From the NCBI GenBank assembly GCA_022820625.1, contig JAJEFE010000011.1, forward strand, positions 846 through 64,845: a stretch of 64,000 bases of DNA. The letters run 5' to 3'. This DNA is from Gammaproteobacteria bacterium (GTDB taxonomy: Bacteria; Pseudomonadota; Gammaproteobacteria; Steroidobacterales; Rariloculaceae). Shown piece by piece: positions 1 to 64,000 of the stretch. Both the position numbers and the translations under genes were made by a program. Position 1 is the stretch's first letter, and every line of letters starts with the position of its first letter. Under the pieces are notes generated by a model, which was not told the DNA's origin, made no database searches, and was given only the letters and a program-made list of their open reading frames with translations.

Positions 1-1
1 T

Positions 2-733
2 CCGGTCACGATAAGGACGGAGACCGGCGACAAGGCGCTTGTCCGGTCCGAAAAAGCGAGCTTCTTCATCGTGGAAAACGGCGGCGCCCTGGAAGTGGAG
101 AACCTCTGGATGGACGGCGCGGCGTCGCCCGACCAGCCCGGCAACAACGTGATCAGCACCAGCCGGTACTCCATGAACCGCAACTACTCCCTGGCGGTTC
201 GCGACAGCAGGGTCACCAATCTGGACGTGAACCACACGTTCGATTTTCTCAAGGTGTACCGCAGCACTTTTGCGGACTCGATCGAGATTTTCGATACGGA
301 GATGTCGAACATAACCGGATCGATCCTGTCCCTGGACAAGGAAACCGATGATCTTGGCATCTACAACGTCGAGAATGTCAGCATCAGTGGCAGCACGTTC
401 ACCGATATCCAGGGATCGGTTGCCAACATCTACAGGGGCGGCACGGATGAGAGCACCTTCGGGCCGATCGTCGTCGTCGAAGGAAACGAGTTCACGAACG
501 TCGGGCTCGGCTCACGGAACAAGAGCGGAGCGTCGCTCAAGTTTCACGGGGTGCAGAGGCTGGATGTTTCAGACTCGAGCTGGAATGGCAGTGCGCCATT
601 GGAGTTGTACCTGACCAACGGCGAACCCATCACGGTGATCAGGGATGTCGTGATGAGGGATACGGGCCAGATTCGAGCCAACAACGACGAATATCAGATT
701 GAAAACGTCGTCTACGAAAGGAATGCGCCATGA
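2..733 (+). CDS. 3' part of a right-handed beta-helix polysaccharide lyase (PL6-like, alginate/poly-uronate lyase type); 5' end outside window
   Basis: Frame open from window edge to TGA 731-733. Successive beta-helix rungs (NVENVSISGSTFTDIQG, VVVEGNEFTNVG, LKFHGVQRLDVSDSSW). Strong GC3. Family assigned from motif memory only. Confidence 0.45.
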   Translation, partial: PVTIRTETGDKALVRSEKASFFIVENGGALEVENLWMDGAASPDQPGNNVISTSRYSMNRNYSLAVRDSRVTNLDVNHTFDFLKVYRSTFADSIEIFDTEMSNITGSILSLDKETDDLGIYNVENVSISGSTFTDIQGSVANIYRGGTDESTFGPIVVVEGNEFTNVGLGSRNKSGASLKFHGVQRLDVSDSSWNGSAPLELYLTNGEPITVIRDVVMRDTGQIRANNDEYQIENVVYERNAP

Positions 734-785
734 GTCCGGGGGCATCGTCAAGCTGATCGCACGCTATCGCCTCGGTGCCACCGGC

Positions 786-1058
786 TCAAATTTCACTCCG
801 AACGAGCCGAATGATCCGAAGTCCACGCGCGCGGTCGGTCGGGGTCAACCTCGCGACTTTCCATGCCGCGACCTCGTCGGGCCAGCGGTCGACCGATGCC
901 GACTGAATGGCGTATGCCTGCTCCAGCGTCACCGGCAAGGGGCCGGGAAAACCCGGTAACGGTTCAGCGCTCAATCGCGCGTCCACCAGGCGCCTGGATA
1001 TTTCGTCGTCCGGTTCTGGCAGTAATGTCTGCACTTCGGCAGTGCTCGCTATCGCCAA
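786..1058 (-). pseudogene. N-terminal remnant of a 2-keto-4-pentenoate hydratase / FAH-family-like gene
   Basis: 90-aa ORF with LPVTLEQAYAIQ...WKVA, resembling the N-terminus of ~260-aa hydratases. Stop after residue 90, and only ~50 bp remain before the convergent lyase gene. Confidence 0.35.
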
Positions 1059-1196
1059 TACATTCTCCCTTTGTTCCCTGGTTTCAAGACTCGGTTCTTA
1101 AATGCGGTTGCTACTCTATTTAGAAACGTGCTCGAATGGAAATGAATTCGAATGGAACCATGATCGCGTGCGAGCAAGTTACACCGCTAGAACTGA

Positions 1197-1601
1197 ATGA
1201 TGCATCCGGGAAAACTGGCCCTGATTGCGACCGGGTGCCTGGTCCTGTTCGCGGCCACGGCCCTCGGGGCCTATGGTACCCATGGCGTGCAGGGCGCCGT
1301 CGACGCGGCGCGGTGGAGCGCCTACGAAGTCGCTGTCGACTACCAGTTCTACCATGGGTTGGGAATTATTGCGGCCGGCATCCTGGCGGATCGGTTTCCC
1401 GATTCGCGTTTGGTAGCGTGGTCAGGATGGGTTCTCCTTATCGGGGTCGCCGCTTTCAGTGGCAGCATCTACGCCACGACGTTCGGCGCCCCCGAGGCGG
1501 TGGGCGCGCTGGCCCCGGTGGGCGGCCTCGCCATGATGGCGGGCTGGCTGTTGCTGGCATTGGGCGTCTGGCGGGCAGGCCGTGCCCGGGGCCGAGGCTA
1601 A
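1197..1601 (+). CDS. DUF423 (YgdD-like) small inner-membrane protein
   Basis: 134 aa, four hydrophobic helices, GAYGTHG and YQFYHGLG motifs typical of DUF423. Confidence 0.75.
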   Translation: MMHPGKLALIATGCLVLFAATALGAYGTHGVQGAVDAARWSAYEVAVDYQFYHGLGIIAAGILADRFPDSRLVAWSGWVLLIGVAAFSGSIYATTFGAPEAVGALAPVGGLAMMAGWLLLALGVWRAGRARGRG

Positions 1602-1833
1602 CCACTCCGGAGGCAACAGCCAGCTTCCGTCAGTGGTGTTTCAGCCGGCAAGGTTTGTCGGATAGCCCTGACAGACGCAGATCGGCTGTGTGGATTCCGC
1701 TTGCATACGCCTGCTTATGGCAGGATTTCATGCCGATATAGCCGCTCGTTGCTGGACTGTTCGCGGAGATCGGCGGAGAATAACCGCCCCCAACCAACTG
1801 GATATTCAGGTCAACCTTGCGAGGTTCAACATC

Positions 1834-2493
1834 ATGTCATTACACATTGGCGATCAGGCGCCTGACTTTACGGCGGAAACCACCCAGGGAACCATCAACT
1901 TTCACGACTGGATCGGCGACGGCTGGGCCATTCTCTTCTCGCACCCCAAGGACTTCACGCCCGTCTGCACGACGGAACTCGGCTACATGGCAGGGCTCAA
2001 CGCGGATTTCGCGAAGCGCAACTGCAAGGTCATCGGCTTGAGCGTTGACTCGGTGGACGATCACGTGGCGTGGTCGAAGGATATCGAGGAGACCCAGGGC
2101 CATGCCGTGAACTACCCGATCATCGACGGCAGCAGCCTGGAAGTTGCGAAGGCTTACGACATGCTGCATCCGAACGCCAGCGGTGCGGCGAAGGACCGCA
2201 CGGCGATGGACAATTCCACGGTGCGTTCGGTCTTCGTGATCGGCCCGGACAAGAACATCAAGGCGATGCTCACGTATCCCATGAGCACCGGCCGGAATTT
2301 CGACGAGGTGTTGAGGCTGCTGGACTCGATCCAGTTGACGGCGTCTCACAAGGTGGCGACACCCGTCAACTGGAACGACGGCGACGATGTCATCATCCTG
2401 CCGGCGGTATCCAACGAAGAAGCGCAGGAGCGGTTCCCGGACGGCTGGGAAGCGCCCAAGCCCTACATCCGCATCGTTCCGCAGCCGAGGTAG
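1834..2493 (+). CDS. 1-Cys peroxiredoxin (Prx6 type)
   Basis: ATG at 1834 (track ORF begins upstream at 1690). HPKDFTPVCTTELG peroxidatic-Cys motif. ~219 aa with the Prx6-type C-terminal extension. Confidence 0.9.
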   Translation: MSLHIGDQAPDFTAETTQGTINFHDWIGDGWAILFSHPKDFTPVCTTELGYMAGLNADFAKRNCKVIGLSVDSVDDHVAWSKDIEETQGHAVNYPIIDGSSLEVAKAYDMLHPNASGAAKDRTAMDNSTVRSVFVIGPDKNIKAMLTYPMSTGRNFDEVLRLLDSIQLTASHKVATPVNWNDGDDVIILPAVSNEEAQERFPDGWEAPKPYIRIVPQPR

Positions 2494-2640
2494 GCGAACG
2501 CGACGGCCGGAGCGGCTCTCCCGTTCGCGGGACACCGATTTGCAATTTGCAGGCGGCGCCCTTTCAGGAGGAAACGTCGAGTTTCGGGCTTTGACGCCGC
2601 GCCGATAGCGCGGTACGTTCAATTCTGGAAATCGCCCGAC

Positions 2641-4629
2641 ATGAAACGCTCCAACCCGGTACCGCCATTGCTTGCATCCCTGATTCTCTGGGGGTGCGAG
2701 AGCGGTACGTCCACGGGTCCGGAGCCGGTGACCTTCGAACCGGCGCACCCGTCCGGGGAGGGTTTCGCCGCACTGTATGCGCCGCCGCCGTACGACGTCG
2801 TCCCCTATCCCAACGACATCTACAACCCGGTCGCGGCCGGGGCGGGTTCGACCCTGTCGGTCCCGGTCAGGATCACGTCGCCCCTGGCGGCGGCGGTCAA
2901 CACCCTGGACGGGTTCTCGACCGTTGCGTCGATCACCGCGCCGTTCAACGCGCCGATCGACGCCTCCAGCCTCGTTCCCTTCAATCCGCTGGCGCCCACG
3001 GGAAGCGAGACCGTGTTCGTGCTCGATGCGACGCGCGGCATTCCGCTCGTTCCGGGCGTGCATTACACGGTGGGCGTGAGCAACGCCACGGGCAGCAACG
3101 AGTCGCTGCTTGAAATCACCCCGCTGCGGCCGCTGTCGCCGAAAACAACGTACCTGTTCGTCCTCACCAGCGGAATATCCAGCAACCTGGGCGCGGCGGC
3201 CTCGCCCGACCAGGTATTTGGCGCCGTTCGCAACGCGCACCTGGCAGGTCTCGACAGCGTTCCCGGCGCGCCTGAGCTGGATCCGCTGTTTCCGGCCATT
3301 ACCCCCCTGATCGATGCCGCCAGGGGATTGCTGGGGATTCCCGGCGGCGCCATCGCGGTGGCCTGGAGCGCCACCACGCAATCCATCTCGGAGGTACTGG
3401 AGGCGGTGCAAGCCAGTGCCGTGGCCATGCCCCACCAGGTCGCGCCCATGGGCATCACCACCGCCCACCTCGGACTGGGACTGCCCGGCGCCGCCAGCCT
3501 CCATGCGGGCTGGATGCAGATTCCCTATTACGGGGATCCCAATGACGTCCTGGGCAGCTTCTGGGTGAATTCCGATTTCGTGCCGCCCACCGCGGCCAAT
3601 CCGCATCCGTTGCCCCGCGGCGGGCTGCTGAGGGTCCCGGTGTTCGCGGCGACGCCGAGTTTCGGAGAGGCTCCTCCCGGCGGATGGCCCGTCGTGCTGT
3701 TTCAGCACGGCGTCACCAGCAACCGCACCTCCATGATCGCCATCGCCGATGCCTTTGCGTCGCAAGGCTTTGCCATGGTGGCCATCGACCTGCCGCTGCA
3801 CGGGGTGACCGACACCGGCAGCGTTTTCTACCAGGGGGCGGGCAGTCCCTTCGGCGACAACGAGCGGCACTTCAACCTGGACAATGTAGGCGCCCTGGGC
3901 AGCCTGGAGCCGGACGGCCAGGTGGACAACGGCTGGCAGATCTTCAACGTGGGCAATCCGTTGAACGCGAGGGACCACGGCCGGCAAGCGGTATCGGACC
4001 TGTTTCACCTGATTCGTACCATCCCCGTCATGGACGTCAGCGGTGACGGAGTTCCCGACCTGAACGGCGACCGCATCCACTTCGTCGGCGTCTCGCTGGG
4101 CGCGATTTTCTCGACGCCGTTTCTTGCGCTGAACCAGGAGTTTTCCACCGCGACAGTGTCCAGCGCGGGAGGACCGTACTCGCACTTTCTCACGGACCCC
4201 ATGGCGATCACTTTCGGGCGGCCGATCCGCGCGGCCGTGGAAGCGGCAGGGCTGCCTTTCGGCTCCGTCGGATTCCAGAACTTCGTCCGCGACCTGCAGA
4301 CGGTGCTGGATTCCATCGATCCCGTTAACTACGCTGCCTCGGCGGCGTCTCATCATCCCATTCACATGGTCGGCGTCCGATCGGATACTTCGGTGCCGAT
4401 GTCGCTGATCGACAACGTGGCCGACTACATGGGGCTGTCGGACATCTCGGCGACCACCGTGGATCCCGCGGGCGTGCGGGGCATCGTGCGCTTCAACAGG
4501 GGTGGGCACGGGGCGATCCTCAACCCGGCCGACCTTGCGGTCACCGTGGAGATGCAGACCCAGGCAGTGGCATTCGCGGCCTCGGGAGGAACCCTCCTCC
4601 CTGTCGGCAATTCGGAGATCGTCGAATGA
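2641..4629 (+). CDS. Secreted lipoprotein lipase/esterase (bacterial lipase N-domain + alpha/beta hydrolase)
   Basis: Lipobox LILWGC. LDGFSTVASITAPF region like the N-domain of Vibrio/Aeromonas-type extracellular lipases. HG oxyanion region (LFQHGVTS) and GVSLG nucleophile elbow. Confidence 0.65.
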   Translation: MKRSNPVPPLLASLILWGCESGTSTGPEPVTFEPAHPSGEGFAALYAPPPYDVVPYPNDIYNPVAAGAGSTLSVPVRITSPLAAAVNTLDGFSTVASITAPFNAPIDASSLVPFNPLAPTGSETVFVLDATRGIPLVPGVHYTVGVSNATGSNESLLEITPLRPLSPKTTYLFVLTSGISSNLGAAASPDQVFGAVRNAHLAGLDSVPGAPELDPLFPAITPLIDAARGLLGIPGGAIAVAWSATTQSISEVLEAVQASAVAMPHQVAPMGITTAHLGLGLPGAASLHAGWMQIPYYGDPNDVLGSFWVNSDFVPPTAANPHPLPRGGLLRVPVFAATPSFGEAPPGGWPVVLFQHGVTSNRTSMIAIADAFASQGFAMVAIDLPLHGVTDTGSVFYQGAGSPFGDNERHFNLDNVGALGSLEPDGQVDNGWQIFNVGNPLNARDHGRQAVSDLFHLIRTIPVMDVSGDGVPDLNGDRIHFVGVSLGAIFSTPFLALNQEFSTATVSSAGGPYSHFLTDPMAITFGRPIRAAVEAAGLPFGSVGFQNFVRDLQTVLDSIDPVNYAASAASHHPIHMVGVRSDTSVPMSLIDNVADYMGLSDISATTVDPAGVRGIVRFNRGGHGAILNPADLAVTVEMQTQAVAFAASGGTLLPVGNSEIVE

Positions 4630-4756
4630 CGGGCGGCGGCCTCGGATACGGCGCCCGGTGTGGTTGGCGGAGCGGAAACCGTTGCACCCGGCGGTACGGC
4701 GTACGGTGCGGGCTCCGATGCGAAGTCCGGCACGGAGTCCGTTGCGGAGCAGGAAC

Positions 4757-7549
4757 ATGAGGAAGTATCGACAATTGAGAATCGTCATCGGTTGCTGCCT
4801 CTGTGGGTATTCGATGGGCGGGCTGTCGCAGCAACCGGCGCAAACTCCCGCCGCCGCAGGCCCGGGCGCGATCGAGGAGATCGTCGTCACGGGTTCGTAC
4901 ATCCGCAGGGCGTCGCAATTCGATTCGCCCTCGCCGCTGACCACCATCGGCTTCGAGGATATCGCCGACCTTGGGGTCAACGAGATCAGCGACATCATCG
5001 AGCGGATGACCATCAACACGGGTTCGCAGAACAACCCCGACGCGTTCACCCAGAACGCGAGCACCGGCACGACGAACATCAACCTGCGCGGCCTGGGCGT
5101 GAATTCCACGCTGGTGATGCTCAATTCACGCCGCCAGGTGCACAGCGCCGTGACCACGAACCGCGGCAACAACTTCGTGGACACCTCGGCGCTGCCGCCG
5201 ATGATCGCCTTCGACCGGATCGAGACGTTGAAGGATGGCGCCACCGCACTCTACGGTTCCGACGCGGTGGCCGGCGTGGTGAACTTCATCACCCGCAGCG
5301 ACTTCGAGGGCCTCGATGTCCAGCTTGATGTCCAGACGGTCGCCGGATACCCGCAGGACGACCAGCAGTTCAGCTTGCTGTATGGCGGCGGCACCGACCG
5401 TACGCACGTCCTGCTGGCCTTCAGCGTGCTGGACCGCAAACCGCTCACCACGACGGACAAGCGCCTCTCCACGGCCGCCGACGATCTGAGCGCCGTCGGC
5501 AACCCGGGCAGTTTCCTGGTGACGGCTCTGCCCGGCAATCCCGCCTATGCGCCGGTGTGGACGGCCGCCTTCGACACGAATTTCAATGGCGTCGCCGACC
5601 TTGTGGAACCGACCCTGGGCCTGCCGCCGGTACCCGGCGCGCTGACTCCGTTGTTCGTGGACCCCGACTGCAACGCCATCGCATCGCAGGATCCCAAAGT
5701 CGTGCCAGGCGTCCTGCAGTCCGTGCCGAGTCCCTCGGGCGACATCGGAATCGGCCTGTGCCAGTTCGATTTCGGTTCCTACTTCAGCCTGGTCCCCGAG
5801 GAAGAGCGCGTGTCGGCTTACGTGGAACTGAATCACGCCTTCGGTGACGGGCCGGACGGCCGGCTGGAACTGCACCTGACGGACAACGAGGCGCTGCGGA
5901 ACAATTCGCCGTCCTTTCCGATCACCGAGCGAAACCCGATTTCGGTCAACCACCCCGACAATCCCTTCGGCACGGACGTGTTGTGGATCGGCCGGGTCAT
6001 CGGCGGCGGCGGAACCGCAGGCCCAACGGTCCACGACTCCCGGACCTGGCGGGTGGCCGGAAGCCTGACCGGAGACTTCAACGACGACTGGGGCTGGGAC
6101 GTGGGCTTCCAGCGGAGCCGGAACGAATTCTTCCTCGGCGCGGAGGACACCGTCAAGGACCGACTCTACAGTGCTTTGATCGGATTCGGCGGTCCGGACT
6201 GCGATCCGGCCGCGGGCGCCCCGGGGATCGGCGCTTGCCGCTATTTCAATCCCTTCGGCAGCTCACTGACCGGGACGGGCACGGTCAACACCCCGGAACT
6301 CATCGACCACATTCAGGGTCCGTACACCATCGACGCCAACACCAGGCTTACGACGTTCGACGGCGTGGTAACGGGCAATTTCGGCGCGCTTCCCGGCGGA
6401 CCGGCGGGCATCGCCGTGGGCGCCCAGGTCCGGGAAGAGGAGACCCGCTCGGACTACAGCGAGCTTGCGAACCGGGACGCCTTCATGTTCGTCGTGGGCA
6501 ACCCTGACTTCGCCAGTAGCCGGGAGGTGACGGCGGCGTTCGTGGAATTGCTGTTGCCCGTAAGCAGTCAACTGGACCTGCAGCTTGCCGCGCGGATCGA
6601 GGACTATGGGGGCGGCGTCGATTCCACGGACCCGAAGCTGACCGCCTTGTGGCGTCCCACCGACGCCTTCGCGCTGCGGGCGTCCGTCGGGACATCCTTC
6701 CGCGCGCCGTCGATGTTTCAGGCATTCGGCACGCAGACGACGCTGGAGGAATTGACCGACCCGCTGGTTCCGGGCGCCACGCAATTCCTGCCGGTGCGGA
6801 CCCAGCCCAACCTGTCCGGCAGGACACTCAGGCCGGAGACCGCCGACGTGGCCAACCTGGGGTTCACCTTCTCGCCCGGCGACAACCTGGAACTCGGCAT
6901 GGACTATTGGTCGTTCGACTACACCGACGTCATCATCCAGCAGAATCCCCAGGCGCTGCTGGACGCGGCGGTCGCCGGCGACACGGCGGCGGCGCGCCAG
7001 ATCGAGCGCGGTCCCACGGGTGGACTGCTTCGGGTCAACTCGTTCTACGACAATGCCTCGTCGCTCAAGACGGACGGCCTGGACTTCTCCATCGCCTACA
7101 CGATGGATTTGGCTGCCGGAACGTTGCGGTTGGGCACTCAGGCTACCGCCGTGTCAACCTACGATCTGGCGGATCCCCAGGCCGGCGTCATCGACGGCGC
7201 CGGCAAGCGCAACTTCGCGAATTTCGCCACTTCGGTGCCGGAACTGCGGGGCAACGTGTTCATGAACTGGCAGCGCGACATCCACGGCGTCAACATTTAC
7301 ATCCACCACATCGACTCGTACCTGGACGACGGCCAGTCCGGCGCACTTCGGCCCATTGGAAGCCACGCAACCGTGGACGCGCAATACAACGTCGCGCTGG
7401 ACCGATTCGGCGGCGTCACACTCTCGTTCGGCGGCTTCAACCTGACCGGAGAGGATCCGCCACCCGTGGCTACCAACGGTGGGTTCGACTCCAAGGTGCA
7501 CGATCCGCGCGGGCGGCTGCTCTACGCCAGGGCTTCGGTATCGTTCTGA
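4757..7549 (+). CDS. TonB-dependent receptor
   Basis: ATG 4757 preceded by GGAGCAGGA. Signal peptide. Plug motifs (EEIVVTGSYIRR, NINLRGLG, ETLKDGATALYGSDAVAGVVNFITR). Long beta-barrel ending in Phe. Confidence 0.9.
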   Translation: MRKYRQLRIVIGCCLCGYSMGGLSQQPAQTPAAAGPGAIEEIVVTGSYIRRASQFDSPSPLTTIGFEDIADLGVNEISDIIERMTINTGSQNNPDAFTQNASTGTTNINLRGLGVNSTLVMLNSRRQVHSAVTTNRGNNFVDTSALPPMIAFDRIETLKDGATALYGSDAVAGVVNFITRSDFEGLDVQLDVQTVAGYPQDDQQFSLLYGGGTDRTHVLLAFSVLDRKPLTTTDKRLSTAADDLSAVGNPGSFLVTALPGNPAYAPVWTAAFDTNFNGVADLVEPTLGLPPVPGALTPLFVDPDCNAIASQDPKVVPGVLQSVPSPSGDIGIGLCQFDFGSYFSLVPEEERVSAYVELNHAFGDGPDGRLELHLTDNEALRNNSPSFPITERNPISVNHPDNPFGTDVLWIGRVIGGGGTAGPTVHDSRTWRVAGSLTGDFNDDWGWDVGFQRSRNEFFLGAEDTVKDRLYSALIGFGGPDCDPAAGAPGIGACRYFNPFGSSLTGTGTVNTPELIDHIQGPYTIDANTRLTTFDGVVTGNFGALPGGPAGIAVGAQVREEETRSDYSELANRDAFMFVVGNPDFASSREVTAAFVELLLPVSSQLDLQLAARIEDYGGGVDSTDPKLTALWRPTDAFALRASVGTSFRAPSMFQAFGTQTTLEELTDPLVPGATQFLPVRTQPNLSGRTLRPETADVANLGFTFSPGDNLELGMDYWSFDYTDVIIQQNPQALLDAAVAGDTAAARQIERGPTGGLLRVNSFYDNASSLKTDGLDFSIAYTMDLAAGTLRLGTQATAVSTYDLADPQAGVIDGAGKRNFANFATSVPELRGNVFMNWQRDIHGVNIYIHHIDSYLDDGQSGALRPIGSHATVDAQYNVALDRFGGVTLSFGGFNLTGEDPPPVATNGGFDSKVHDPRGRLLYARASVSF

Positions 7550-7568
7550 CCCGACCGCGTTTCCGGTA

Positions 7569-8825
7569 TCATGGCGTATCGCCGGGGACGCTCTCCTCCT
7601 GCGGCATGATACGAATGCGTTCCGCGCGCTTCTCCGTGGCGGAAAGGACCTCCAGGCGGTAACTCTCCCAGGTGACCGCATCGCCCTTGACCGGGATGCG
7701 CCCGAGTTGCTCGGCAATCAGGCCGGCGGGACTGGTGATATCGGCATCGGGCTGCCATTCGAACCCGAAATGCTCGCCGACCTTTCTCATCTCCACGGAC
7801 GCGACGACGATCACCGAACCATCCGCCTGGGGCCACATTTCCTCCGAGTAGGGGTCGCTCTCGTCGTCGATTTCGCCGACGATCTCCTCGAGGATGTCCT
7901 CCAGCGTGACGATGCCTTCGACGCCCCCGTACTCGTCCACCACGATCGCCATGTGGCTCCGCGATTCCTGAAAGGCGCGCAGCAGGCTGACCAGCGAGCG
8001 ACTCTCGGGAATGGTCAGGGCCTGGCGGACCAGGGCGCTCCAGTCAATGGCTTCACCCGGATGCTCATGAATGTGAAACAGCAACTCCTTTGCAAGCACG
8101 ACGCCCGTGACGTGGTCCAGGTCGTCCGTGGTGGAGAAGGGCAGCCGGCTGTGGCCGGATTCGCGTATGGTTTCGAGGTTTTCCGCCCAGGAGCGCTCGC
8201 CGGAAATGAACTGGATGTTCTGCCGGGGAACCATGGCGTCATGGACGCACAGCTGTGACAGCCGCGTGGCTCCGACGATCATGCTCGCGGTCCGGGGGCC
8301 CACGGCGCCTTCGCTTCGGGCGAGCCCGGCCAGTAGCCGAATTTCCTCGGCGGAAGTGGTTGGTCGTCTCTTGTCGGGGCGCAGGGACCTGGAGACCATT
8401 TCGCTCAACGCCACCAGCGGGCGGAGCGACACGCTGAGAAATTGAATGCCCCAGGCAACGGGGCTCGCCAATTCCCTCGAGTAGGTCACGCCCAGGGTCT
8501 TCGGAATGATCTCCGTCAGCAGCAGGACGGAAATGGTGAAAACTATGGTGAAGACCCAAAGTGTTTCCGCCGCGAATGCATCCTCGTAGCTCGCTCCGGC
8601 CACGGCGGCGCCCACGGTGTGCGCCACCGTGTTGACGATCAGGATCGCCGCAATGGGAACGTCGATCCCCCGCTTGAAGCGTTTCAGGAGTTGCCCTGAA
8701 CGCTTGCCGTCCTGGACCAGCGCCTCCACATCGGCGTTGCCGATGGACAGCAGCACGGACTCCATGATCGAGCAAAGGAAGGAACCTACCAGCGCCAGCG
8801 CAACGGCTATGGCGAATGTCAGCAT
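7569..8825 (-). CDS. CNNM/HlyC-CorC family protein (DUF21 + CBS pair + CorC_HlyC)
   Basis: N-terminal TM domain, CBS region, [26 protein letters not shown] signature, C-terminal CorC-type domain. ATG 8825. Confidence 0.85.
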
Positions 8826-8839
8826 GCAAGTCTCCGCGA

Positions 8840-10303
8840 CTAGGGATGGATGATGAGCCGGTCGGGGGCGAACCAACCGTGATCTTTGGCGAATTGGCTG
8901 GTTTCTCCGACGAAAAGCAACGCCGGCGATTCAACAGCGTGCGCTTCGGAAGCGTCGGCAAGTTTCTCGAGAATCGTGCAAATGACTCGCTGGTCCCTTG
9001 CTGTACCGCGTTCCACCACGGCTACGGGTGTTTGCCGATCGTAACCCCGCTGAATCAGGCGTTCGGCAAGAACGGCGTATTTCGCGACGCCCATGTACAG
9101 GACCAGGGTCTGGCCCGGTGAAAAATCCGCAACCTCGGCGATGCCCCGTTCGGTATGGCCGGTGGTGAGTACCACGGACTGGGCTGCTCCGCGGAGCGTC
9201 AGCGGAATGCCCGCGTAGCAGGCGCAGCCCTGAGCGGCGGACACGCCAGGCACCACCTGGAAGGGCAGTCCGGCTTCCACGAGCGCCTCCACCTCCTCGC
9301 CGCCGCGGCCGAAGATCATCGGATCGCCGCCCTTGAGTCGGCATACGCGCTTGCCGGCGCGGACATGGTTGATGAGCAGTGTGTTGATGTCGGGTTGCTT
9401 GATGGAAGGTTTGCGGGGGGTCTTGGCCACCGAGATCAACTCGGCGTCGCGGCGCGCGAACTCCAGCACCTCCTCGCCCACCAGCCGGTCGTAGAGCACG
9501 ATTTCGGCCTGGCTCAGCAACTGGCGGCCGCGCAGCGTGATCAGGTCCGCCCGGCCCGGCCCGGCGCCCACCAGCCAGGCTTCGCCCATTTTCTCGGGAT
9601 TCCTGGAATGCCACTCCGCGAGCAGCCGGTCCAGGGTGGCCTCCGCTTCGGCCTCACGTCCGGCGTAGACCGACTCCGGTACCTGGCTTTCGAGCACCCG
9701 CTCCCAGAATCGGCGGCGCTGGTCCAGATCGCCGATGTTGTCGCGGACATGCGTCCGCCACCGTCCGGCGAGCCCGGCGAACGCGCCGAGCCCCATGGGC
9801 AGCATGGACTCGATGCGACCCTTGAGCCACCGCGCCAGAACCGGCGAACTGCCGCCGGTGGAGACGGCCACGGTCACAGGCGCACGATCGATGATCGCCG
9901 GCATGATGACGTTGCCCAGATCCGCATCGTCCACCACGTTGCAGAATCGGTTGGCGGATTCGGCGGCGCGGGCAACGGCGGCGTTCAATTCCCGGTCTGA
10001 GGTGGCCGCGATGATGAGCCAGTAGGGGCGGATGTCGCCGGGACCGGCTGGAGCGTTCCCGGTTCCGGTCGGACCGCCCCCGGTTTCATCGCCGTAGTCT
10101 CCGGGCACGAACTCTCCGTCCAGATGGTGGATCTTCCCGGCATTCCGCAGTTCCCTCAGCTCGTCGCTGAGGGCTGGGCCGGCCACGGTCACTTCAGCGC
10201 CCGCGGCGAGCAGCAGCCGCACCTTGCGCGCACCTACGTCGCCGCCACCCACGACCAGGCAGCGGCGCTTGTCAAGTCGGGCAAAGAGAGGGAGATGTTG
10301 CAT
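8840..10303 (-). CDS. cysG: Siroheme synthase (precorrin-2 dehydrogenase/sirohydrochlorin ferrochelatase fused to uroporphyrinogen-III C-methyltransferase)
   Basis: VVGGGDVGARK Rossmann N-domain plus SUMT domain (VGAGPGRADLITLRG, GGDPMIFGRGGEE). Gly-rich insertion in the N-domain. ATG 10303 chosen (TTG 10327 possible). Confidence 0.9.
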   Translation of the reverse strand: MQHLPLFARLDKRRCLVVGGGDVGARKVRLLLAAGAEVTVAGPALSDELRELRNAGKIHHLDGEFVPGDYGDETGGGPTGTGNAPAGPGDIRPYWLIIAATSDRELNAAVARAAESANRFCNVVDDADLGNVIMPAIIDRAPVTVAVSTGGSSPVLARWLKGRIESMLPMGLGAFAGLAGRWRTHVRDNIGDLDQRRRFWERVLESQVPESVYAGREAEAEATLDRLLAEWHSRNPEKMGEAWLVGAGPGRADLITLRGRQLLSQAEIVLYDRLVGEEVLEFARRDAELISVAKTPRKPSIKQPDINTLLINHVRAGKRVCRLKGGDPMIFGRGGEEVEALVEAGLPFQVVPGVSAAQGCACYAGIPLTLRGAAQSVVLTTGHTERGIAEVADFSPGQTLVLYMGVAKYAVLAERLIQRGYDRQTPVAVVERGTARDQRVICTILEKLADASEAHAVESPALLFVGETSQFAKDHGWFAPDRLIIHP

Positions 10304-10336
10304 GTAGAAAGGCTGGCACGGAAGCAAGCGCCCCGG

Positions 10337-10735
10337 CTAAATCCCGCCGCCGCGGGTCAGCATCATGCCGAGAATCGTCGTCGCCAACGCGATGGCGGCA
10401 ATCAACACTCCCACAGAAATCAGGTGAGTGCGCATATTTTCCGTCCGCAACCTGGCGATCGCCGCATCGACGTGCTCACGGGACAGCCGCAGTTCCGAAT
10501 CGACGTGCTCACGGGACAGCCGCAGTTCCGCGTCGAAGTGCTCACCGGACAGCCGCAGTTCCGCGTCGAAGTGCTCGCGGGTCAGCCGCAGTTCCGTGCT
10601 GAAATATTCCCGGGTCACCAGTTGATTGACGGATTGGCCCATGACTTCGACGATGGCTTCGGCGTGTTCGGCTTCAATGCCCGCAGCCTTGAGTCTGCGG
10701 GCAGCGTCCAGTGTATCAAATGCCGTGGCGGCCAT
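10337..10735 (-). CDS. DUF1640-family coiled-coil protein with C-terminal TM anchor
   Basis: N-terminus AFDTLDAARRLKAAGIEAEHAEAIVE typical of DUF1640. Four 11-aa repeats. Hydrophobic C-terminal helix. Confidence 0.6.
   Translation of the reverse strand: MAATAFDTLDAARRLKAAGIEAEHAEAIVEVMGQSVNQLVTREYFSTELRLTREHFDAELRLSGEHFDAELRLSREHVDSELRLSREHVDAAIARLRTENMRTHLISVGVLIAAIALATTILGMMLTRGGGI
10468..10599. repeat. 33-bp tandem repeat x4 (plus a degenerate fifth unit) inside the DUF1640 gene
   Basis: Units at 10468, 10501, 10534, 10567 (cgacgtgctcacgggacagccgcagttccg...). They encode ELRLTREHFDA / ELRLSGEHFDA / ELRLSREHVDS / ELRLSREHVDA. Confidence 0.9.
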
Positions 10736-10967
10736 GACCGGTCTCCTGCGGTCCGCCGCCGGGCGGGCCGTGGTTTCATGGAAATGAGCTCACGATAGCA
10801 TCTGCGGCACGGCGTGAAACGCTGACTTTCTGGCCGGAATGACCAGAAAATGGGGTAATTTTCTCTCCCGGTGGCGGGCACTCTGCTGTCGCGCGGCCGG
10901 CGAAGCGGGTTAGAATTTGCCTTGTGCACGATCGTCGGAATGCGCCCGACGTGACCCCGAGCCAACA

Positions 10968-11978
10968 ATGACCCTGAAGCAACTGAAATACCTGATCGGA
11001 ATCGCCGACAGCGGATTGAACATCACTGCTGCCGCGGAACGGCTGTACACCAGCCAGCCCGGGATCAGCAAGCAGTTGAAGCAGCTCGAAGCCGAGCTCG
11101 GCATGCAACTCTTCACGCGCAAGGGCAAGAGCCTCACCGCGATCACGCCGGCGGGGCATCAGGTCATCGAGAGGGCCCGCAAGATCCTGCGTGAGGTCGA
11201 TAACATTGCCAGTCTCGCCAGCGACCTCACCGCGGAGCAGGAAGGCACGCTCTCCATCGCCACCACGCATACGCAGGCGCGATACGTCCTGCCGGAAGTC
11301 ATCAAGAGCTTCCGCAGCCGCTACCCTCGCGTCGACCTGGAGTTGCACCAGGGTACCTCCGAGCAGATCGCCGAACTGGTGGCCAACCAGCAGGTGGATT
11401 TCGCCATTGCCAGTAGTTCGGAGGGCATGTTCGCCGATCTCACGCTCTTGCCGATCTATCACTGGCACCGGATCGTACTGGCGCCCAAGCAGCATCCGCT
11501 CAGCCGCGGCGCCAAACCGCTGGATCTGGCGACTCTCGCCGCCTACCCGCTGGTGACCTACGTGTTCAGCCTGACCGGCGAATCCTCGTTCAAGCGCGCC
11601 TTTGCCGACCAGGACCTCGACTACCGGGTGGTATTCACGGCGCGGGATGCCGATGTCATCAAGACCTATGTGCGCATGGGCATGGGCGTCGGGGTACTCG
11701 CTTCCATGGCCTACGAATGCAAGGACCAGGAGGATCTGAAGGCCATCGACGCCAAGGGGCTGTTCCCGAGGATCACCACCTGGCTCGGATTCCCGCGCGA
11801 CCGCGTGCTGCGCGGTTACATGGTGGATTTCATCCACCTGTTCGCACCGGGCTACTCGCAGCGCACGATTCGCGAAGCCGCCGCCCTGGAGAGCCAGGAG
11901 CAGGTTAACGAACTGATCGGCGACGTGATCCTTCCGGAGCGGGGCGGTTGCGAGGACGATACGGCGGCTGCGGCCTAG
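10968..11978 (+). CDS. cysB: LysR-family regulator of sulfur assimilation, CysB
   Basis: Near-collinear similarity to E. coli CysB as remembered (LYTSQPGISKQ, IATTHTQARY, FTARDADVIKTYVRMGMGVGV). ATG 10968. Confidence 0.85.
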   Translation: MTLKQLKYLIGIADSGLNITAAAERLYTSQPGISKQLKQLEAELGMQLFTRKGKSLTAITPAGHQVIERARKILREVDNIASLASDLTAEQEGTLSIATTHTQARYVLPEVIKSFRSRYPRVDLELHQGTSEQIAELVANQQVDFAIASSSEGMFADLTLLPIYHWHRIVLAPKQHPLSRGAKPLDLATLAAYPLVTYVFSLTGESSFKRAFADQDLDYRVVFTARDADVIKTYVRMGMGVGVLASMAYECKDQEDLKAIDAKGLFPRITTWLGFPRDRVLRGYMVDFIHLFAPGYSQRTIREAAALESQEQVNELIGDVILPERGGCEDDTAAAA

Positions 11979-12988
11979 CCGTCGTTATCAGACGCAGTCG
12001 CCACTTGTGCTTGGGAGCATCGCGACAGCGTCTCCATGAAGCGCCGATAGGAGTCCGGGGCGTCAAGCACGAACGGATGCGGATCCCCGGAACCTCTGGC
12101 CTTCAGGCGTTCCAGCTTTTCCGGCATGCCGTCGAACAGCGGATGGTTCTGCAGCACTACGTTTACGCTCAATTCCGTGGCGATCTCCGCGAACCGGTCG
12201 ATGGACTCGAGGTATTGGGGCAGCGCATCGCCCAGCATGGGCACCGTGAGCGCGGTGCCGCCGAACACGGCGGCTGTATGCGTGTCCTCGCCGTCCCGAA
12301 CCGGGAACACGACGCTGATGGCGCCCGGCGTATGTCCCGGCACAAGAAAGGGAGTCACCGTGCCGTCGCCCAGCCGAACGGCTTCGCCTTCGGTCGCCAC
12401 CACGTCCCGCACCGGCGGTGCCGGTCTGCCGCTATCGGGATCCCATGCTTCCATGAGTCCCCAGTCCGCCTCGGACGCAACCACGCGGGCGCCGAAGCGC
12501 TGCTGGAGGTGCGGTGAACCTCCGTAGTGATCGGCATGCCCGTGCAGGACGACGACGTACCGGATGTTCTGCGGGTCGAGACCGAGTTGCGCCATCCCTG
12601 GCAGCAATACCGAATCAACCTGATCCGAATAACCCGAGTCGAGCAGCATCAGGCCTTCGGTCGTGGCGATAACGTAGACCACGGTCGAAGTCCGGCCAAT
12701 GGCGTAGACGTTGTCGAATATCCGGACCGGTTCGATCAGTGGGTCGTCCGCACTGCCCGTGACGACCGGCCCTCGCGTGCACATGTGGTCGACAACCCCC
12801 AGCCACTCTGTGCCGGCGCTGGCGCGCGCGGCTTCCAGGTGCTCATCGAATGCACCCACCTGAGAAGTCGTGACTCGCGTGGGAGGCACGTAGGGAACGG
12901 GTTGTTGCGATACCGCAGTTGTGGCTGCAAGAACCGCGAGTGACGAAACCGTCAGCACGGCCATCAGGCGTTTTGCACTTTCAGACAT
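11975..12988 (-). CDS. Secreted metallo-beta-lactamase-fold hydrolase
   Basis: Signal peptide. HGHADHYGG (HxHxDH) motif. ATG 12988. Stop shares the CTAG tetranucleotide with the cysB stop. Confidence 0.75.
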   Translation of the reverse strand: MSESAKRLMAVLTVSSLAVLAATTAVSQQPVPYVPPTRVTTSQVGAFDEHLEAARASAGTEWLGVVDHMCTRGPVVTGSADDPLIEPVRIFDNVYAIGRTSTVVYVIATTEGLMLLDSGYSDQVDSVLLPGMAQLGLDPQNIRYVVVLHGHADHYGGSPHLQQRFGARVVASEADWGLMEAWDPDSGRPAPPVRDVVATEGEAVRLGDGTVTPFLVPGHTPGAISVVFPVRDGEDTHTAAVFGGTALTVPMLGDALPQYLESIDRFAEIATELSVNVVLQNHPLFDGMPEKLERLKARGSGDPHPFVLDAPDSYRRFMETLSRCSQAQVATASDNDG

Positions 12989-13016
12989 GGCAGTAACTTC
13001 CCTCCTGGTCTGCGGA

Positions 13017-13547
13017 CTAGCCGCCCACAAGGACGTAGCCTTGGCTCTGCAGATCGATCAGCGTCGTCAGCGCCCATAGATCAAGCTGGATTTCCGGCAG
13101 GATGGTTGCCGGATCGATTTCCCGCCCCGTAACGGCCTGACCGCAGACGTGGAACTTGACGCCCGCCTCGGAGAGGGTCCGGATCATCTCGATATTCGGG
13201 TTGTCGTGTCCGTCGTTGCGCGCCTTGAAGGCCTCGTTCTGGAGGATGATCTCGGTGGATCCCTGATGCAGCACCACCGCGATCTGGCGGTTTTCGGCCG
13301 GGACGCCGTGCTTCGCTAATGTATTGACGTACCGTGCCGTGGCGCTCAATAACGGATTCACATCCTCGATGTTCTCGGCGCTCTGGACGATGTCGATGAC
13401 GACCTTATGCGTCGCTTCGGGATCCGGCAGCATGGCGGCGCCCGGTACGTCCCGCGTTGGATTGACGCCCGGCACGGGAAGGTCCTGCCCGAATGCCAGG
13501 TTGGCGGATAGCAGGAGCGTTAGCGCGGCAAACGTGAGTCTTTTCAT
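13017..13547 (-). CDS. Secreted DsrE/DsrF-like family protein (COG1416-like)
   Basis: Signal peptide (ANLAFG|QD). ~150-aa DsrE-like fold pattern with HVCGQA Cys motif. Assignment from memory. Confidence 0.55.
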   Translation of the reverse strand: MKRLTFAALTLLLSANLAFGQDLPVPGVNPTRDVPGAAMLPDPEATHKVVIDIVQSAENIEDVNPLLSATARYVNTLAKHGVPAENRQIAVVLHQGSTEIILQNEAFKARNDGHDNPNIEMIRTLSEAGVKFHVCGQAVTGREIDPATILPEIQLDLWALTTLIDLQSQGYVLVGG

Positions 13548-13652
13548 GAATTTCTCCTGTCGCTTGGATGATTGCTCAGGTTATACCCTATCCAAGAAAA
13601 GCCCGGATTCAAACCGAATACGTGGATTCCTCTTGAAGGAACAATTGACACG

Positions 13653-13682
13653 TATAATGTGCGCACATAGTATGTGCGACAT
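13653..13682 (+). promoter_or_regulatory. Candidate vapBC promoter -10 (TATAAT) overlapped by a palindromic operator
   Basis: TATAAT 13653-13658. Perfect 12-bp palindrome ATGTGCGCACAT 13657-13668. Near-repeat ATGTGCGACAT 13672-13682 overlaps the vapB ATG. No well-spaced -35. Confidence 0.4.
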
Positions 13683-13905
13683 GAACATCACGCTATCCGT
13701 AAATGAGCAGGTGGTCGCCGAGGCGCGAAGAATTGCCGCGCTTCGCGGAACGAGCCTGAATCAACTCGTTCGCGACTATCTTCATCGATTGACTCATCGA
13801 GAAAACCCCGAGCAAACGCTCGTGGAGTTGCAGGCCCTCTGGGACGAGGAGACTTTTTCCTCAACCGGGCCCTGGACGCGCGATGAACTTCATGAGCGCA
13901 CGTGA
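13681..13905 (+). CDS. vapB: Type II antitoxin (VapB / ribbon-helix-helix type)
   Basis: 74-aa ORF immediately upstream of and overlapping a PIN-domain gene. Start 13681 (13672 also possible). Confidence 0.7.
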   Translation: MNITLSVNEQVVAEARRIAALRGTSLNQLVRDYLHRLTHRENPEQTLVELQALWDEETFSSTGPWTRDELHERT

Positions 13906-14317
13906 GTTCATCGACACAAACGTGCTCGTCTACGCACACGATGGCCGCAATCTGGCCAAGCAGGCTGCTGCCCGCGAGCTGATTGCCCGGCTCATGCGTG
14001 AACGGCGAGGTGTGCTCTCGCTTCAGGTGCTGCAGGAATTCTATTCGGCGGCGACGCGCAAGCTGTCCATGTCAGGCGAAGCGGCGAAGGCGCGAATCAT
14101 CCACTATATCCAGTTCGAGGTGATTACGCTCGTCCCGGCAGATGTCCTTGCCGCGATCGACCTGCAACGGTTGCACCGCTGGTCGTTCTGGGATTCGCTT
14201 ATTGTCCGCGCTGCGCTGAAAGGCACGTGCGCACGGTTGCACACCGAAGACATGCACTCAGGACAAGTCATCGAGACGGTCAGAATTCACAATCCTTTCG
14301 CTGTTCATCAGGATTGA
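13892..14317 (+). CDS. vapC: PIN-domain ribonuclease toxin VapC
   Basis: FIDTNVLVY (Asp), LQEF (Glu), FWDSLIV (Asp), HTEDM (Asp) acidic quartet. Overlaps vapB by 14 nt (23 nt if ATG 13883). Confidence 0.85.
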   Translation: MSAREFIDTNVLVYAHDGRNLAKQAAARELIARLMRERRGVLSLQVLQEFYSAATRKLSMSGEAAKARIIHYIQFEVITLVPADVLAAIDLQRLHRWSFWDSLIVRAALKGTCARLHTEDMHSGQVIETVRIHNPFAVHQD

Positions 14318-14353
14318 AGCTCGACTGCGGCGGGGGGTTCTGGACCGTACTGG

Positions 14354-14740
14354 CTACGACCCGTTAGCCAGCCCGAATCCTTCATCCAGCCAGCCGGTGA
14401 CTCCGCCGATCATTTCCTTCACGGGGTATCCGAGCCGGGCGAGGCGTACCGCAGCCTTGTTGGCGCCATTGCAGTGCGGTCCGGCACAATAGACCACGAA
14501 GGTCGAATTCGGTACGAACGAGCGGATGCGTTCCTCGGTGATCTGCGCGTGCGGCAGGTTGATCGCTCCTTCGACGTGCCCTTTGGCGAAGGCCTCCGGC
14601 GAGCGCACGTCCAGAAGCACGAAGTCCGGGGCGCCGCCCGCGAGCGACGCATGCACGTCCCAGCAGTCGGTTTCGAATCGAAGCCGGGCTTCGAAGTGGG
14701 CCAGCGCGGCGGCCGGTGTCTCCGTAACCAACGATGTCAT
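14354..14740 (-). CDS. Single-domain rhodanese (sulfurtransferase)
   Basis: LLDVRSPEAF...VVYCAGPHCNGA active-site loop. ATG 14740 (track ORF extends upstream to 15226). Confidence 0.8.
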   Translation of the reverse strand: MTSLVTETPAAALAHFEARLRFETDCWDVHASLAGGAPDFVLLDVRSPEAFAKGHVEGAINLPHAQITEERIRSFVPNSTFVVYCAGPHCNGANKAAVRLARLGYPVKEMIGGVTGWLDEGFGLANGS

Positions 14741-14835
14741 CTTGATTCGTTCCTCCGATTTTGGTTCGCGACCGGCCCCGTGCCAGTCTGGGCATCCGTG
14801 ACTATAAGCATTCTTCGGACAGGTGCTCAATAGCA

Positions 14836-15606
14836 CTAGACTTTCGACAGATCGATCTCGTGCAGGCCACACTCGCGCTTCAGGCCACCGAATCGCGTCT
14901 CGTCGATGTGCCCGACCTCGTGGATCCGCCGTGTGGAGTGCCGGTCGCCGATGGAAATGTAGCCTTTCGCCCACAGCGGATGGTAGGGGAGTTTGTGCCT
15001 GCGGAGATAGCGGCCCACGTCGCGACCGGTCCAGTCGGCAATGGGATGGACTTTCCAGCGCTCGCCGGCGATGGCCAGGAAGGGGATGTTCGCGCGCGAA
15101 CCGGATTGTCCGCGCCGAAGGCCCGCGAACCAGGTGCCGGCCCCCAGTTCCCGCAGGGCGCGGCGCATGGGTTCCACCTTGTTGGCCTGGTTGTAGGCTT
15201 CGATTCCCTCCAGCCCCTGTTCCCACCGCCTGCCGAAACGGGCCTCCTGCCAGGCCGGCGAAAACTCGCTTCGATAGACTTTAAGATTCAGGTTCAGCCG
15301 CTCGCTGAGCTGATCGATGAACTGGTACGTCTCGGGGAACAGGTAGCCGGTGTCCACGAGAATGACCGGGATCCCGGGCGCGGCCCGCGCCAGAAGATGC
15401 AGCGAAACGGCGGCCTGGGCGCCGAAGCTGGAACTCAGGACATGGTTACCCGGCAGCCGTTCAAGCGACCAGTGCACACGCTCTTCCGCCGTCATGCGGG
15501 AGAACTCCCGCTCGCAGTGGCCGTGCGTGGCCTTGCGGCTCTCGTCCTCGTCGTAGGCGACCGGAGGGGAGCAGGGCGGGAACAGGTCTGTCGCGACGGC
15601 GTTCAT
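14836..15606 (-). CDS. cysH: Phosphoadenosine phosphosulfate (PAPS) reductase
   Basis: [20 protein letters not shown]-terminal ECGLH motif of thioredoxin-dependent CysH. Confidence 0.9.
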
Positions 15607-15827
15607 TTCGTTCGCTTTCTCGTGGGAACGCGACAGTAATGCAAGCGAGGCGGAAGGTGAACGACCGAGATTTCATGCCTCAATACCGAAGACGCATAAG
15701 TTACGCGAATTCGGAATAGGCAAATTCCCCTCGCTTCTTAGCCGCGCTAGGCCCGTACTTGCATCCGGCCCGGGCGACATTCCCGGTCGATCCGAGCGTC
15801 TTGATGTGCGCAACTGACGCATGAAAA

Positions 15828-15841
15828 TGAAACCGCTTACA
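15828..15841. promoter_or_regulatory. LacI-family operator-like site 1 (TGAAACCGCTTACA)
   Basis: 14-bp imperfect palindrome with central CG, upstream of the -35 of the TBDR promoter. Identical copy at 15907. Confidence 0.6.
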
Positions 15842-15870
15842 CTTTTTCGTGCAAAAACCACAAAAAGGTG

Positions 15871-15899
15871 TTGACGAACGCCCCGAAGGCGAGTAAATT
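15871..15899 (+). promoter_or_regulatory. Sigma70-type promoter candidate for the TBDR operon
   Basis: TTGACG (15871-15876), 17-nt spacer, TAAATT (15894-15899). Flanked by the two operator copies. Confidence 0.55.
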
Positions 15900-15906
15900 C
15901 CGCGAA

Positions 15907-15920
15907 TGAAACCGCTTACA
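15907..15920. promoter_or_regulatory. LacI-family operator-like site 2 (TGAAACCGCTTACA)
   Basis: Lies 8 nt downstream of the -10 hexamer, the classical repressor position. Confidence 0.6.
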
Positions 15921-15989
15921 TTTTTCTCGCCGCATGGGCGGGAAGTCGAAAATCACTAACCGGGGCGAGTTGCAGAACCACGCCTCGGC

Positions 15990-18968
15990 GTGGTGGAGGA
16001 GAGCTTCAAGGTGGCAGCAAAGGTATTCAGAAAGTCTCCGGTCGCAGCGGCAGTTTCCGTGGCCATGGCCAGCGGGGCGGCGTATGCACAACAGGCCCAA
16101 CAGGGCGCGCAGGCGATGGAGGAGATCGTGGTAACCGGTATCCGCCAGAGCCTGAGGGCTTCCATGGACCTCAAGCGTGGCGCGGATGGGGTCGTGGACG
16201 CCATTACGGCTGAAGACATCGGCGACTTCCCCGACAGCAACCTCGCGGAATCCCTGCAGCGCATCACGGGCGTTTCGATCGACCGGGAACGCGGCGAAGG
16301 CAAGAGCGTCACGGTTCGAGGTTTCGGGCCTCCCTTCAATCTGGTGCTGTTGAATGGCCGGCAGATGCCGACAACGGACGGACTCAATAGATCATTTGAT
16401 TTCGGCAATCTGGCTTCGGAAGGCATCTCCGCCGTGGAGGTCTACAAGAGCGGCCAGGCGGATGTGCCGACCGGCGGCATCGGTTCCACCCTGAATATCC
16501 GCACGACTCGTCCGCTCGAAGCTCCCGGAATGAATTTAACCGCTGCCGCGAGTGGATTGACCGACCAGTCGACCGAGCGTGGCGACTCCTTCACGCCGGA
16601 AATTTCCGCTCTGTTTTCCAATACCTTCGCAGACGATCGGGTCGGCATCGCGCTTAGCGCCGTGCGGCAGGATCGCAACAACGGCGCCAATACCGCCAGC
16701 GTCGGCGGTTGGCGCACCTTCCCCGGCGAAACGGACAACTGCTGGTGCGGAATCGGTCCATCCGAGTGGGGCGGCATTCCGCCTCATACCGATCCCAACC
16801 AGCAGAATCGGCCCGGGGCAGGCGACCTGTATTCGGTGCCCCAGGCCATTGGCTATGAACTGGCTGAATACGACCGTGTCCGAACCAACGGCCAGCTTAC
16901 ATTGCAGATGCAGCCGGCGGATAACCTGCGCGCGACACTGGACTACACGTATTCGGAAGTCGAGCTGACAAGGACTTACAGCAACCTGTCGGCCTGGTTC
17001 AACTTCGGTGGCCAGGAAACGCTCTGGACCGATGGTCCCCAGGCCAGCCCGCTCACTTACACCGAAAACTCGGTTAATTCCGACTACAGCATGGGGGGAG
17101 GCGAGGATGCATGGCGTACGCAGAACGGTTCCACAGGATTGAACCTGCTATGGGATGTTTCCGATCGGTTTACCGTTGAATTCGACTATCACGACTCGAA
17201 TGCGAAACGCGCGCCGAACAGCCCGTTCGGCGATTCCGCCCTGCTTTCCACCGCGGCCTACAGCCGCGACCGGACAACCGGCTATTTCGGAAACCACCTG
17301 CCTGTTCTCGAGTTGGGGCTGAACGATCCGCTCTCGCCCGACGACATGGTCGTTACCGGCAGCGTGTTCACCAACAATCTGTCCCGTATGGATATCGATC
17401 AGACCAGGTTGTCCGGTTCCTTCGACTTCGATGTCGATTTCGTGGAGAGTGTCGATTTCGGTATCCAGATGACGGAGGTAAACAATCGTTCCGCCGGCTC
17501 CGTCGTGCAGCGCGATTCATGGAGTGCCCAGACTGAGCGCGGTGCGATCGCGGACCTTCTCGAACCTGCTTCGGCCGCTGACGCATTTTCCAACGTGCCC
17601 GGTGGCGCCGACCCGCGCCGTCAGACAGATTTCTACCGGTTTGACATGTCGGACCTGATAGCCCGAACGGAGTCGCTGATGGCGTCGGGTGAGGCGAATA
17701 TCCACATGATTCCGGACATGGGTGACTGCGGCACGGGACTTTGTACATCCAGCCGTTTTACCGATGACCGGCGAACTCAGGAAGAGTCTGTTGCGGCCTA
17801 TTTTCAGCTGAACATGTCCACCGAATTCGGCTCCATGCCGGTGGATATGCGGCTGGGAGTGCGTTACGAGACGACCGACGTTTCGTCTCAGGCGCTTGCG
17901 CCAGCCTATACGCGGCTCGACTGGGTCGCGGGTAACGAGTTCACCGCCGTGCAGGGCGATCCTGACTTCTCCGCTCTGGAAGGCGAATACGATGTCGTGC
18001 TGCCCAATTTCGACTTCAGGATCGACCTGACGCCGGATCTGGTCGGGCGCGTTTCCTTGAGCAAGACCCTCACGCGGCCCAACTACGGAGATATACAGGG
18101 TGGCCAGACCATCAACAATCCTGTGCGGATCGGTGGGGGAACCGGCAATCGTGGCAATCCGGCGCTATTGCCGTTCGAATCGCAGAACAGCGACTTCTCG
18201 GTCGAGTACTACTACAACGACGACAGTTACGTGGCTCTCGGCTATTTCCTCAAGGACGTGAACAACTTTATCGGGACCTCGTCGGTTGTCGAAGAAACGT
18301 TCGGGTTGCCGCATCCGGGACTCGGGCCGCTGGCCCAGGAAGCGCGGGCAGCCACCGGAAGTTCCGATGCCGGCTCCCTGTATGGCTGGATTCTTCAGAA
18401 CAGAGCCGATGCCCAGGGAGTAGATACCGCCACGGGGATTATCACCGGCGTAGCTGGCCGGGATCCCGCAGCGCCGTTCAATCTCACCGTTCCTGTGAAT
18501 ATCGAAGAGGCGACCATGAAAGGCTGGGAAGTCGTTGTCCAGCACAACTTCGGCGACACGGGGTTCGGCCTGATCGCCAATGCCACCCTGGTGGACGCCG
18601 ATGTCGGCTACGACAACCTCAGCCTCGCCCAGCAGTTCGTACTTACGGGCCTGAGCGACTCGGCGAACTTCATCGCCTTCTACGACAGGGACGGAATCGG
18701 TGTGAGGCTGGCCTACAATTGGCGGGATGCTTTCCTTGCCGGTACCGGTCAGAACAACGTGGGCGCCGGGCCTCCGACCTACGTGGGCGAATACAAGCAA
18801 CTGGACCTGAGCGCGAACTACTGGATCAACGACAACATGAACATCTATTTCGACGGGCTGAACCTGACCGACGAAACGACTCATGTCTACGGTCGAAGCC
18901 CGATCCAGACGCTCTTCGCCGGACAGTCCGGCCCGCGCTATAACTTCGGCTTCCGGTACAAGTTGTAA
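15990..18968 (+). CDS. TonB-dependent receptor (glycan-uptake type)
   Basis: Signal peptide ...GAAYA|QQ. EEIVVTGIR. DAITAEDIGDFPDSNLAESLQRITGVSIDRERGEG plug typical of carbohydrate-type TBDRs. Start codon uncertain (GTG 15990). Confidence 0.9.
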   Translation: MVEESFKVAAKVFRKSPVAAAVSVAMASGAAYAQQAQQGAQAMEEIVVTGIRQSLRASMDLKRGADGVVDAITAEDIGDFPDSNLAESLQRITGVSIDRERGEGKSVTVRGFGPPFNLVLLNGRQMPTTDGLNRSFDFGNLASEGISAVEVYKSGQADVPTGGIGSTLNIRTTRPLEAPGMNLTAAASGLTDQSTERGDSFTPEISALFSNTFADDRVGIALSAVRQDRNNGANTASVGGWRTFPGETDNCWCGIGPSEWGGIPPHTDPNQQNRPGAGDLYSVPQAIGYELAEYDRVRTNGQLTLQMQPADNLRATLDYTYSEVELTRTYSNLSAWFNFGGQETLWTDGPQASPLTYTENSVNSDYSMGGGEDAWRTQNGSTGLNLLWDVSDRFTVEFDYHDSNAKRAPNSPFGDSALLSTAAYSRDRTTGYFGNHLPVLELGLNDPLSPDDMVVTGSVFTNNLSRMDIDQTRLSGSFDFDVDFVESVDFGIQMTEVNNRSAGSVVQRDSWSAQTERGAIADLLEPASAADAFSNVPGGADPRRQTDFYRFDMSDLIARTESLMASGEANIHMIPDMGDCGTGLCTSSRFTDDRRTQEESVAAYFQLNMSTEFGSMPVDMRLGVRYETTDVSSQALAPAYTRLDWVAGNEFTAVQGDPDFSALEGEYDVVLPNFDFRIDLTPDLVGRVSLSKTLTRPNYGDIQGGQTINNPVRIGGGTGNRGNPALLPFESQNSDFSVEYYYNDDSYVALGYFLKDVNNFIGTSSVVEETFGLPHPGLGPLAQEARAATGSSDAGSLYGWILQNRADAQGVDTATGIITGVAGRDPAAPFNLTVPVNIEEATMKGWEVVVQHNFGDTGFGLIANATLVDADVGYDNLSLAQQFVLTGLSDSANFIAFYDRDGIGVRLAYNWRDAFLAGTGQNNVGAGPPTYVGEYKQLDLSANYWINDNMNIYFDGLNLTDETTHVYGRSPIQTLFAGQSGPRYNFGFRYKL

Positions 18969-18980
18969 GCGGCACATCCG

Positions 18981-19010
18981 GCAGAGGCTGCCTGTCCGGG
19001 CAGCCTCTGT
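18981..19010 (+). terminator. Hairpin after the TBDR gene (possible attenuating or intrinsic terminator)
   Basis: gcagaggctgcc / tgtccg / ggcagcctctg(t): 11-12 bp stem, 6-nt loop. Followed by a weak T tract (ttggtatc). Confidence 0.4.
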
Positions 19011-19084
19011 TGGTATCATCCCCCCCCTGATACGGGCCGGGCGGTATTTCGACTCTGACCGTGCACAGCCAGGTGGATGAGTCG

Positions 19085-20644
19085 ATGGATCAGCCAATTC
19101 AAAAGATAGTGATCGTCGGCGGCGGCACCGCAGGCTGGATTACGGCCGGCATGGTAGCGGCCGAATCCTCCGGGCGTGGCGACACGGCAGTCGAGGTCGT
19201 GCTTGTCGAATCGCCGGATATACCCATTGTCGGCGTCGGGGAAGGCACCTGGCCGTCGATGCGTACTACGCTTCAGCGGATCGGTTTGTCGGAAGACGCT
19301 CTGGTGCGCGAATGCGACGCCAGTTTCAAGCAAGGCACCCGATTCCGCGACTGGTCAGGCCGCGGGGAGTCGGCGGAATACATTCACCCCTTCAGTCTGC
19401 CGGCGGATTACGCTGAACTGAATCCCGCGATTTTCTGGCTCGAGCATCGCGGCCGAACGGCCTACGCCGATCTGGTCACTCCTCAGGCGCGCGTCATCAA
19501 AATGGGTCTTGCACCCAAGCAGGTCAATGCACCGCAATACGCGTTCACGGTCAACTACGGCTATCACTTCGACGCGGGCAAGTTCGCGGCACTGCTGCAT
19601 CGCCATGCCGTGGACAAACTGGAAGTTCGGTACATTTCCGGCAATGTCCAAAGAATTGAATCGTGTCCGGACGGAGACGTTGCGGCGGTATTACTAGATT
19701 CAGGAGAACGCGTGGATGGCGACCTGTTCGTCGATTGCACCGGCCAGAAGGCCCTGTTGATCGGCGGCCATTTCGGGCGGCGCCTCGTTTCGCTCAAGGA
19801 TGTGCTGTTCAACGACAAGGCCATCGCGGTCCAGGCGCCCTACGCGGACCCGGATGACCCGATCGCGTCCGCGACCGTGGCGACGGCCCAACCTCACGGC
19901 TGGATTTGGGATATAGGGCTCGGCAGCCGCCGCGGGATCGGATACGTTCACTCAAGTGCCCATGCCGATGAAGACACAGCACTATCGGTGCTCAAACAAT
20001 ATCTGGAAGAAACCGCTCCAGGCGTCGACCTCGGGCGGTTGAGCTACCGGACTATCCCGTTCGAACCGGGCTGCCGCGAAACATTCTGGGTCAGAAACTG
20101 TGTTGCCGTCGGCCTGTCGGCGGGATTTATCGAGCCCCTGGAAGCCTCGGCGCTCGTACTGATAGAACAATCCGCGGCGATCATCGGCGAGCAACTGCCG
20201 CGCAACCGGGAGATAATGGATATTGTCGCCGACCGATTCAATGCGAAGATGCGCTACCATTGGGAGCGCATTGCCGAATTCCTCAAGTTGCACTATGCGA
20301 CTAGTGTCCGCGAGGACAGCGACTACTGGAAGGAAAACCGCGAGCAGGTTTCCTGGCCGGAAAGCCTGCGTCAAAGGATGACCTTGTGGCAGCAGCAACC
20401 GCCCTGGCATGACGATGCGCCGCGTATGGACGAGCTGTTTCCCTCGGCGAGCTATCAATATGTACTGTACGGGATGGGATTCAGGCCACGCTATGCCCTC
20501 GCCGGTAACGCGCGCCATGAGCGGATGCGCAAGCGCGCGGACGACGTTTTTCACGGTACGCAAATGAAAGCGCAACAGATGGCTCGCCTGCTGCCTTCTA
20601 CGAGAGAACTGGTCGGCGCCGTTGCGCGCCGGGCCGCCGGATAG
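19085..20644 (+). CDS. Flavin-dependent tryptophan-halogenase-family protein 1
   Basis: ATG 19085 with aggtgga SD. GGGTAGW FAD motif, FKQG Lys, GFIEPLEA. The WxWxIP motif reads WIWDIG (Pro replaced). Confidence 0.85.
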   Translation: MDQPIQKIVIVGGGTAGWITAGMVAAESSGRGDTAVEVVLVESPDIPIVGVGEGTWPSMRTTLQRIGLSEDALVRECDASFKQGTRFRDWSGRGESAEYIHPFSLPADYAELNPAIFWLEHRGRTAYADLVTPQARVIKMGLAPKQVNAPQYAFTVNYGYHFDAGKFAALLHRHAVDKLEVRYISGNVQRIESCPDGDVAAVLLDSGERVDGDLFVDCTGQKALLIGGHFGRRLVSLKDVLFNDKAIAVQAPYADPDDPIASATVATAQPHGWIWDIGLGSRRGIGYVHSSAHADEDTALSVLKQYLEETAPGVDLGRLSYRTIPFEPGCRETFWVRNCVAVGLSAGFIEPLEASALVLIEQSAAIIGEQLPRNREIMDIVADRFNAKMRYHWERIAEFLKLHYATSVREDSDYWKENREQVSWPESLRQRMTLWQQQPPWHDDAPRMDELFPSASYQYVLYGMGFRPRYALAGNARHERMRKRADDVFHGTQMKAQQMARLLPSTRELVGAVARRAAG

Positions 20645-20651
20645 GGCTGCG

Positions 20652-21401
20652 ATGGCCGATTACGCACTGCTGAACAACGTTGATCATGCGCAGGTCAGGA
20701 TCATTACCGACCGGTCTGCCCGGTACGGCGATGACATCATGCAGGCGCTTGTTTTCCCCTTTGAATTCCGAAACGTTCAGGCCAGCTACCCGATTCTGTT
20801 TCAGCAGCACCGCGAGGGGGGCTTCTATCCGCTGGCGCTGTTCGGCTTTCAGGATAAAGAAAACCTGTTCCTCGACGAGTCCGGCTGGCAGGCGCCCTAT
20901 ATCCCAGCCATGGTTCGGCGCGAGCCCTTTCTCATTGGTTATCAGGACCCGAAGACCCAGGGCGAAACAGAGCGCACCCGGGTGCTTTCCATAGACATGG
21001 ACCATCCCCGCGTCAACACCGAACACGGCGAACCGTTGTTCCAGCCGCTGGGAGGACGCACGCCGTTTCTCGAAGACGCTGCCAATTTGCTGGAAACGAT
21101 CTATGCCGGGATCGAGCACAACAGGTCCTTCATCGGAGTCCTGCAGGAGCATGACCTGATCGAGTCGATGACACTGGAGATCGAATTGAACGATGGGTCC
21201 CGCAACCAACTCATCGGATTCCACTGCCTGGACGAGAAAAAAGTGCAGGCGCTGCCGGCGGAAGTGCTGGGAGATTTCAACGAACGCGGTTATCTGATGC
21301 CTCTGTTCATGGTGCTGGCTTCCATGGGCAACCTTCAGCGACTTGCCGAGCTGAAGAACGCGACACTCGAGAGCAGCAACGAGGGCGCGAACGATGCCTG
21401 A
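20652..21401 (+). CDS. SapC-family protein
   Basis: Pattern (YPILF..., PAMVRREPF, ...) matches my memory of SapC-family proteins found next to TBDRs. Starts 8 nt after the halogenase-like stop. Confidence 0.75.
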   Translation: MADYALLNNVDHAQVRIITDRSARYGDDIMQALVFPFEFRNVQASYPILFQQHREGGFYPLALFGFQDKENLFLDESGWQAPYIPAMVRREPFLIGYQDPKTQGETERTRVLSIDMDHPRVNTEHGEPLFQPLGGRTPFLEDAANLLETIYAGIEHNRSFIGVLQEHDLIESMTLEIELNDGSRNQLIGFHCLDEKKVQALPAEVLGDFNERGYLMPLFMVLASMGNLQRLAELKNATLESSNEGANDA

Positions 21402-22401
21402 ACCGGCGCCCGTCAATTCCGTCGAATGTAGCGGCGGCGCCATCCCCGAGCGGGTATTCGGCTCCACGCAACCCGTACGGCTGGAAGGGCTGGTCCGCCA
21501 TTGGCCCGCCGTAGAGCGATGTAGCCAGTCCATATCCGCCGCCGCGCGTTACCTCTCCCAATTCTGGCGGGAGGAGCCGCTCACCGTTTATGTAGGTGAC
21601 TCCTCGATCGATGGAAGGTTCTTCTACAACAGCGATTTCACGGACTTCAACTTCATCAGCGGCAAAGCCACATTGCCGCAGGTGTTCGCCAAGCTCGCCG
21701 AACCCGAGCGCGAGGACCGCCTGAAGACCCTCTATGTGGGATCGACTCCGGTCGACCAGTGGATGCCCGGCTTTCGGTCTCAAAACGATGTGGAGTTGCC
21801 GGCGGAAGATGCCCTGGCCAGTTTCTGGCTGGGCAATCAGGTCACCGTATCCGCCCACTATGACTTTCCCGACAACATCGCGTGCGTGGTCGCGGGCGAG
21901 CGGCAGTTCACTCTGTTCCCCCCGGAACAGATCGGCAATCTGTATGTGGGACCCGTCGACAAGACCCCATCCGGACAGGCCATCAGCATGGTCGATATCG
22001 CCAATCCGGATTTGCATCGATTCCCGAAATACGCCAAAGCCGTCAAACATGCGCAGACCGCCTTGCTGCGGCCCGGAGACGCCATCTACATCCCGAGCAT
22101 GTGGTGGCATCACGTCCGGTCGACGGATTCATTCAACATGCTCCTGAACTATTGGTGGTGTAGCTCACCCGACTACATGGGTTCGCCGGGCACCGCTCTG
22201 TTGCACGCGATTCTGGCATTGAAGGATCTGCCGCCCCGGCAGCGGCGCATCTGGCAGGGCGTTTTCGATCATTACGTATTCGAGGCCAATGAGTCCGTCT
22301 ACGAACACATACCCGAGCCGGGCAGGGGCTGCCTCGCCCCGCTGGATGAGGCAAGGGCAAAGCAGCTGCATGCCGATATTTTGAACAGGCTGAACCGTTA
22401 A
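21394..22401 (+). CDS. Cupin_8 / JmjC-like Fe(II)/2-oxoglutarate oxygenase-fold protein
   Basis: SAHYDFPDN (HxD) and MWWHHV (His) facial-triad candidates. Overlaps the SapC gene by 8 nt. Confidence 0.75.
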   Translation: MPEPAPVNSVECSGGAIPERVFGSTQPVRLEGLVRHWPAVERCSQSISAAARYLSQFWREEPLTVYVGDSSIDGRFFYNSDFTDFNFISGKATLPQVFAKLAEPEREDRLKTLYVGSTPVDQWMPGFRSQNDVELPAEDALASFWLGNQVTVSAHYDFPDNIACVVAGERQFTLFPPEQIGNLYVGPVDKTPSGQAISMVDIANPDLHRFPKYAKAVKHAQTALLRPGDAIYIPSMWWHHVRSTDSFNMLLNYWWCSSPDYMGSPGTALLHAILALKDLPPRQRRIWQGVFDHYVFEANESVYEHIPEPGRGCLAPLDEARAKQLHADILNRLNR

Positions 22402-22508
22402 GGGAATGGCTCCAACTTCTGACGGCACGGTGTTCTCTACTGGCTGGACAATATGCCTTTGACGAAGCGCGAGTCCTCTGACGAAACCGGATGGCGGATT
22501 GATCAACA

Positions 22509-23999
22509 ATGCAACGACGCAAGATTCACAAGGTAGTCATCGCCGGCGGCGGCACCGCGGGCTGGATGGCCGCGGCGGCCCTGTCACGGCTATTGGGCAA
22601 GACCCTGGATATCACCCTGGTGGAATCCGAGGAGATCGGCACGGTCGGTGTCGGCGAGGCCACCATTCCGACCCTGCTCACCTTTCACGAATTGATCAAG
22701 GTCAAGGAGCAGGACTTTCTGAGGGCGACCCAGGGCACCTTCAAGCTCGGCATCAAGTTCGAGAGCTGGCGCAATGTGGAAGAAGACTACATCCATTCCT
22801 TCGGCTGGACAGGCAAGGACAGCTGGGCGGCGGGATTCCAGCATTTCTGGCTCAAGGGCCTGAAAAGGGGTATCAGCCGCGAGTTCGGCGAATACTGCAA
22901 TGAGTGGCTTGCCGCGGTGCAGAACCGTTTCGCGGTACTGCCCAGTCAGGGACTGAATTACGCATACCATATCGATGCGTCGCTGTATGCCGGGTTCCTG
23001 CGAGGCATCGCCGAGGAATTCGGCGCGGTGCGTCGGGAGGGCAGGATCGAGTTTGTGGAACAGGACCCGGAAAGCGGGTTCATTACCGCGTTGCGCCTGC
23101 AGTCGGGGCAGGTGATCGAGGGCGACCTCTTCATTGACTGCACCGGTTTTCGAGGGATTCTGATCGAGCAGACCCTCAATGCAGGCTACAACGACTGGAC
23201 GCACTGGCTGCCCTGCGACAGCGCGGTTGCCGTTCAGACCGAATCCGTTGAAGAGCCGATCCCCTACACCCGGTCGATTGCACGTGAAGCCGGTTGGCAG
23301 TGGCGCATCCCGTTGCAGCATCGGGTCGGAAACGGGGTCGTGTTCAGCGGCAGGCACTGGAGCGCCGACGAAGCCATTCAACATTTGCTTGACAATGTCG
23401 AAGGCAAGGTGCTCACCGAACCCAGGGTGATCCGCTTCAATGCCGGCCAGAGGCGCAGGCACTGGTACAAGAACTGTGTCGCCATGGGCTTGTCGTCCGG
23501 CTTCATTGAGCCGCTGGAGTCGACCAGCATCCACCTGATCCAGCGCAGCATCATTCGCCTGATGCAGATGTTCCCCTACGATGGCATTCGACAGCCGGAT
23601 GTGGATGAGTTCAACAGCCAGATGAAATTCGAGATCGACAATGTTCGCGATTTCATCATTCTGCACTACTACGTGACCAACAGGACGGATACGCGATTCT
23701 GGCGCCAGTGCCGGACCATGGACATTCCCGACTCCCTCAGGCATCGCATCGAACTGTTCAAGCAGGCGGGGCGCGTTTTCAAGGTACCGACCGAGTTGTT
23801 TGGCGAGAATTCGTGGATCCAGGTGATGCTGGGTCAGGGATTGCTGCCTGAGCAATACCATCCGATCGTGAACATGATGAGCGATGAGGAACTGAACAGA
23901 TTCCTGACCGGCATACACGGTTCAGTCGCGCAACGGGTCAGCCAGCTTCCCACGCATCAACGGTTTATTGACCACTATTGCAAGGTGTCGTCCGCCTGA
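22509..23999 (+). CDS. Flavin-dependent tryptophan-halogenase-family protein 2
   Basis: GGGTAGW, FKLG Lys, WQWRIP (intact WxWxIP), GFIEPLES. Confidence 0.85.
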   Translation: MQRRKIHKVVIAGGGTAGWMAAAALSRLLGKTLDITLVESEEIGTVGVGEATIPTLLTFHELIKVKEQDFLRATQGTFKLGIKFESWRNVEEDYIHSFGWTGKDSWAAGFQHFWLKGLKRGISREFGEYCNEWLAAVQNRFAVLPSQGLNYAYHIDASLYAGFLRGIAEEFGAVRREGRIEFVEQDPESGFITALRLQSGQVIEGDLFIDCTGFRGILIEQTLNAGYNDWTHWLPCDSAVAVQTESVEEPIPYTRSIAREAGWQWRIPLQHRVGNGVVFSGRHWSADEAIQHLLDNVEGKVLTEPRVIRFNAGQRRRHWYKNCVAMGLSSGFIEPLESTSIHLIQRSIIRLMQMFPYDGIRQPDVDEFNSQMKFEIDNVRDFIILHYYVTNRTDTRFWRQCRTMDIPDSLRHRIELFKQAGRVFKVPTELFGENSWIQVMLGQGLLPEQYHPIVNMMSDEELNRFLTGIHGSVAQRVSQLPTHQRFIDHYCKVSSA

Positions 24000-24123
24000 G
24001 TCACCGGCGCGGCGCGCTCACGCTCCTGCCGGGAACATGGCTGACCGATGCGTGTTGACTTCGAGCCTGAGGTTTTGTCCCGATGGAATAAACATTGCTT
24101 GTCTGAACCCCGAGACAGTAAGA

Positions 24124-24137
24124 TGTAACCGCTTTCA
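24124..24137. promoter_or_regulatory. LacI-family operator-like site 3 (TGTAACCGCTTTCA)
   Basis: In the AT-richer spacer ~100 bp upstream of the LacI-family gene. Same 14-bp pattern as sites 1, 2 and 4. Confidence 0.55.
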
Positions 24138-24238
24138 TTTCGATGAACTCAAACATTTGACATTTTTTTGGCCGTTGAATCCGGCGCCCGAATCAGGGTA
24201 TCGGATTGCCGGTCGACGAGACTTTCCGGGCTGACGCA

Positions 24239-25267
24239 ATGGCGACGATCTACGAAGTATCGAAATTGGTAGGAGTATCCGTGGCGACGGTTTCCCGGGT
24301 CATCAACGGCAGTAGCCGCGTCAGCGAAAAGACTCGCGAAAAAGTGCTTTCCGCCATGCGAACGCTGAATTACCGGCCCAACTCGATCGCCCAATCCCTT
24401 GCGTCCAATCGGTCCAACAGCGTGGGAATCCTCGTGCCGCAGGTCCACGGTCCGGTTTTCGCGTCCATGCTGAGCGAAGCGGAGGAAGAACTGAGGAACG
24501 CGGGCAAATTCACCATCTTCGCCACCGGCCTCAGCGATGAAATCAAGGAGCAGGAGGCCATTCGATTTCTCATCAGCCGAAACTGCGATGCGCTGATCAT
24601 GCATGTGGACGCACTCACCGACGAGTTCATCAAGGAGCAGATGGACGATGCGCTTCCGTTCCTGATCATGAATCGTGTCGTGCCCGGCCTGGAAGACAAG
24701 TGCATCAGCCTCGATAACGAGCGGGGCGGTTTCGAGGCAACCAGGACGCTACTGGAGATGGGACATCGCCGCATCGCCTACATTTCCGGCCCTCTGGCCT
24801 GGGTCGACGCCAGTGCGAGGCTGGAAGGGCACAGGCGGGCATTGGCGGCGTATGGCCAGGATTTCGACGATCGCCTGCTGGTGGAGAGCAACTTCAAGGA
24901 ATTCGGCGGCAGCGAAGCCATGTCGAAACTCTTGCGGCGGGGCCGGTCCTTTTCGGCCGTGGTGTGCGCCAACGACGAAATGGCCGCGGGCGCCATGGAC
25001 GCGATTCGGGCCAGGGGCCTGTCCATTCCGGAAGATGTTTCGATCGTCGGGTTCGATAACGCGCCGTTGAGCCGCTACCTTTACCCGAAGCTCACGACGG
25101 TCAACTATCCGATCGCCGAAATGGGGCGGATGGCGGCGCGTTGGGTGCTGCGAAACGTTTACAAGGACAGCGAAGCTGAAATTCGTCATGTCTTCAGGCC
25201 CACGCTGGTGCCTCGTGGATCGGCGATCACCGCTGAAGGGAGTCGCGATGACGCGCCGGGGAAATGA
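24239..25267 (+). CDS. LacI-family transcriptional repressor
   Basis: N-terminal HTH ATIYEVSKLVGVSVATVSRVING plus periplasmic-binding-protein-like sugar-binding core. ATG 24239. Confidence 0.9.
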   Translation: MATIYEVSKLVGVSVATVSRVINGSSRVSEKTREKVLSAMRTLNYRPNSIAQSLASNRSNSVGILVPQVHGPVFASMLSEAEEELRNAGKFTIFATGLSDEIKEQEAIRFLISRNCDALIMHVDALTDEFIKEQMDDALPFLIMNRVVPGLEDKCISLDNERGGFEATRTLLEMGHRRIAYISGPLAWVDASARLEGHRRALAAYGQDFDDRLLVESNFKEFGGSEAMSKLLRRGRSFSAVVCANDEMAAGAMDAIRARGLSIPEDVSIVGFDNAPLSRYLYPKLTTVNYPIAEMGRMAARWVLRNVYKDSEAEIRHVFRPTLVPRGSAITAEGSRDDAPGK

Positions 25268-27554
25268 CCTCGTGGACTCTGCACGCGCTCGACTGACACA
25301 TCATTTGCTCTGGGGATTTCTCTTCATGAATGCACCATTTGCCGCATTGGCCCAGCAGCCGCCGTTGGCGGACGATGTGATCGAGGCGAGGGTTGTTGAG
25401 CTCGTGAGCCGGATGACCATCGAGGAAAAGATCGGCCAGATGGTCCAGACCCACTATCCGGGCGAAGTCTCGGGGGATTTGCGCGGCGCCATCGAGGCCG
25501 GTCGGGTCGGCTCACTGCTTAATGTGGTGGATGTGGACGTCGCAAACGAATTGCAGCGAATCGCCACGGAGGAAAGCCGCCTCGGTATCCCGCTGCTGCT
25601 GGCCCGGGACGTGATTCACGGCTTCAGGACCGTGCTGCCTATTCCCCTGGGGCAGGCGGCCACCTGGAACCCGGAACTGGTCGAGCGAGGCACGCGCAAC
25701 GCGGCGCTGGAAGCGGCCAGCACCGGCGTCAACTGGGTCCTGGCACCGATGATCGACATTTCCCGGGATCCCCGCTGGGGCCGCATTGCCGAGAGCTTCG
25801 GCGAGGATCCTTACCTGACGAGCCGGCTTGCGGTCGCCATGGTCGAGGGTTTTCAGGGTGACGAACTGTCCGCGCCGGGGACCATCGCGGCCTGCGCGAA
25901 ACACTTTGCCGGCTACGGCGCCAGCGAGGCGGGGCGAGACTACAACACCACCAACATTCCCGAAAATGAACTGCGGAACGTTTACCTGCCGCCGTTCAAG
26001 GCAGCGGTCGATGCGGGCGTGGCGACACTGATGACCTCGTTCAGCGACCTCGACGGCGTACCCGCCAGCGGCAACCGCTTCCTGATGCAGAGTGTGCTGC
26101 GCGACGAGTGGGACTTCGACGGCTTTGTGGTCAGCGACTGGGATTCCATCGACCAGCTCACGGATCACGGCTTCGCGGCCGACTTCCGGGACGCGGCGCT
26201 CAAGGCGGTCACCGCAGGGGTGAACATGGAGATGGTGAGCCGCACGTACGCGGATCACCTTGCGGAGCTTGTCGAACAGGGCGAGACCGGCATGGAACGC
26301 ATCGATCAACTGGTCGGCGAAATCCTCCGCATCAAGCTTCGTCTCGGACTGTTCGAGAATCCCTATACGGAACCCGGCGAGTTTCCCGAGCCCGGCAATG
26401 ACGATCACCTCGCCGTGGCCCGCGAAGCGGCCCTGCAAAGCCTCGTATTGCTGCAGAACGAGGACAACGCGCTGCCGCTGGATGTCGGCGCGCTGGATTC
26501 GATCGCGGTCATCGGCCCCCTGTCGGACGATCCATACGAGCAGTTGGGAACCTGGATATTTGATGGCGACCCGGAACTCAGCCGGACGCCGCTGCAGGCG
26601 ATTCGGGCGTTTGTGGGAGACCGGGCCGACATCAACTACGTACGCGCGCTGGAAACCAGCCGCAGCCGTGACACCGGCGGTTTTGGCGAGGCCCTTGCGG
26701 CCGCCCGCGCGTCCGATGCCGTCGTCCTGTTCCTGGGCGAGGAGTCCATCCTTTCGGGCGAGGCCCATTCGCGCGCGGACATCGACCTGCCCGGCGCCCA
26801 GGTCGAACTGGTGCGTGCCCTGCGCGCGGCGGGCAAGCCCGTCATCGCCTTCATTCTTGCGGGCCGGCCATTGACCGTCGAGAACATCCTGGAAGACGTC
26901 GATGCGCTGGTCTTCGCCTGGCACCCGGGCACCATGGGCGGGCCGGCCATCGCCGACGTGTTGTTCGGCGTTGAATCGCCGTCGGGCAAATTGCCCGTGA
27001 CCTTTCCCAGAGTCGTGGGACAGATTCCCATCTACTATGCCCACAAGAATACGGGCAAGCCGGCGACACCCGATACCTACGTGCAAATGGACGACCTGCC
27101 GGTGCGCGGCGCGCAGGCTGCCTTCGGCATGACATCCCACCACCTGGACGCGGGCTACACGCCGCTGTTTCCCTTCGGATTCGGGCTCTCGTATGGGAGA
27201 TTCACCTATTCCGACATCGAATTGAGCCGGAGCACTCTGGGGATGAGCGATTCCCTGACGGTCCAGGCGGTCGTGACCAACAGCGGGGACATGGAGGCGG
27301 ACGAAGTCGTACAACTCTACGTCCGGGATCTCGTGGGCGATGTGACCCGGCCCGTGAAGGAACTCAAGGGTTTCCGGCGCATACGCTTGCAGCCGGGCGA
27401 AAGCCGCACCGCTTCCTTCGAGTTGCACCCGGCCAATCTCGCGTTCTACGGCCAGGACATGAAATGGATGATCGAACCCGGGGAGTTCCATGTCTGGGTC
27501 GGGGGCAGTTCCGACACCGAATTGCGGGCGTCGTTTACGCTCGTTGACGAATAG
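25248..27554 (+). CDS. bglX: Periplasmic GH3 beta-glucosidase
   Basis: KHFAGYG, GFVVSDW nucleophile motif, C-terminal fibronectin-like domain. ATG 25248 with GAAGGGAG SD. Overlaps the repressor gene by 20 nt. Confidence 0.9.
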   Translation: MTRRGNDLVDSARARLTHHLLWGFLFMNAPFAALAQQPPLADDVIEARVVELVSRMTIEEKIGQMVQTHYPGEVSGDLRGAIEAGRVGSLLNVVDVDVANELQRIATEESRLGIPLLLARDVIHGFRTVLPIPLGQAATWNPELVERGTRNAALEAASTGVNWVLAPMIDISRDPRWGRIAESFGEDPYLTSRLAVAMVEGFQGDELSAPGTIAACAKHFAGYGASEAGRDYNTTNIPENELRNVYLPPFKAAVDAGVATLMTSFSDLDGVPASGNRFLMQSVLRDEWDFDGFVVSDWDSIDQLTDHGFAADFRDAALKAVTAGVNMEMVSRTYADHLAELVEQGETGMERIDQLVGEILRIKLRLGLFENPYTEPGEFPEPGNDDHLAVAREAALQSLVLLQNEDNALPLDVGALDSIAVIGPLSDDPYEQLGTWIFDGDPELSRTPLQAIRAFVGDRADINYVRALETSRSRDTGGFGEALAAARASDAVVLFLGEESILSGEAHSRADIDLPGAQVELVRALRAAGKPVIAFILAGRPLTVENILEDVDALVFAWHPGTMGGPAIADVLFGVESPSGKLPVTFPRVVGQIPIYYAHKNTGKPATPDTYVQMDDLPVRGAQAAFGMTSHHLDAGYTPLFPFGFGLSYGRFTYSDIELSRSTLGMSDSLTVQAVVTNSGDMEADEVVQLYVRDLVGDVTRPVKELKGFRRIRLQPGESRTASFELHPANLAFYGQDMKWMIEPGEFHVWVGGSSDTELRASFTLVDE

Positions 27555-27703
27555 CAACTCACGGCGAACGCACCACGAATGAAGTCTGACGGCTGACTAC
27601 TGACGACCGAAGATCGAAGACACGAGATCGAGAATCGGAGATTGACAACGAGCGGCCACCCGCCGACGAACGACTGCCTATTGAATCACTGCGGCATGCC
27701 CCA

Positions 27704-29266
27704 ATGACAGTAAACCTTCGTTACATGGTGATGGTCGCGCTCATCGTGGCGCTGGGCGGCTTCCTCATGGGGTTCGACGCCTCGGTGATCTCCGGCGTCG
27801 TGTCGTTCATCGGGCCGGAGTTCGATCTGACGCGGATCGAGATCGGCTGGTCGGTGGCGTCGCTGACGCTGACGGCGACCCTGGCCATGATGGTGTCGGG
27901 CCCGCTCAGCGATCGGCTCGGCCGCAGGCCGGTGCTGAGGATCGCCGCCGCGCTGTTCGCCGTTTCCGCCGTGGCCTCGGCGATGGCGCCGGACTTCATC
28001 TGGCTGGTCGCAGCCCGGATGCTGGGCGGTCTGGGTGTCGGCGCGGCACTGATCATCGCGCCGATGTACATCGCCGAGATCGCGCCGGCGAAGATTCGCG
28101 GCCGCATGGTGTCCTTCAACCAGCTCAACATCGTCATCGGCATCTCCGCCGCGTTCTTCAGCAACTACCTGATCCTGAGGCTGGGCGCGTCGGACCTGGG
28201 CTGGGCGCAGGCACTCAACTTGGCTGACTGGAACTGGCGCTGGATGCTGGGCGTCGAGGCGATTCCGGCAATCGTCTACTTCGTCGCGCTGTTCGCGGTA
28301 CCCGAAAGTCCCCGATGGCTCGTGATGCATGGCAGGGACGACGAGGCGCTCGAAATCATGGAGCGGGTCGGCGACGCAGAGCAGGCTCGCGCCGGCCTCC
28401 ACGCGGTGCGCGATTCGCTGGGCGCCGAAGCGAACGCGGAGAAGGCGGCCTTCAGGGAACTGTTTCAACCGGCGATGCGGCTGGTCCTGACCATCGGCCT
28501 GTCCGTGGCGATCCTGCAGCAGATCACCGGCATCAACTCCGTCTTCTTCTACGCGCCGATGATCTTCGAGCAGTCCGGGATCGGGACCGACGCGTCGTTC
28601 CTCCAGGCCGTCCTCGTCGGTTTGGTAAACCTCGTCTTCACCGTGCTGGCCATCCTGACCATCGACCGGTTGGGCCGGCGGCCGCTGCTCATGTTCGGCC
28701 TGACCGGCATCGCCGTGTGCATGCTGGTGCTGTCGTACGGATTCGGTTCGGCGATCTATGCGCTGGACGACGAAGGCGTGGCCACGTTGCCGGAAACCCT
28801 GGAGCGCGAATCCCTCGCGCCGCTGGTGGATGAAACATACGACAGCGACGTGGCGTTCCGGCAGGCGGTGGTGGGCGCAGTGGGTCCGGAGGCGTACGAC
28901 GAGAATCGGTCGGCGCTGGTCAGCGCCGCGATCAGCATGAACCCGGCGCTGATTCTCGCGGGCATTCTCGGGTTCGTGGCGAGTTTCGCAATCTCTCTGG
29001 GTCCCGTCATGTGGGTGCTGTTCTCGGAACTCTTTCCCAATCGGGTGCGCGGCCTGGCCATATCATTCGTCGGCCTGGTGAATTCCGCGGTGAGCTTCGG
29101 CGTGCAACTCGTGTTTCCGTGGGAACTGGAGAACCTGGGCAATTCGTTGACGTTCCTGATCTACGCCGTATTCGCCATCGTGGGGCTTGTCATCGTGATT
29201 CGCCTGGTGCCCGAGACCAAGGGTCGGAGCCTGGAGCAACTCCAGGCAGAGCTGGTGAAGGTTTAG
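27704..29266 (+). CDS. MFS sugar porter (sugar:H+ symporter family) with ~60-aa loop insertion
   Basis: GFDASVISG, GRRP, PESPRWL, PETKG signatures. Extra hydrophilic segment about 28757-28947. Confidence 0.85.
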   Translation: MTVNLRYMVMVALIVALGGFLMGFDASVISGVVSFIGPEFDLTRIEIGWSVASLTLTATLAMMVSGPLSDRLGRRPVLRIAAALFAVSAVASAMAPDFIWLVAARMLGGLGVGAALIIAPMYIAEIAPAKIRGRMVSFNQLNIVIGISAAFFSNYLILRLGASDLGWAQALNLADWNWRWMLGVEAIPAIVYFVALFAVPESPRWLVMHGRDDEALEIMERVGDAEQARAGLHAVRDSLGAEANAEKAAFRELFQPAMRLVLTIGLSVAILQQITGINSVFFYAPMIFEQSGIGTDASFLQAVLVGLVNLVFTVLAILTIDRLGRRPLLMFGLTGIAVCMLVLSYGFGSAIYALDDEGVATLPETLERESLAPLVDETYDSDVAFRQAVVGAVGPEAYDENRSALVSAAISMNPALILAGILGFVASFAISLGPVMWVLFSELFPNRVRGLAISFVGLVNSAVSFGVQLVFPWELENLGNSLTFLIYAVFAIVGLVIVIRLVPETKGRSLEQLQAELVKV

Positions 29267-29281
29267 AAAGGAGGCGCCGGA

Positions 29282-30652
29282 ATGTCGTTGAACAGAATTT
29301 TCGCAGCCTTTCCCCTGTTCATACTCGCCGCATCATGCCAGCCACCGGCGGCATTAGATGGAGATGCGGCCGGTAACGGGAACGATACGAGCCACCAGCT
29401 TTCGACTGTTGACGATGGTTCGACTGGCGACGTGGTTCCTGTGGAGGTCGTCATGCTGGATGGCCGCTACACGCTCCTGCGCGGCGGGGAACCGTACCCG
29501 ATCAAGGGCGCGGGCATCGAATTTGCCGACGTCGGCAATTTCGCTGCCCACGGTGGCAATTCGCTCCGCACATGGCGAACCGATAGCCACTACTCCAATG
29601 GCCAGGAAGTGCTTGACGATGCGGCCAGGTACGGTGTCACCGTCGTCATGTGCATCGAGATCGGACGAGAGCGGTTGGGGTTTGACTACGACGACGAGGC
29701 GGCTGTGGCGGAGCAGCTCGAGTACGCCCGCAGCCAAGTGATGAAGTACAAGGATCATCCGGCCCTGCTGGCCTGGATGGTAGGCAACGAGGCCAACCTG
29801 TTTTTCGAGAATCCCCGCGTATTCAATGCGATCAACGACATCGCCAGGATGATTCACGAAGTGGATGGCCGGCATCCGGTGACCACGGCCCTGGCCGGGT
29901 TCAGCCCGGAACTGGCCGGCCTGATCGAGACACGCGCTCCGGAACTCGACTTTGTCAGCATCCAGATGTACGGCGACATCGTTCACCTGCCGGCCATTCT
30001 TGAGGCGAGTGACTGGGAGGCGCCATTGTTCGTCACCGAATGGGGTGCGATCGGTCACTGGGAAGTGGCGCAGACGAGCTGGGGTGCGCCGATCGAACAG
30101 AACAGCAGCGAGAAGGCGGCCAACTATCTGCAAAGCTACGAGATCGCCATCGGGTCGAATCCGCGGCAGATCATGGGCTCCTACGTATTCCTCTGGGGCC
30201 AGAAACAGGAACGAACACCGACCTGGTACGGCTTGTTCCTTGAGGACGGCGCCGAGACCGAAGCGATCGACGTGATGCACTACATCTGGAACGGGGAATG
30301 GCCCGACAACCGCTCGCCGAGCGTGGACGGCCTGTTCCTGGATGAAAGGAGCGCCCACGACAGCGTGGTACTTGCCTCCGGTGCAAACTACGAAGCATGG
30401 ATTCATGCCGACGATCCCGACGGCGACGCCCTGACTTACCTCTGGGAGATCATGAGGGAGAGTGAGGCCACCCAGGAAGGCGGCGATCTTGAGGAAGTGC
30501 CGGAACAGATCGATGGGCTCGTCGACGATCCCGGACGTGACCGTATCCGCGTCACTGCGCCGGCCGAATCGGGCGCCTACCGCCTGTTCGCCTACGTCTA
30601 CGATGGCCAGGGTAACGCCGGCCATGCGAACATTCCCTTCTACGTGGAATGA
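29282..30652 (+). CDS. Lipoprotein glycoside hydrolase, clan GH-A TIM barrel (GH2/GH5-like) with C-terminal beta-sandwich
   Basis: Lipobox LAASC with AAGGAGG SD. HPALLAWMVGNEAN (acid/base NE) and FVTEWG (nucleophile candidate). CAZy family not resolvable by eye. Confidence 0.6.
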   Translation: MSLNRIFAAFPLFILAASCQPPAALDGDAAGNGNDTSHQLSTVDDGSTGDVVPVEVVMLDGRYTLLRGGEPYPIKGAGIEFADVGNFAAHGGNSLRTWRTDSHYSNGQEVLDDAARYGVTVVMCIEIGRERLGFDYDDEAAVAEQLEYARSQVMKYKDHPALLAWMVGNEANLFFENPRVFNAINDIARMIHEVDGRHPVTTALAGFSPELAGLIETRAPELDFVSIQMYGDIVHLPAILEASDWEAPLFVTEWGAIGHWEVAQTSWGAPIEQNSSEKAANYLQSYEIAIGSNPRQIMGSYVFLWGQKQERTPTWYGLFLEDGAETEAIDVMHYIWNGEWPDNRSPSVDGLFLDERSAHDSVVLASGANYEAWIHADDPDGDALTYLWEIMRESEATQEGGDLEEVPEQIDGLVDDPGRDRIRVTAPAESGAYRLFAYVYDGQGNAGHANIPFYVE

Positions 30653-31383
30653 CGGGGCGAATGACGGCGCCAGGCGACATCGACGGCATCGTTGAGACTT
30701 TTGCACGCGACGGCTTCGTTGTCGTGGAGAACTTCTTCGACTCCAGGCTCATGGATGACCTCGATGGGCTGATCCGGGGCTATTTCGGCGACAAACCGGA
30801 CTTCCGGCACAATGAAGAATTTCTCGAAGCGGCGCAGACCGAAGTCGTGCCGTGGTTTCCGCAGAACGACGGCGTCAGCGCGTTCGACGTCATCGACGAG
30901 GATCCCCGGCTGCGCGAACTGACCCGGGCGATTCTCGGCGATGGCTGGGCCAGCCACTACTGCATGGTCATGTTTTCCAGGAAGAGGACCACGGGGCAGG
31001 CCTGGCACCAGGATTGCCCGCCGGAAGATTCAAGCCTGTTCAATCTCAATCGGCTGGTCTATACCCGCGACATTACTGACGAGGTCGGCGGCCAGACGGT
31101 CGTTGTCCGGGGATCCTGCCGACGGGGTCTGCTGCCGGCCGGTGATCCTGTCGGAGAGTTTGACGATCAGGTCGTTCTGAAGCCGGGAAAGGGTACGCTG
31201 GTGTTGATTCATGGGCATTCGTGGCACCGCGTGCTGCCAATCACGGGCGCCTGCCGATTCTCCGTCAACTACCGTGCCGGGCCTGCGGGATCGACCGAAG
31301 ACCTGACGGACGTCTGCGTTTACCGCAATATGCGTTACCGGTTCTCCACGTCACGGATTATTGAAGAGCGGATCGCCGAATAA
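30649..31383 (+). CDS. PhyH-family Fe(II)/2-oxoglutarate dioxygenase
   Basis: WHQD (HxD) and HSWHRV (His). The ATG overlaps the upstream GH stop as ATGA (30649-30652). Confidence 0.7.
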   Translation: MTGRMTAPGDIDGIVETFARDGFVVVENFFDSRLMDDLDGLIRGYFGDKPDFRHNEEFLEAAQTEVVPWFPQNDGVSAFDVIDEDPRLRELTRAILGDGWASHYCMVMFSRKRTTGQAWHQDCPPEDSSLFNLNRLVYTRDITDEVGGQTVVVRGSCRRGLLPAGDPVGEFDDQVVLKPGKGTLVLIHGHSWHRVLPITGACRFSVNYRAGPAGSTEDLTDVCVYRNMRYRFSTSRIIEERIAE

Positions 31384-31451
31384 CGAAAAATGACGCGCAC
31401 CCGCGGGCCGTGCGGGCGTCAGCACGTACCGTCCGGATCAGGCTGGCGACG

Positions 31452-32414
31452 TCATGGCCGGAACTTCGCCCTGATCCGGTCCATGTCCTCCTGAAAGGCG
31501 AGACTCGCCGCGTGGGTGACCACCGGTGACTCCTTTCGTCCCCGCAGAATGTCTTTGCTTACGGCGGCAATCTGAAATTCGAAGCCCGATCCGGCGCGAT
31601 CGTCCGCAAAGGTGTCGACCACGTCATGCAGTACGAACAGGCTGCACTCGCGGGCACGCCAGAAGTCCGGAATCGCGATGTAACCCTCGGTACCGACGAT
31701 GTAGGCGGTATTCTGCAGCTTGCACCGGAACGATGTTGCCAGCGTGGCCACACAGTCTTCGTAGTTGAAGAGCATGACCACGTCGTCATCGACGCCGTTG
31801 GGCGCGAAGCGCGAAACCACCTCGATCGTCGACGGCGCCCGCGACGTGAACAGGCGGGCAAGCGCTACCGGGTAAATACCCATGTCGAAAAGGCACCCGC
31901 CGGCCAGTTCGGCGTTGTACACGCGTTTCTTGGGGTCGTAGGCAATCGGATAGCCGAAGTCCGCCTTGACATGCCGAAGTTCTCCGATTCGGCCTGAATC
32001 AACCCATTCTTTCGCCTTGACGACTGCGGGGAGGAACCAGGTCCACATCCCTTCCATCAGGTAGCGATTCGTCCTGGCGGCCGCCGCCCGCATGGTTTTG
32101 AAGTCCCCGGCGCTGGTGGTGACGGGTTTCTCGCAGAGCACGGCCTTGCCCGCATCGAAGGCCGCCAGGGTATGCGGGAGGTGCAGCGTATGCGGTGTGG
32201 CGACGTAGACGGCGTCGATGTCGGGGTCCGCAAACAGGGCTTCGTAACCCTCGCAGGCCCTGGGAATGCCGTGGGCCGCGGCAAATTGCGCCGCGGCATC
32301 GCCGCTGCGGGCCGCCACGGCGCCGACTCGCGCGTTTTCGGCATAGGCGATGTCCCGCGCGAACGTGCCGGCGATATTGCCGGCGCTCACGATGCCCCAG
32401 CGCACGTCAGCCAT
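31452..32414 (-). CDS. Gfo/Idh/MocA-family NAD(P)-dependent sugar dehydrogenase
   Basis: WGIVSAGNIA Rossmann motif, LCEKPV motif. Overlaps the upstream MFS gene by 8 nt. Confidence 0.85.
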   Translation of the reverse strand: MADVRWGIVSAGNIAGTFARDIAYAENARVGAVAARSGDAAAQFAAAHGIPRACEGYEALFADPDIDAVYVATPHTLHLPHTLAAFDAGKAVLCEKPVTTSAGDFKTMRAAAARTNRYLMEGMWTWFLPAVVKAKEWVDSGRIGELRHVKADFGYPIAYDPKKRVYNAELAGGCLFDMGIYPVALARLFTSRAPSTIEVVSRFAPNGVDDDVVMLFNYEDCVATLATSFRCKLQNTAYIVGTEGYIAIPDFWRARECSLFVLHDVVDTFADDRAGSGFEFQIAAVSKDILRGRKESPVVTHAASLAFQEDMDRIRAKFRP

Positions 32415-34008
32415 GGCCTGAAGCCCGAGTCCGCAAAACGTTGGGCCTGCGCATGGCGGTCAGCTCGCCCTCCAGTTCTTCCAGCGTGCGGCCCCTGGTT
32501 TCCGGGAGCAGCCAGATCACGAGCACCAGGAAGATGCCGGCCGCAATCGCATACAACAGGAACGTGGTGGCCGTGCCGAGGTTCGAGAGTTCCCAGGGAA
32601 AAATGAACTGCACGAGGAAACTCACGCCGCTGTTTATGACGCCCATGATGGACATGCACACGCCGCGAATGGCGTTCGGAAAGATCTCCGAGAACAGCAC
32701 CCACATCACCGGGCCCAGGGACACGGCGAACGAAGCGACAAACCCCAGTATGCCGACCAGCACGATTCGCGGATTCATCTGGATGGCCGCCCCGATGAGT
32801 TCCGCTTCATGCGCTGTCAGGGCCGCGTCTCCGATGGCGGCGGCCACGGCGCCCTTGAATTCGAGATCGTTTTCGAACCGGATTCCGGCAACCTGGCCCA
32901 GCTCATCCAGGTCAAGCTGTACGCCAAGCTCCGCAGCGGCCTCGAGGGGCAGTTCGTACCGCGCCTGGTGGAACCCGTAGGCCGATATGGACATGCTGAT
33001 GGCGACGCCTGCCAGTCCCAGTATCATCAGCGGCCGGCGGCCGAAGCGATCGATGGTCAGCATCGCGATAACCGTGAAGATAACGTTGATGATGCCGATC
33101 CAGGTTGCCTGTGCAAACGCGGCGTTGGTGCCCACGCCGCTCTGTTCGAAGATCGTCGGCGCGTAGAAGTAGACCGAGTTGATGCCGCTGATCTGCTGGG
33201 AGATGCCCACGACGACTCCGATGACGAGGATCAGGCGCAACTCCGGCCTGAATACCTGCCGGACCCGCGTTGTCAGCCGTTCCGGAGTCTCGGTAACGGT
33301 TGCCTCGATTTCCGACAATTTCGTGTCGACTCTTCGCCGGGGGGTGATCCTTGCAAGGATTGAGCGAGCCCGCGATTTGCGGCCGCGCAGCAGCAGCCAG
33401 CGCGGACTCTCCGGTACGAACAGCATGCACACGAAGTACGCGACGGCGGGCAGCGCCTCGATACCCAGCATCCATCGCCACGCAAACCGATCCAGTCCGA
33501 TGGCCTGTACCCAGGGCTCCGCGGACTGACTCGCCTGGAGCAGGTAGTAGTTGGCGAAATAGGCGGCGGAGAATCCGATGACGATGTTGAGCTGGTTTAC
33601 CGAGACCATGCGGCCCCGCAGCCGCGCGGGCGAAAGTTCCGCGATGTAGATGGGGGCGAGCATCAGGGTGCCGAACGCCAGGCCGCCAATGAATCGCGCC
33701 GCGATGAGCGTTGCAACATCCGGCGCGAATGCGGAGGCGGTGGCCGACAGGGCATACAGGAACGCCAGCGCCAGCATGACCTTCTTGCGGCCGAGTTGAT
33801 CCGCGGTCGGGCCGACGGTCAGGGCGGCCAGGATGGCGGCCAGGGTAGGGGCGCCGACCACCAGCCCGACCTGCCAGTCGTCGAGGCCGAATTCGGGCGT
33901 GACGAATCCGACGACGCCGGAGATGACGGCAGCGTCGAAACCGAACAGGAAGCCGCCCAGCGCGATGACCGCAGCATAGGTCAGCGCCTTGCGATCGGTT
34001 GCCCGCAA
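32407..34008 (-). CDS. MFS sugar porter, paralogue of 27704-29266, with insertion at the same site
   Basis: Same signatures (GFDAAVISG, PESPRWL, PETRG). Start assigned to TTG 34008, 9 nt after AAGGAGG, which gives an N-terminus collinear with the paralogue. The track ORF starts at 34047. Confidence 0.8.
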   Translation of the reverse strand: MRATDRKALTYAAVIALGGFLFGFDAAVISGVVGFVTPEFGLDDWQVGLVVGAPTLAAILAALTVGPTADQLGRKKVMLALAFLYALSATASAFAPDVATLIAARFIGGLAFGTLMLAPIYIAELSPARLRGRMVSVNQLNIVIGFSAAYFANYYLLQASQSAEPWVQAIGLDRFAWRWMLGIEALPAVAYFVCMLFVPESPRWLLLRGRKSRARSILARITPRRRVDTKLSEIEATVTETPERLTTRVRQVFRPELRLILVIGVVVGISQQISGINSVYFYAPTIFEQSGVGTNAAFAQATWIGIINVIFTVIAMLTIDRFGRRPLMILGLAGVAISMSISAYGFHQARYELPLEAAAELGVQLDLDELGQVAGIRFENDLEFKGAVAAAIGDAALTAHEAELIGAAIQMNPRIVLVGILGFVASFAVSLGPVMWVLFSEIFPNAIRGVCMSIMGVINSGVSFLVQFIFPWELSNLGTATTFLLYAIAAGIFLVLVIWLLPETRGRTLEELEGELTAMRRPNVLRTRASGHG

Positions 34009-34064
34009 CTCGCAGTGCCTCCTTACGTGGGGTCCGGAACGCCGCAACAGGAATGGTGGCGCCG

Positions 34065-35267
34065 TTACCGGCCGCGCCAGGACTCGATCGCAACCGTAAA
34101 GCGGGCCGCGATCTCGTCATTGACTTCAAGCCGAGTGTCGCCCCAGAAGCCGGACTCGTAGGGCGGTCCCCACATGGCCTGGGAATCCCAGTTCGCGTTG
34201 ATGTAGGCGAGCGCGCGAATCACGTCGTCGTTGTCGTTCATGAGCGCGAACAGGGGCGCGAACCAGTAATCCCAGATCTCTTCATCGCTCATGTCGAGGC
34301 GATTTCCGGCGGGCTCGCCGTCCCATATCGGCGAATGATCGGCAATGAAGCCGTCCAGCAAATCCATGGCTTGCGGGGCGGCCTCGGCGATCATCACCGG
34401 CTTTCCCCGCTCGCGGGCGAATTCAAGGATTTCATCCGCCAATTCTCCGGGCGTCGGCGGCACGTAGGGCGGCGACTCGATCCGGATCGTCTCGTCCGGA
34501 TTCATGAACCAGGACAGGCCCATCCAGTCAACGTAATCGTCACCGGGATACCACAGGCTGATGTCTTCGTGACGCTGATCGATGATTTCGTCGGCAACGG
34601 CCGCGGCGCCCTGCCAGACGTACTCCACGTTGTCGACGCCCTGCTCGCGCAGCACGTCCACGATGCGGCGAAACACGTTTGCGAACCGCCCGGCATCCTC
34701 GTAGCCATGGTTCCAGGCGCCGTCGAATTCGTAGCCTACGCGCAGGTAGACGGGACCCGGAATCATCGAGAAGAAATGGCCGAGCTGACGAATGTGGTCG
34801 TCCAGTTCGCCGGACACGAGCCGGTCGAGACCGCCCGGGTGCTCGTTCTCGGTAATCGACAAGCCGATGGCGAGTCCGTCGATGCCGAATTCGGTCGCGG
34901 TCTTCCAGGCGCTGACGGGACCCGCGTCCCAGTCGAATTCCAGGTCAATGGGGTCACCTTCCGCGTCGAGGCCCAGGCCGCCGAAATCGTCGGGCGTAAA
35001 CATGTCGTAGAAGTCGATATAGGCGGTGAGCCCGTCCGGTCGGGGGCAGCAGTCGCTCGCCATGTAGCCGCGTATCGCGCCGAGATCCTGGCCGATGATC
35101 AGCAGTTTCGGACGACCCTCGGCGATCGCCGTCGGCTCACCTGAATCTGCGGCAACACCGTCGTCGCCAGCCCCGCTCCAGCCACAAGCCACGAGGGACA
35201 TGCACAGCACCGTACACAATGCTGCCATCGGCATTTTGTGCGGTAGTTTGGCCGCATATTTGCGCAT
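34065..35267 (-). CDS. Lipoprotein glycoside hydrolase, GH26-like (clan GH-A)
   Basis: Lipobox LVAC. LRVGYEFDGAW (cf. GH26 acid/base LRxxHExNGxW). WYPGDDYVDWMGLS (GH26 YPGDxYVD motif). IAEAAP nucleophile candidate. ATG 35267 with SD. Confidence 0.55.
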   Translation of the reverse strand: MRKYAAKLPHKMPMAALCTVLCMSLVACGWSGAGDDGVAADSGEPTAIAEGRPKLLIIGQDLGAIRGYMASDCCPRPDGLTAYIDFYDMFTPDDFGGLGLDAEGDPIDLEFDWDAGPVSAWKTATEFGIDGLAIGLSITENEHPGGLDRLVSGELDDHIRQLGHFFSMIPGPVYLRVGYEFDGAWNHGYEDAGRFANVFRRIVDVLREQGVDNVEYVWQGAAAVADEIIDQRHEDISLWYPGDDYVDWMGLSWFMNPDETIRIESPPYVPPTPGELADEILEFARERGKPVMIAEAAPQAMDLLDGFIADHSPIWDGEPAGNRLDMSDEEIWDYWFAPLFALMNDNDDVIRALAYINANWDSQAMWGPPYESGFWGDTRLEVNDEIAARFTVAIESWRGR

Positions 35268-35350
35268 TTCGTTCACCCTTTCCAAATCTCGATCTATGTT
35301 ATTGACTTATTTTGGTTTTTTGTTGTCCGTGCCTGTCTTTCGCGGATCAA

Positions 35351-35364
35351 TGTAAGCGTTTACA
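35351..35364. promoter_or_regulatory. LacI-family operator-like site 4 (TGTAAGCGTTTACA)
   Basis: In the divergent spacer between the GH26-like operon and the GH43 operon. Overlaps a TACAAT -10-like hexamer (35361-35366). Confidence 0.6.
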
Positions 35365-35436
35365 ATCACGCAATCAAGCGCGCCCATCGAAACGGCACCC
35401 GAGCACGTGTGCGCGTCACCAGCAACGAGGAAATTC

Positions 35437-37068
35437 GTGGCCGCCACAGCAATCCGCAACCCCATTCTGCCGGGCTTCAACCCCGACCCGTCGATCTGCC
35501 GGGTGGGCGATGACTATTACATCGCGACCTCGACGTTCGAGTGGTATCCGGGCGTGCGAATCCATCATTCGCGCGATCTGCGCAACTGGCGGTTGGCGAA
35601 TTGTCCGCTCGATCGCCCGGAACTGCTGAACATGCTGGGCAATCCCGATTCATGCGGAGTCTGGGCGCCTTGCCTGAGTTTCTGCGACGGGCTGTTCTAC
35701 CTCCTGTACACCGACGTCAAGCGCTACGACGGCAATTTCAAGGACACGCACAACTACCTGACCACATGCGAATCCATCGATGGCGTGTGGTCCGATCCCG
35801 TTCACCTGAATTCGAGCGGATTCGATCCGTCGCTGTTCCACGACGATGACGGTCGCAAGTGGTGCCTCAACATGGTCTGGGACCATCGCCCCGGCCACAA
35901 CCGTTTTGCGGGGATCGCGCTGCAGGAATACTCGCCCGCACGGCAACGGTTGATCGGCGAACCCAGGATCATCTTTGCCGGCACCGGACTCGGCTGCACC
36001 GAGGGGCCGCATCTCTACAAGCGAGGCGGCTACTACTATCTGATTACGGCCGAGGGCGGCACGGGCTACGACCATGCGGTGACAATGGCGCGTTCGGTGT
36101 CGATCGGAGGGCCGTATGAACCCGATCCGGCGGGTCCGGTGATCACCAGCCGGCATGATCCCGCCTGGCCGCTGCAGCGGGCCGGCCACGCAGACCTGGT
36201 CGAGACTCGGGACGGCGGATTGTTCATGGTCCATCTCGCCAGCCGGGCGCTGCCGGGCACGCGCCTGAGTCCGCGGGGGCGCGAGACGGCCATCCAGAAA
36301 CTGGACTACACGGCCGACGGCTGGTTTCGACTGGCGGACGGATATATCCTGCCCCGGCTTGAAACCGAAACGCCGGCGCTGCCGCGGGCGATAGCTTCGT
36401 CCGCACCTCCGCATGGGAAACGGTCGCTCGCACTGGAACATGACGATTTTGACGACGAGCGGCTTGATCCCGAATACCAGTGGTTACGCACACCGTGGCC
36501 CGAGGAGTTCATGAGCTTGGAGGAGCGTCCCGGATGGCTGCGGCTCCATGGCATGGAATCGCCCGGCAGCCTGTATCGGCAGGCGCTTATCGCGAGGCGG
36601 TTGACCTCGCTTCGGTGCCGCGTGACCACTTGCGTGGAGTTTCAGCCCGACAACTTTCAGCAACTCGCCGGACTGATCGTCTACTACAACTCGAGCAAGT
36701 TCCACTACCTGTACCTGTCCACGCAAGACGGTATCGAACGGCATCTCGGCATCATGAGCTGCGAAGCCGAGCAGAGTCTCGATGTCGTCTATCCGCTCGG
36801 TGACCGGCCGGTGGCGCTTCCGGAAACCGGCCGCGTCTACCTGCGCGCCGATATTGACGGGCCGAATCTCGCGTTCTCCTGGTCGATGGATGGTACCGAC
36901 TGGTACGCGCTGGATCGCATCCTGGACATGCAATTTCTCTCCGACGAATACGGAGGCGACAGCCGAATCCAGTTTACGGGTACGTTCGTCGGACTGTGTT
37001 GCAACGACCTCTCCGGGGCGCGCCGGCATGCCGATTTCGACTATTTCGAGCTCAAGGGCGAACCGTGA
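35437..37068 (+). CDS. GH43 beta-xylosidase / alpha-L-arabinofuranosidase (XynB-like, with C-terminal beta-sandwich)
   Basis: NPILPGFNPDPSICRVGDDYYIATSTFEWYPGV hallmark N-terminus. GTG 35437 preferred (GAGGA 5 nt upstream) over GTG 35407. Confidence 0.9.
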   Translation: MAATAIRNPILPGFNPDPSICRVGDDYYIATSTFEWYPGVRIHHSRDLRNWRLANCPLDRPELLNMLGNPDSCGVWAPCLSFCDGLFYLLYTDVKRYDGNFKDTHNYLTTCESIDGVWSDPVHLNSSGFDPSLFHDDDGRKWCLNMVWDHRPGHNRFAGIALQEYSPARQRLIGEPRIIFAGTGLGCTEGPHLYKRGGYYYLITAEGGTGYDHAVTMARSVSIGGPYEPDPAGPVITSRHDPAWPLQRAGHADLVETRDGGLFMVHLASRALPGTRLSPRGRETAIQKLDYTADGWFRLADGYILPRLETETPALPRAIASSAPPHGKRSLALEHDDFDDERLDPEYQWLRTPWPEEFMSLEERPGWLRLHGMESPGSLYRQALIARRLTSLRCRVTTCVEFQPDNFQQLAGLIVYYNSSKFHYLYLSTQDGIERHLGIMSCEAEQSLDVVYPLGDRPVALPETGRVYLRADIDGPNLAFSWSMDGTDWYALDRILDMQFLSDEYGGDSRIQFTGTFVGLCCNDLSGARRHADFDYFELKGEP

Positions 37069-37130
37069 TGTGGGGCGCAGGCAACCAGCGCAGGCTTATC
37101 CGCGCCGCCGTGAGCCGGTGCGGCAGAGCG

Positions 37131-38102
37131 ATGTCCAGACCGTCCCTGCCCGCTTCGGGTTTTGCCGTCTGGCTACTGCTTGGGATCATCCTCTCCGGTT
37201 GTGGCGGCTCCGACTCGTCCGGCAATACCGAAAGCCCTTCGCCGCCTCCAGTCACGGTGACACCACCGCCGCCTCCGCCCCCGCCAGATCCGATCAACGT
37301 CAATATCGACAACCCGACATTGACCGTTGAGCTCAACGAACCGATCACTTCCGGGGGCACCATGACGCTGGTGTGGAGCGACGAATTCGACGGTGAGCGG
37401 CTGGATCCCCAGCGGTGGTTCTTCGAAACCGGCGACGGCGGTCAGTATTCGCTGGTCGGGTGGGGCAATGACGAACTGCAGTGGTACCTGACGGACAGCG
37501 CGCTCATCGAAAACGGACGCCTGGTCATCACTGCGCGGCGGGAATCGCAAAACGGCTACGATTACACGTCCGCACGGCTGCACACGCGCAGCCGTTTTGC
37601 GTTTCGCTACGGCCGCATCGAGGCGCGCATCCGGCTGCCGGGCGGGCAGGGCCTGTGGCCGGCGTTCTGGCTGCTGCCCCAGGAGGATACGTACGGCACC
37701 TGGGCCGCGTCAGGAGAAATCGACATCATGGAGGCGATCAACCTCGGCGTAACGGGCGGCAACACCGTATTCGGCACGCTCCACTACGGCGGCGAGTCGC
37801 CGGACAACGTGTTCAGCGGCAACGAATATGTCGTGCCGGGCAGTGCCACCGACGAGTTCCACCTGTACGCGCTGGAATGGGACCCGACCGAGATCCGCTG
37901 GTACGTGGACGACGTCCTGTATGCCATGCAGAACTTCTGGCATACCGCGTCCGCGGACTATCCGGCGCCGTTCGATCAGCCCTTCCACATACTGCTTAAC
38001 GTCGCCGTCGGTGGCCGCTTTCCGGGCGCGCCGAGCCCGGCAACGGTGTTCCCGGTCACGATGGAAGTCGATTACGTACGGGTTTATTCGGGCGCGAACT
38101 GA
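37131..38102 (+). CDS. Lipoprotein GH16 endo-beta-1,3(4)-glucanase (laminarinase-type)
   Basis: Lipobox LSGC, Pro-rich linker, GEIDIME (ExDxxE) catalytic motif, WPAFWLL. ATG 37131 (ATG 37068, overlapping the GH43 stop, is also possible). Confidence 0.85.
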   Translation: MSRPSLPASGFAVWLLLGIILSGCGGSDSSGNTESPSPPPVTVTPPPPPPPPDPINVNIDNPTLTVELNEPITSGGTMTLVWSDEFDGERLDPQRWFFETGDGGQYSLVGWGNDELQWYLTDSALIENGRLVITARRESQNGYDYTSARLHTRSRFAFRYGRIEARIRLPGGQGLWPAFWLLPQEDTYGTWAASGEIDIMEAINLGVTGGNTVFGTLHYGGESPDNVFSGNEYVVPGSATDEFHLYALEWDPTEIRWYVDDVLYAMQNFWHTASADYPAPFDQPFHILLNVAVGGRFPGAPSPATVFPVTMEVDYVRVYSGAN

Positions 38103-38189
38103 GGTCCGGACCGGCGCGAACCGGGCCTGGATGCAAGTGGCGGGAATCCCGCTTCGCACCGAAGCCGGCGAGGCGCCCGGCTGCCGGGG

Positions 38190-38624
38190 TCATTCTTCCA
38201 GGAATATGGTCTGAACCGGACCCATGCCCCTGATTTCAACGATCACTTCCTCGTCCTTCGCGCCATCGTAGTGAACCGCGCCAGCCGGGTGCATCATGTA
38301 GCTGCCGGGGCCCAGTGGCACGGTATTGTCACGGTCGCCGCTGGCGTCGGTGCCGGTATGCCAGACGCCGGAAATCACCGTGATGAAACGGTCCTGATCG
38401 TGGTAGTGAGGCGCGGAAAAGGCTCCCGGCGTGAACTTGTTGCGCATGATGTAGAGCCCTTCGGCCTGCGAGTCGCCGTGCAGGTAGACGAACTCGGAGC
38501 CTCCGGGCCGTACGGTCCACTCCAGTTCCTCCGGGTTGATGCGCACGAAACTCTCGCTGGAATCCTGCGCCACCAGGAGCGGCGTCAGCGCCAGAGCCGT
38601 TATGGCGGTCAACAATCTTGTCAT
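38190..38624 (-). CDS. Secreted cupin-domain protein
   Basis: Signal peptide. PHYHDQDRF...PAGAVH metal-site pattern. ATG 38624 with GGAGGAG SD. Starts 24 nt after the HHS-protein stop. Confidence 0.7.
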   Translation of the reverse strand: MTRLLTAITALALTPLLVAQDSSESFVRINPEELEWTVRPGGSEFVYLHGDSQAEGLYIMRNKFTPGAFSAPHYHDQDRFITVISGVWHTGTDASGDRDNTVPLGPGSYMMHPAGAVHYDGAKDEEVIVEIRGMGPVQTIFLEE

Positions 38625-38648
38625 CTTGGTTCTCCTCCAATCAGTCAA

Positions 38649-39755
38649 CTACTCGACATCCAGATGCCGGCTGCTGGCATGGGGATCGCAGTCGTACTCC
38701 GCCCATGGGTACCCCGGATCCACAAAGAACGTGGCTGACATGTTCACCGGTTCCGTGAGGTAGACCGGGTCCTCGAAGGTGTAGTCCACCTGCATGCGCC
38801 TGCCGCCGTCGAGCAGCGTATAGCGCTCCACCACGTGCTTGAGGTCGCTGGAGGGCACCCCGGCGCCGATGCCCCAGTCCGCGGGCGAGAACAATGCGGT
38901 GTCCACCACCAGCGTCTCGTCCTCGAACCAGCCGATGGAATGGCCCAGGTGGGAGGGCTCGACATCGGAAGGATGGCCGGTCAGGCCCAGGTGGACGGTG
39001 CGCTCCACCTCCAGGATTTCGTAGCGGAAAGTGATCCGGTCTTCGGTCGGCCGGAGAATCTCCTGGGTGCCGCTGACGACCCCGGGAAGCGTTCTCGGCT
39101 CGCACCGGAACCAGGGGTTGTCGCGCACGTCCCAGTTGTCCAGCTCCGCCTGACCTCTCGCCGTAACCGGCAGGCCCACGGCAGGCGTCTGGTTGCCGAG
39201 GGAGATGTTGGCGCCTGCCGGCGGAGGTCCGGCCGCGGGTGCACCGCCGCCTCCCATCCCCATGCCGCCGCCCATGCCGCCTTCCCGCCGCCAGATGCCG
39301 GTGAAGTCGCCGGAACTCGCGGTGGTGTCCAGTTCCCGCTCGGGCGGGCGCTGGATGGGCACGCCGCGAGAGTAGTTCGGCGCCGACACCATGCGGCTGC
39401 CGTCGGGCAATACGAAATAGTTGGAGAAGAAGAATTTCTTGCTGCGGTCGTTGTCCGGATTGCCGAATACGGTCACCCTGTCGCCCACCTGAATGGTGTC
39501 GCGGGTCCACCCGGTACCGGTGAGCACGGCGATGGAGTTGAGTTCCAGCAGCCATTCTTCCACTTCTCCGGCATCGGTTTCGACGTCCAGTGTCACGAAG
39601 GTATGCGGATTGCGCCATGTGTATTCGGTGACCGTGCCGTGGAGTTCGATCACGTCGTCGAGATCGAAATTGCCGCGGGAGTGATGTGCGCCGGCAAGGC
39701 CGAAAAGGCCAACTGTGCCGACGGCTGCGAAAAGCGATACGTGCCAGCGTTTCAT
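38649..39755 (-). CDS. Uncharacterised secreted two-domain protein, HHS family paralogue 1 (DUF6152-like N-domain + unknown C-domain)
   Basis: Signal peptide ...GLAGA|HHS, WRNPH, Gly-rich linker, LGHSIGWFEDETLVVDT, VERYTL, YDC. ATG 39755 with GAGAGG SD. Confidence 0.75.
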   Translation of the reverse strand: MKRWHVSLFAAVGTVGLFGLAGAHHSRGNFDLDDVIELHGTVTEYTWRNPHTFVTLDVETDAGEVEEWLLELNSIAVLTGTGWTRDTIQVGDRVTVFGNPDNDRSKKFFFSNYFVLPDGSRMVSAPNYSRGVPIQRPPERELDTTASSGDFTGIWRREGGMGGGMGMGGGGAPAAGPPPAGANISLGNQTPAVGLPVTARGQAELDNWDVRDNPWFRCEPRTLPGVVSGTQEILRPTEDRITFRYEILEVERTVHLGLTGHPSDVEPSHLGHSIGWFEDETLVVDTALFSPADWGIGAGVPSSDLKHVVERYTLLDGGRRMQVDYTFEDPVYLTEPVNMSATFFVDPGYPWAEYDCDPHASSRHLDVE

Positions 39756-39872
39756 TGGTTGCCTCTCAAGAGTCTTCATTCGATGCATTTGCCGAAATCG
39801 ATTCGCTGATGATTGCGAAGCCGTTACCTGAATCCGTTTCCGGAGGGAGCCGTTTACCGTAGTCCCGGGATG

Positions 39873-40676
39873 CTACTGGGACAGGGGTTCCGTCATCTCG
39901 ATGTGCAGTCCGTCAGGACCCTCCAGGAACATCAGGTCCGCGCCGGGGGGGTTCGGGCGTTCGAGATAGGGCTCGTAGCCGGACGCCCGCAAGGTCTCGC
40001 GGAATTCGTCCAGCGATGGGACCCTGAAACCGATGTGATCGGCGGCCCGGAACCGGCTCGACATCCTCGGTGCGTCCTCCGGCGCCTGGCTGATGTGGAT
40101 CCAGACGTTGTCGTAGAGAATGGTGTGAAAACGGCCCCGACCGCGTGCCTCGTTCAATTCGCCGCCGAACACCTGCAGGAACCAGTCCCGCGTCGCGTCC
40201 GCATCGGAGGCGAAGATATGCGCGTGGTTGATACCCGGATAGTCGGGGTCTTCAAGCAGTTCGAAGCGGCCGCCCCAGGGATCCGTGACGTGGGCGATCA
40301 CGGGCGCGGTGACGCCTTCCTGCGGTTCGGTCCGTATGTCCCCGCCGATTTCCCGGATCAGGTCCACGGCGGCCTGCACATCGGGCACGGTAATTCCAAT
40401 GTGATCGAGGACATTGACCGCGCCGTCCCCCGCCATGCCCTCGTTGGGCATGGTGCCGACAAAGCCGTTGGGATGGCGAATGCCCGGCCCGGGGCCGGTT
40501 TCACCCGGTTCACCTCCCAGCACCCGGTTGTACCATTCCGCCGCCGCCTCCTGTTGCCCCTCCGGGACCCGGTAGTGAGCGTGGGTGAAGACGCTCTGCG
40601 CCAGTACGGTTCCCATCGGCAGGAGCGAAACAACGGTCAGGGATGCGAGAGTTCGTGCCAGGCCAGATCTTTTCAT
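39873..40676 (-). CDS. Secreted two-module VOC (glyoxalase/bleomycin-resistance/dioxygenase) family protein
   Basis: Signal peptide ...VLA|QS. Two VOC modules (LDHIGITV, ADHIGFRV). Good SD. Confidence 0.7.
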   Translation of the reverse strand: MKRSGLARTLASLTVVSLLPMGTVLAQSVFTHAHYRVPEGQQEAAAEWYNRVLGGEPGETGPGPGIRHPNGFVGTMPNEGMAGDGAVNVLDHIGITVPDVQAAVDLIREIGGDIRTEPQEGVTAPVIAHVTDPWGGRFELLEDPDYPGINHAHIFASDADATRDWFLQVFGGELNEARGRGRFHTILYDNVWIHISQAPEDAPRMSSRFRAADHIGFRVPSLDEFRETLRASGYEPYLERPNPPGADLMFLEGPDGLHIEMTEPLSQ

Positions 40677-40704
40677 GTTATGTCTCTCCCCGGAGTTCGA
40701 TCAG

Positions 40705-40723
40705 GTTGGTCAGGGTGACCAAC
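40705..40723. promoter_or_regulatory. Perfect 8-3-8 palindrome GTTGGTCA-GGG-TGACCAAC in a divergent promoter region
   Basis: Seen directly. Lies between the VOC operon (-) and HHS paralogue 2 (+). A TAGAAT -10-like hexamer is at 40772-40777. Confidence 0.4.
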
Positions 40724-40830
40724 ATATCATTGGGGATACAGCCGCGCCAGCGACGGAAACCCGGGCTGGGGTAGAATCGTTCTGCGGCCCTTGATTCCCA
40801 GGCGATTCGAAATACACGGAGGGGAGAATC

Positions 40831-41862
40831 ATGAACCGGATCACCGCAGCATTCGTGGCAGGCATGGCCGCGGGGACCGCCCATGCCCACCACTCCAACG
40901 ACTATCACTTCGACCGCAATGTGGGTGTCACCGTCAGCGGGACGGTCAAGCTGTTCCGCTTCATCAATCCGCATGCCCGGTTGTTGATCGACGTCACCGG
41001 GGACGACGGATCGGTGGTGACCTGGGACTGCGAGTTGTCGGGATCCAACGGCCTGATGAGGCGCGGATGGACGCGCGACGTCTTCCGGCCCGGCGACGAC
41101 ATCGTCGTGCAGGGATTTGCGGCGAGGCGTCACGACGCCGAGTGCTACTTCGACACCGCGGAGTATGCGGACGGCCGGGTGATCGCACTCGGCGACACGT
41201 TCGATGCCGAAGTACCGGCTGCGGCCCCCCGCGCTGCCCGTGCGGCCGTTCCGGCAAATGTGCCCGACTTCAGCCGGGTCTGGCAGCGGTCCGGCGGCGG
41301 TGGCGGCGGCGGTGGCGGTCCGCAACTCGGTGGCTCCAACCGCCACGCTGCAGTGCTCAACGACGCCGGCCGCGAGGCCCTGGCACGGTACGATCCGGTG
41401 CTGGACGATCCCGCCCTGACCTGCAGCCCGGTGAGTATCCGGCGGCTTTGGGGCAACAACGACCTCACCGAGATCGAGCAGACCGACGACCGCGTCGTCA
41501 TTCGGCACGAGTGGATGGACGCCGTGCGGGAGGTCCGCCTGGACATGGACGAGCATCCTGCGGATCTCGACGAGCGCGTCCTGGGTCACTCCATCGGCTG
41601 GTACGAAGGCTCGACGCTGGTGATCGATACCGTCGGTTACGAGGCGGGGATGCTGGCGCAGCATCCCGGAATGCCGCACAGCAACCAACTCCACACCGTG
41701 GAACGGCTGACCCTGGGGCCGGCGGGCGACACCTTCGAACTGACCATTGTCAGCGACGATGCACTCTATTACACCGCACCCGTTGCGGATACCCGAACAT
41801 TCGCTGCCTCCGACCAGGTGCCCCGCCAATACGATTGCACGCACCCCGGACTGGGACGCTGA
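40831..41862 (+). CDS. Uncharacterised secreted two-domain protein, HHS family paralogue 2
   Basis: Signal peptide ...GTAHA|HHS, FINPH, G9 linker, LGHSIGWYEGSTLVIDT, VERLTL, YDC. GGAGGGGAG SD. Confidence 0.75.
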   Translation: MNRITAAFVAGMAAGTAHAHHSNDYHFDRNVGVTVSGTVKLFRFINPHARLLIDVTGDDGSVVTWDCELSGSNGLMRRGWTRDVFRPGDDIVVQGFAARRHDAECYFDTAEYADGRVIALGDTFDAEVPAAAPRAARAAVPANVPDFSRVWQRSGGGGGGGGGPQLGGSNRHAAVLNDAGREALARYDPVLDDPALTCSPVSIRRLWGNNDLTEIEQTDDRVVIRHEWMDAVREVRLDMDEHPADLDERVLGHSIGWYEGSTLVIDTVGYEAGMLAQHPGMPHSNQLHTVERLTLGPAGDTFELTIVSDDALYYTAPVADTRTFAASDQVPRQYDCTHPGLGR

Positions 41863-42089
41863 CGGCGGATTGACCCATTTTCAGGTCGATATGACCCTTC
41901 CGGTTTCGCAAATTGCCCGTTTCGCAGCGGGAGTTGACATTAATTCGCGGCAATCGGCACTCCGCGCTCGAACAACGCCGTTGCGGAAAGTGTAGAATAG
42001 CGCGCTCCCGCCGGGACCCCCTGCGGGCATAACAATTTCGTTTGCGGCGTCGCCGCATACGCCCGGCACTACACGGAGCAGCATTTGTA

Positions 42090-43874
42090 ATGAGTTCAGG
42101 GCAATTCGAGTTCACGCTCGCCATCGGAGGGGCCGCGGGGCAGGGCATCGCCACCCCGGGCAGTATTCTGGCGCGGCTATTCACCCGCCGCGGCCTCTGG
42201 CTTTACGCCTATAACGCCTACCAGTCGATCATCCGCGGTGGGCACATCTACCTGACCATGCGCATCAGCGACCGGAGAACCCACAGTCACGGCGACAACC
42301 TGGACATGCTGCTGTGCCTGAACCAGGACACCATGGACCGACATCTCGGGCTGCTGGGCGCCGGGGGAAGGGCGATCTACAACAGCGACACGATCAAGCC
42401 GGGAGAAGCCGCGGACGGCGTGCAACTCTGCCCCATGCCGGTCAAGCAGCTCTCCAACCGAAGCCGCAACAGGGTCATCCAGAACACGATCGCCCTTGGG
42501 GTGATCACGTACCTTCTGGGTCTCGAATTCGATGTCCTGGAGCAGGCGCTCAAGCAGCAGTTCGGCCGCAAGGGCGACGCGGTGGTGAACGAGAACGTCA
42601 CCGCGGCCCGGGCCGGCTACGATCATGCCGTGGAGAATTTCCAACCACTCTCCGAGCCGCTGCCCGCGGGTGCGAAGCCCCTGGCGCTGTGGACCGGCAA
42701 CGACGCGCTGGCCATGGGCGGCGCCGCGGCCGGCGTCAAGTTCTACTCCGCCTATCCCATGAGCCCATCCACCGGCGTGCTCCACTGGATGGCCCGAAAC
42801 GGCCGGGACCTGGGCATCATGGTCCGCCAGGCCGAAGACGAGATCGCCGTGGCCAACATGGTCGTCGGCGCGGCCCATGTGGGCGCCCGGGCCATGTGTG
42901 CGACCTCCGGCGGCGGATTCGCACTCATGACCGAGGCGGTGGGTTCCGCCGCCATGATGGAAATTCCAGCCGTTTTCATCAACGTGATGCGCGCGGGCCC
43001 GTCCACCGGCGTGCCCACCAAGACCGAGCAGGGCGACCTGTGGCAGGCGCTCGGCGCCAGCCAGGGCGACTTCGAACGCCTGATCATGGCGCCGACGGAC
43101 GCCCTGGACGCGTTCAACGCGATCCCGGAAATGTTCAATCTCTGCGACCAGGCCCAGTGCCCGGGCATCGTGATCACCGACCTGCTGATCTCGGAGGGCA
43201 CCTTCAGCGCCGACCCGGACGAGATCAACCTCTATCCCGAGATCGACCGCGGGGAGATCATTACGAACGGAGAGGCTCCCAACGGCGAATACCTACGATA
43301 CGAAGACACCGAAACCGGCGTGTCGCCACGAGCATTGCCGGGCGTTCCCGGGTACGCCCACGTGGTTGCCACGGACGAACATGACCAGGACAGCGTGCTC
43401 ATCAGCGACGAATTCACCGACCCCCACAAGCGCCGCCGCATGGTCGAGAAACGCGCCCGCAAGATCGCCAATATCATCGAGCAGATCCCGGCGCCCGAGT
43501 TGCAGGGCCCGGAGGATGCCGATGTCACCCTGATCGGCTGGGGCTCGACCGAGGGCGTGATCGGGGAGGCCATCGAGCAACTGGCCGACAAGGGCATCAC
43601 CGCCAACCAGCTCGCGATTCGCTGGATCGTGCCCTTCCATGCCCGGGCGGTCATCGACGCCGTCGGCCGGGCGAAGCGCACGATCATTGTCGAGAACAAC
43701 TACTCCGGGCAGTTCTACCGGTACCTGCGCAGCGAGACCGGGCTCAGCGTCGACGGCCACATCCGCAAGTACGACGGCGAGCCGTTCATGCCCCATCACA
43801 TCGTCGACGGGGTGCTGGAGCAGGTGGCCGGCAAGACGAATCACTACATTCCGTATCAGGAAATCATGGTCTAG
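42090..43874 (+). CDS. korA: 2-oxoacid:ferredoxin (acceptor) oxidoreductase, alpha subunit
   Basis: N-terminal gamma-like domain (IGGAAGQGI) fused to the alpha domain (AYPMSPST...). ~595 aa. Confidence 0.85.
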   Translation: MSSGQFEFTLAIGGAAGQGIATPGSILARLFTRRGLWLYAYNAYQSIIRGGHIYLTMRISDRRTHSHGDNLDMLLCLNQDTMDRHLGLLGAGGRAIYNSDTIKPGEAADGVQLCPMPVKQLSNRSRNRVIQNTIALGVITYLLGLEFDVLEQALKQQFGRKGDAVVNENVTAARAGYDHAVENFQPLSEPLPAGAKPLALWTGNDALAMGGAAAGVKFYSAYPMSPSTGVLHWMARNGRDLGIMVRQAEDEIAVANMVVGAAHVGARAMCATSGGGFALMTEAVGSAAMMEIPAVFINVMRAGPSTGVPTKTEQGDLWQALGASQGDFERLIMAPTDALDAFNAIPEMFNLCDQAQCPGIVITDLLISEGTFSADPDEINLYPEIDRGEIITNGEAPNGEYLRYEDTETGVSPRALPGVPGYAHVVATDEHDQDSVLISDEFTDPHKRRRMVEKRARKIANIIEQIPAPELQGPEDADVTLIGWGSTEGVIGEAIEQLADKGITANQLAIRWIVPFHARAVIDAVGRAKRTIIVENNYSGQFYRYLRSETGLSVDGHIRKYDGEPFMPHHIVDGVLEQVAGKTNHYIPYQEIMV

Positions 43875-43885
43875 AGGGATCAACT

Positions 43886-44791
43886 ATGGATGGAATCGAC
43901 ACCAGGCAGCTTGTACTCGATCCGCAGACTGCCAATGATTACAAGGGCAGGGTGGATCCGGACTGGTGCCCGGGCTGCGGCGACTTCGGCGTCCTCAACA
44001 GCATGCGCAAGGCCTGCCTGGACATGGGACTCAAGCCCCACGAAATACTGACCATCAGCGGCATCGGCTGTTCGTCGAACCTCCCCGGCTACTTCAATTC
44101 CTACGGCATGCACACCCTGCACGGGCGCGCCCTGGCCGTGGCGACCGGGGCGAAGATGGCCAACCACGAACTGAACGTGGTGGTCACCGGCGGCGACGGC
44201 GACGGCTACGGCATCGGCGGAAACCATTTCACCCACACCGCCCGCCGCAACGTCGATCTCACCTACATCGTCATGGACAACGAAATCTACGGCCTGACCA
44301 CGGGCCAGTTGTCGCCCACCAGTTCGCTGGACATGAAGACCAAGAGCTCCCCCCACGGCAGCATCGAGTTTCCGTTCAACCCGATCACCTCGGCCATCAT
44401 GAACGGCGCCACCTTCGTCGCCAGGGGATTCAGTTCCGACACCCGCCACCTGTCGATGCTCATGCAGCAGGCCATCGAGCACAAGGGTTTCTCACTCATC
44501 AGCGTCTTCAGTCCCTGCATCACCTTCAACCACGACAACACAGTGAAGTTCTTCAAGCGCCGGGTGAAGAAACTCGAAGACGAGAACCATGACACCGGCG
44601 ACTGGAAAACGGCCTGCGAGAAGGCCATGGTCTGGGACGACACGATCTACACGGGACTGTTCCTGCACGTCAAGGACCGTCCGTCCCTGGATGCCGCCGA
44701 ACCGGTGCTGGACGAGGGCGGTCCCATTGCCCACCGGTCCGAGGCATTGACGAAGGAACAGGGCGACAGGATCATCAGCCGGATGATGTAG
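43886..44791 (+). CDS. korB: 2-oxoacid:ferredoxin (acceptor) oxidoreductase, beta (TPP-binding) subunit
   Basis: WCPGCGDFG, GIGCSS, GGDGDGYGIGGNH TPP motif. Confidence 0.85.
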   Translation: MDGIDTRQLVLDPQTANDYKGRVDPDWCPGCGDFGVLNSMRKACLDMGLKPHEILTISGIGCSSNLPGYFNSYGMHTLHGRALAVATGAKMANHELNVVVTGGDGDGYGIGGNHFTHTARRNVDLTYIVMDNEIYGLTTGQLSPTSSLDMKTKSSPHGSIEFPFNPITSAIMNGATFVARGFSSDTRHLSMLMQQAIEHKGFSLISVFSPCITFNHDNTVKFFKRRVKKLEDENHDTGDWKTACEKAMVWDDTIYTGLFLHVKDRPSLDAAEPVLDEGGPIAHRSEALTKEQGDRIISRMM

Positions 44792-44876
44792 GGTCTGTTA
44801 ACGTTTTTGTAGACGGCACTGCCGAAACCATGAACCCGCTGCGGTTCAAGCAAAGGTGAAATTCAAGGAGATGAGA

Positions 44877-45524
44877 ATGAAAGCGACAAGAGTTCTGCTT
44901 GCCGGATTGGCATTGGCTGCGGTTTCCATGCTGGGCATCGCCCAGGATCAGCCGCCGATGAGTTTCTTCGTTACCAGCGTGGGTCCCGGCGACGGTGCCA
45001 ATCTCGGTGGTCTCGAAGGCGCCGACGCGCACTGCCAAGCGCTCGCGGCCGAAGTTGGCCGCGGCGATGCAACCTGGCGCGCCTACCTGAGCCAGGCCGC
45101 CGGCATGGGCGCGCCGCAAGTCAATGCGCGCGACCGCATCGGCGACGGACCCTGGTACAACGCCAACGGTGTCTACATAGCATGGGACATCGACGGCCTC
45201 CACGAGGACCGCAACAACATCCGCAAGCCCACCGCCGTGGACGAGAACGGCGATGAAGTGGCGGGCGCGGGCGACCAGCCCAACCGGCACGACATTCTGA
45301 CCGGATCGGACTCCATGGGTCGGGTAGCGCCCGGTGCCGCCGACATCACCACCTGCAACAACTGGACCAGTAACGGCGAGGGCCGGGCCATGGTAGGCCA
45401 CCATGATCGCCTGGGTGGACCGAGCGCGTCCTGGAATGCCGTGCACAGCAGCCGCGGCTGCAGCCAGGAAGACCTGATCGGCACGGGCGGCGACGGGCTG
45501 TTCTATTGCTTCGCGGCAGACTGA
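44877..45524 (+). CDS. Secreted protein of unknown function with four conserved-looking Cys
   Basis: Signal peptide ...GIA|QD. FFVTSVGPGDGANLGGLEGADAHC motif. Cys at AHC, TTC, RGC, YC. ATG 44877, 6 nt after AAGGAG. Confidence 0.6.
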   Translation: MKATRVLLAGLALAAVSMLGIAQDQPPMSFFVTSVGPGDGANLGGLEGADAHCQALAAEVGRGDATWRAYLSQAAGMGAPQVNARDRIGDGPWYNANGVYIAWDIDGLHEDRNNIRKPTAVDENGDEVAGAGDQPNRHDILTGSDSMGRVAPGAADITTCNNWTSNGEGRAMVGHHDRLGGPSASWNAVHSSRGCSQEDLIGTGGDGLFYCFAAD

Positions 45525-45597
45525 CAACGCTACGCGGAATGGTCGATGCCGGCGGTTTCGGCCATTCCATCGTGCCTTGAGCGCTGTCGGGGTCCGG

Positions 45598-46746
45598 TTA
45601 CTCTGCTACGACGCAGTTGTAGGGCTTGATCTCCTGCCCGGGAATCCAGTCCCAGTGGAACTCCGGCATGATGATCGGTTCCGTGAAGGTTTGGGGATCG
45701 GTCACCGTGGCGGTCCAGTCGAGCTTCGTGCCGCCTTCGCTCAGCGTGAACCGCTCGACCATCTCGAGGTCCTCGCTTTGAGGTATGCCCTGATCGTTGA
45801 AGTAGGGGTAATCGATCCGGCTCGTTTCAACGGTCAGCGTGTCGCCCTCCCATCGGCCCACGGAATAGCCGAGCAGCGAGGGTTCCACTTCCGCGTCGGG
45901 ATCCGCGTTCAGATGGATAGTCCGGGAGTTGTCCCATTCTTCTATGTTCAGGACGATGGTCTCGCCCTGGTCGATGAATTCGATGGGAAAGGGCATGAGC
46001 ATGGCTTCGGGCATCCCGGCCGGAATGCACTGTCTTGCAGGATCGTCCGCCACCGGGTCCCACGCATCCAGCATGGCCTGGGCCGATTCCGTCAGAGGGT
46101 GGGTCCTGGCCCACCACTCCCGGACATCGCGCGCAACCCAGTGCCGGTCGCGATTCGTCCAGACTCGAAAGATGCCGGTAGCCTCGGGATAGCCCTCGGC
46201 GCCGGCCACTGCTGCGCCGCCTGCCGGGACAGCCTGTGACGTGTAGGCCGGGAGGCCGAGCGCTGCGGCCGCCTCCGTGTTCAACACGAACGACTGTCCA
46301 TCGGTCAGGGTAAGCAGTACGAGTCTGGCCTCATCCTCGACAAGCCTGGAAGGGTTAGCCGTCACCCTGACGCGTTCCCCCACGGAAACCACCGCCTCGC
46401 TGATTCCCGCACGCTCCATCGCGTTGACGGGAGAACCTTCGGCGGTCCAGATCCGCTCGCCGCCGTCCTCGTCCACGGTCCGGACCGTCAGCTGCACGTG
46501 GGGATTGCGCCAGAATACGTTCGTGACTTCACCCTCGAATTCGACGATCTCGCCGGGATCGTAAGTGAGCAGCGAGTGGTGTGCGAATGCGGTGCCCGCA
46601 AGGAACGAGAACGGCAAAATGGCGAAAGTCTGAATTGTGCCGGAATTGAACACCTTGATGCTCCCCCGAAAAAGCCGTCGCCCAAGGATACCCGATCCCG
46701 TCTTTCTTTTACGAGCCAGGACGCGAACGTACCCGGTCGCGTCCAT
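45598..46746 (-). CDS. Uncharacterised secreted two-domain protein, HHS family paralogue 3
   Basis: ...AGTAFA|HHS, WRNPH, LGYSVGRWEGDTLTVET, VERFTL, YNC. Start uncertain: ATG 46746 gives a long Arg-rich leader with a GRRLFRG Tat-like motif, while GTG 46653 has a GGGGGAG SD. Confidence 0.7.
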   Translation of the reverse strand: MDATGYVRVLARKRKTGSGILGRRLFRGSIKVFNSGTIQTFAILPFSFLAGTAFAHHSLLTYDPGEIVEFEGEVTNVFWRNPHVQLTVRTVDEDGGERIWTAEGSPVNAMERAGISEAVVSVGERVRVTANPSRLVEDEARLVLLTLTDGQSFVLNTEAAAALGLPAYTSQAVPAGGAAVAGAEGYPEATGIFRVWTNRDRHWVARDVREWWARTHPLTESAQAMLDAWDPVADDPARQCIPAGMPEAMLMPFPIEFIDQGETIVLNIEEWDNSRTIHLNADPDAEVEPSLLGYSVGRWEGDTLTVETSRIDYPYFNDQGIPQSEDLEMVERFTLSEGGTKLDWTATVTDPQTFTEPIIMPEFHWDWIPGQEIKPYNCVVAE

Positions 46747-46767
46747 GGGATCACCATGCATCGGGTA

Positions 46768-47736
46768 TCAGGGCTGCTCCGGTTCGTAGCGCCGCAGCGT
46801 CCGATCGATGACCAGCCCCGAGTACACGATGCCGTCGGGTCCTTCGGCTGCGTTTTCCGTATCGATGCCGCCGATGAACCCGGTCACCGAGCCGTCCCGG
46901 GCATCGCCCACGTAGATGCCCGTCTCGTAGTCCGGGTTCAGTTCGCTGTTTTCGCCATTCTGGGAGGCGACGTAGATCGTGTCGTCGGCCGTGATCGTCA
47001 CGCCGCTGGGCCGGCCGAACTGTTTCCACTCGTCGAGAAAGTTGCCCTGCTGGTCGAAGACCTGGACCCGCAGGTTGCCGCGGTCGGCCACGAACAGCCG
47101 GCCCCGGGAGTCCATGGCAAGCGAATGGGGCGTGTCGAATTCACCGGGTCCCGCACCGGCCCGGCCCCATTCCAGGAGGTATTCTCCCTCGGGCGAGTAC
47201 TTCACGATCCGGTTGTTGTTGTGACCGTCGGCCACGAAGATGCTGCCGTCGCCGGCAACGAAAACGTCCGCCACGCCGTCGAATGTGTAGGGACCGTCCC
47301 CGGTGGCGCCTGCGGTACCGATGGTCATGAGAACCTCGCCGTCCGGGCTGAGCTTGAAGACCTGGTTTCCGCGCCCCTCGTGGGATTCCCCGTCCGTGAG
47401 CCAGATGTTGCCTTCCCCGTCCAGGTGAAAGCCGTGCGGCCACACCAGCAACTCCTCGCCCCAGGTCATCAGCAGGTTCCCGGATGGATCGAACTTGAGC
47501 AGCGGCGGTTCGGTCCGGTCGATACAGGTGTCCGAGGAACACCGGTGGAACGCGTAGACGTTACCCGGTTCGTCGGCTTCCACCGAGATGATCTGGCCCC
47601 AGACCACACCTTCGGGCAGTTGCGCCCAGTCGTCCGTCATCCGATAGGAGCGGTCGCTTTCCTGGGCCTGGGCGGCCTGCGCCAGCGCGGCGGCAAGGAC
47701 GAACGCAATGCACGTCAGGACGCGATTTGGCTTCAT
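46768..47736 (-). CDS. Secreted NHL-repeat six-bladed propeller, peptidyl-alpha-hydroxyglycine alpha-amidating lyase (PAL)-like
   Basis: Collinear with the mammalian PAL core as remembered: VWPHGFHLDGEGNIWLTD...QVFKL, FVADGHNNNRIVKYSPEG, TPHSLAMD...FVADRGNLRVQVF. Signal peptide. GGGAGA SD. Confidence 0.75.
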   Translation of the reverse strand: MKPNRVLTCIAFVLAAALAQAAQAQESDRSYRMTDDWAQLPEGVVWGQIISVEADEPGNVYAFHRCSSDTCIDRTEPPLLKFDPSGNLLMTWGEELLVWPHGFHLDGEGNIWLTDGESHEGRGNQVFKLSPDGEVLMTIGTAGATGDGPYTFDGVADVFVAGDGSIFVADGHNNNRIVKYSPEGEYLLEWGRAGAGPGEFDTPHSLAMDSRGRLFVADRGNLRVQVFDQQGNFLDEWKQFGRPSGVTITADDTIYVASQNGENSELNPDYETGIYVGDARDGSVTGFIGGIDTENAAEGPDGIVYSGLVIDRTLRRYEPEQP

Positions 47737-47881
47737 GGCGGGTCTCCCGTGATTCACCAGCGCGGAACCGTAGCCGCAGGCGAGCAATATAACCTAGTAT
47801 TTCCGCTGGAATACCTTCGCGGTGGGTTGACGTAACCTGCTCGTGGATGGATTGCAGGTTGCAGGTTGCAGGTGCAAATCG

Positions 47882-48247
47882 ATGAACATGCGCGCTGGTT
47901 GGACGCTTTGGCTGGACTGCCTCATCGTGGCGGGTGTCTGGCTCATTTTCGATCTGGTCCTGCGCGATCCATGGACGGTCCTGTTTGTCGTCATTGCGAT
48001 GGGCTCGGATTTCCTGGTACGAAACGCCACCGGCGGTGCGTTCATGGATGCCAACGCTCCGGTCGGCACCGCTGCACGCGTTCTGGTATGTGTTGCGCTC
48101 TATGCCGGTCCGGCCATCGTCTTGCGATGGTTCAGTGCCAAAGTGCTCAGTGAACCCTATTTTGTCCTGGTGACGGCCGGATGGCTGGTTTTCTACGTGG
48201 GCGCGTTGACGGTTCTGTTCCCGCCGCGCCTGCCGGGGCTGGGTTAG
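47882..48247 (+). CDS. Small integral membrane protein, unknown function
   Basis: ~121 aa, four hydrophobic helices. No recognisable family. Confidence 0.4.
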   Translation: MNMRAGWTLWLDCLIVAGVWLIFDLVLRDPWTVLFVVIAMGSDFLVRNATGGAFMDANAPVGTAARVLVCVALYAGPAIVLRWFSAKVLSEPYFVLVTAGWLVFYVGALTVLFPPRLPGLG

Positions 48248-48270
48248 TTTCGGATCCGTTCCGGTTGGTT

Positions 48271-49719
48271 TTAGGGCTCGGCTTCGCGCGACTGGCGCGA
48301 GGCGATGATCCCCATCGCGGCGCTCTCGCCCGATTCCATGGCGCCCTCCATGCCGCGGTTGGTCTGGGCCAGGTGCTCGCCGCAGAATCGGACCCGGCCG
48401 TGGGGTGCGCCCATCGCGGCGGCGAAGCGGGTGATCTGTCCAGGACGGAAATAGGCCCATGCGCCGCGGGCGAAGGGATCCGCTCCCCAGCTTTGCCGCC
48501 CGATGAACTCCAATTGCCCCCGTGCGGCCGGACGCACGGCTTCAATTTCAGCAATGACCCGGGCACCGGCCGCTTCGGGCGGCAGCGCATCAAGCCGCGC
48601 CGCGTTTCGGCCCATCACCCAGGCCGAGAATCCTGTGATTTCCCCGGGATCGCTGCCGTTGCGTATCGCGGAAAACATGCCGGTCGCGGTATCCGTATAC
48701 AGACTAGGGGCGACTTCGTCCGCTTCCCAAAATTCAGAGTTGTGAGCGAAGTACAATTGGGTCATGGACTGAGAGGGCAGGCTTGCGACGGCTTCCCGCT
48801 GGGAACCGGCCAGGGGCGGGTCGAACGCGATACCACGAAGAACCGTAAAGGGCAGGGCGCACACTGCGTAGGCAGCCCTGAATTCGGTGCCGTCTGCGCA
48901 GCCTACGGTGACCATCCTGCCGTCGTCTTCGATCCGCCTGACCGCACGACCGAAATGCACCGGACGGTCCAGCGACTCGGCCATCGCCTCGGGAATTCGC
49001 TGTACGCCGTCTGCGGCCGTAAAGCCCCTTGCACCCGTAGACGAGGTCGTCGAGGACCGTGACCGAAGCGACTTGCCAACTGACCTGTCTGCCGCCGGTT
49101 CAGACGAGACCGCCTGCGCCCTGGAGAACGCCGCGCGGAACAACAGTTGGAGCGCCGAAATGTCGTGGGCGTCCTCTCCATAACTGACATTCATTCCGTA
49201 ACCAAGCCGAATTGTCTGGTCATTCAGCCCAAGCCCGCGCATCCATTCATACATTGGGACGTCGTGCACGGCCTGCTCGGGGTCCAGCCAGTTCTGCGGT
49301 TCCTTGAGCGGGTTCTCCCGGGCGGTCAGCATCCGGCTGAAGGTCCAGGGCATCAGCGCCCTGTACGGGTCCGGAAACGGGTTGGCGGGGTGAGCCGGCC
49401 ACTCGGACTGGCGAATGATCGCGCCGTCGAGCGCCAGGTCCTGCTCCCTGAAAAACTTCAGCGAGGGCGTGACGTCGATGAGCCTGACGTCGTGGCGCGC
49501 GGCTGCAGCGATCATGCGCCCGTACGCCGCGCCGATGTAGGTGCCGCCGGCTTCCAGGTTGCCGCCGAGTTCGCGCATCGACCGCACCCGTCCGCCCACT
49601 CGATCCTGAGCCTCGACAACCCGCACGTCGACGCCGGCATCCTCAAGGTGAACGGCGGCGTTGAGTCCCGCCAGGCCCGCGCCGATCACCACCGCCTCGC
49701 AGCGATGAATTTTCGTCAC
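48271..49719 (-). CDS. FAD-dependent amine-oxidase-superfamily oxidoreductase; candidate coproporphyrinogen III oxidase (CgoX/HemY role)
   Basis: VVIGAGLAGL...VVEAQDRVGGR dinucleotide-binding motif. GTG start overlaps the hemH stop as GTGA (49716-49719). Role inferred from position only. Sequence looks equally like monoamine-oxidase-type enzymes. Confidence 0.55.
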   Translation of the reverse strand: MTKIHRCEAVVIGAGLAGLNAAVHLEDAGVDVRVVEAQDRVGGRVRSMRELGGNLEAGGTYIGAAYGRMIAAAARHDVRLIDVTPSLKFFREQDLALDGAIIRQSEWPAHPANPFPDPYRALMPWTFSRMLTARENPLKEPQNWLDPEQAVHDVPMYEWMRGLGLNDQTIRLGYGMNVSYGEDAHDISALQLLFRAAFSRAQAVSSEPAADRSVGKSLRSRSSTTSSTGARGFTAADGVQRIPEAMAESLDRPVHFGRAVRRIEDDGRMVTVGCADGTEFRAAYAVCALPFTVLRGIAFDPPLAGSQREAVASLPSQSMTQLYFAHNSEFWEADEVAPSLYTDTATGMFSAIRNGSDPGEITGFSAWVMGRNAARLDALPPEAAGARVIAEIEAVRPAARGQLEFIGRQSWGADPFARGAWAYFRPGQITRFAAAMGAPHGRVRFCGEHLAQTNRGMEGAMESGESAAMGIIASRQSREAEP

Positions 49720-50777
49720 GTCAACTCCACTCCGCAGAGCGCGTCAACGGGCTCGCCGGGCCGGCCGGAGAGGCAGCAGTCGACGGGGCAGAAGTCATGA
49801 TTGGGCCCAAGGCTGCCCAGCGCCGGACGCACCGGATCGACCGTCATTCGCTCGACAATCAGGTCGCGCACCATACGCACGTAGGCGGGATGGGTACCCA
49901 CCGTGCCGGCGCGAACCATGTTGAGTCCGAGTTCGTCTGCTTTTTCTGCAGCTTCCACGTCCAGGTCCAGAACCACTTCCATGTGATCGCAGACGAAGCC
50001 TATGGGTGCGACGACCACGTCGGCGTGGCCTGCCGCATGCACGGATTCCAACGCCTCGCAGATGTCTGGCCCGAGCCACGGTTCGCCGTAGGATGCGTTC
50101 TGACTCTGGTACACCAGTTCCCACCGCGCGGCGCCGGCCATCTCCGCGGTAAGGGAACAAGCCTCGCGCAACTGGGCGACGTAGTCGCACGCCCCGGCCA
50201 TCGAATGGGGCAGGCTGTGGGCGGTGAACAGCAGCGCCGGTTGCGGCTTTGTCGTCGGTAGGCGCGAGAACGCATCACGGAGCCGGTCCGCCATCGCTTC
50301 GATGAACCCGGGGTGGTTGTATCCGAGCCGCAGCTTGTCAATGTGGGGGGCACCGTCAAGGCCATCCACCGCAGCGTAGAGATCTTCGCGGTACTTGCGG
50401 CAGCCGCTGTAGGAACTGAAGGTGCTGGTGACGTAGGCGATGGCACGGGTGACGCCGTCTTCGGTCATCCGGGCCAGCGTATCGTCCAGCATGGGGTGCC
50501 AGTTTCGATTGCCCCAGTACACCGGTAGCCTGGGTCCGGAGTTATCCAGTTCACGCTCCAGTGCCGAGATGAATTCGCGCGTGTGCCGATTGATGGGGCT
50601 GACGCCGCCGAAGCGGTGATAGCGCTGGGCGATGCGGGTCTTGACGGGGGGCGGTACGCGCAGGCCGGCGAGGACGTTGTCCAGGAAGGGCATGACGTCG
50701 TCGGGGCCTTCGGGGCCGCCGAAGGAGACGATCAGGATGGCGTCGTAGTTCCTTGCGTCGTTATCGAAGAGGGTCAT
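49716..50777 (-). CDS. hemH: Ferrochelatase (actinobacterial/coproporphyrin type with Cys-rich C-terminus)
   Basis: ILIVSFGGPEGP, RFGGVSPIN, SSYSGCRKYRED. C-terminal FCPVDCC...LCG cysteine cluster. Confidence 0.85.
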   Translation of the reverse strand: MTLFDNDARNYDAILIVSFGGPEGPDDVMPFLDNVLAGLRVPPPVKTRIAQRYHRFGGVSPINRHTREFISALERELDNSGPRLPVYWGNRNWHPMLDDTLARMTEDGVTRAIAYVTSTFSSYSGCRKYREDLYAAVDGLDGAPHIDKLRLGYNHPGFIEAMADRLRDAFSRLPTTKPQPALLFTAHSLPHSMAGACDYVAQLREACSLTAEMAGAARWELVYQSQNASYGEPWLGPDICEALESVHAAGHADVVVAPIGFVCDHMEVVLDLDVEAAEKADELGLNMVRAGTVGTHPAYVRMVRDLIVERMTVDPVRPALGSLGPNHDFCPVDCCLSGRPGEPVDALCGVELT

Positions 50778-50807
50778 GGCTCAGTGGCGCCAGTAGTCGG
50801 CGTCGTC

Positions 50808-50944
50808 GGGTGCGTGTGTAGGGCTCTCGCACGCTAAACCTCGCCCGCCATCCCTGGCGGGCTCGGATCGGGTCGCGGCGCTCCTGGCCATCCATGGCCC
50901 CGCGCCGCTCCCACGACGCGTGCGAGAGCCCTCCACACGCACCC
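50808..50944. repeat. 137-bp highly structured inverted-repeat element in the hemQ-hemH spacer
   Basis: Arms 50810-50834 and 50918-50942 pair at 24 of 25 positions (extendable by 2 bp). They enclose an 8-bp/4-nt hairpin (50843-50862) and a 5-bp/4-nt hairpin (50886-50899). Confidence 0.8.
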
Positions 50945-50997
50945 TGGGAGCTGGGAATGGGGAGGCGGGTATGAAGATGGGGTATTGGGGGCATGGA

Positions 50998-51723
50998 TCA
51001 AGGGTTGCTGCTTTGCCAGACGGTGCGGCCTACGAAGAAGGGGCCCAGGCTGTCGAGGTACTGGGAGGTTTGTTCGGTCTTGCGCATTTCCTGGACGACT
51101 GCGGAGAGCGGGAACAGGTTTGGCCCGAGGAGGCCGATGACGAAGTCGTTGTCGTGCTTGTCGAGGCCGTGGCAGGCCAGGCGGACGTCCGCGGCGAGTC
51201 CGGCAACGCCGTACCGGCGGCCGATGGAGCCGTGTTCGGCGAGGATCTGGCGCTGCTTGTCCTGGGGCAGGACGTAGAAGCTCTTGGAACGCTGGAGGGG
51301 GTACCAGACGGCCCAGGTGAACGACGGGTTGAGGATCTTGGATCGCGGTTTCACCAGCAAAGTGTCCTCGAGGTCCGGTTCGTAGCCGATGGAGTAGGTG
51401 CGGCCCAGCATGTCGAACTCGCCCTTGTGGTTCATGCCGGTGAAGGGCGGTCGGTTGAAGGTGTCGCGCAGCGTCGTCGCGAAGAATTCCGGGTCTTCGG
51501 TCATCGCCATGACGCCGATGCCCGTGGGATCGTTGGTGTCGACGTACATTGCGCCCTCCACGCCGGCTTCGGCGAGGGCTTGGGCGGTGTCCTGCCCGGA
51601 CTCGCAGCCATTGAACGCGGTGAACTTCATGAACAGTCGGCGATCCAGCGAGATCGGTTGGCCCTTGAGCGTTCCCTTCTCGCTCAGATCCACGGAAATC
51701 GCCTCTCGTGCGGGTTCGGTCAC
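50998..51723 (-). CDS. hemQ: Chlorite-dismutase-family protein, probable coproheme decarboxylase
   Basis: ~241 aa with a Cld/HemQ-like pattern (WAVWYPL, ILAEHG...). GTG start overlaps the hemE stop (GTGA 51720-51723). Confidence 0.7.
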   Translation of the reverse strand: MTEPAREAISVDLSEKGTLKGQPISLDRRLFMKFTAFNGCESGQDTAQALAEAGVEGAMYVDTNDPTGIGVMAMTEDPEFFATTLRDTFNRPPFTGMNHKGEFDMLGRTYSIGYEPDLEDTLLVKPRSKILNPSFTWAVWYPLQRSKSFYVLPQDKQRQILAEHGSIGRRYGVAGLAADVRLACHGLDKHDNDFVIGLLGPNLFPLSAVVQEMRKTEQTSQYLDSLGPFFVGRTVWQSSNP

Positions 51724-52742
51724 GCTGATCGCTCCTCGTGGACGGCGTCGACCAGGGCGGCGACGCTTTCAAGTGGGGTTTGCGGCAGGATGCCATGGCC
51801 GAGGTTCACGATGTGGCCTTCGGGGCTGACCCGTTGCAACAGGGCAGACGCCGCGGCACGGGTGGGAGCGGCGCCGCCAAGGAGTACGGCCGGATCGATA
51901 TTGCCCTGCACGGCTCGTGCCGGATAGCGTCGTTGTACGTCGGCGATGTCCACCCGCCAGTCCACCGCCAGCACCTCGGCAGGAAGGTTGGCGTAGGCGT
52001 CCAGGAGGTGGGGCGCGTTCTGGAGGAAGAGGATTCTCGGCACGCCGGCCTCGCCCACGGTCTCGAGCAGCATTTCCAGGTGAGGGCGAATGAGCCGTTC
52101 CCAATCGGCCAGCGACAGCAGACCGGCCCAGGAATCGAACACCTGCACGGCGTCGGCGCCGGCGCGTGCCTGACCGATCAGGTAGGTGGCCATGGCCTCG
52201 GCGAGCTTGCCCAGCAGGGCTTGCAGCAGTTTCGGTTCGGAGGCGGCGAACGTTCGCAGTCTCGGGAAGTCTTTCCTGCCACGGCCCTCGACGAGGTAGG
52301 CGGCCAGCGTCCAGGGTGCGCCGCAGAAACCCAGCAGCGCCGTTTCGGCCGGGAGGGCGTCACGGGTCTGTCGAAGCGCGGCGAGCACTTCGGGGCCGAG
52401 CCTGTCGGGATCGGGCGACGTCAGCGCATCCACGCCGGCCCTGTCGCGGATGGGCTTTTCCACCACCGGGCCCGGGTCGAAATCGAATTCAACGCCCAGC
52501 GCCGGCAGGGGGCTCATGATGTCGGCGAAAACGATGGCCGCATCGAACGGGAAGCGGGCCATCGGCATCAGCGTCACCCGGGCAGCCAGTTCCGGGGACT
52601 GGGCCACGGCCTTGAACGGATAGGACCGGCGCAGTTCGCGGTATTCGGGCAGGTAGCGGCCGGCCTGGCGCATGATCCAGAGCGGACGCCGCTCGACGGC
52701 CTCGCCGCGTATGGCCTTCAGCAGCAGGCGTTCGTCGGTCAC
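51720..52742 (-). CDS. hemE: Uroporphyrinogen decarboxylase
   Basis: PLWIMRQAGRYLPEYR signature. GTG 52742 overlaps the response-regulator stop (GTGA). Confidence 0.9.
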   Translation of the reverse strand: MTDERLLLKAIRGEAVERRPLWIMRQAGRYLPEYRELRRSYPFKAVAQSPELAARVTLMPMARFPFDAAIVFADIMSPLPALGVEFDFDPGPVVEKPIRDRAGVDALTSPDPDRLGPEVLAALRQTRDALPAETALLGFCGAPWTLAAYLVEGRGRKDFPRLRTFAASEPKLLQALLGKLAEAMATYLIGQARAGADAVQVFDSWAGLLSLADWERLIRPHLEMLLETVGEAGVPRILFLQNAPHLLDAYANLPAEVLAVDWRVDIADVQRRYPARAVQGNIDPAVLLGGAAPTRAAASALLQRVSPEGHIVNLGHGILPQTPLESVAALVDAVHEERSA

Positions 52743-53458
52743 TGGGAACGCTCCGCTTCCTGGGTAAACCGGTACCCGACGCCACGCACGGTATGAAAGT
52801 GCTCGGGCATCTCGGGATTGCGCTCGAAACGCCTGCGCAGCCGCACGATGAAGTTGTCTATGGTGCGCGTCGAGGGGTACACCTCGTAACCCCAGACCCG
52901 GTCCAGGATGTCTTCCCGCGGCACGATCGCGCCGGCCTGTTCGGCCAGGAACTTCAGGATCATGGCTTCCTTGTGGGTCAGCGTGTGCTCGCCGCCGTCC
53001 CATGCCGTGGCGTGATACGTCAGAAAGTCGATGGTGTTGCCGTTGAAGCTGAGCGTCTGCCCGGCCAGCATGTACCAGTGGCTGCGGCGCAGGATGGCGG
53101 CGACCCGCAGCAGCAGTTCCTTGAGATGAAACGGCTTGGCGAGGTAATCGTCCCCGCCCGCTTCAAGTCCGCGAATCCGGTCTTCCGGGGCGCCCTTGAC
53201 GGTCAGGAACAGCACCGGCGTGTGCAGGCCGTTGCGGCGCAGTTCCTCGCAGGTCCTGAGCCCATCCATCTTCGGCATCATCACGTCCAGCAGGATCAGG
53301 TCGAAGGGCTGCGCAAGCGCCTTGCGCAAACCTTCCTCTCCGTCGTGGGCCACTTCCGCAGAATAGCCCTCCGACTGGAGGATTTCGCACACGCCGTCGG
53401 CCAGGTGCTCCTCGTCGTCCACCACGAGGATCCGGGCCGGATTGGCCGTTGCATTCAT
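52739..53458 (-). CDS. OmpR/PhoB-family response regulator
   Basis: Receiver (ILVVDDE, LILLDVMMPKMDG, LAKPF) plus winged helix (TVRGVGYRF). ATG overlaps the kinase stop (ATGA 53455-53458). Confidence 0.9.
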   Translation of the reverse strand: MNATANPARILVVDDEEHLADGVCEILQSEGYSAEVAHDGEEGLRKALAQPFDLILLDVMMPKMDGLRTCEELRRNGLHTPVLFLTVKGAPEDRIRGLEAGGDDYLAKPFHLKELLLRVAAILRRSHWYMLAGQTLSFNGNTIDFLTYHATAWDGGEHTLTHKEAMILKFLAEQAGAIVPREDILDRVWGYEVYPSTRTIDNFIVRLRRRFERNPEMPEHFHTVRGVGYRFTQEAERSQ

Positions 53459-54543
53459 GCGGGCGAACTCGCAGCCGGCCACTCGACGGTGACGGTCGCA
53501 CCGAGCCCCGGACCTTCGCTCGCGGCACTCACGCGTGCGCCGGAGATTTCCGCGAGGCCCCGGACCAGGTATAGCCCCAGGCCGGTACCCGAGGTGGACC
53601 GGCGCATTTCATCACCGAGGCGATAGAACTTCTCGAAAATCATGGCGGCGTCATCGGGAGCAAAGCCGCTGCCGTCATCGCGTACATTGATTCGGACGAC
53701 ACCGTCGTTCGCTCGTGCGTCGATCCAGACGTTCCGCCCCTGGCCGGCAACACACGCCTTGACGGCATTGTCCAGCAGGTTTCGCAGCACCGTTTCGATG
53801 GCGACGGGATCGGCCTCGATTCGCAATTCGTCAGGGACATCGTCGTGGATTTCGATACCGTGGGAGCGGGCGGTTTCCTGGTATCGGGCCACGCCCGAGG
53901 TTACCGCGTTGCTCAGGGTGAGCGCCTCTCCCTTCAGTTCCATCCGGCCTTCCTCGAGCCGGGTGGTATCCAGGAGGTTTTCCACCATGCGCAGCAGGCG
54001 CTCGCCGTCTTCCAGCATCCGCCGGGCCAGCCGTTCGGTGTGGTCGTGGTCCGGCCGTCTGATCAACGTTTCGGCGGCCAGTCGAATACTGGCCAGCGGA
54101 CTCTTCAATTCGTGGGAGACGGCCGCGAGGAAGTTCTGCTGGCGCTTTCTGAGCTGTGCGTCGTGCCGGATGGTTCGCGTCAGCACGGTCATGCCCCCGA
54201 TAAGGACGAGCAGAAAGAAACCGCCCTCCCACGTATAGCGGTTGATGCGCGAGTCTGCATCCGCCACAAGCGCCTCCACGGATTCCGGACGCACGGTGGC
54301 CGTGCCCAGTTCCGGGTCGATCTGAAGGTGCGGCATCAATTCCGGCAGTTGAGGCGTGGCCTGTGCGAAAGCCGCGGTCACCGCAAGCGCATCGGCTTCG
54401 TAAAGCGCCGTGACCCGGTCCCGCTCCTGGCGCGCGAGGCTTCTCTGGTCGGCGACCCACCAGGCCACTTGTGCGGTGGATATGGCAAGCAGCGCGAGGA
54501 AACCAAGCTGCAGCGCCTTGCTGGGATCGCGCTTTAGTATCAT
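53455..54543 (-). CDS. Sensor histidine kinase (two TM helices, ~95-aa external loop, HisKA + HATPase_c, no HAMP/PAS seen)
   Basis: H-box FLAAVSHELKSPL, N-box LLDNAVKA, DDGSGF, GTGLGL. ATG overlaps the hemL stop (ATGA 54540-54543). Confidence 0.9.
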   Translation of the reverse strand: MILKRDPSKALQLGFLALLAISTAQVAWWVADQRSLARQERDRVTALYEADALAVTAAFAQATPQLPELMPHLQIDPELGTATVRPESVEALVADADSRINRYTWEGGFFLLVLIGGMTVLTRTIRHDAQLRKRQQNFLAAVSHELKSPLASIRLAAETLIRRPDHDHTERLARRMLEDGERLLRMVENLLDTTRLEEGRMELKGEALTLSNAVTSGVARYQETARSHGIEIHDDVPDELRIEADPVAIETVLRNLLDNAVKACVAGQGRNVWIDARANDGVVRINVRDDGSGFAPDDAAMIFEKFYRLGDEMRRSTSGTGLGLYLVRGLAEISGARVSAASEGPGLGATVTVEWPAASSPA

Positions 54544-55895
54544 GAGTCGCTCCCCTCGGGTTCGTTGCCTGCCCGGTCCGTCGAAGCGCTTTCGGAATTC
54601 AGGTTGTCCAGGACTTCCCCAAGAGCATCCGCGAGACGGTCGATATGTTCGGGAGTGTGGGCCAGCGACAGGAAACCGACTTCATAGGCGGACGGCGCCA
54701 GCGCGATTCCGCGTTCCAGGAGGCCGTGAAACACGTCGCGGTAGATGCGTGCGGCATCCGGGTGGATCGCCTCTGCCGAGGCCGGCGCCGCGGTCGATCC
54801 CCACGCGATCCAGAAGATCGAACCGATCCGCACCACGGCCGCCGGAACGCCCGATCGGTTCAGGACGCTTCCGAGACGCTGTTTCAGGTATTGACCGAGC
54901 TCTTCCAGGCCCTGCCAGCAGTCGTAGCGCCGCAGGTACTTGAGCGTCGTCAGGCCCGCCGTCATGGCCACGGGGTTTCCCGACAGGGTGCCGGCCTGAT
55001 AGACGCCACCGGTCGGTGCAAGGTGCCGCATGATGTCTCGTGGTCCACCGAATGCGCCCACCGGCATGCCTCCGCCGATCACCTTGCCGAATGTGGCGAG
55101 ATCCGGTTGTACGCCATAGAGCGCGGCCGCACCGCCCGGACCCAGGCGAAAACCGGATATGACCTCGTCGAAGATCAACAGCGCCCCATGGCGCGTGCAG
55201 AGTTCGCGCAAGGTGGCGAGGAACCTGGGGCGCTGGAGGAGCAGGCCGTTGTTCGCGGGCACGGGCTCGATGATGGCCGCGGCGACGCGATCGCCTTCCC
55301 GGTCGAAGAGCGCAGTCAACGCGTCGTCGTCATCGAGTGGCAGCACGCGCGTCAGCGACGCGATCGGTTCGGGCACACCCAGCGACGATGGGGCGCCGAA
55401 TGTCGCAAGTCCCGACCCGGCCGCCACCAGCAGGTGGTCCACGTGACCGTGATAGCAGCCGGAAAACTTGACGATAATGTCGCGCTCAGTGGCGCCCCGG
55501 GCCAGGCGTACGGCGCTCATCACGGCTTCGGTGCCGGAGGATACGAAACGGATCTGTTCGATACCCGGATAGCCGGCGACAACCTCCGCGGCCAATTCGA
55601 TTTCCACCGCGGATGGTGCGCCGAAGGACGTGCCGCGTTTCAATGAGTTGGCCACGGCCTTGACCACGTGCCGGTTGGCGTGGCCCAAAATCAGCGGACC
55701 CCACGAACCGACAAAGTCCAGGTACCTGTTGCCGTCCACATCCCATACGTGGGCTCCGTCACCCTTCTGAATGACGGGCGGCGTGCCCCCGACGCTCCTG
55801 AACGCCCGTACCGGGGAACTCACCCCGCCCGGCAGTACCTCGAGCGCCCGGTCAAACCATTGCGTTGATTGCGTACCGGTGCGTTCCTCGCTCAC
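54540..55895 (-). CDS. hemL: Glutamate-1-semialdehyde 2,1-aminomutase
   Basis: LPGGVSSPVRAF, GSWGPLILGH, SGTEA. GTG start overlaps the hemB stop (GTGA 55892-55895). Confidence 0.9.
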   Translation of the reverse strand: MSEERTGTQSTQWFDRALEVLPGGVSSPVRAFRSVGGTPPVIQKGDGAHVWDVDGNRYLDFVGSWGPLILGHANRHVVKAVANSLKRGTSFGAPSAVEIELAAEVVAGYPGIEQIRFVSSGTEAVMSAVRLARGATERDIIVKFSGCYHGHVDHLLVAAGSGLATFGAPSSLGVPEPIASLTRVLPLDDDDALTALFDREGDRVAAAIIEPVPANNGLLLQRPRFLATLRELCTRHGALLIFDEVISGFRLGPGGAAALYGVQPDLATFGKVIGGGMPVGAFGGPRDIMRHLAPTGGVYQAGTLSGNPVAMTAGLTTLKYLRRYDCWQGLEELGQYLKQRLGSVLNRSGVPAAVVRIGSIFWIAWGSTAAPASAEAIHPDAARIYRDVFHGLLERGIALAPSAYEVGFLSLAHTPEHIDRLADALGEVLDNLNSESASTDRAGNEPEGSDS

Positions 55896-56896
55896 AGCCA
55901 GCCTCCCTCGATTGCATCGCGGGCATGATAGGTGATGATCCGGTCGGCGCCGGCGCGGCGCATGGCCATCAGGTTTTCCCGCACGACCTGCGCCTCCTCC
56001 AGCCAGCCGTTGGCCGCCGCCGCCTTGACCGCCGCGTACTCCCCGGACACATTGTATGCGGCCAGGGGCAGGTTGCTGGCGCGGCGCACTGCCCGGATCA
56101 CGTCGAGGTAGGCCAGCGCGGGCTTGACCATCAGCATGTCCGCGCCCTCCTGCTCGTCAAGTTCGGCTTCGCGGACCGCCTCGCGGACATTGCGCGGGTC
56201 CATCTGGTAGCTGCGCCGGTCCCCGAACGACGGTGCGGAGTCCGCCGCGTCGCGAAACGGCCCGTAGTACCCCGAAGCGTACTTGACCGCGTAGGCGAGC
56301 AGGATGACCCGCTCGTGCCCGGCCCCGTCGAGGGCGTCCCGGATGGCGGCGACCCGCCCATCCATCATGTCGGAGGGCGCCACCACGTCGGCGCCGGCTT
56401 CGGCGTGGCTCAGAGCCGTGCGCACCAGCGGGACCAGGGATGCGTCGTTGACCACGCCGCCTTCGTCGACGATCCCGCAGTGGCCGTGATCGGTGTAGGC
56501 ACACAGGCAGACGTCTGTCATGATCACCAGATCGTCGCCGAACTCGGCCTTGAGGCGCCGAACCGCGCGTTGCACCGCCCCGTCGTCCGCCCACGCTGCC
56601 AGGCCGTCGGGCGTCTTGTGCCCTTCGTGGTCGGGATGGCCGAACAGGAGCACCGAACGGATGCCCAGGCCCAGGTCGGCCGCGACCCGGCCGAGCAGGT
56701 TGTCCAGGCCCAGTTCCGCAATGCCGGGCATGGAAGGGATGGGACGTTCGGCCTTTCGTGCGGCCAGCACGAAGTGGGGCACGATGAACTGCGACGGCGC
56801 GATGTGCGTTTCAGCCGCCAGATCGCGTATCGCCTGGTTCCGGCGCAGTCGTCGGGGGCGTACCCGCCCCGGCACGGTTACGGTCGTTTCGCTCAT
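55892..56896 (-). CDS. hemB: Porphobilinogen synthase (Zn-type)
   Basis: RPRRLR, DVCLCAYTDHGHCG Cys-rich metal site. ATG overlaps the hemD stop (ATGA 56893-56896). Confidence 0.9.
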   Translation of the reverse strand: MSETTVTVPGRVRPRRLRRNQAIRDLAAETHIAPSQFIVPHFVLAARKAERPIPSMPGIAELGLDNLLGRVAADLGLGIRSVLLFGHPDHEGHKTPDGLAAWADDGAVQRAVRRLKAEFGDDLVIMTDVCLCAYTDHGHCGIVDEGGVVNDASLVPLVRTALSHAEAGADVVAPSDMMDGRVAAIRDALDGAGHERVILLAYAVKYASGYYGPFRDAADSAPSFGDRRSYQMDPRNVREAVREAELDEQEGADMLMVKPALAYLDVIRAVRRASNLPLAAYNVSGEYAAVKAAAANGWLEEAQVVRENLMAMRRAGADRIITYHARDAIEGGWL

Positions 56897-57657
56897 TGCA
56901 TGGCCTCCATCAGTCCCTCCAGACTGGGTCTCGCCGCCTCCGCGGTCACGGTCAGTCCGGCGGCATGGGCCGCCCGGGTGGTGGAAGGACCGATCGTGAA
57001 TATCTCCGCCTCTGCGTCAAGTTCAAGCCGGTTCACCAGACCCGTCACCGCGGAGGGGCTTGCCAGAAGGATTTTATCCGCACCGAGTTCGGAGAGCGCC
57101 TGTTTTCGAGTCGTCGGCGCGGCCGGTTGCGTGCGGTAGACATTGAGCCGCAGACAGTCGCCTCCGGCCTGCTCCAGGGTTTCCTCCAGGACGTTGCCGG
57201 CGTTCTCCGCCACGGCGATCAGGCACCGGGGCCTGACATGCGGCGGACCGCCGGCCGGATCGGCACGGAGGCGACCCGCCAGTGCCTCGGCCAACGAACT
57301 TGAGGTGCCGCTCGGCGCCACCAGTTCAACCTGCCCGGGCAGCGAGGCTGCCGCGGCCGCTGTCGCCGGCCCCACCGTTGCTATAAGAGTTGCTGCCATT
57401 GCTTCCTTGTCCGGCGGACTCCAGTCAATGGTGTCGATCATCTGGCGCAAGGCTTCGGCTCCGCGTCGGGACGTCAACACAAGCCAATCGGTCTCGGGCA
57501 GCGCCTCGGCCAGCCGCGCCCTGACGTTCGGCTCGCGGATGGGATGGCACTCGATGCATGGCAGCATCAGCGGTACGGCGCCAGCGTCCGCCAGCCGCGA
57601 CGCCCAGGCGGCGCAGTCTTCGGCGGCGCGCGTGACAAGCACTCGCTGGCCCGTCAT
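56893..57657 (-). CDS. hemD: Uroporphyrinogen-III synthase
   Basis: RVLVTRA...WLVLTSRRGAEAL pattern. ATG 57657 chosen because it forms an ATGA overlap with the hemC stop (57654-57657). The track ORF extends to 58020. Confidence 0.75.
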   Translation of the reverse strand: MTGQRVLVTRAAEDCAAWASRLADAGAVPLMLPCIECHPIREPNVRARLAEALPETDWLVLTSRRGAEALRQMIDTIDWSPPDKEAMAATLIATVGPATAAAAASLPGQVELVAPSGTSSSLAEALAGRLRADPAGGPPHVRPRCLIAVAENAGNVLEETLEQAGGDCLRLNVYRTQPAAPTTRKQALSELGADKILLASPSAVTGLVNRLELDAEAEIFTIGPSTTRAAHAAGLTVTAEAARPSLEGLMEAMQ

Positions 57658-58661
57658 CCGGTCCATCGTCGTTCCAGTTCGGCCCATGCCGAGTCCACCA
57701 GCGCCTCGGTGCTCGTCTCCCGCGCGTCCGCCTTGTGCAGCACGCCGTCGTGCTCGAGCCAGGCAATGAGCCTGGCCGTTCCCGGCGACGGCGCACGTAC
57801 GGCAGTGTTCGACGACGCGTGTGCGGTGCCATTGGGCGACGCGATGTCCCCGGTCTGGTGCGCCCGTGATCCGTCTGCGGTGCACCAGGCGCCGAATGCC
57901 AGATCGCAACCGCCTTCCACCCGTGCCAGCAGGCGGCGCTCCGCTGCCACCGCCTGACGGGTCGCTGCGTGGTCGAGAGACTCCAGCAGCTCGCATATGC
58001 CCTCGTCCGCCCGCCGGCACTGGATTGCCAGCGCCCCCTGGGCCGGCGCGGGTACGAAGTCCACCGGCCGCAGTCTGTGGACCTCCAATTCATCCGTGAC
58101 GGGATCGGTGACGCCGTCCAGCGGGCTCCGGCGCAGCCGCTGGATGCCCGCCGCCGCAAGCACCACGCCGTCCAGGTCGGCCCGCAGCCGGTTGATGCGC
58201 GTGGGCACGTTGCCGCGAATGGGCACGATCCTGATATCCGGCCGCAGATGTCTTATCCAGGCCTGGCGCCGCGCCGAAGCCGTTCCCACGCGGGCGCCGC
58301 CGATGATCGGCAACGCCTCCGCCGACGCGTCAGCCGCCGCGCGTGTCATCACCAGTACATCGGCCGGATCGAGCCGCTCCGGCACCGCCCCGATGGTCAG
58401 GTCGTCCGGCGACTGCGTGGGCAGATCCTTGTAGGAATGAATCGCGATGTCCACCTCATTGGCGAGCATGGCCTGCTCGATTTCACGCACAAACACACCC
58501 TGGGGGCCGATGGACCCGAACGAGGTGGCCGTGGAGCGATCGCCGGCGGTCCTGATGATCGTGAGATCGGCATCGTGACCGAGTTTAGAGATTATTCCGG
58601 CGACTCCGGCCGCCTGGGTGCGCGCCAGATGGGATCCCCGTGTTCCGATGCGGAGCTTCAT
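57654..58661 (-). CDS. hemC: Hydroxymethylbilane synthase (porphobilinogen deaminase)
   Basis: MKLRIGTRGSHLARTQA N-terminus. ATG overlaps the hemA stop (ATGA 58658-58661). Confidence 0.9.
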   Translation of the reverse strand: MKLRIGTRGSHLARTQAAGVAGIISKLGHDADLTIIRTAGDRSTATSFGSIGPQGVFVREIEQAMLANEVDIAIHSYKDLPTQSPDDLTIGAVPERLDPADVLVMTRAAADASAEALPIIGGARVGTASARRQAWIRHLRPDIRIVPIRGNVPTRINRLRADLDGVVLAAAGIQRLRRSPLDGVTDPVTDELEVHRLRPVDFVPAPAQGALAIQCRRADEGICELLESLDHAATRQAVAAERRLLARVEGGCDLAFGAWCTADGSRAHQTGDIASPNGTAHASSNTAVRAPSPGTARLIAWLEHDGVLHKADARETSTEALVDSAWAELERRWTG

Positions 58662-60082
58662 CGCGTGGTACCCTGACTGACGGTGCTGCGTCGTTTCGAT
58701 CGAGCGACGGCGTCGTGTCCCGGATCGTCTCGCAGGTCATCCCGCCTCTCATCCCGCCTCGGGGCGCGGTCCAGGGCTTGGCGCAACTCCTCGGCGAACT
58801 TCGGGTCGAGGCCCTCAAGAAAGGCTTCCAGCGAGCCGTCCGGCCCGTGGTGCAGGAGTCCTCTCAGGCCGAGCGTGGGAATATGGGCGAAACGCCGCGC
58901 GAGCACCTCCGCCCAGGTTTCGATGGCCTGCCGTTCCGCGTCCCCGAGTCCCTTGAGGTCCTTCTTCAGCAGCCGACGCACCCCTTCCCGGGCGGTGTGC
59001 CGGTAGCGGTTCTGCAGAGCGCCAAACAGCGGTCCGTAGACTTGTTCGGCAAAGCGATCCCGAAGTCGCGGCAGGGCCTCGTCCACCAGCTCGCGGGCCT
59101 GGGCGGCCTCCAGTAGCCGGGCCTCCCGGTTGATCTGCGCCTCACGGACAATCTCGTCCATGCCGATGCGAGGCAGGCCGAGCTTTCGGCAGGCGCCGCT
59201 GTCGATGTTTTCCGGCACGGCCATGTCGATGAAGAGCGGCGCCTGCCCGGAGGGCGTTTTCGCGGCGATCCGTTCCAGCGCGGGTTCAGCCAGGAGCGGT
59301 TCGGGGGCGCCGGCCGAGCTGAGGACGGCTTCCGCAGCCGGCGGATCGCGCAGAAAATTTTTCAGGCACATGGCTTCGGCAGAGTAGGGTTGCGCGGCCG
59401 CCCGGGCCTTGGCCAGGGTACGGTTGACGAAGATCAGCGGTGTATCCGCGTTGGCCAGCGAGCGGGCCGTGCGTTCGGTCATGGCCGAGACGCCCACGAG
59501 CGCCACGGCTCCGGGCGTTCGCTCGAGCCGCTCCCGGAGCTTCGCCACCGCCACCTCGGCCAGCGATACGCGTCCCTGGCCGAGGCGGGTTGCGCCGCGT
59601 ACCTGTGCCGCGATGCTCAGGGCCTCGTCGAAGAGCAGTTCCAACCGGGGGCCGCTCAACCCAAGTTCGGCCGCAAGATCGCGGCATGCGCGAACCTGCC
59701 CGACGATTTCCACTTCTCCCATCGCGGCGGAATCCAGTCCGGCCGCCACCATGAAGAGGTGTTCGCAGGCGCCCTCGCCCTGCCATGCCTTGAGCGTGCG
59801 TTCCGCCTCGCCGGGCGCGGGGGGACGACCCACGAGGAACTCATGGACCATCGGTCTTATGTCGCTCTGACGCCCATTGTCCGTGGTGGCGTCGATAGTT
59901 CGCGCGAAAATGATCTCGACACGGTTGCAGGTATCCAGGTAGGCAAGTTCCGCAAGACCCGCCTCCCGGGCAAACCCGCGCAGGCGATCATCACGCCCGG
60001 CCTGTGGCAGCGCGAAGCGTGCCAGCGCTTCGCTGCCGTCCTGGCGCCAGGAAATCCCGACGATGCCCAGTTCTTCCAACAC
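58658..60082 (-). CDS. hemA: Glutamyl-tRNA reductase
   Basis: LDTCNRVEI catalytic-Cys motif, NADPH domain, charged C-terminal extension. GTG start. Confidence 0.9.
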   Translation of the reverse strand: MLEELGIVGISWRQDGSEALARFALPQAGRDDRLRGFAREAGLAELAYLDTCNRVEIIFARTIDATTDNGRQSDIRPMVHEFLVGRPPAPGEAERTLKAWQGEGACEHLFMVAAGLDSAAMGEVEIVGQVRACRDLAAELGLSGPRLELLFDEALSIAAQVRGATRLGQGRVSLAEVAVAKLRERLERTPGAVALVGVSAMTERTARSLANADTPLIFVNRTLAKARAAAQPYSAEAMCLKNFLRDPPAAEAVLSSAGAPEPLLAEPALERIAAKTPSGQAPLFIDMAVPENIDSGACRKLGLPRIGMDEIVREAQINREARLLEAAQARELVDEALPRLRDRFAEQVYGPLFGALQNRYRHTAREGVRRLLKKDLKGLGDAERQAIETWAEVLARRFAHIPTLGLRGLLHHGPDGSLEAFLEGLDPKFAEELRQALDRAPRRDERRDDLRDDPGHDAVARSKRRSTVSQGTTR

Positions 60083-60287
60083 GCCGTCAAGGTTAGGGAT
60101 CAGGCCGCTGGAATTGTCACCGGAGTGTCACAGCGAATCGCCGGTTCCCCGTGTCCACGCGGACCTCCCGCCCGCGCCGAGTGCCCTTTCGCTGGAGCCT
60201 TGCGGGTTTTTGCGTACACTGGGACGCGGTACACTAAGGTGGCTGTCCCGCGAAATGACAACCGTATTGAAGAATGGAGGAGACTGC

Positions 60288-61154
60288 GTGAATACCAAAC
60301 TAACCTCAATTGCAGTGGGCGCCCTTGCGCTGGCGTCGATGCCGATGACACTGGCGCAGGATGAACCGTTCAGGGAAATCGTCAACATCACGGGGGATTT
60401 GTATCGGGCCACCAACAACGCCCACCACACCGTGTTCCTGGTGACTGACGAGGGGATCATTCTTACCGATCCCATCGGCACGGATTTTGCGGCCTGGCTG
60501 AAGGGCGAACTGGATGAGCGCTTTGGCGTTCCGGTGAGGTATGTGCTCTACAGTCACTACCATGACGACCACGCCTCGGGCGGGGCGGTCTTCGAGGACA
60601 CCGCTGAATTCGTCGGCCACGAGAACATGCCCGTCAATCTCGCGGCGGAGGAGGGCAACGAAGACTTCGCGGAAGTCCGCGCGCCGGATACGACGTACTC
60701 CGACAGCACCAGCGTGATGCTGGGCGGCAAGACGGTGGAGATGATCCACGCGATGCCGAGTCACAGCAATGATTCATCGATCATCCGCTTCCCCGACGAG
60801 CGGGCCGTCTTCGCGGTGGACTTCGTCAACGTCCAGCGCGTGCCGTTCCAGACCATGTCGGGCTGGGGGCCGGTCACGACCTGGATCGAGGCCAATCGCC
60901 ACCTCCAGTCCACGGTGGACTATGACATCATGGCCCCGGGTCACGGCCCGGTGGGGACCAAGGCCGACGTCGACGACACGACCCGTTACCTTGAGGAGCT
61001 ATTGGCAGCCGTGACGGAGGCGGTCGATGCCGGCATGAGTCTGGAGGAAGCCCAGGCGGCGGTGCTCATGGAGGACTACAGCGGCTGGGCGCAGTACGAC
61101 GCCTGGCGGGCGCTCAACGTTCAGGGAGTCTTCGAGCAGTTGACCGCCGAGTAG
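60288..61154 (+). CDS. Secreted metallo-beta-lactamase-fold hydrolase
   Basis: GTG 60288, 5-6 nt after GGAGGAG. Signal peptide ...MTLA|QD. SHYHDDHASGG motif. Confidence 0.75.
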   Translation: MNTKLTSIAVGALALASMPMTLAQDEPFREIVNITGDLYRATNNAHHTVFLVTDEGIILTDPIGTDFAAWLKGELDERFGVPVRYVLYSHYHDDHASGGAVFEDTAEFVGHENMPVNLAAEEGNEDFAEVRAPDTTYSDSTSVMLGGKTVEMIHAMPSHSNDSSIIRFPDERAVFAVDFVNVQRVPFQTMSGWGPVTTWIEANRHLQSTVDYDIMAPGHGPVGTKADVDDTTRYLEELLAAVTEAVDAGMSLEEAQAAVLMEDYSGWAQYDAWRALNVQGVFEQLTAE

Positions 61155-61212
61155 ACCGATCGGCCGTGAGACGCGGCCAACCGAACGGGCTTCGCCGCTG
61201 ATCCTGACCGGG

Positions 61213-61614
61213 TCAGCCGGTCTTGCCTGCTTGCCTGCGGCCAATAATCAAGACTGCGATCCAAACCGGCAGGCTGAGGATGATCGCGTACACGGCGATC
61301 GCGATGGGTCCCAGGAGGCCGGCCAGGAGCGTTGCCCAAACGGTCAGTATTCCCAGCCCGACCATCGTGGCCCACGCGGCCTCGCGGTGACCGAACAGCC
61401 ACAACCGCCGGCATGCGAACGCCAGTGGCAGCCCGCAGGGGGCAACGAGTACCAGCGAGGCCAGGCCGCCGAACAGCATCAGCCATCCCGCGGGGCCTGC
61501 AAGTTGATCGGGAAAACGAAAGACAGCCGTCAGCATGATTCCCGCCGGCAGCCAGAGCAGCGCACCGGTCCAGAAGGCGTAGGGCGAATTGCCAAGTGAG
61601 TTGAGTCGAGACAT
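61213..61614 (-). CDS. Integral membrane protein, unknown function
   Basis: 133 aa, four hydrophobic helices, no recognisable family. Confidence 0.45.
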   Translation of the reverse strand: MSRLNSLGNSPYAFWTGALLWLPAGIMLTAVFRFPDQLAGPAGWLMLFGGLASLVLVAPCGLPLAFACRRLWLFGHREAAWATMVGLGILTVWATLLAGLLGPIAIAVYAIILSLPVWIAVLIIGRRQAGKTG

Positions 61615-61747
61615 GAGCTTGATGGTAAACCAGACTACTGATTAGACGCAGCACGAGCGCTTGGGTTCCAGTTCATCGCAGAAGTCATGGCTACCAGCCT
61701 GTTTTCGATAAATGGGCCAGTAGCTGTAGGCGTCGGAATTTTTCGGT

Positions 61748-62113
61748 ATGGTGTCGAATCCTGGATCCATGGCACTGGATTGTTGCCCGAGCACACATCC
61801 GGAGACTCACATGAAGCTGATCGGAGCCCTTGAGAACCTTTTGGCTGGCGCCCTGCTCGCCGCACTGTCCGGCGCCCTCGTCGTCTCGACCACGCGAATC
61901 ACCTGGCCCTACTTCAACCGCCTCGGGGTCCGTCAGACCGAGGCTGTCGAGGTCCGGGAACGGTTTTAGCTCGCCGACGGCGATGAAACGCTGCTTTACG
62001 AACTGACAGTGACCGATCCGGGCACGCTGACAGAGCCATACGTCTGGAACGGCCGCTGGATCTGGCGTCCGGGCGAAGTCGTCGACCGCTACGACTGCAC
62101 GCTCGAGGAGTAG
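61748..62113 (+). pseudogene. Remnant of an HHS-family C-terminal domain with in-frame TAG
   Basis: LVVSTTRITWPYFNRLGVRQTEAVEVRERF-TAG(61967-61969)-LADGDETLLYELTVTDPGTLTEPYVWNGRWIWRPGEVVDRYDCTLEE aligns with TLTVETSRIDYPYFNDQGIPQSEDLEMVERFTLSEGGTKLDWTATVTDPQTFTEP...YNC of paralogue 3. No N-domain or signal peptide upstream. Confidence 0.6.
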
Positions 62114-62193
62114 CTCGCCCGGTCTTGTGCCGGTGTCAATCGAATCGGAACCGCAGCCGTTGTCCGGGCTGCGGTTCCGCCAGGTCTATCGAG

Positions 62194-62484
62194 CTAGCAC
62201 TGATCCCTGTCGCTGTGCTTGGAGAGGCTGGTCGTGCCGTCGAAGTCGTAATAGGTATAGGTCGCTTCGCCGTTCATGTAGATGCAGTGAACCTTGATCT
62301 CCGGCCTGTTGGGGTGCAGACGGCCCAGGATCTCTATTTCGTCACCCACCGACAGCGTGTCTTCGCTGAACCCAAGGCGGCGGTTCCGATTGGGTGTTGC
62401 CAGCACCAAATCCCAGGTCTGGCCTTCGCTGTCGGTTGCAACCAACTGATCATGCGCGGCGCCCAAATGGAGCTCGGTAACCAC
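62194..62484 (-). pseudogene. DUF6152-like N-domain fragment lacking signal peptide and HHS motif (probably a remnant)
   Basis: IIEATLVVTELHLGAAHDQLVATDSEGQTWDLVL...SVGDEIEILG aligns with VIELHGTVTEYTWRNPHTFVTLDVETDAGEVEEWLLEL...QVGDRVTVFG of paralogue 1. The open frame runs back to the cupin stop at 62548 without an ATG. Confidence 0.45.
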
Positions 62485-62547
62485 CAGGGTCGCTTCTATA
62501 ATGAAATACCAGAGATCGCACCGGTACCCGTTCGCTGCAACGTTCGC

Positions 62548-62970
62548 TTACTGGTTCTCCCACCGCGGACCGTTGTTGAAACCAGGTCCATGGACCTCTG
62601 TCCAGGTCGAGTCTTCGATGGCTTCGATACGATGCGGAATGTAGGCAGGAATGATCAGTATGTCGTCCGGTCCGACCACGTATTCGTTTTCGCCCACGAA
62701 CGCTCTTGCGCTGCCGGTATGGAACAGCATGGTCTGTTCGTCGGGATGGTTGTGATGACTGGAAGATTTCCCGGCCTCCATCGTCACCATCGTGATGTAG
62801 ACGGTGTCCGTGTACAGACGCTTGCTGTAGACACCCTCGAATGGGATGGCGGCCTCGATGTCCGCCCTGTTCAGCAACCGTTCCTGCGGCGGAGAAATGT
62901 TCTGGGCCGCAACGCCAAGCGAAAACGATACACACAGCGCAACCGCTGCAAACCTGATTTGACTATTCAT
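62548..62970 (-). CDS. Secreted cupin-domain protein (second copy of this type in the window)
   Basis: ATG 62970, 5 nt after AAGGAG. Signal peptide ...GVAA|QN. HHNHPDEQ...IPHRIE metal-site pattern. Confidence 0.7.
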   Translation of the reverse strand: MNSQIRFAAVALCVSFSLGVAAQNISPPQERLLNRADIEAAIPFEGVYSKRLYTDTVYITMVTMEAGKSSSHHNHPDEQTMLFHTGSARAFVGENEYVVGPDDILIIPAYIPHRIEAIEDSTWTEVHGPGFNNGPRWENQ

Positions 62971-63460
62971 TCGATCTCCTTTTTGCACCCGCGGGGTTGA
63001 GGACGACAGCCTTCTTTGGGTCGACTTCAGACGTCCCCCTCTACGCGAAGACTAATGTGATTGACGGCAATGTTCCACCAGTGCGGCCACTGGCGTAATT
63101 TCCCTGGGACCGACGCTCGCTCGCCGCCTTGCCGCAGACAATGAGGGGCCGTGTCAATGACGGGCCGTTTCCCCGACAACGGCCGTTGGGTAGAATCTGG
63201 CTAACGTCTCCACGGATGCTGCGCATGAAAAACCTGCTCCTAATGTCGATACGCTGGACGCCCACCGTGCTCCGCAAGATGGGTTGGAGGCGAGACATGA
63301 TCGGGTGACAAGCTCACGGTCACCTTTGTCCCGCACAAGCTGGACCCCACGGTCGGATCGCTGAGGAGTCTCGAGGTGAACGACGCGCCGCTGGCAATCG
63401 AACCGCCCGAGGCCCAGCAATGAGCCGTTCCGCACGTTTTGCGGCAGCCGGTGACGTGGT

Positions 63461-63823
63461 TCAGGCATTCCGGCACAGCGTGGCGCGCTCCAGCAGGGCG
63501 GCCCAGATGTGGCTTCCTCCGCCGACATTCGACGTGCACGGCACCTTGATGCCGTCGCCGATCCACAGCTCGAGATAGCCATGCTTGTTGAGGCGAATGC
63601 CCCTTTTGGGGCCTTTCGGAGCCCGCAGCGACCGCAGCACCGACAGCAACCCGCCCGTGCGCGGAAGGGGCTTGCGTGCTTCAATGCCGGCGGCGCGCAC
63701 GGGGACGGTATCGCGCCACGGGCCGCGTTCGAGGACGACCACTTTCTTGCCAGCTTCCACCAGGCGCGACGCCAACACCGATCCGCCAAACCCGCTTCCG
63801 ACAATGATGATGTCCGCTGCCAC
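63461..63823 (-). pseudogene. Truncated GMC-family (cholesterol-oxidase-like) FAD oxidoreductase, N-terminal 120 aa only
   Basis: DIIIVGSGFGGSVLASRLVEAGKKVVVLERG FAD motif and VGGGSHIW. Stop at residue 120, whereas GMC enzymes are ~500+ aa. No continuation recognisable in any frame downstream. Confidence 0.5.
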
Positions 63824-64000
63824 TGCTCACTCCCACGTTGATTTACGTATCTCCCGTTCGCCGCAAGGAGCGTCATGACAAAAGGTCCTGCAAGGAGTCG
63901 TTGCTTCATGATCGCATTCCCAAGATGCTCTCGAAACTACAAGTCAAGGTAATACTCCAAGGTACGAGACTTGCCGATTCCCACCTCAATATTCATGGGG

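Follow-up and report, generated by a model that had tools for sequence, protein, structure and literature searches.

Why should a sensor kinase and a response regulator be encoded in the middle of a heme biosynthesis operon, and do they control the genes around them? This question is raised by a locus in a 64,000-nt stretch of genomic DNA (the window), in which eleven genes, as read from the sequence, follow each other on the minus strand in the order hemA-C-D-B-L-HK-RR-hemE-Q-H-Y. They encode glutamyl-tRNA reductase (hemA, operon gene 1, 58658–60082; Pfam GlutR_N, Shikimate_DH, and GlutR_dimer), porphobilinogen deaminase (hemC, 57654–58661; Porphobil_deam, 3e-64), uroporphyrinogen-III synthase (hemD, 56893–57657; HEM4, 9e-38), ALA dehydratase (hemB, 55892–56896; ALAD, 2e-137), glutamate-1-semialdehyde aminomutase (hemL, 54540–55895; TIGR00713, 534 bits, above cut-off), a HemK-like sensor histidine kinase of 362 aa (53455–54543; HisKA and HATPase_c), a HemR-like OmpR/PhoB-type response regulator of 239 aa (52739–53458; Response_reg and Trans_reg_C), uroporphyrinogen decarboxylase (hemE, GTG start, 51720–52742; TIGR01464, 369 bits, above cut-off), a HemQ/ChdC-like protein of the chlorite-dismutase family (50998–51723; Chlor_dismutase, 5e-16), ferrochelatase (hemH, 49716–50777; Ferrochelatase, 7e-78), and, as the final gene, an amine-oxidase-type flavoprotein in the HemY/CgoX slot (48271–49719; Amino_oxidase, 4e-60). 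Of the HemQ/ChdC-like protein the C-terminal half alone matches Chlor_dismutase, and its score against HemQ_actino is far under the cut-off (44 vs 235 bits). The flavoprotein matches TIGR00562 with its N-terminal FAD motif only (34 bits vs a cut-off of 98). The host is an uncultured sponge-associated bacterium, a gammaproteobacterium by the depositors' labels, and several genomes of its family come from sponges. Five DNA runs from two studies, all labeled as sponge metagenomes, hold at least half of the words of positions 50700–60300, one of these runs possibly being the source sample; no RNA run was listed as holding this segment.

The first-pass annotation had described the sensor pair as joined to its neighbors by overlapping start and stop codons, and all three overlaps were recovered on the minus strand: the kinase start shares an ATGA with the hemL stop (54543–54540), the regulator start shares another with the kinase stop (53458–53455), and the hemE start shares a GTGA with the regulator stop (52742–52739). 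Such 4-nt overlaps are not peculiar to the pair, as nine of the ten junctions in the operon have one; the others are hemA/C, C/D (a shared ATGA, with the hemD ATG at 57657), D/B, B/L, E/Q, and H/Y, and the sole junction with a spacer is hemQ-hemH (220 nt). The accompanying claim that the pair is made in fixed stoichiometry with the heme enzymes goes too far, since overlapping codons indicate coupling and not equal yields. That the sensor pair is real and is translationally coupled into the heme operon is supported. A simple scan for sigma-70 promoters and terminators across positions 48000–60400 returned nothing exceeding shuffled sequences.

Hydrophobic segments of the kinase place TM1 at residues 11–31 and TM2 at residues 105–125, in agreement with the two helices annotated before; the external loop between them comprises about 73 aa (residues 32–104) instead of the roughly 95 aa that had been given. 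The earlier description of a kinase without PAS or HAMP domain was borne out, with HisKA, HATPase_c, and a sub-threshold HATPase_c_2 as the only Pfam matches, and in the AF2 model a helix spanning residues 86–162 leads from TM2 directly into the His helix. The phospho-accepting histidine is H144, the N, G1, F, and G2 boxes are present, and the phospho-site reads H144-E-L-K-S148; the Ser at His+4 is found in 16 of 17 aligned orthologues, with Thr in the remaining one (L024). Mean column identity is highest in the juxtamembrane region and TM2 (0.86), followed by the DHp (0.81) and CA (0.72) domains. The external loop is the least conserved region (0.55) and carries deletions, which amount to about 35 aa in two genera (L022, L023); this speaks against the loop as the sensor. 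Invariant residues (W29, N101, R102, and W105-E-G-x-F-F110) form a motif at the membrane interface. No equivalog cut-off of NCBIfam was reached by the kinase (best match PnpS, 154 bits vs 400; TIGR02966 for PhoR, 136 bits vs 334), and a protein atlas search returned generic histidine-kinase clusters only. A profile of the sensor part matched 262 cluster representatives; among the 150 of these 262 matches that were listed, ten short-loop representatives were examined; they bore generic or MAG names only, and the name Leptospira was absent from them.

Translation of the regulator most likely starts at the ATG at 53458 (239 aa) and not at the GTG at 53482 of the longer open reading frame. Its phosphorylation residues are present (D14, D15, the acceptor D58, T86, and K108) and its DNA-binding half is nearly invariant among 14 orthologues; kinase and regulator both look competent. 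The regulator stays under every NCBIfam cut-off (180 bits vs 270 for NF053854, 169 bits vs 296 for TIGR02154). A true PhoB, which scores 348 bits and thus above cut-off, is encoded on another contig of the genome and shares 34% identity with the regulator. The latter is, judged by sequence, a paralogue separate from the true PhoB.

Orthologous heme operons carry the same insertion, as the first-pass annotation had suggested checking: of the 24 genomes of the host family, 23 have a kinase orthologue, always beside hemL, and the order hemL>HK>RR>hemE is kept in 22 of these 23 loci, the 23rd running into a contig end after the kinase. Across 80 further loci, the place directly upstream of the kinase is taken by hemL (n = 59), hemA (n = 18), or another gene (n = 1), or is cut off (n = 2), and the place after the regulator is taken by hemE (n = 70) or another gene (n = 4), or is cut off (n = 6). 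The linkage between kinase and heme genes is kept from 96% down to 34% kinase identity and is retained in rearranged operons of the type hemA-HK-RR-hemE. The heme-operon arrangement of the pair is far beyond chance. By the labels of the depositors, whose record titles are the source of all lineage names used for the related loci, the pair is present in further gammaproteobacterial lineages as well, and a few Acidobacteria have it too. The kinase was found in only one of 400 sampled genomes of the class, namely the window's own genome, and in two of 31 genomes around a carrier labeled as Acidobacteria. Within the family, identities of the operon hemA are 59–87% in 22 of 23 genomes, the exception being the reduced genome G023 with 35%, but identities to the hemA of sister families are 25–31% only.

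A DNA site that could connect the pair to the operon is known from Leptospira, where phosphorylated HemR binds TGACA[N6]TGACA, activates hemA, and represses hmuO (PMC11426443). The upstream region of hemA and the hemQ-hemH spacer had been named by the first-pass annotation as places for regulator sites. Upstream of hemA we found a perfect copy of this motif (the hem-box TGACACTCCGGTGACA, TGACA-N6-TGACA, 60115–60130, minus strand), 32 nt before the start codon, as a predicted site of the operon's own regulator. It is the single perfect copy in the window and the top match to the PWM (30.3 bits). The next match (22.8 bits, window positions 38316–38331) lies inside a coding frame and was treated as chance. 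The 4.56-Mb genome holds three perfect boxes in total, which equals the number that we estimate from base composition alone, so that the hemA site is singled out by position and conservation only. Of the other two, one (C102:45500) precedes the ribosome site of a ComEA-like gene by 8 nt, and one (C144:35781) is next to an IS481-type transposase frame, with a TctC gene about 290 nt away; both were treated as chance.

Conservation of the box could be assessed in the 64 of the 80 further loci in which the sequence ahead of hemA extends over 120 nt or more; it is perfect in 60, has one mismatch in three, and is lacking in one. A box with at most one mismatch was found in none of 12 control regions upstream of hemA (11 from sister families without a kinase orthologue, and that of the second, unrelated hemA of G013). 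The box, the kinase, and the regulator co-occur across about a hundred genomes. While the ten core bases are invariant across the 60 boxes because these sites were chosen as perfect matches, the base preceding the second TGACA repeat is a G in 53 of them, as it is in one hem-box of Leptospira (PMC11426443). The neighbor upstream of hemA varies by lineage, being an APH-family gene of the same direction in about 29 loci and a divergent gene in the closest relatives of the window, whereas the distances between box and hemA start codon stay fixed (31–35 nt in 27 loci, 55–61 nt in 28), and the box therefore belongs to hemA. The hemQ-hemH spacer was rejected as a regulatory site: it has no hem-box even if two mismatches are allowed, the gap is short in most related loci (median near 14 nt), and in the window it is filled by a palindromic dispersed repeat (50808–50944, no strand assigned; BLAST and folding) that does not belong to the regulatory system. 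This repeat has a predicted hairpin of -122.6 kcal/mol and occurs in about 50 or more places of the genome (56 BLAST rows, 55 apart from its own full-length match, several at contig ends).

A -10-like hexamer, TAACCT (60090–60095, minus strand), is a putative promoter element 19 nt past the box and 7 nt ahead of the hemA start codon. TAnnnT recurs 19–21 nt past the box in 36 of the 60 loci, and no acceptable -35 hexamer is present at 16–18 nt from the -10-like element. From the sequence we infer a promoter at this place, co-transcription of the genes that follow, and the direction of control, i.e., activation or repression.

We consider it likely that the heme operon is controlled by the pair that it contains, acting as a HemKR-type two-component system. 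Of the direct feedback sensing proposed in the first-pass annotation, the feedback role on heme synthesis stands as the best reading because of the conserved regulator site at the hemA promoter; the external loop as the sensor is not supported. The phosphorylated regulator would bind both direct repeats as a tandem dimer centered near -40 and, because the hemA promoter has no usable -35 hexamer, it would act as an activator, switching on all eleven genes from one promoter; its own genes would be among them, resulting in a positive loop. Build-up of a pathway product (ALA, porphyrin, or heme) would turn the kinase into a phosphatase. This switch would close a negative feedback loop, as for Leptospira HemK, whose phosphatase activity is triggered by ALA (PMC11426443). 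The part of the kinase that senses the signal is probably not the external loop but the membrane helices with their flanks.

With the same pair and box, the phosphorylated regulator could instead repress from the -35 region, giving simple negative autoregulation. The box lies 31–35 nt from the start codon in 27 of the 60 loci, from which a bound protein could obstruct RNA polymerase, and the same box represses hmuO in Leptospira (PMC11426443), but we regard this as unlikely, as TAnnnT 19–21 nt past the box together with no acceptable -35 is the layout of an activator-dependent promoter, and as Leptospira P~HemR activates at hemA and Leptospira mutants require heme or ALA (PMC11426443; PMC2266917). 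There is also the resemblance to the phosphate system to be weighed, since the regulator matches PhoB best among the NCBIfam families and the kinase PnpS/PhoR, and PhoBR comprises the nearest named families by profile score. Reverse-complemented, TGACA-N6-TGACA gives the core of the E. coli pho box, whose half-site TGTCA (complement TGACA) and 11-bp period it shares. By sequence alone, the genome's PhoB might therefore bind the box and use it as a pho box, or the pair might sense phosphate or envelope stress with heme synthesis tied to that. Either version is very improbable, however: the scores are far under the cut-offs (180 vs 270 bits and 154 vs 400 bits), the true PhoB is encoded elsewhere in the genome and is only 34% identical to the regulator, the kinase has no PAS domain of the kind that PhoR carries, the context is heme and not pst/phoU, and the box is found in 60 of 64 loci with the pair and in 0 of 12 hemA upstream regions without it. 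Finally, a passenger trapped in the operon by chance and regulating unlinked genes, for which nothing specific speaks apart from possible other targets with degenerate boxes, is hardly credible in view of the heme linkage in 23 of 23 family loci and, on the upstream side, 77 of 78 uncut further loci, its persistence at 96% to 34% kinase identity and in rearranged hemA-HK-RR-hemE operons, and the conserved box at the operon's own promoter.

Control of the operon by its own HemKR-type pair can be extended, tentatively and with more doubt than belief, to a self-contained, self-regulating heme cassette that would move between phyla and would, in one gammaproteobacterial family, have taken the place of the native heme genes. 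Movement is suggested by the hemA identities (59–87% in the family, 25–31% to sister families) together with the distribution of the kinase. The pair would enable the cassette to function on arrival, and the W29/N101/R102/W105-E-G-x-F-F110 motif would form a porphyrin or heme pocket in the membrane. If true, the cassette would unite the complete coproporphyrin-type pathway with a sensor and a regulator of its own and one hem-box promoter, and would be a case of a regulator traveling with the pathway under its control. A minimal regulon of one box and one operon should be easily rebuilt in a laboratory host, and the 262 clusters, with a conserved membrane and juxtamembrane motif and a variable, partly deleted loop, provide a comparative data set for the sensor.

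The heme-responsive systems HssRS, ChrSA, and HrrSA have a HAMP linker in the kinase and form loci of their own beside an exporter or oxygenase. HssRS of Staphylococcus aureus responds to external heme by inducing the HrtBA exporter from such a separate locus and is not known to control synthesis; the external domain of its kinase is larger. It resembles the window pair in combining a HisKA kinase with an OmpR-type regulator dedicated to heme, according to PMC11237747, whose title gives heme in the membrane as the signal, an analogy for sensing at the TM helices of the window kinase. Corynebacterium, a coproporphyrin-pathway organism, has ChrSA and HrrSA, which control the hemA (GtrR) promoter and, as described in PMC10991733, are separate loci that repress hemA upon heme; no box or gene order is known that they have in common with the window pair. 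The window kinase differs from HssRS, ChrSA, and HrrSA in having no HAMP domain (Pfam, AF2 model), and its locus is the biosynthetic operon itself. HemX of the Bacillus hemAXCDBL operon, a membrane protein encoded in an early heme operon, lowers HemA levels and is thus another regulator embedded in its pathway operon, but it works at the protein level and is neither a kinase nor paired with a regulator (PMC10991733).

The closest counterpart is HemKR of L. interrogans, which also corrects the earlier view that heme-linked two-component systems are always separate loci: HemKR (Hklep/Rrlep, LB014-LB015) sits between hemL and hemE and is co-transcribed with both (PMC2266917), and the Leptospira heme cluster is named hemACBLENG (PMC11426443). 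In the window, as in L. interrogans, hemL and hemE flank the pair in a single co-oriented unit, the kinase has two TM helices and a HisKA core with its His about 18–19 residues past TM2 and without HAMP or PAS, the OmpR/PhoB-type regulator has a phospho-acceptor Asp (D58 here, D53 in HemR), and a TGACA-N6-TGACA box lies upstream of hemA. The window differs in its host, by depositor labels a gammaproteobacterium and not a spirochete, in its kinase loop (about 73 aa vs 32 aa), and in Ser at His+4, where Leptospira HemK has Thr (T102) and where the HemKR papers name Thr (or Asn) for phosphatase activity. In PMC2266917, the 32-aa loop of Hklep, flanked by its two TM helices, could be swapped without loss of complementation, and a construct without the TM segments and loop failed to complement. 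A further difference is that no heme oxygenase target and no second convincing box were found in the genome; PF01126 had no match in this 95%-complete genome, and the hmuO arm of the Leptospira regulon is therefore without counterpart here. Leptospira HemK and HemR were not recognizable among the PDB matches listed for the kinase and regulator queries, and in a tblastn search of hemE against plasmid records, neither the 25 listed records nor the tally of organisms contained Leptospira. The proposed kinship to Leptospira HemKR accordingly draws its support from gene order, from architecture, and from the DNA motif that both have in common, not from an alignment or tree. In the literature searched, HemKR came up in Leptospira papers only, one of which describes it as a distinct, Leptospira-specific system. 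The HemKR-like design is already known and not a new kind of system; here it is the rule across a whole family of uncultured gammaproteobacteria, joined to a different, coproporphyrin-type late branch (HemQ-like protein, HemH, and amine-oxidase-type flavoprotein).

The heme genes and the two-component system form a single tightly packed unit on the window's minus strand (48271–60130), which runs from hemA (58658–60082), hemC (57654–58661), hemD (56893–57657), hemB (55892–56896) and hemL (54540–55895) through the histidine kinase (53455–54543) and the OmpR-type response regulator (52739–53458) to hemE (51720–52742), a HemQ-like chlorite-dismutase-family protein (50998–51723), hemH (49716–50777) and, in the HemY slot, an amine-oxidase-type flavoprotein (48271–49719). 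The start/stop overlaps reported in the first-pass annotation for hemL/kinase, kinase/regulator and regulator/hemE were confirmed by reading the sequence and measure 4 nt each (ATGA, ATGA and GTGA); the regulator likely starts at ATG 53458, which is in frame with the longest ORF and lies 24 nt within it. A 4-nt overlap is also present at six of the seven remaining operon junctions. The fixed stoichiometry of kinase, regulator and heme enzymes that had been derived from these overlaps is considered wrong, as overlapping codons denote coupling, not equal yields.

The embedding of the pair is real and strongly conserved. Besides the window's genome (4.56-Mb assembly, 95% complete), 23 of the 24 other family genomes, across nine genera, encode a full-length kinase orthologue (34–96% identity), and the single family genome without a kinase match is 64% complete. 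The insertion is kept in these orthologous heme operons, with the kinase after hemL at all 23 loci and the order kinase, regulator, hemE at 22, the 23rd ending at a contig edge. Overlaps are retained at most of their junctions, as judged from estimated starts. Sixteen sister-family genomes of the same order yielded generic kinase-core matches only, or none at the E-value limit; the family and sister-family tally takes in one unpublished genome (G039). In a scan with one genome per species, 225 relatives were detected and 80 of them retained; at these 80 loci the gene directly before the kinase is hemL (n = 59), hemA (n = 18), another gene (n = 1) or cut (n = 2), and the gene directly after the regulator is hemE (n = 70), another gene (n = 4) or cut (n = 6). 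The 18 hemA-preceded loci have the order hemA-kinase-regulator, followed in most by hemE, hemQ, hemH and hemY. Depositors labelled the relatives as MAGs of Gammaproteobacteria, Candidatus Rariloculaceae, Candidatus Azotimanducaceae or Pseudomonadales, and a few as Vicinamibacteria, Acidobacteria or Rhodospirillaceae. The 1.2-Mb genome G023 (96% complete, locus L024), with five kinase candidates only, retains hemL-kinase-regulator-hemE; its kinase is 34% identical to that of the window.

The kinase has hydrophobic segments at residues 11–31 and 105–125, separated by ~73 residues, and HisKA (H144) and then HATPase_c follow directly after the second segment in Pfam. Neither HAMP nor PAS was matched by Pfam, in agreement with the first-pass annotation. 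An AlphaFold model from 17 orthologues (mean pLDDT 79) has a helix at 7–61, a small hairpin at 73–84 and an unbroken helix at 86–162 that connects the loop, by way of TM2, with the His helix. The regulator combines the receiver residues D14, D15, D58, T86 and K108 with a winged-helix output domain. No NCBIfam equivalog cut-off was reached by either protein, the closest families being PhoB and PnpS/PhoR at about half of the score needed. A true PhoB (348 bits, above the cut-off) is encoded on another contig of the same genome and is 34% identical to the operon regulator. Protein match P0059 (609 aa) is 65% identical to the kinase across 96% of the kinase length and has an additional receiver domain; this looks like a fusion of kinase and regulator, as expected from loss of the ATGA overlap.

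Conservation along the kinase, as mean column identity in an alignment of 17 sequences, is highest in the juxtamembrane segment with TM2 (residues 100–125, 0.86), the linker to the His helix (0.83) and the DHp (0.81), followed by the N-terminal tail, TM1 and the ATP-binding domain (0.72 each). The external loop has a value of 0.55 and is partly deleted in two genera, where it is ~35 residues shorter; the signal is probably sensed at the membrane helices and adjoining residues, and a sensor role of the loop is judged wrong. At the outer membrane interface, W29, W105, E106, G107, F109 and F110 are invariant and N101 and R102 nearly so; on the inner side, in a TRTIRHD stretch, D128 never varies and T122 and T124 hardly do. 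With a profile restricted to the sensor part (130 positions), 262 cluster representatives were retrieved at E ≤ 0.001 among 1.84 billion, so the family is discrete and of modest size.

The hemA upstream region and the hemQ-hemH spacer had been suggested as places to search for regulator sites. The former holds the sole perfect hem-box of the window, TGACACTCCGGTGACA (60115–60130), on the strand of hemA and 32 nt 5' of its start codon; the hem-box (TGACA-N6-TGACA) is the target of phosphorylated HemR, the regulator of the Leptospira heme system HemKR. Matches at ≤2 mismatches in the window (21) are below expectation (35.6), so the perfect box alone stands out. The whole genome has three perfect boxes, compared with one match to the reversed control pattern. 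The second lies 8 nt before the ribosome site of a ComEA-like gene and the third ~290 nt from a TctC gene, beside an IS481-type transposase frame; from their positions, both look like chance matches. With a weight matrix from related sites, the hemA site scored 30.3 bits and the next, within a coding frame, 22.8 bits. The assessable loci number 64, since 16 of the 80 either contain no hemA (13) or have it at the edge (three). A perfect box is present ≤300 nt upstream of hemA in 60 of the 64 assessable loci and a one-mismatch box in three (L082, L085, L088), leaving L102 as the only assessable locus without one. None of 12 control hemA upstream regions, 11 from sister-family genomes without the kinase orthologue and one from a second, unrelated hemA of genome G013, has a box at ≤1 mismatch, the best having two to four. 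The position of the box relative to hemA is constant while the upstream neighbour varies: in ~29 of the 56 loci inspected it is an APH-family gene with the same orientation as hemA, and in the window's closest relatives a divergent gene. At two loci (L057:1011–1160, L062:1197–1336), a different A/T-flanked palindromic element lies between box and hemA and extends the distance to 123–133 nt. The divergent neighbour in the window encodes an MBL-fold protein (60288–61154, plus strand) and likely starts at GTG 60288, after GGAGGAG and before a signal-peptide-like N-terminus; given this start, the hem-box sits in a 205-nt intergenic region.

The hemQ-hemH spacer (50778–50997, 220 nt) was rejected as a regulator site because it is filled by a ~140-nt palindromic dispersed repeat (core about 50808–50944) and most related loci have only a short gap here (median ~14 nt). 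The palindrome has a predicted hairpin of -122.6 kcal/mol and matches elsewhere in the genome at ~50 or more sites, several of them at the ends of contigs; it may affect stability of, or read-through into, the distal transcript.

The consensus of the 60 boxes is G-TGACA-CTcCc-G-TGACA-A/C-A/T, and TAnnnT occurs 19–21 nt past the box in 36 of the 60 loci. In the window this -10-like element reads TAACCT (60090–60095, minus strand) and would place the box centre near -40. With no acceptable -35 hexamer found 16–18 nt from it, the layout resembles that of an activator-dependent promoter and agrees with, short of proving, hemA activation as in Leptospira. The distance from box to start codon is 31–35 nt in 27 loci, including the window, and 55–61 nt in 28. 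In the short-distance class the start codon follows ~7 nt after the -10-like element; transcripts would then begin at or beside this codon and may carry hemA as a leaderless message. In the window, hemA would start with GTG.

Within the family, hemA is 59–87% identical to that of the window in 22 of 23 genomes and 35% identical in the 1.2-Mb G023, compared with 25–31% for sister-family hemA, and G013 has both kinds; this suggests that a foreign operon replaced the native hemA. In an even sample of the class, at least one of 400 scored genomes, the window's own, carries a kinase orthologue (E ≤ 1e-50), the count being a floor with five candidates scored per genome. Around one carrier labelled Vicinamibacteria, two of 31 genomes have the orthologue. 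HemF, HemN (TIGR00538) and a PF01126 heme oxygenase were not found in the window's 95%-complete genome; in the absence of HemF and HemN, no late branch other than the operon's HemQ-like, HemH and flavoprotein genes was found. The HemQ-like protein matches the C-terminal half of its family only, and the flavoprotein occupies the expected HemY/CgoX place. This branch (48271–51723) appears to be of the coproporphyrin type, although the genome is labelled gammaproteobacterial; in the available text of a 2024 review, Planctomycetota and Acidobacteria are the diderm phyla listed for this route, with no mention of Proteobacteria (PMC10991733). Taken together, hemA identities, sparse kinase distribution and late branch type suggest horizontal acquisition of the entire unit together with its regulator and promoter.

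The view that two-component systems linked to heme always occupy loci of their own is contradicted by Leptospira interrogans, in which hklep and rrlep are placed between hemE and hemL, with which they are co-transcribed; the L. biflexa mutants need hemin or ALA for growth (Louvel et al. 2008, PMC2266917). Phosphorylated HemR is an activator of the hemA cluster and a repressor of hmuO, and ALA or an ALA-derived metabolite shifts HemK to phosphatase mode via Thr102 (Imelio et al. 2024, PMC11426443). In the literature searched, the name HemKR occurs in Leptospira papers only. Four of the five HemKR features decidable here were found; the fifth, the hmuO arm, has no counterpart in the 95%-complete genome, which lacks a detectable PF01126 heme oxygenase. 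Four residues past the phospho-histidine, where HemK has Thr102, the kinase has Ser148; among 17 aligned orthologues, 16 have Ser and one (L024) has Thr at this place. The earlier feedback interpretation holds in spirit, as the pathway probably controls itself, and is wrong on novelty, stoichiometry, loop sensor and spacer. Two TM segments, a periplasmic loop of 32 aa and His98 characterise the Leptospira kinase; it still complements with the loop swapped for another sequence and fails to do so without TM segments and loop (PMC2266917). The conserved membrane part and variable loop of the kinase described here mirror this replaceable loop and irremovable membrane part and, by analogy to the published properties of the Leptospira proteins rather than their sequences, we regard the pair as one that works like HemKR.
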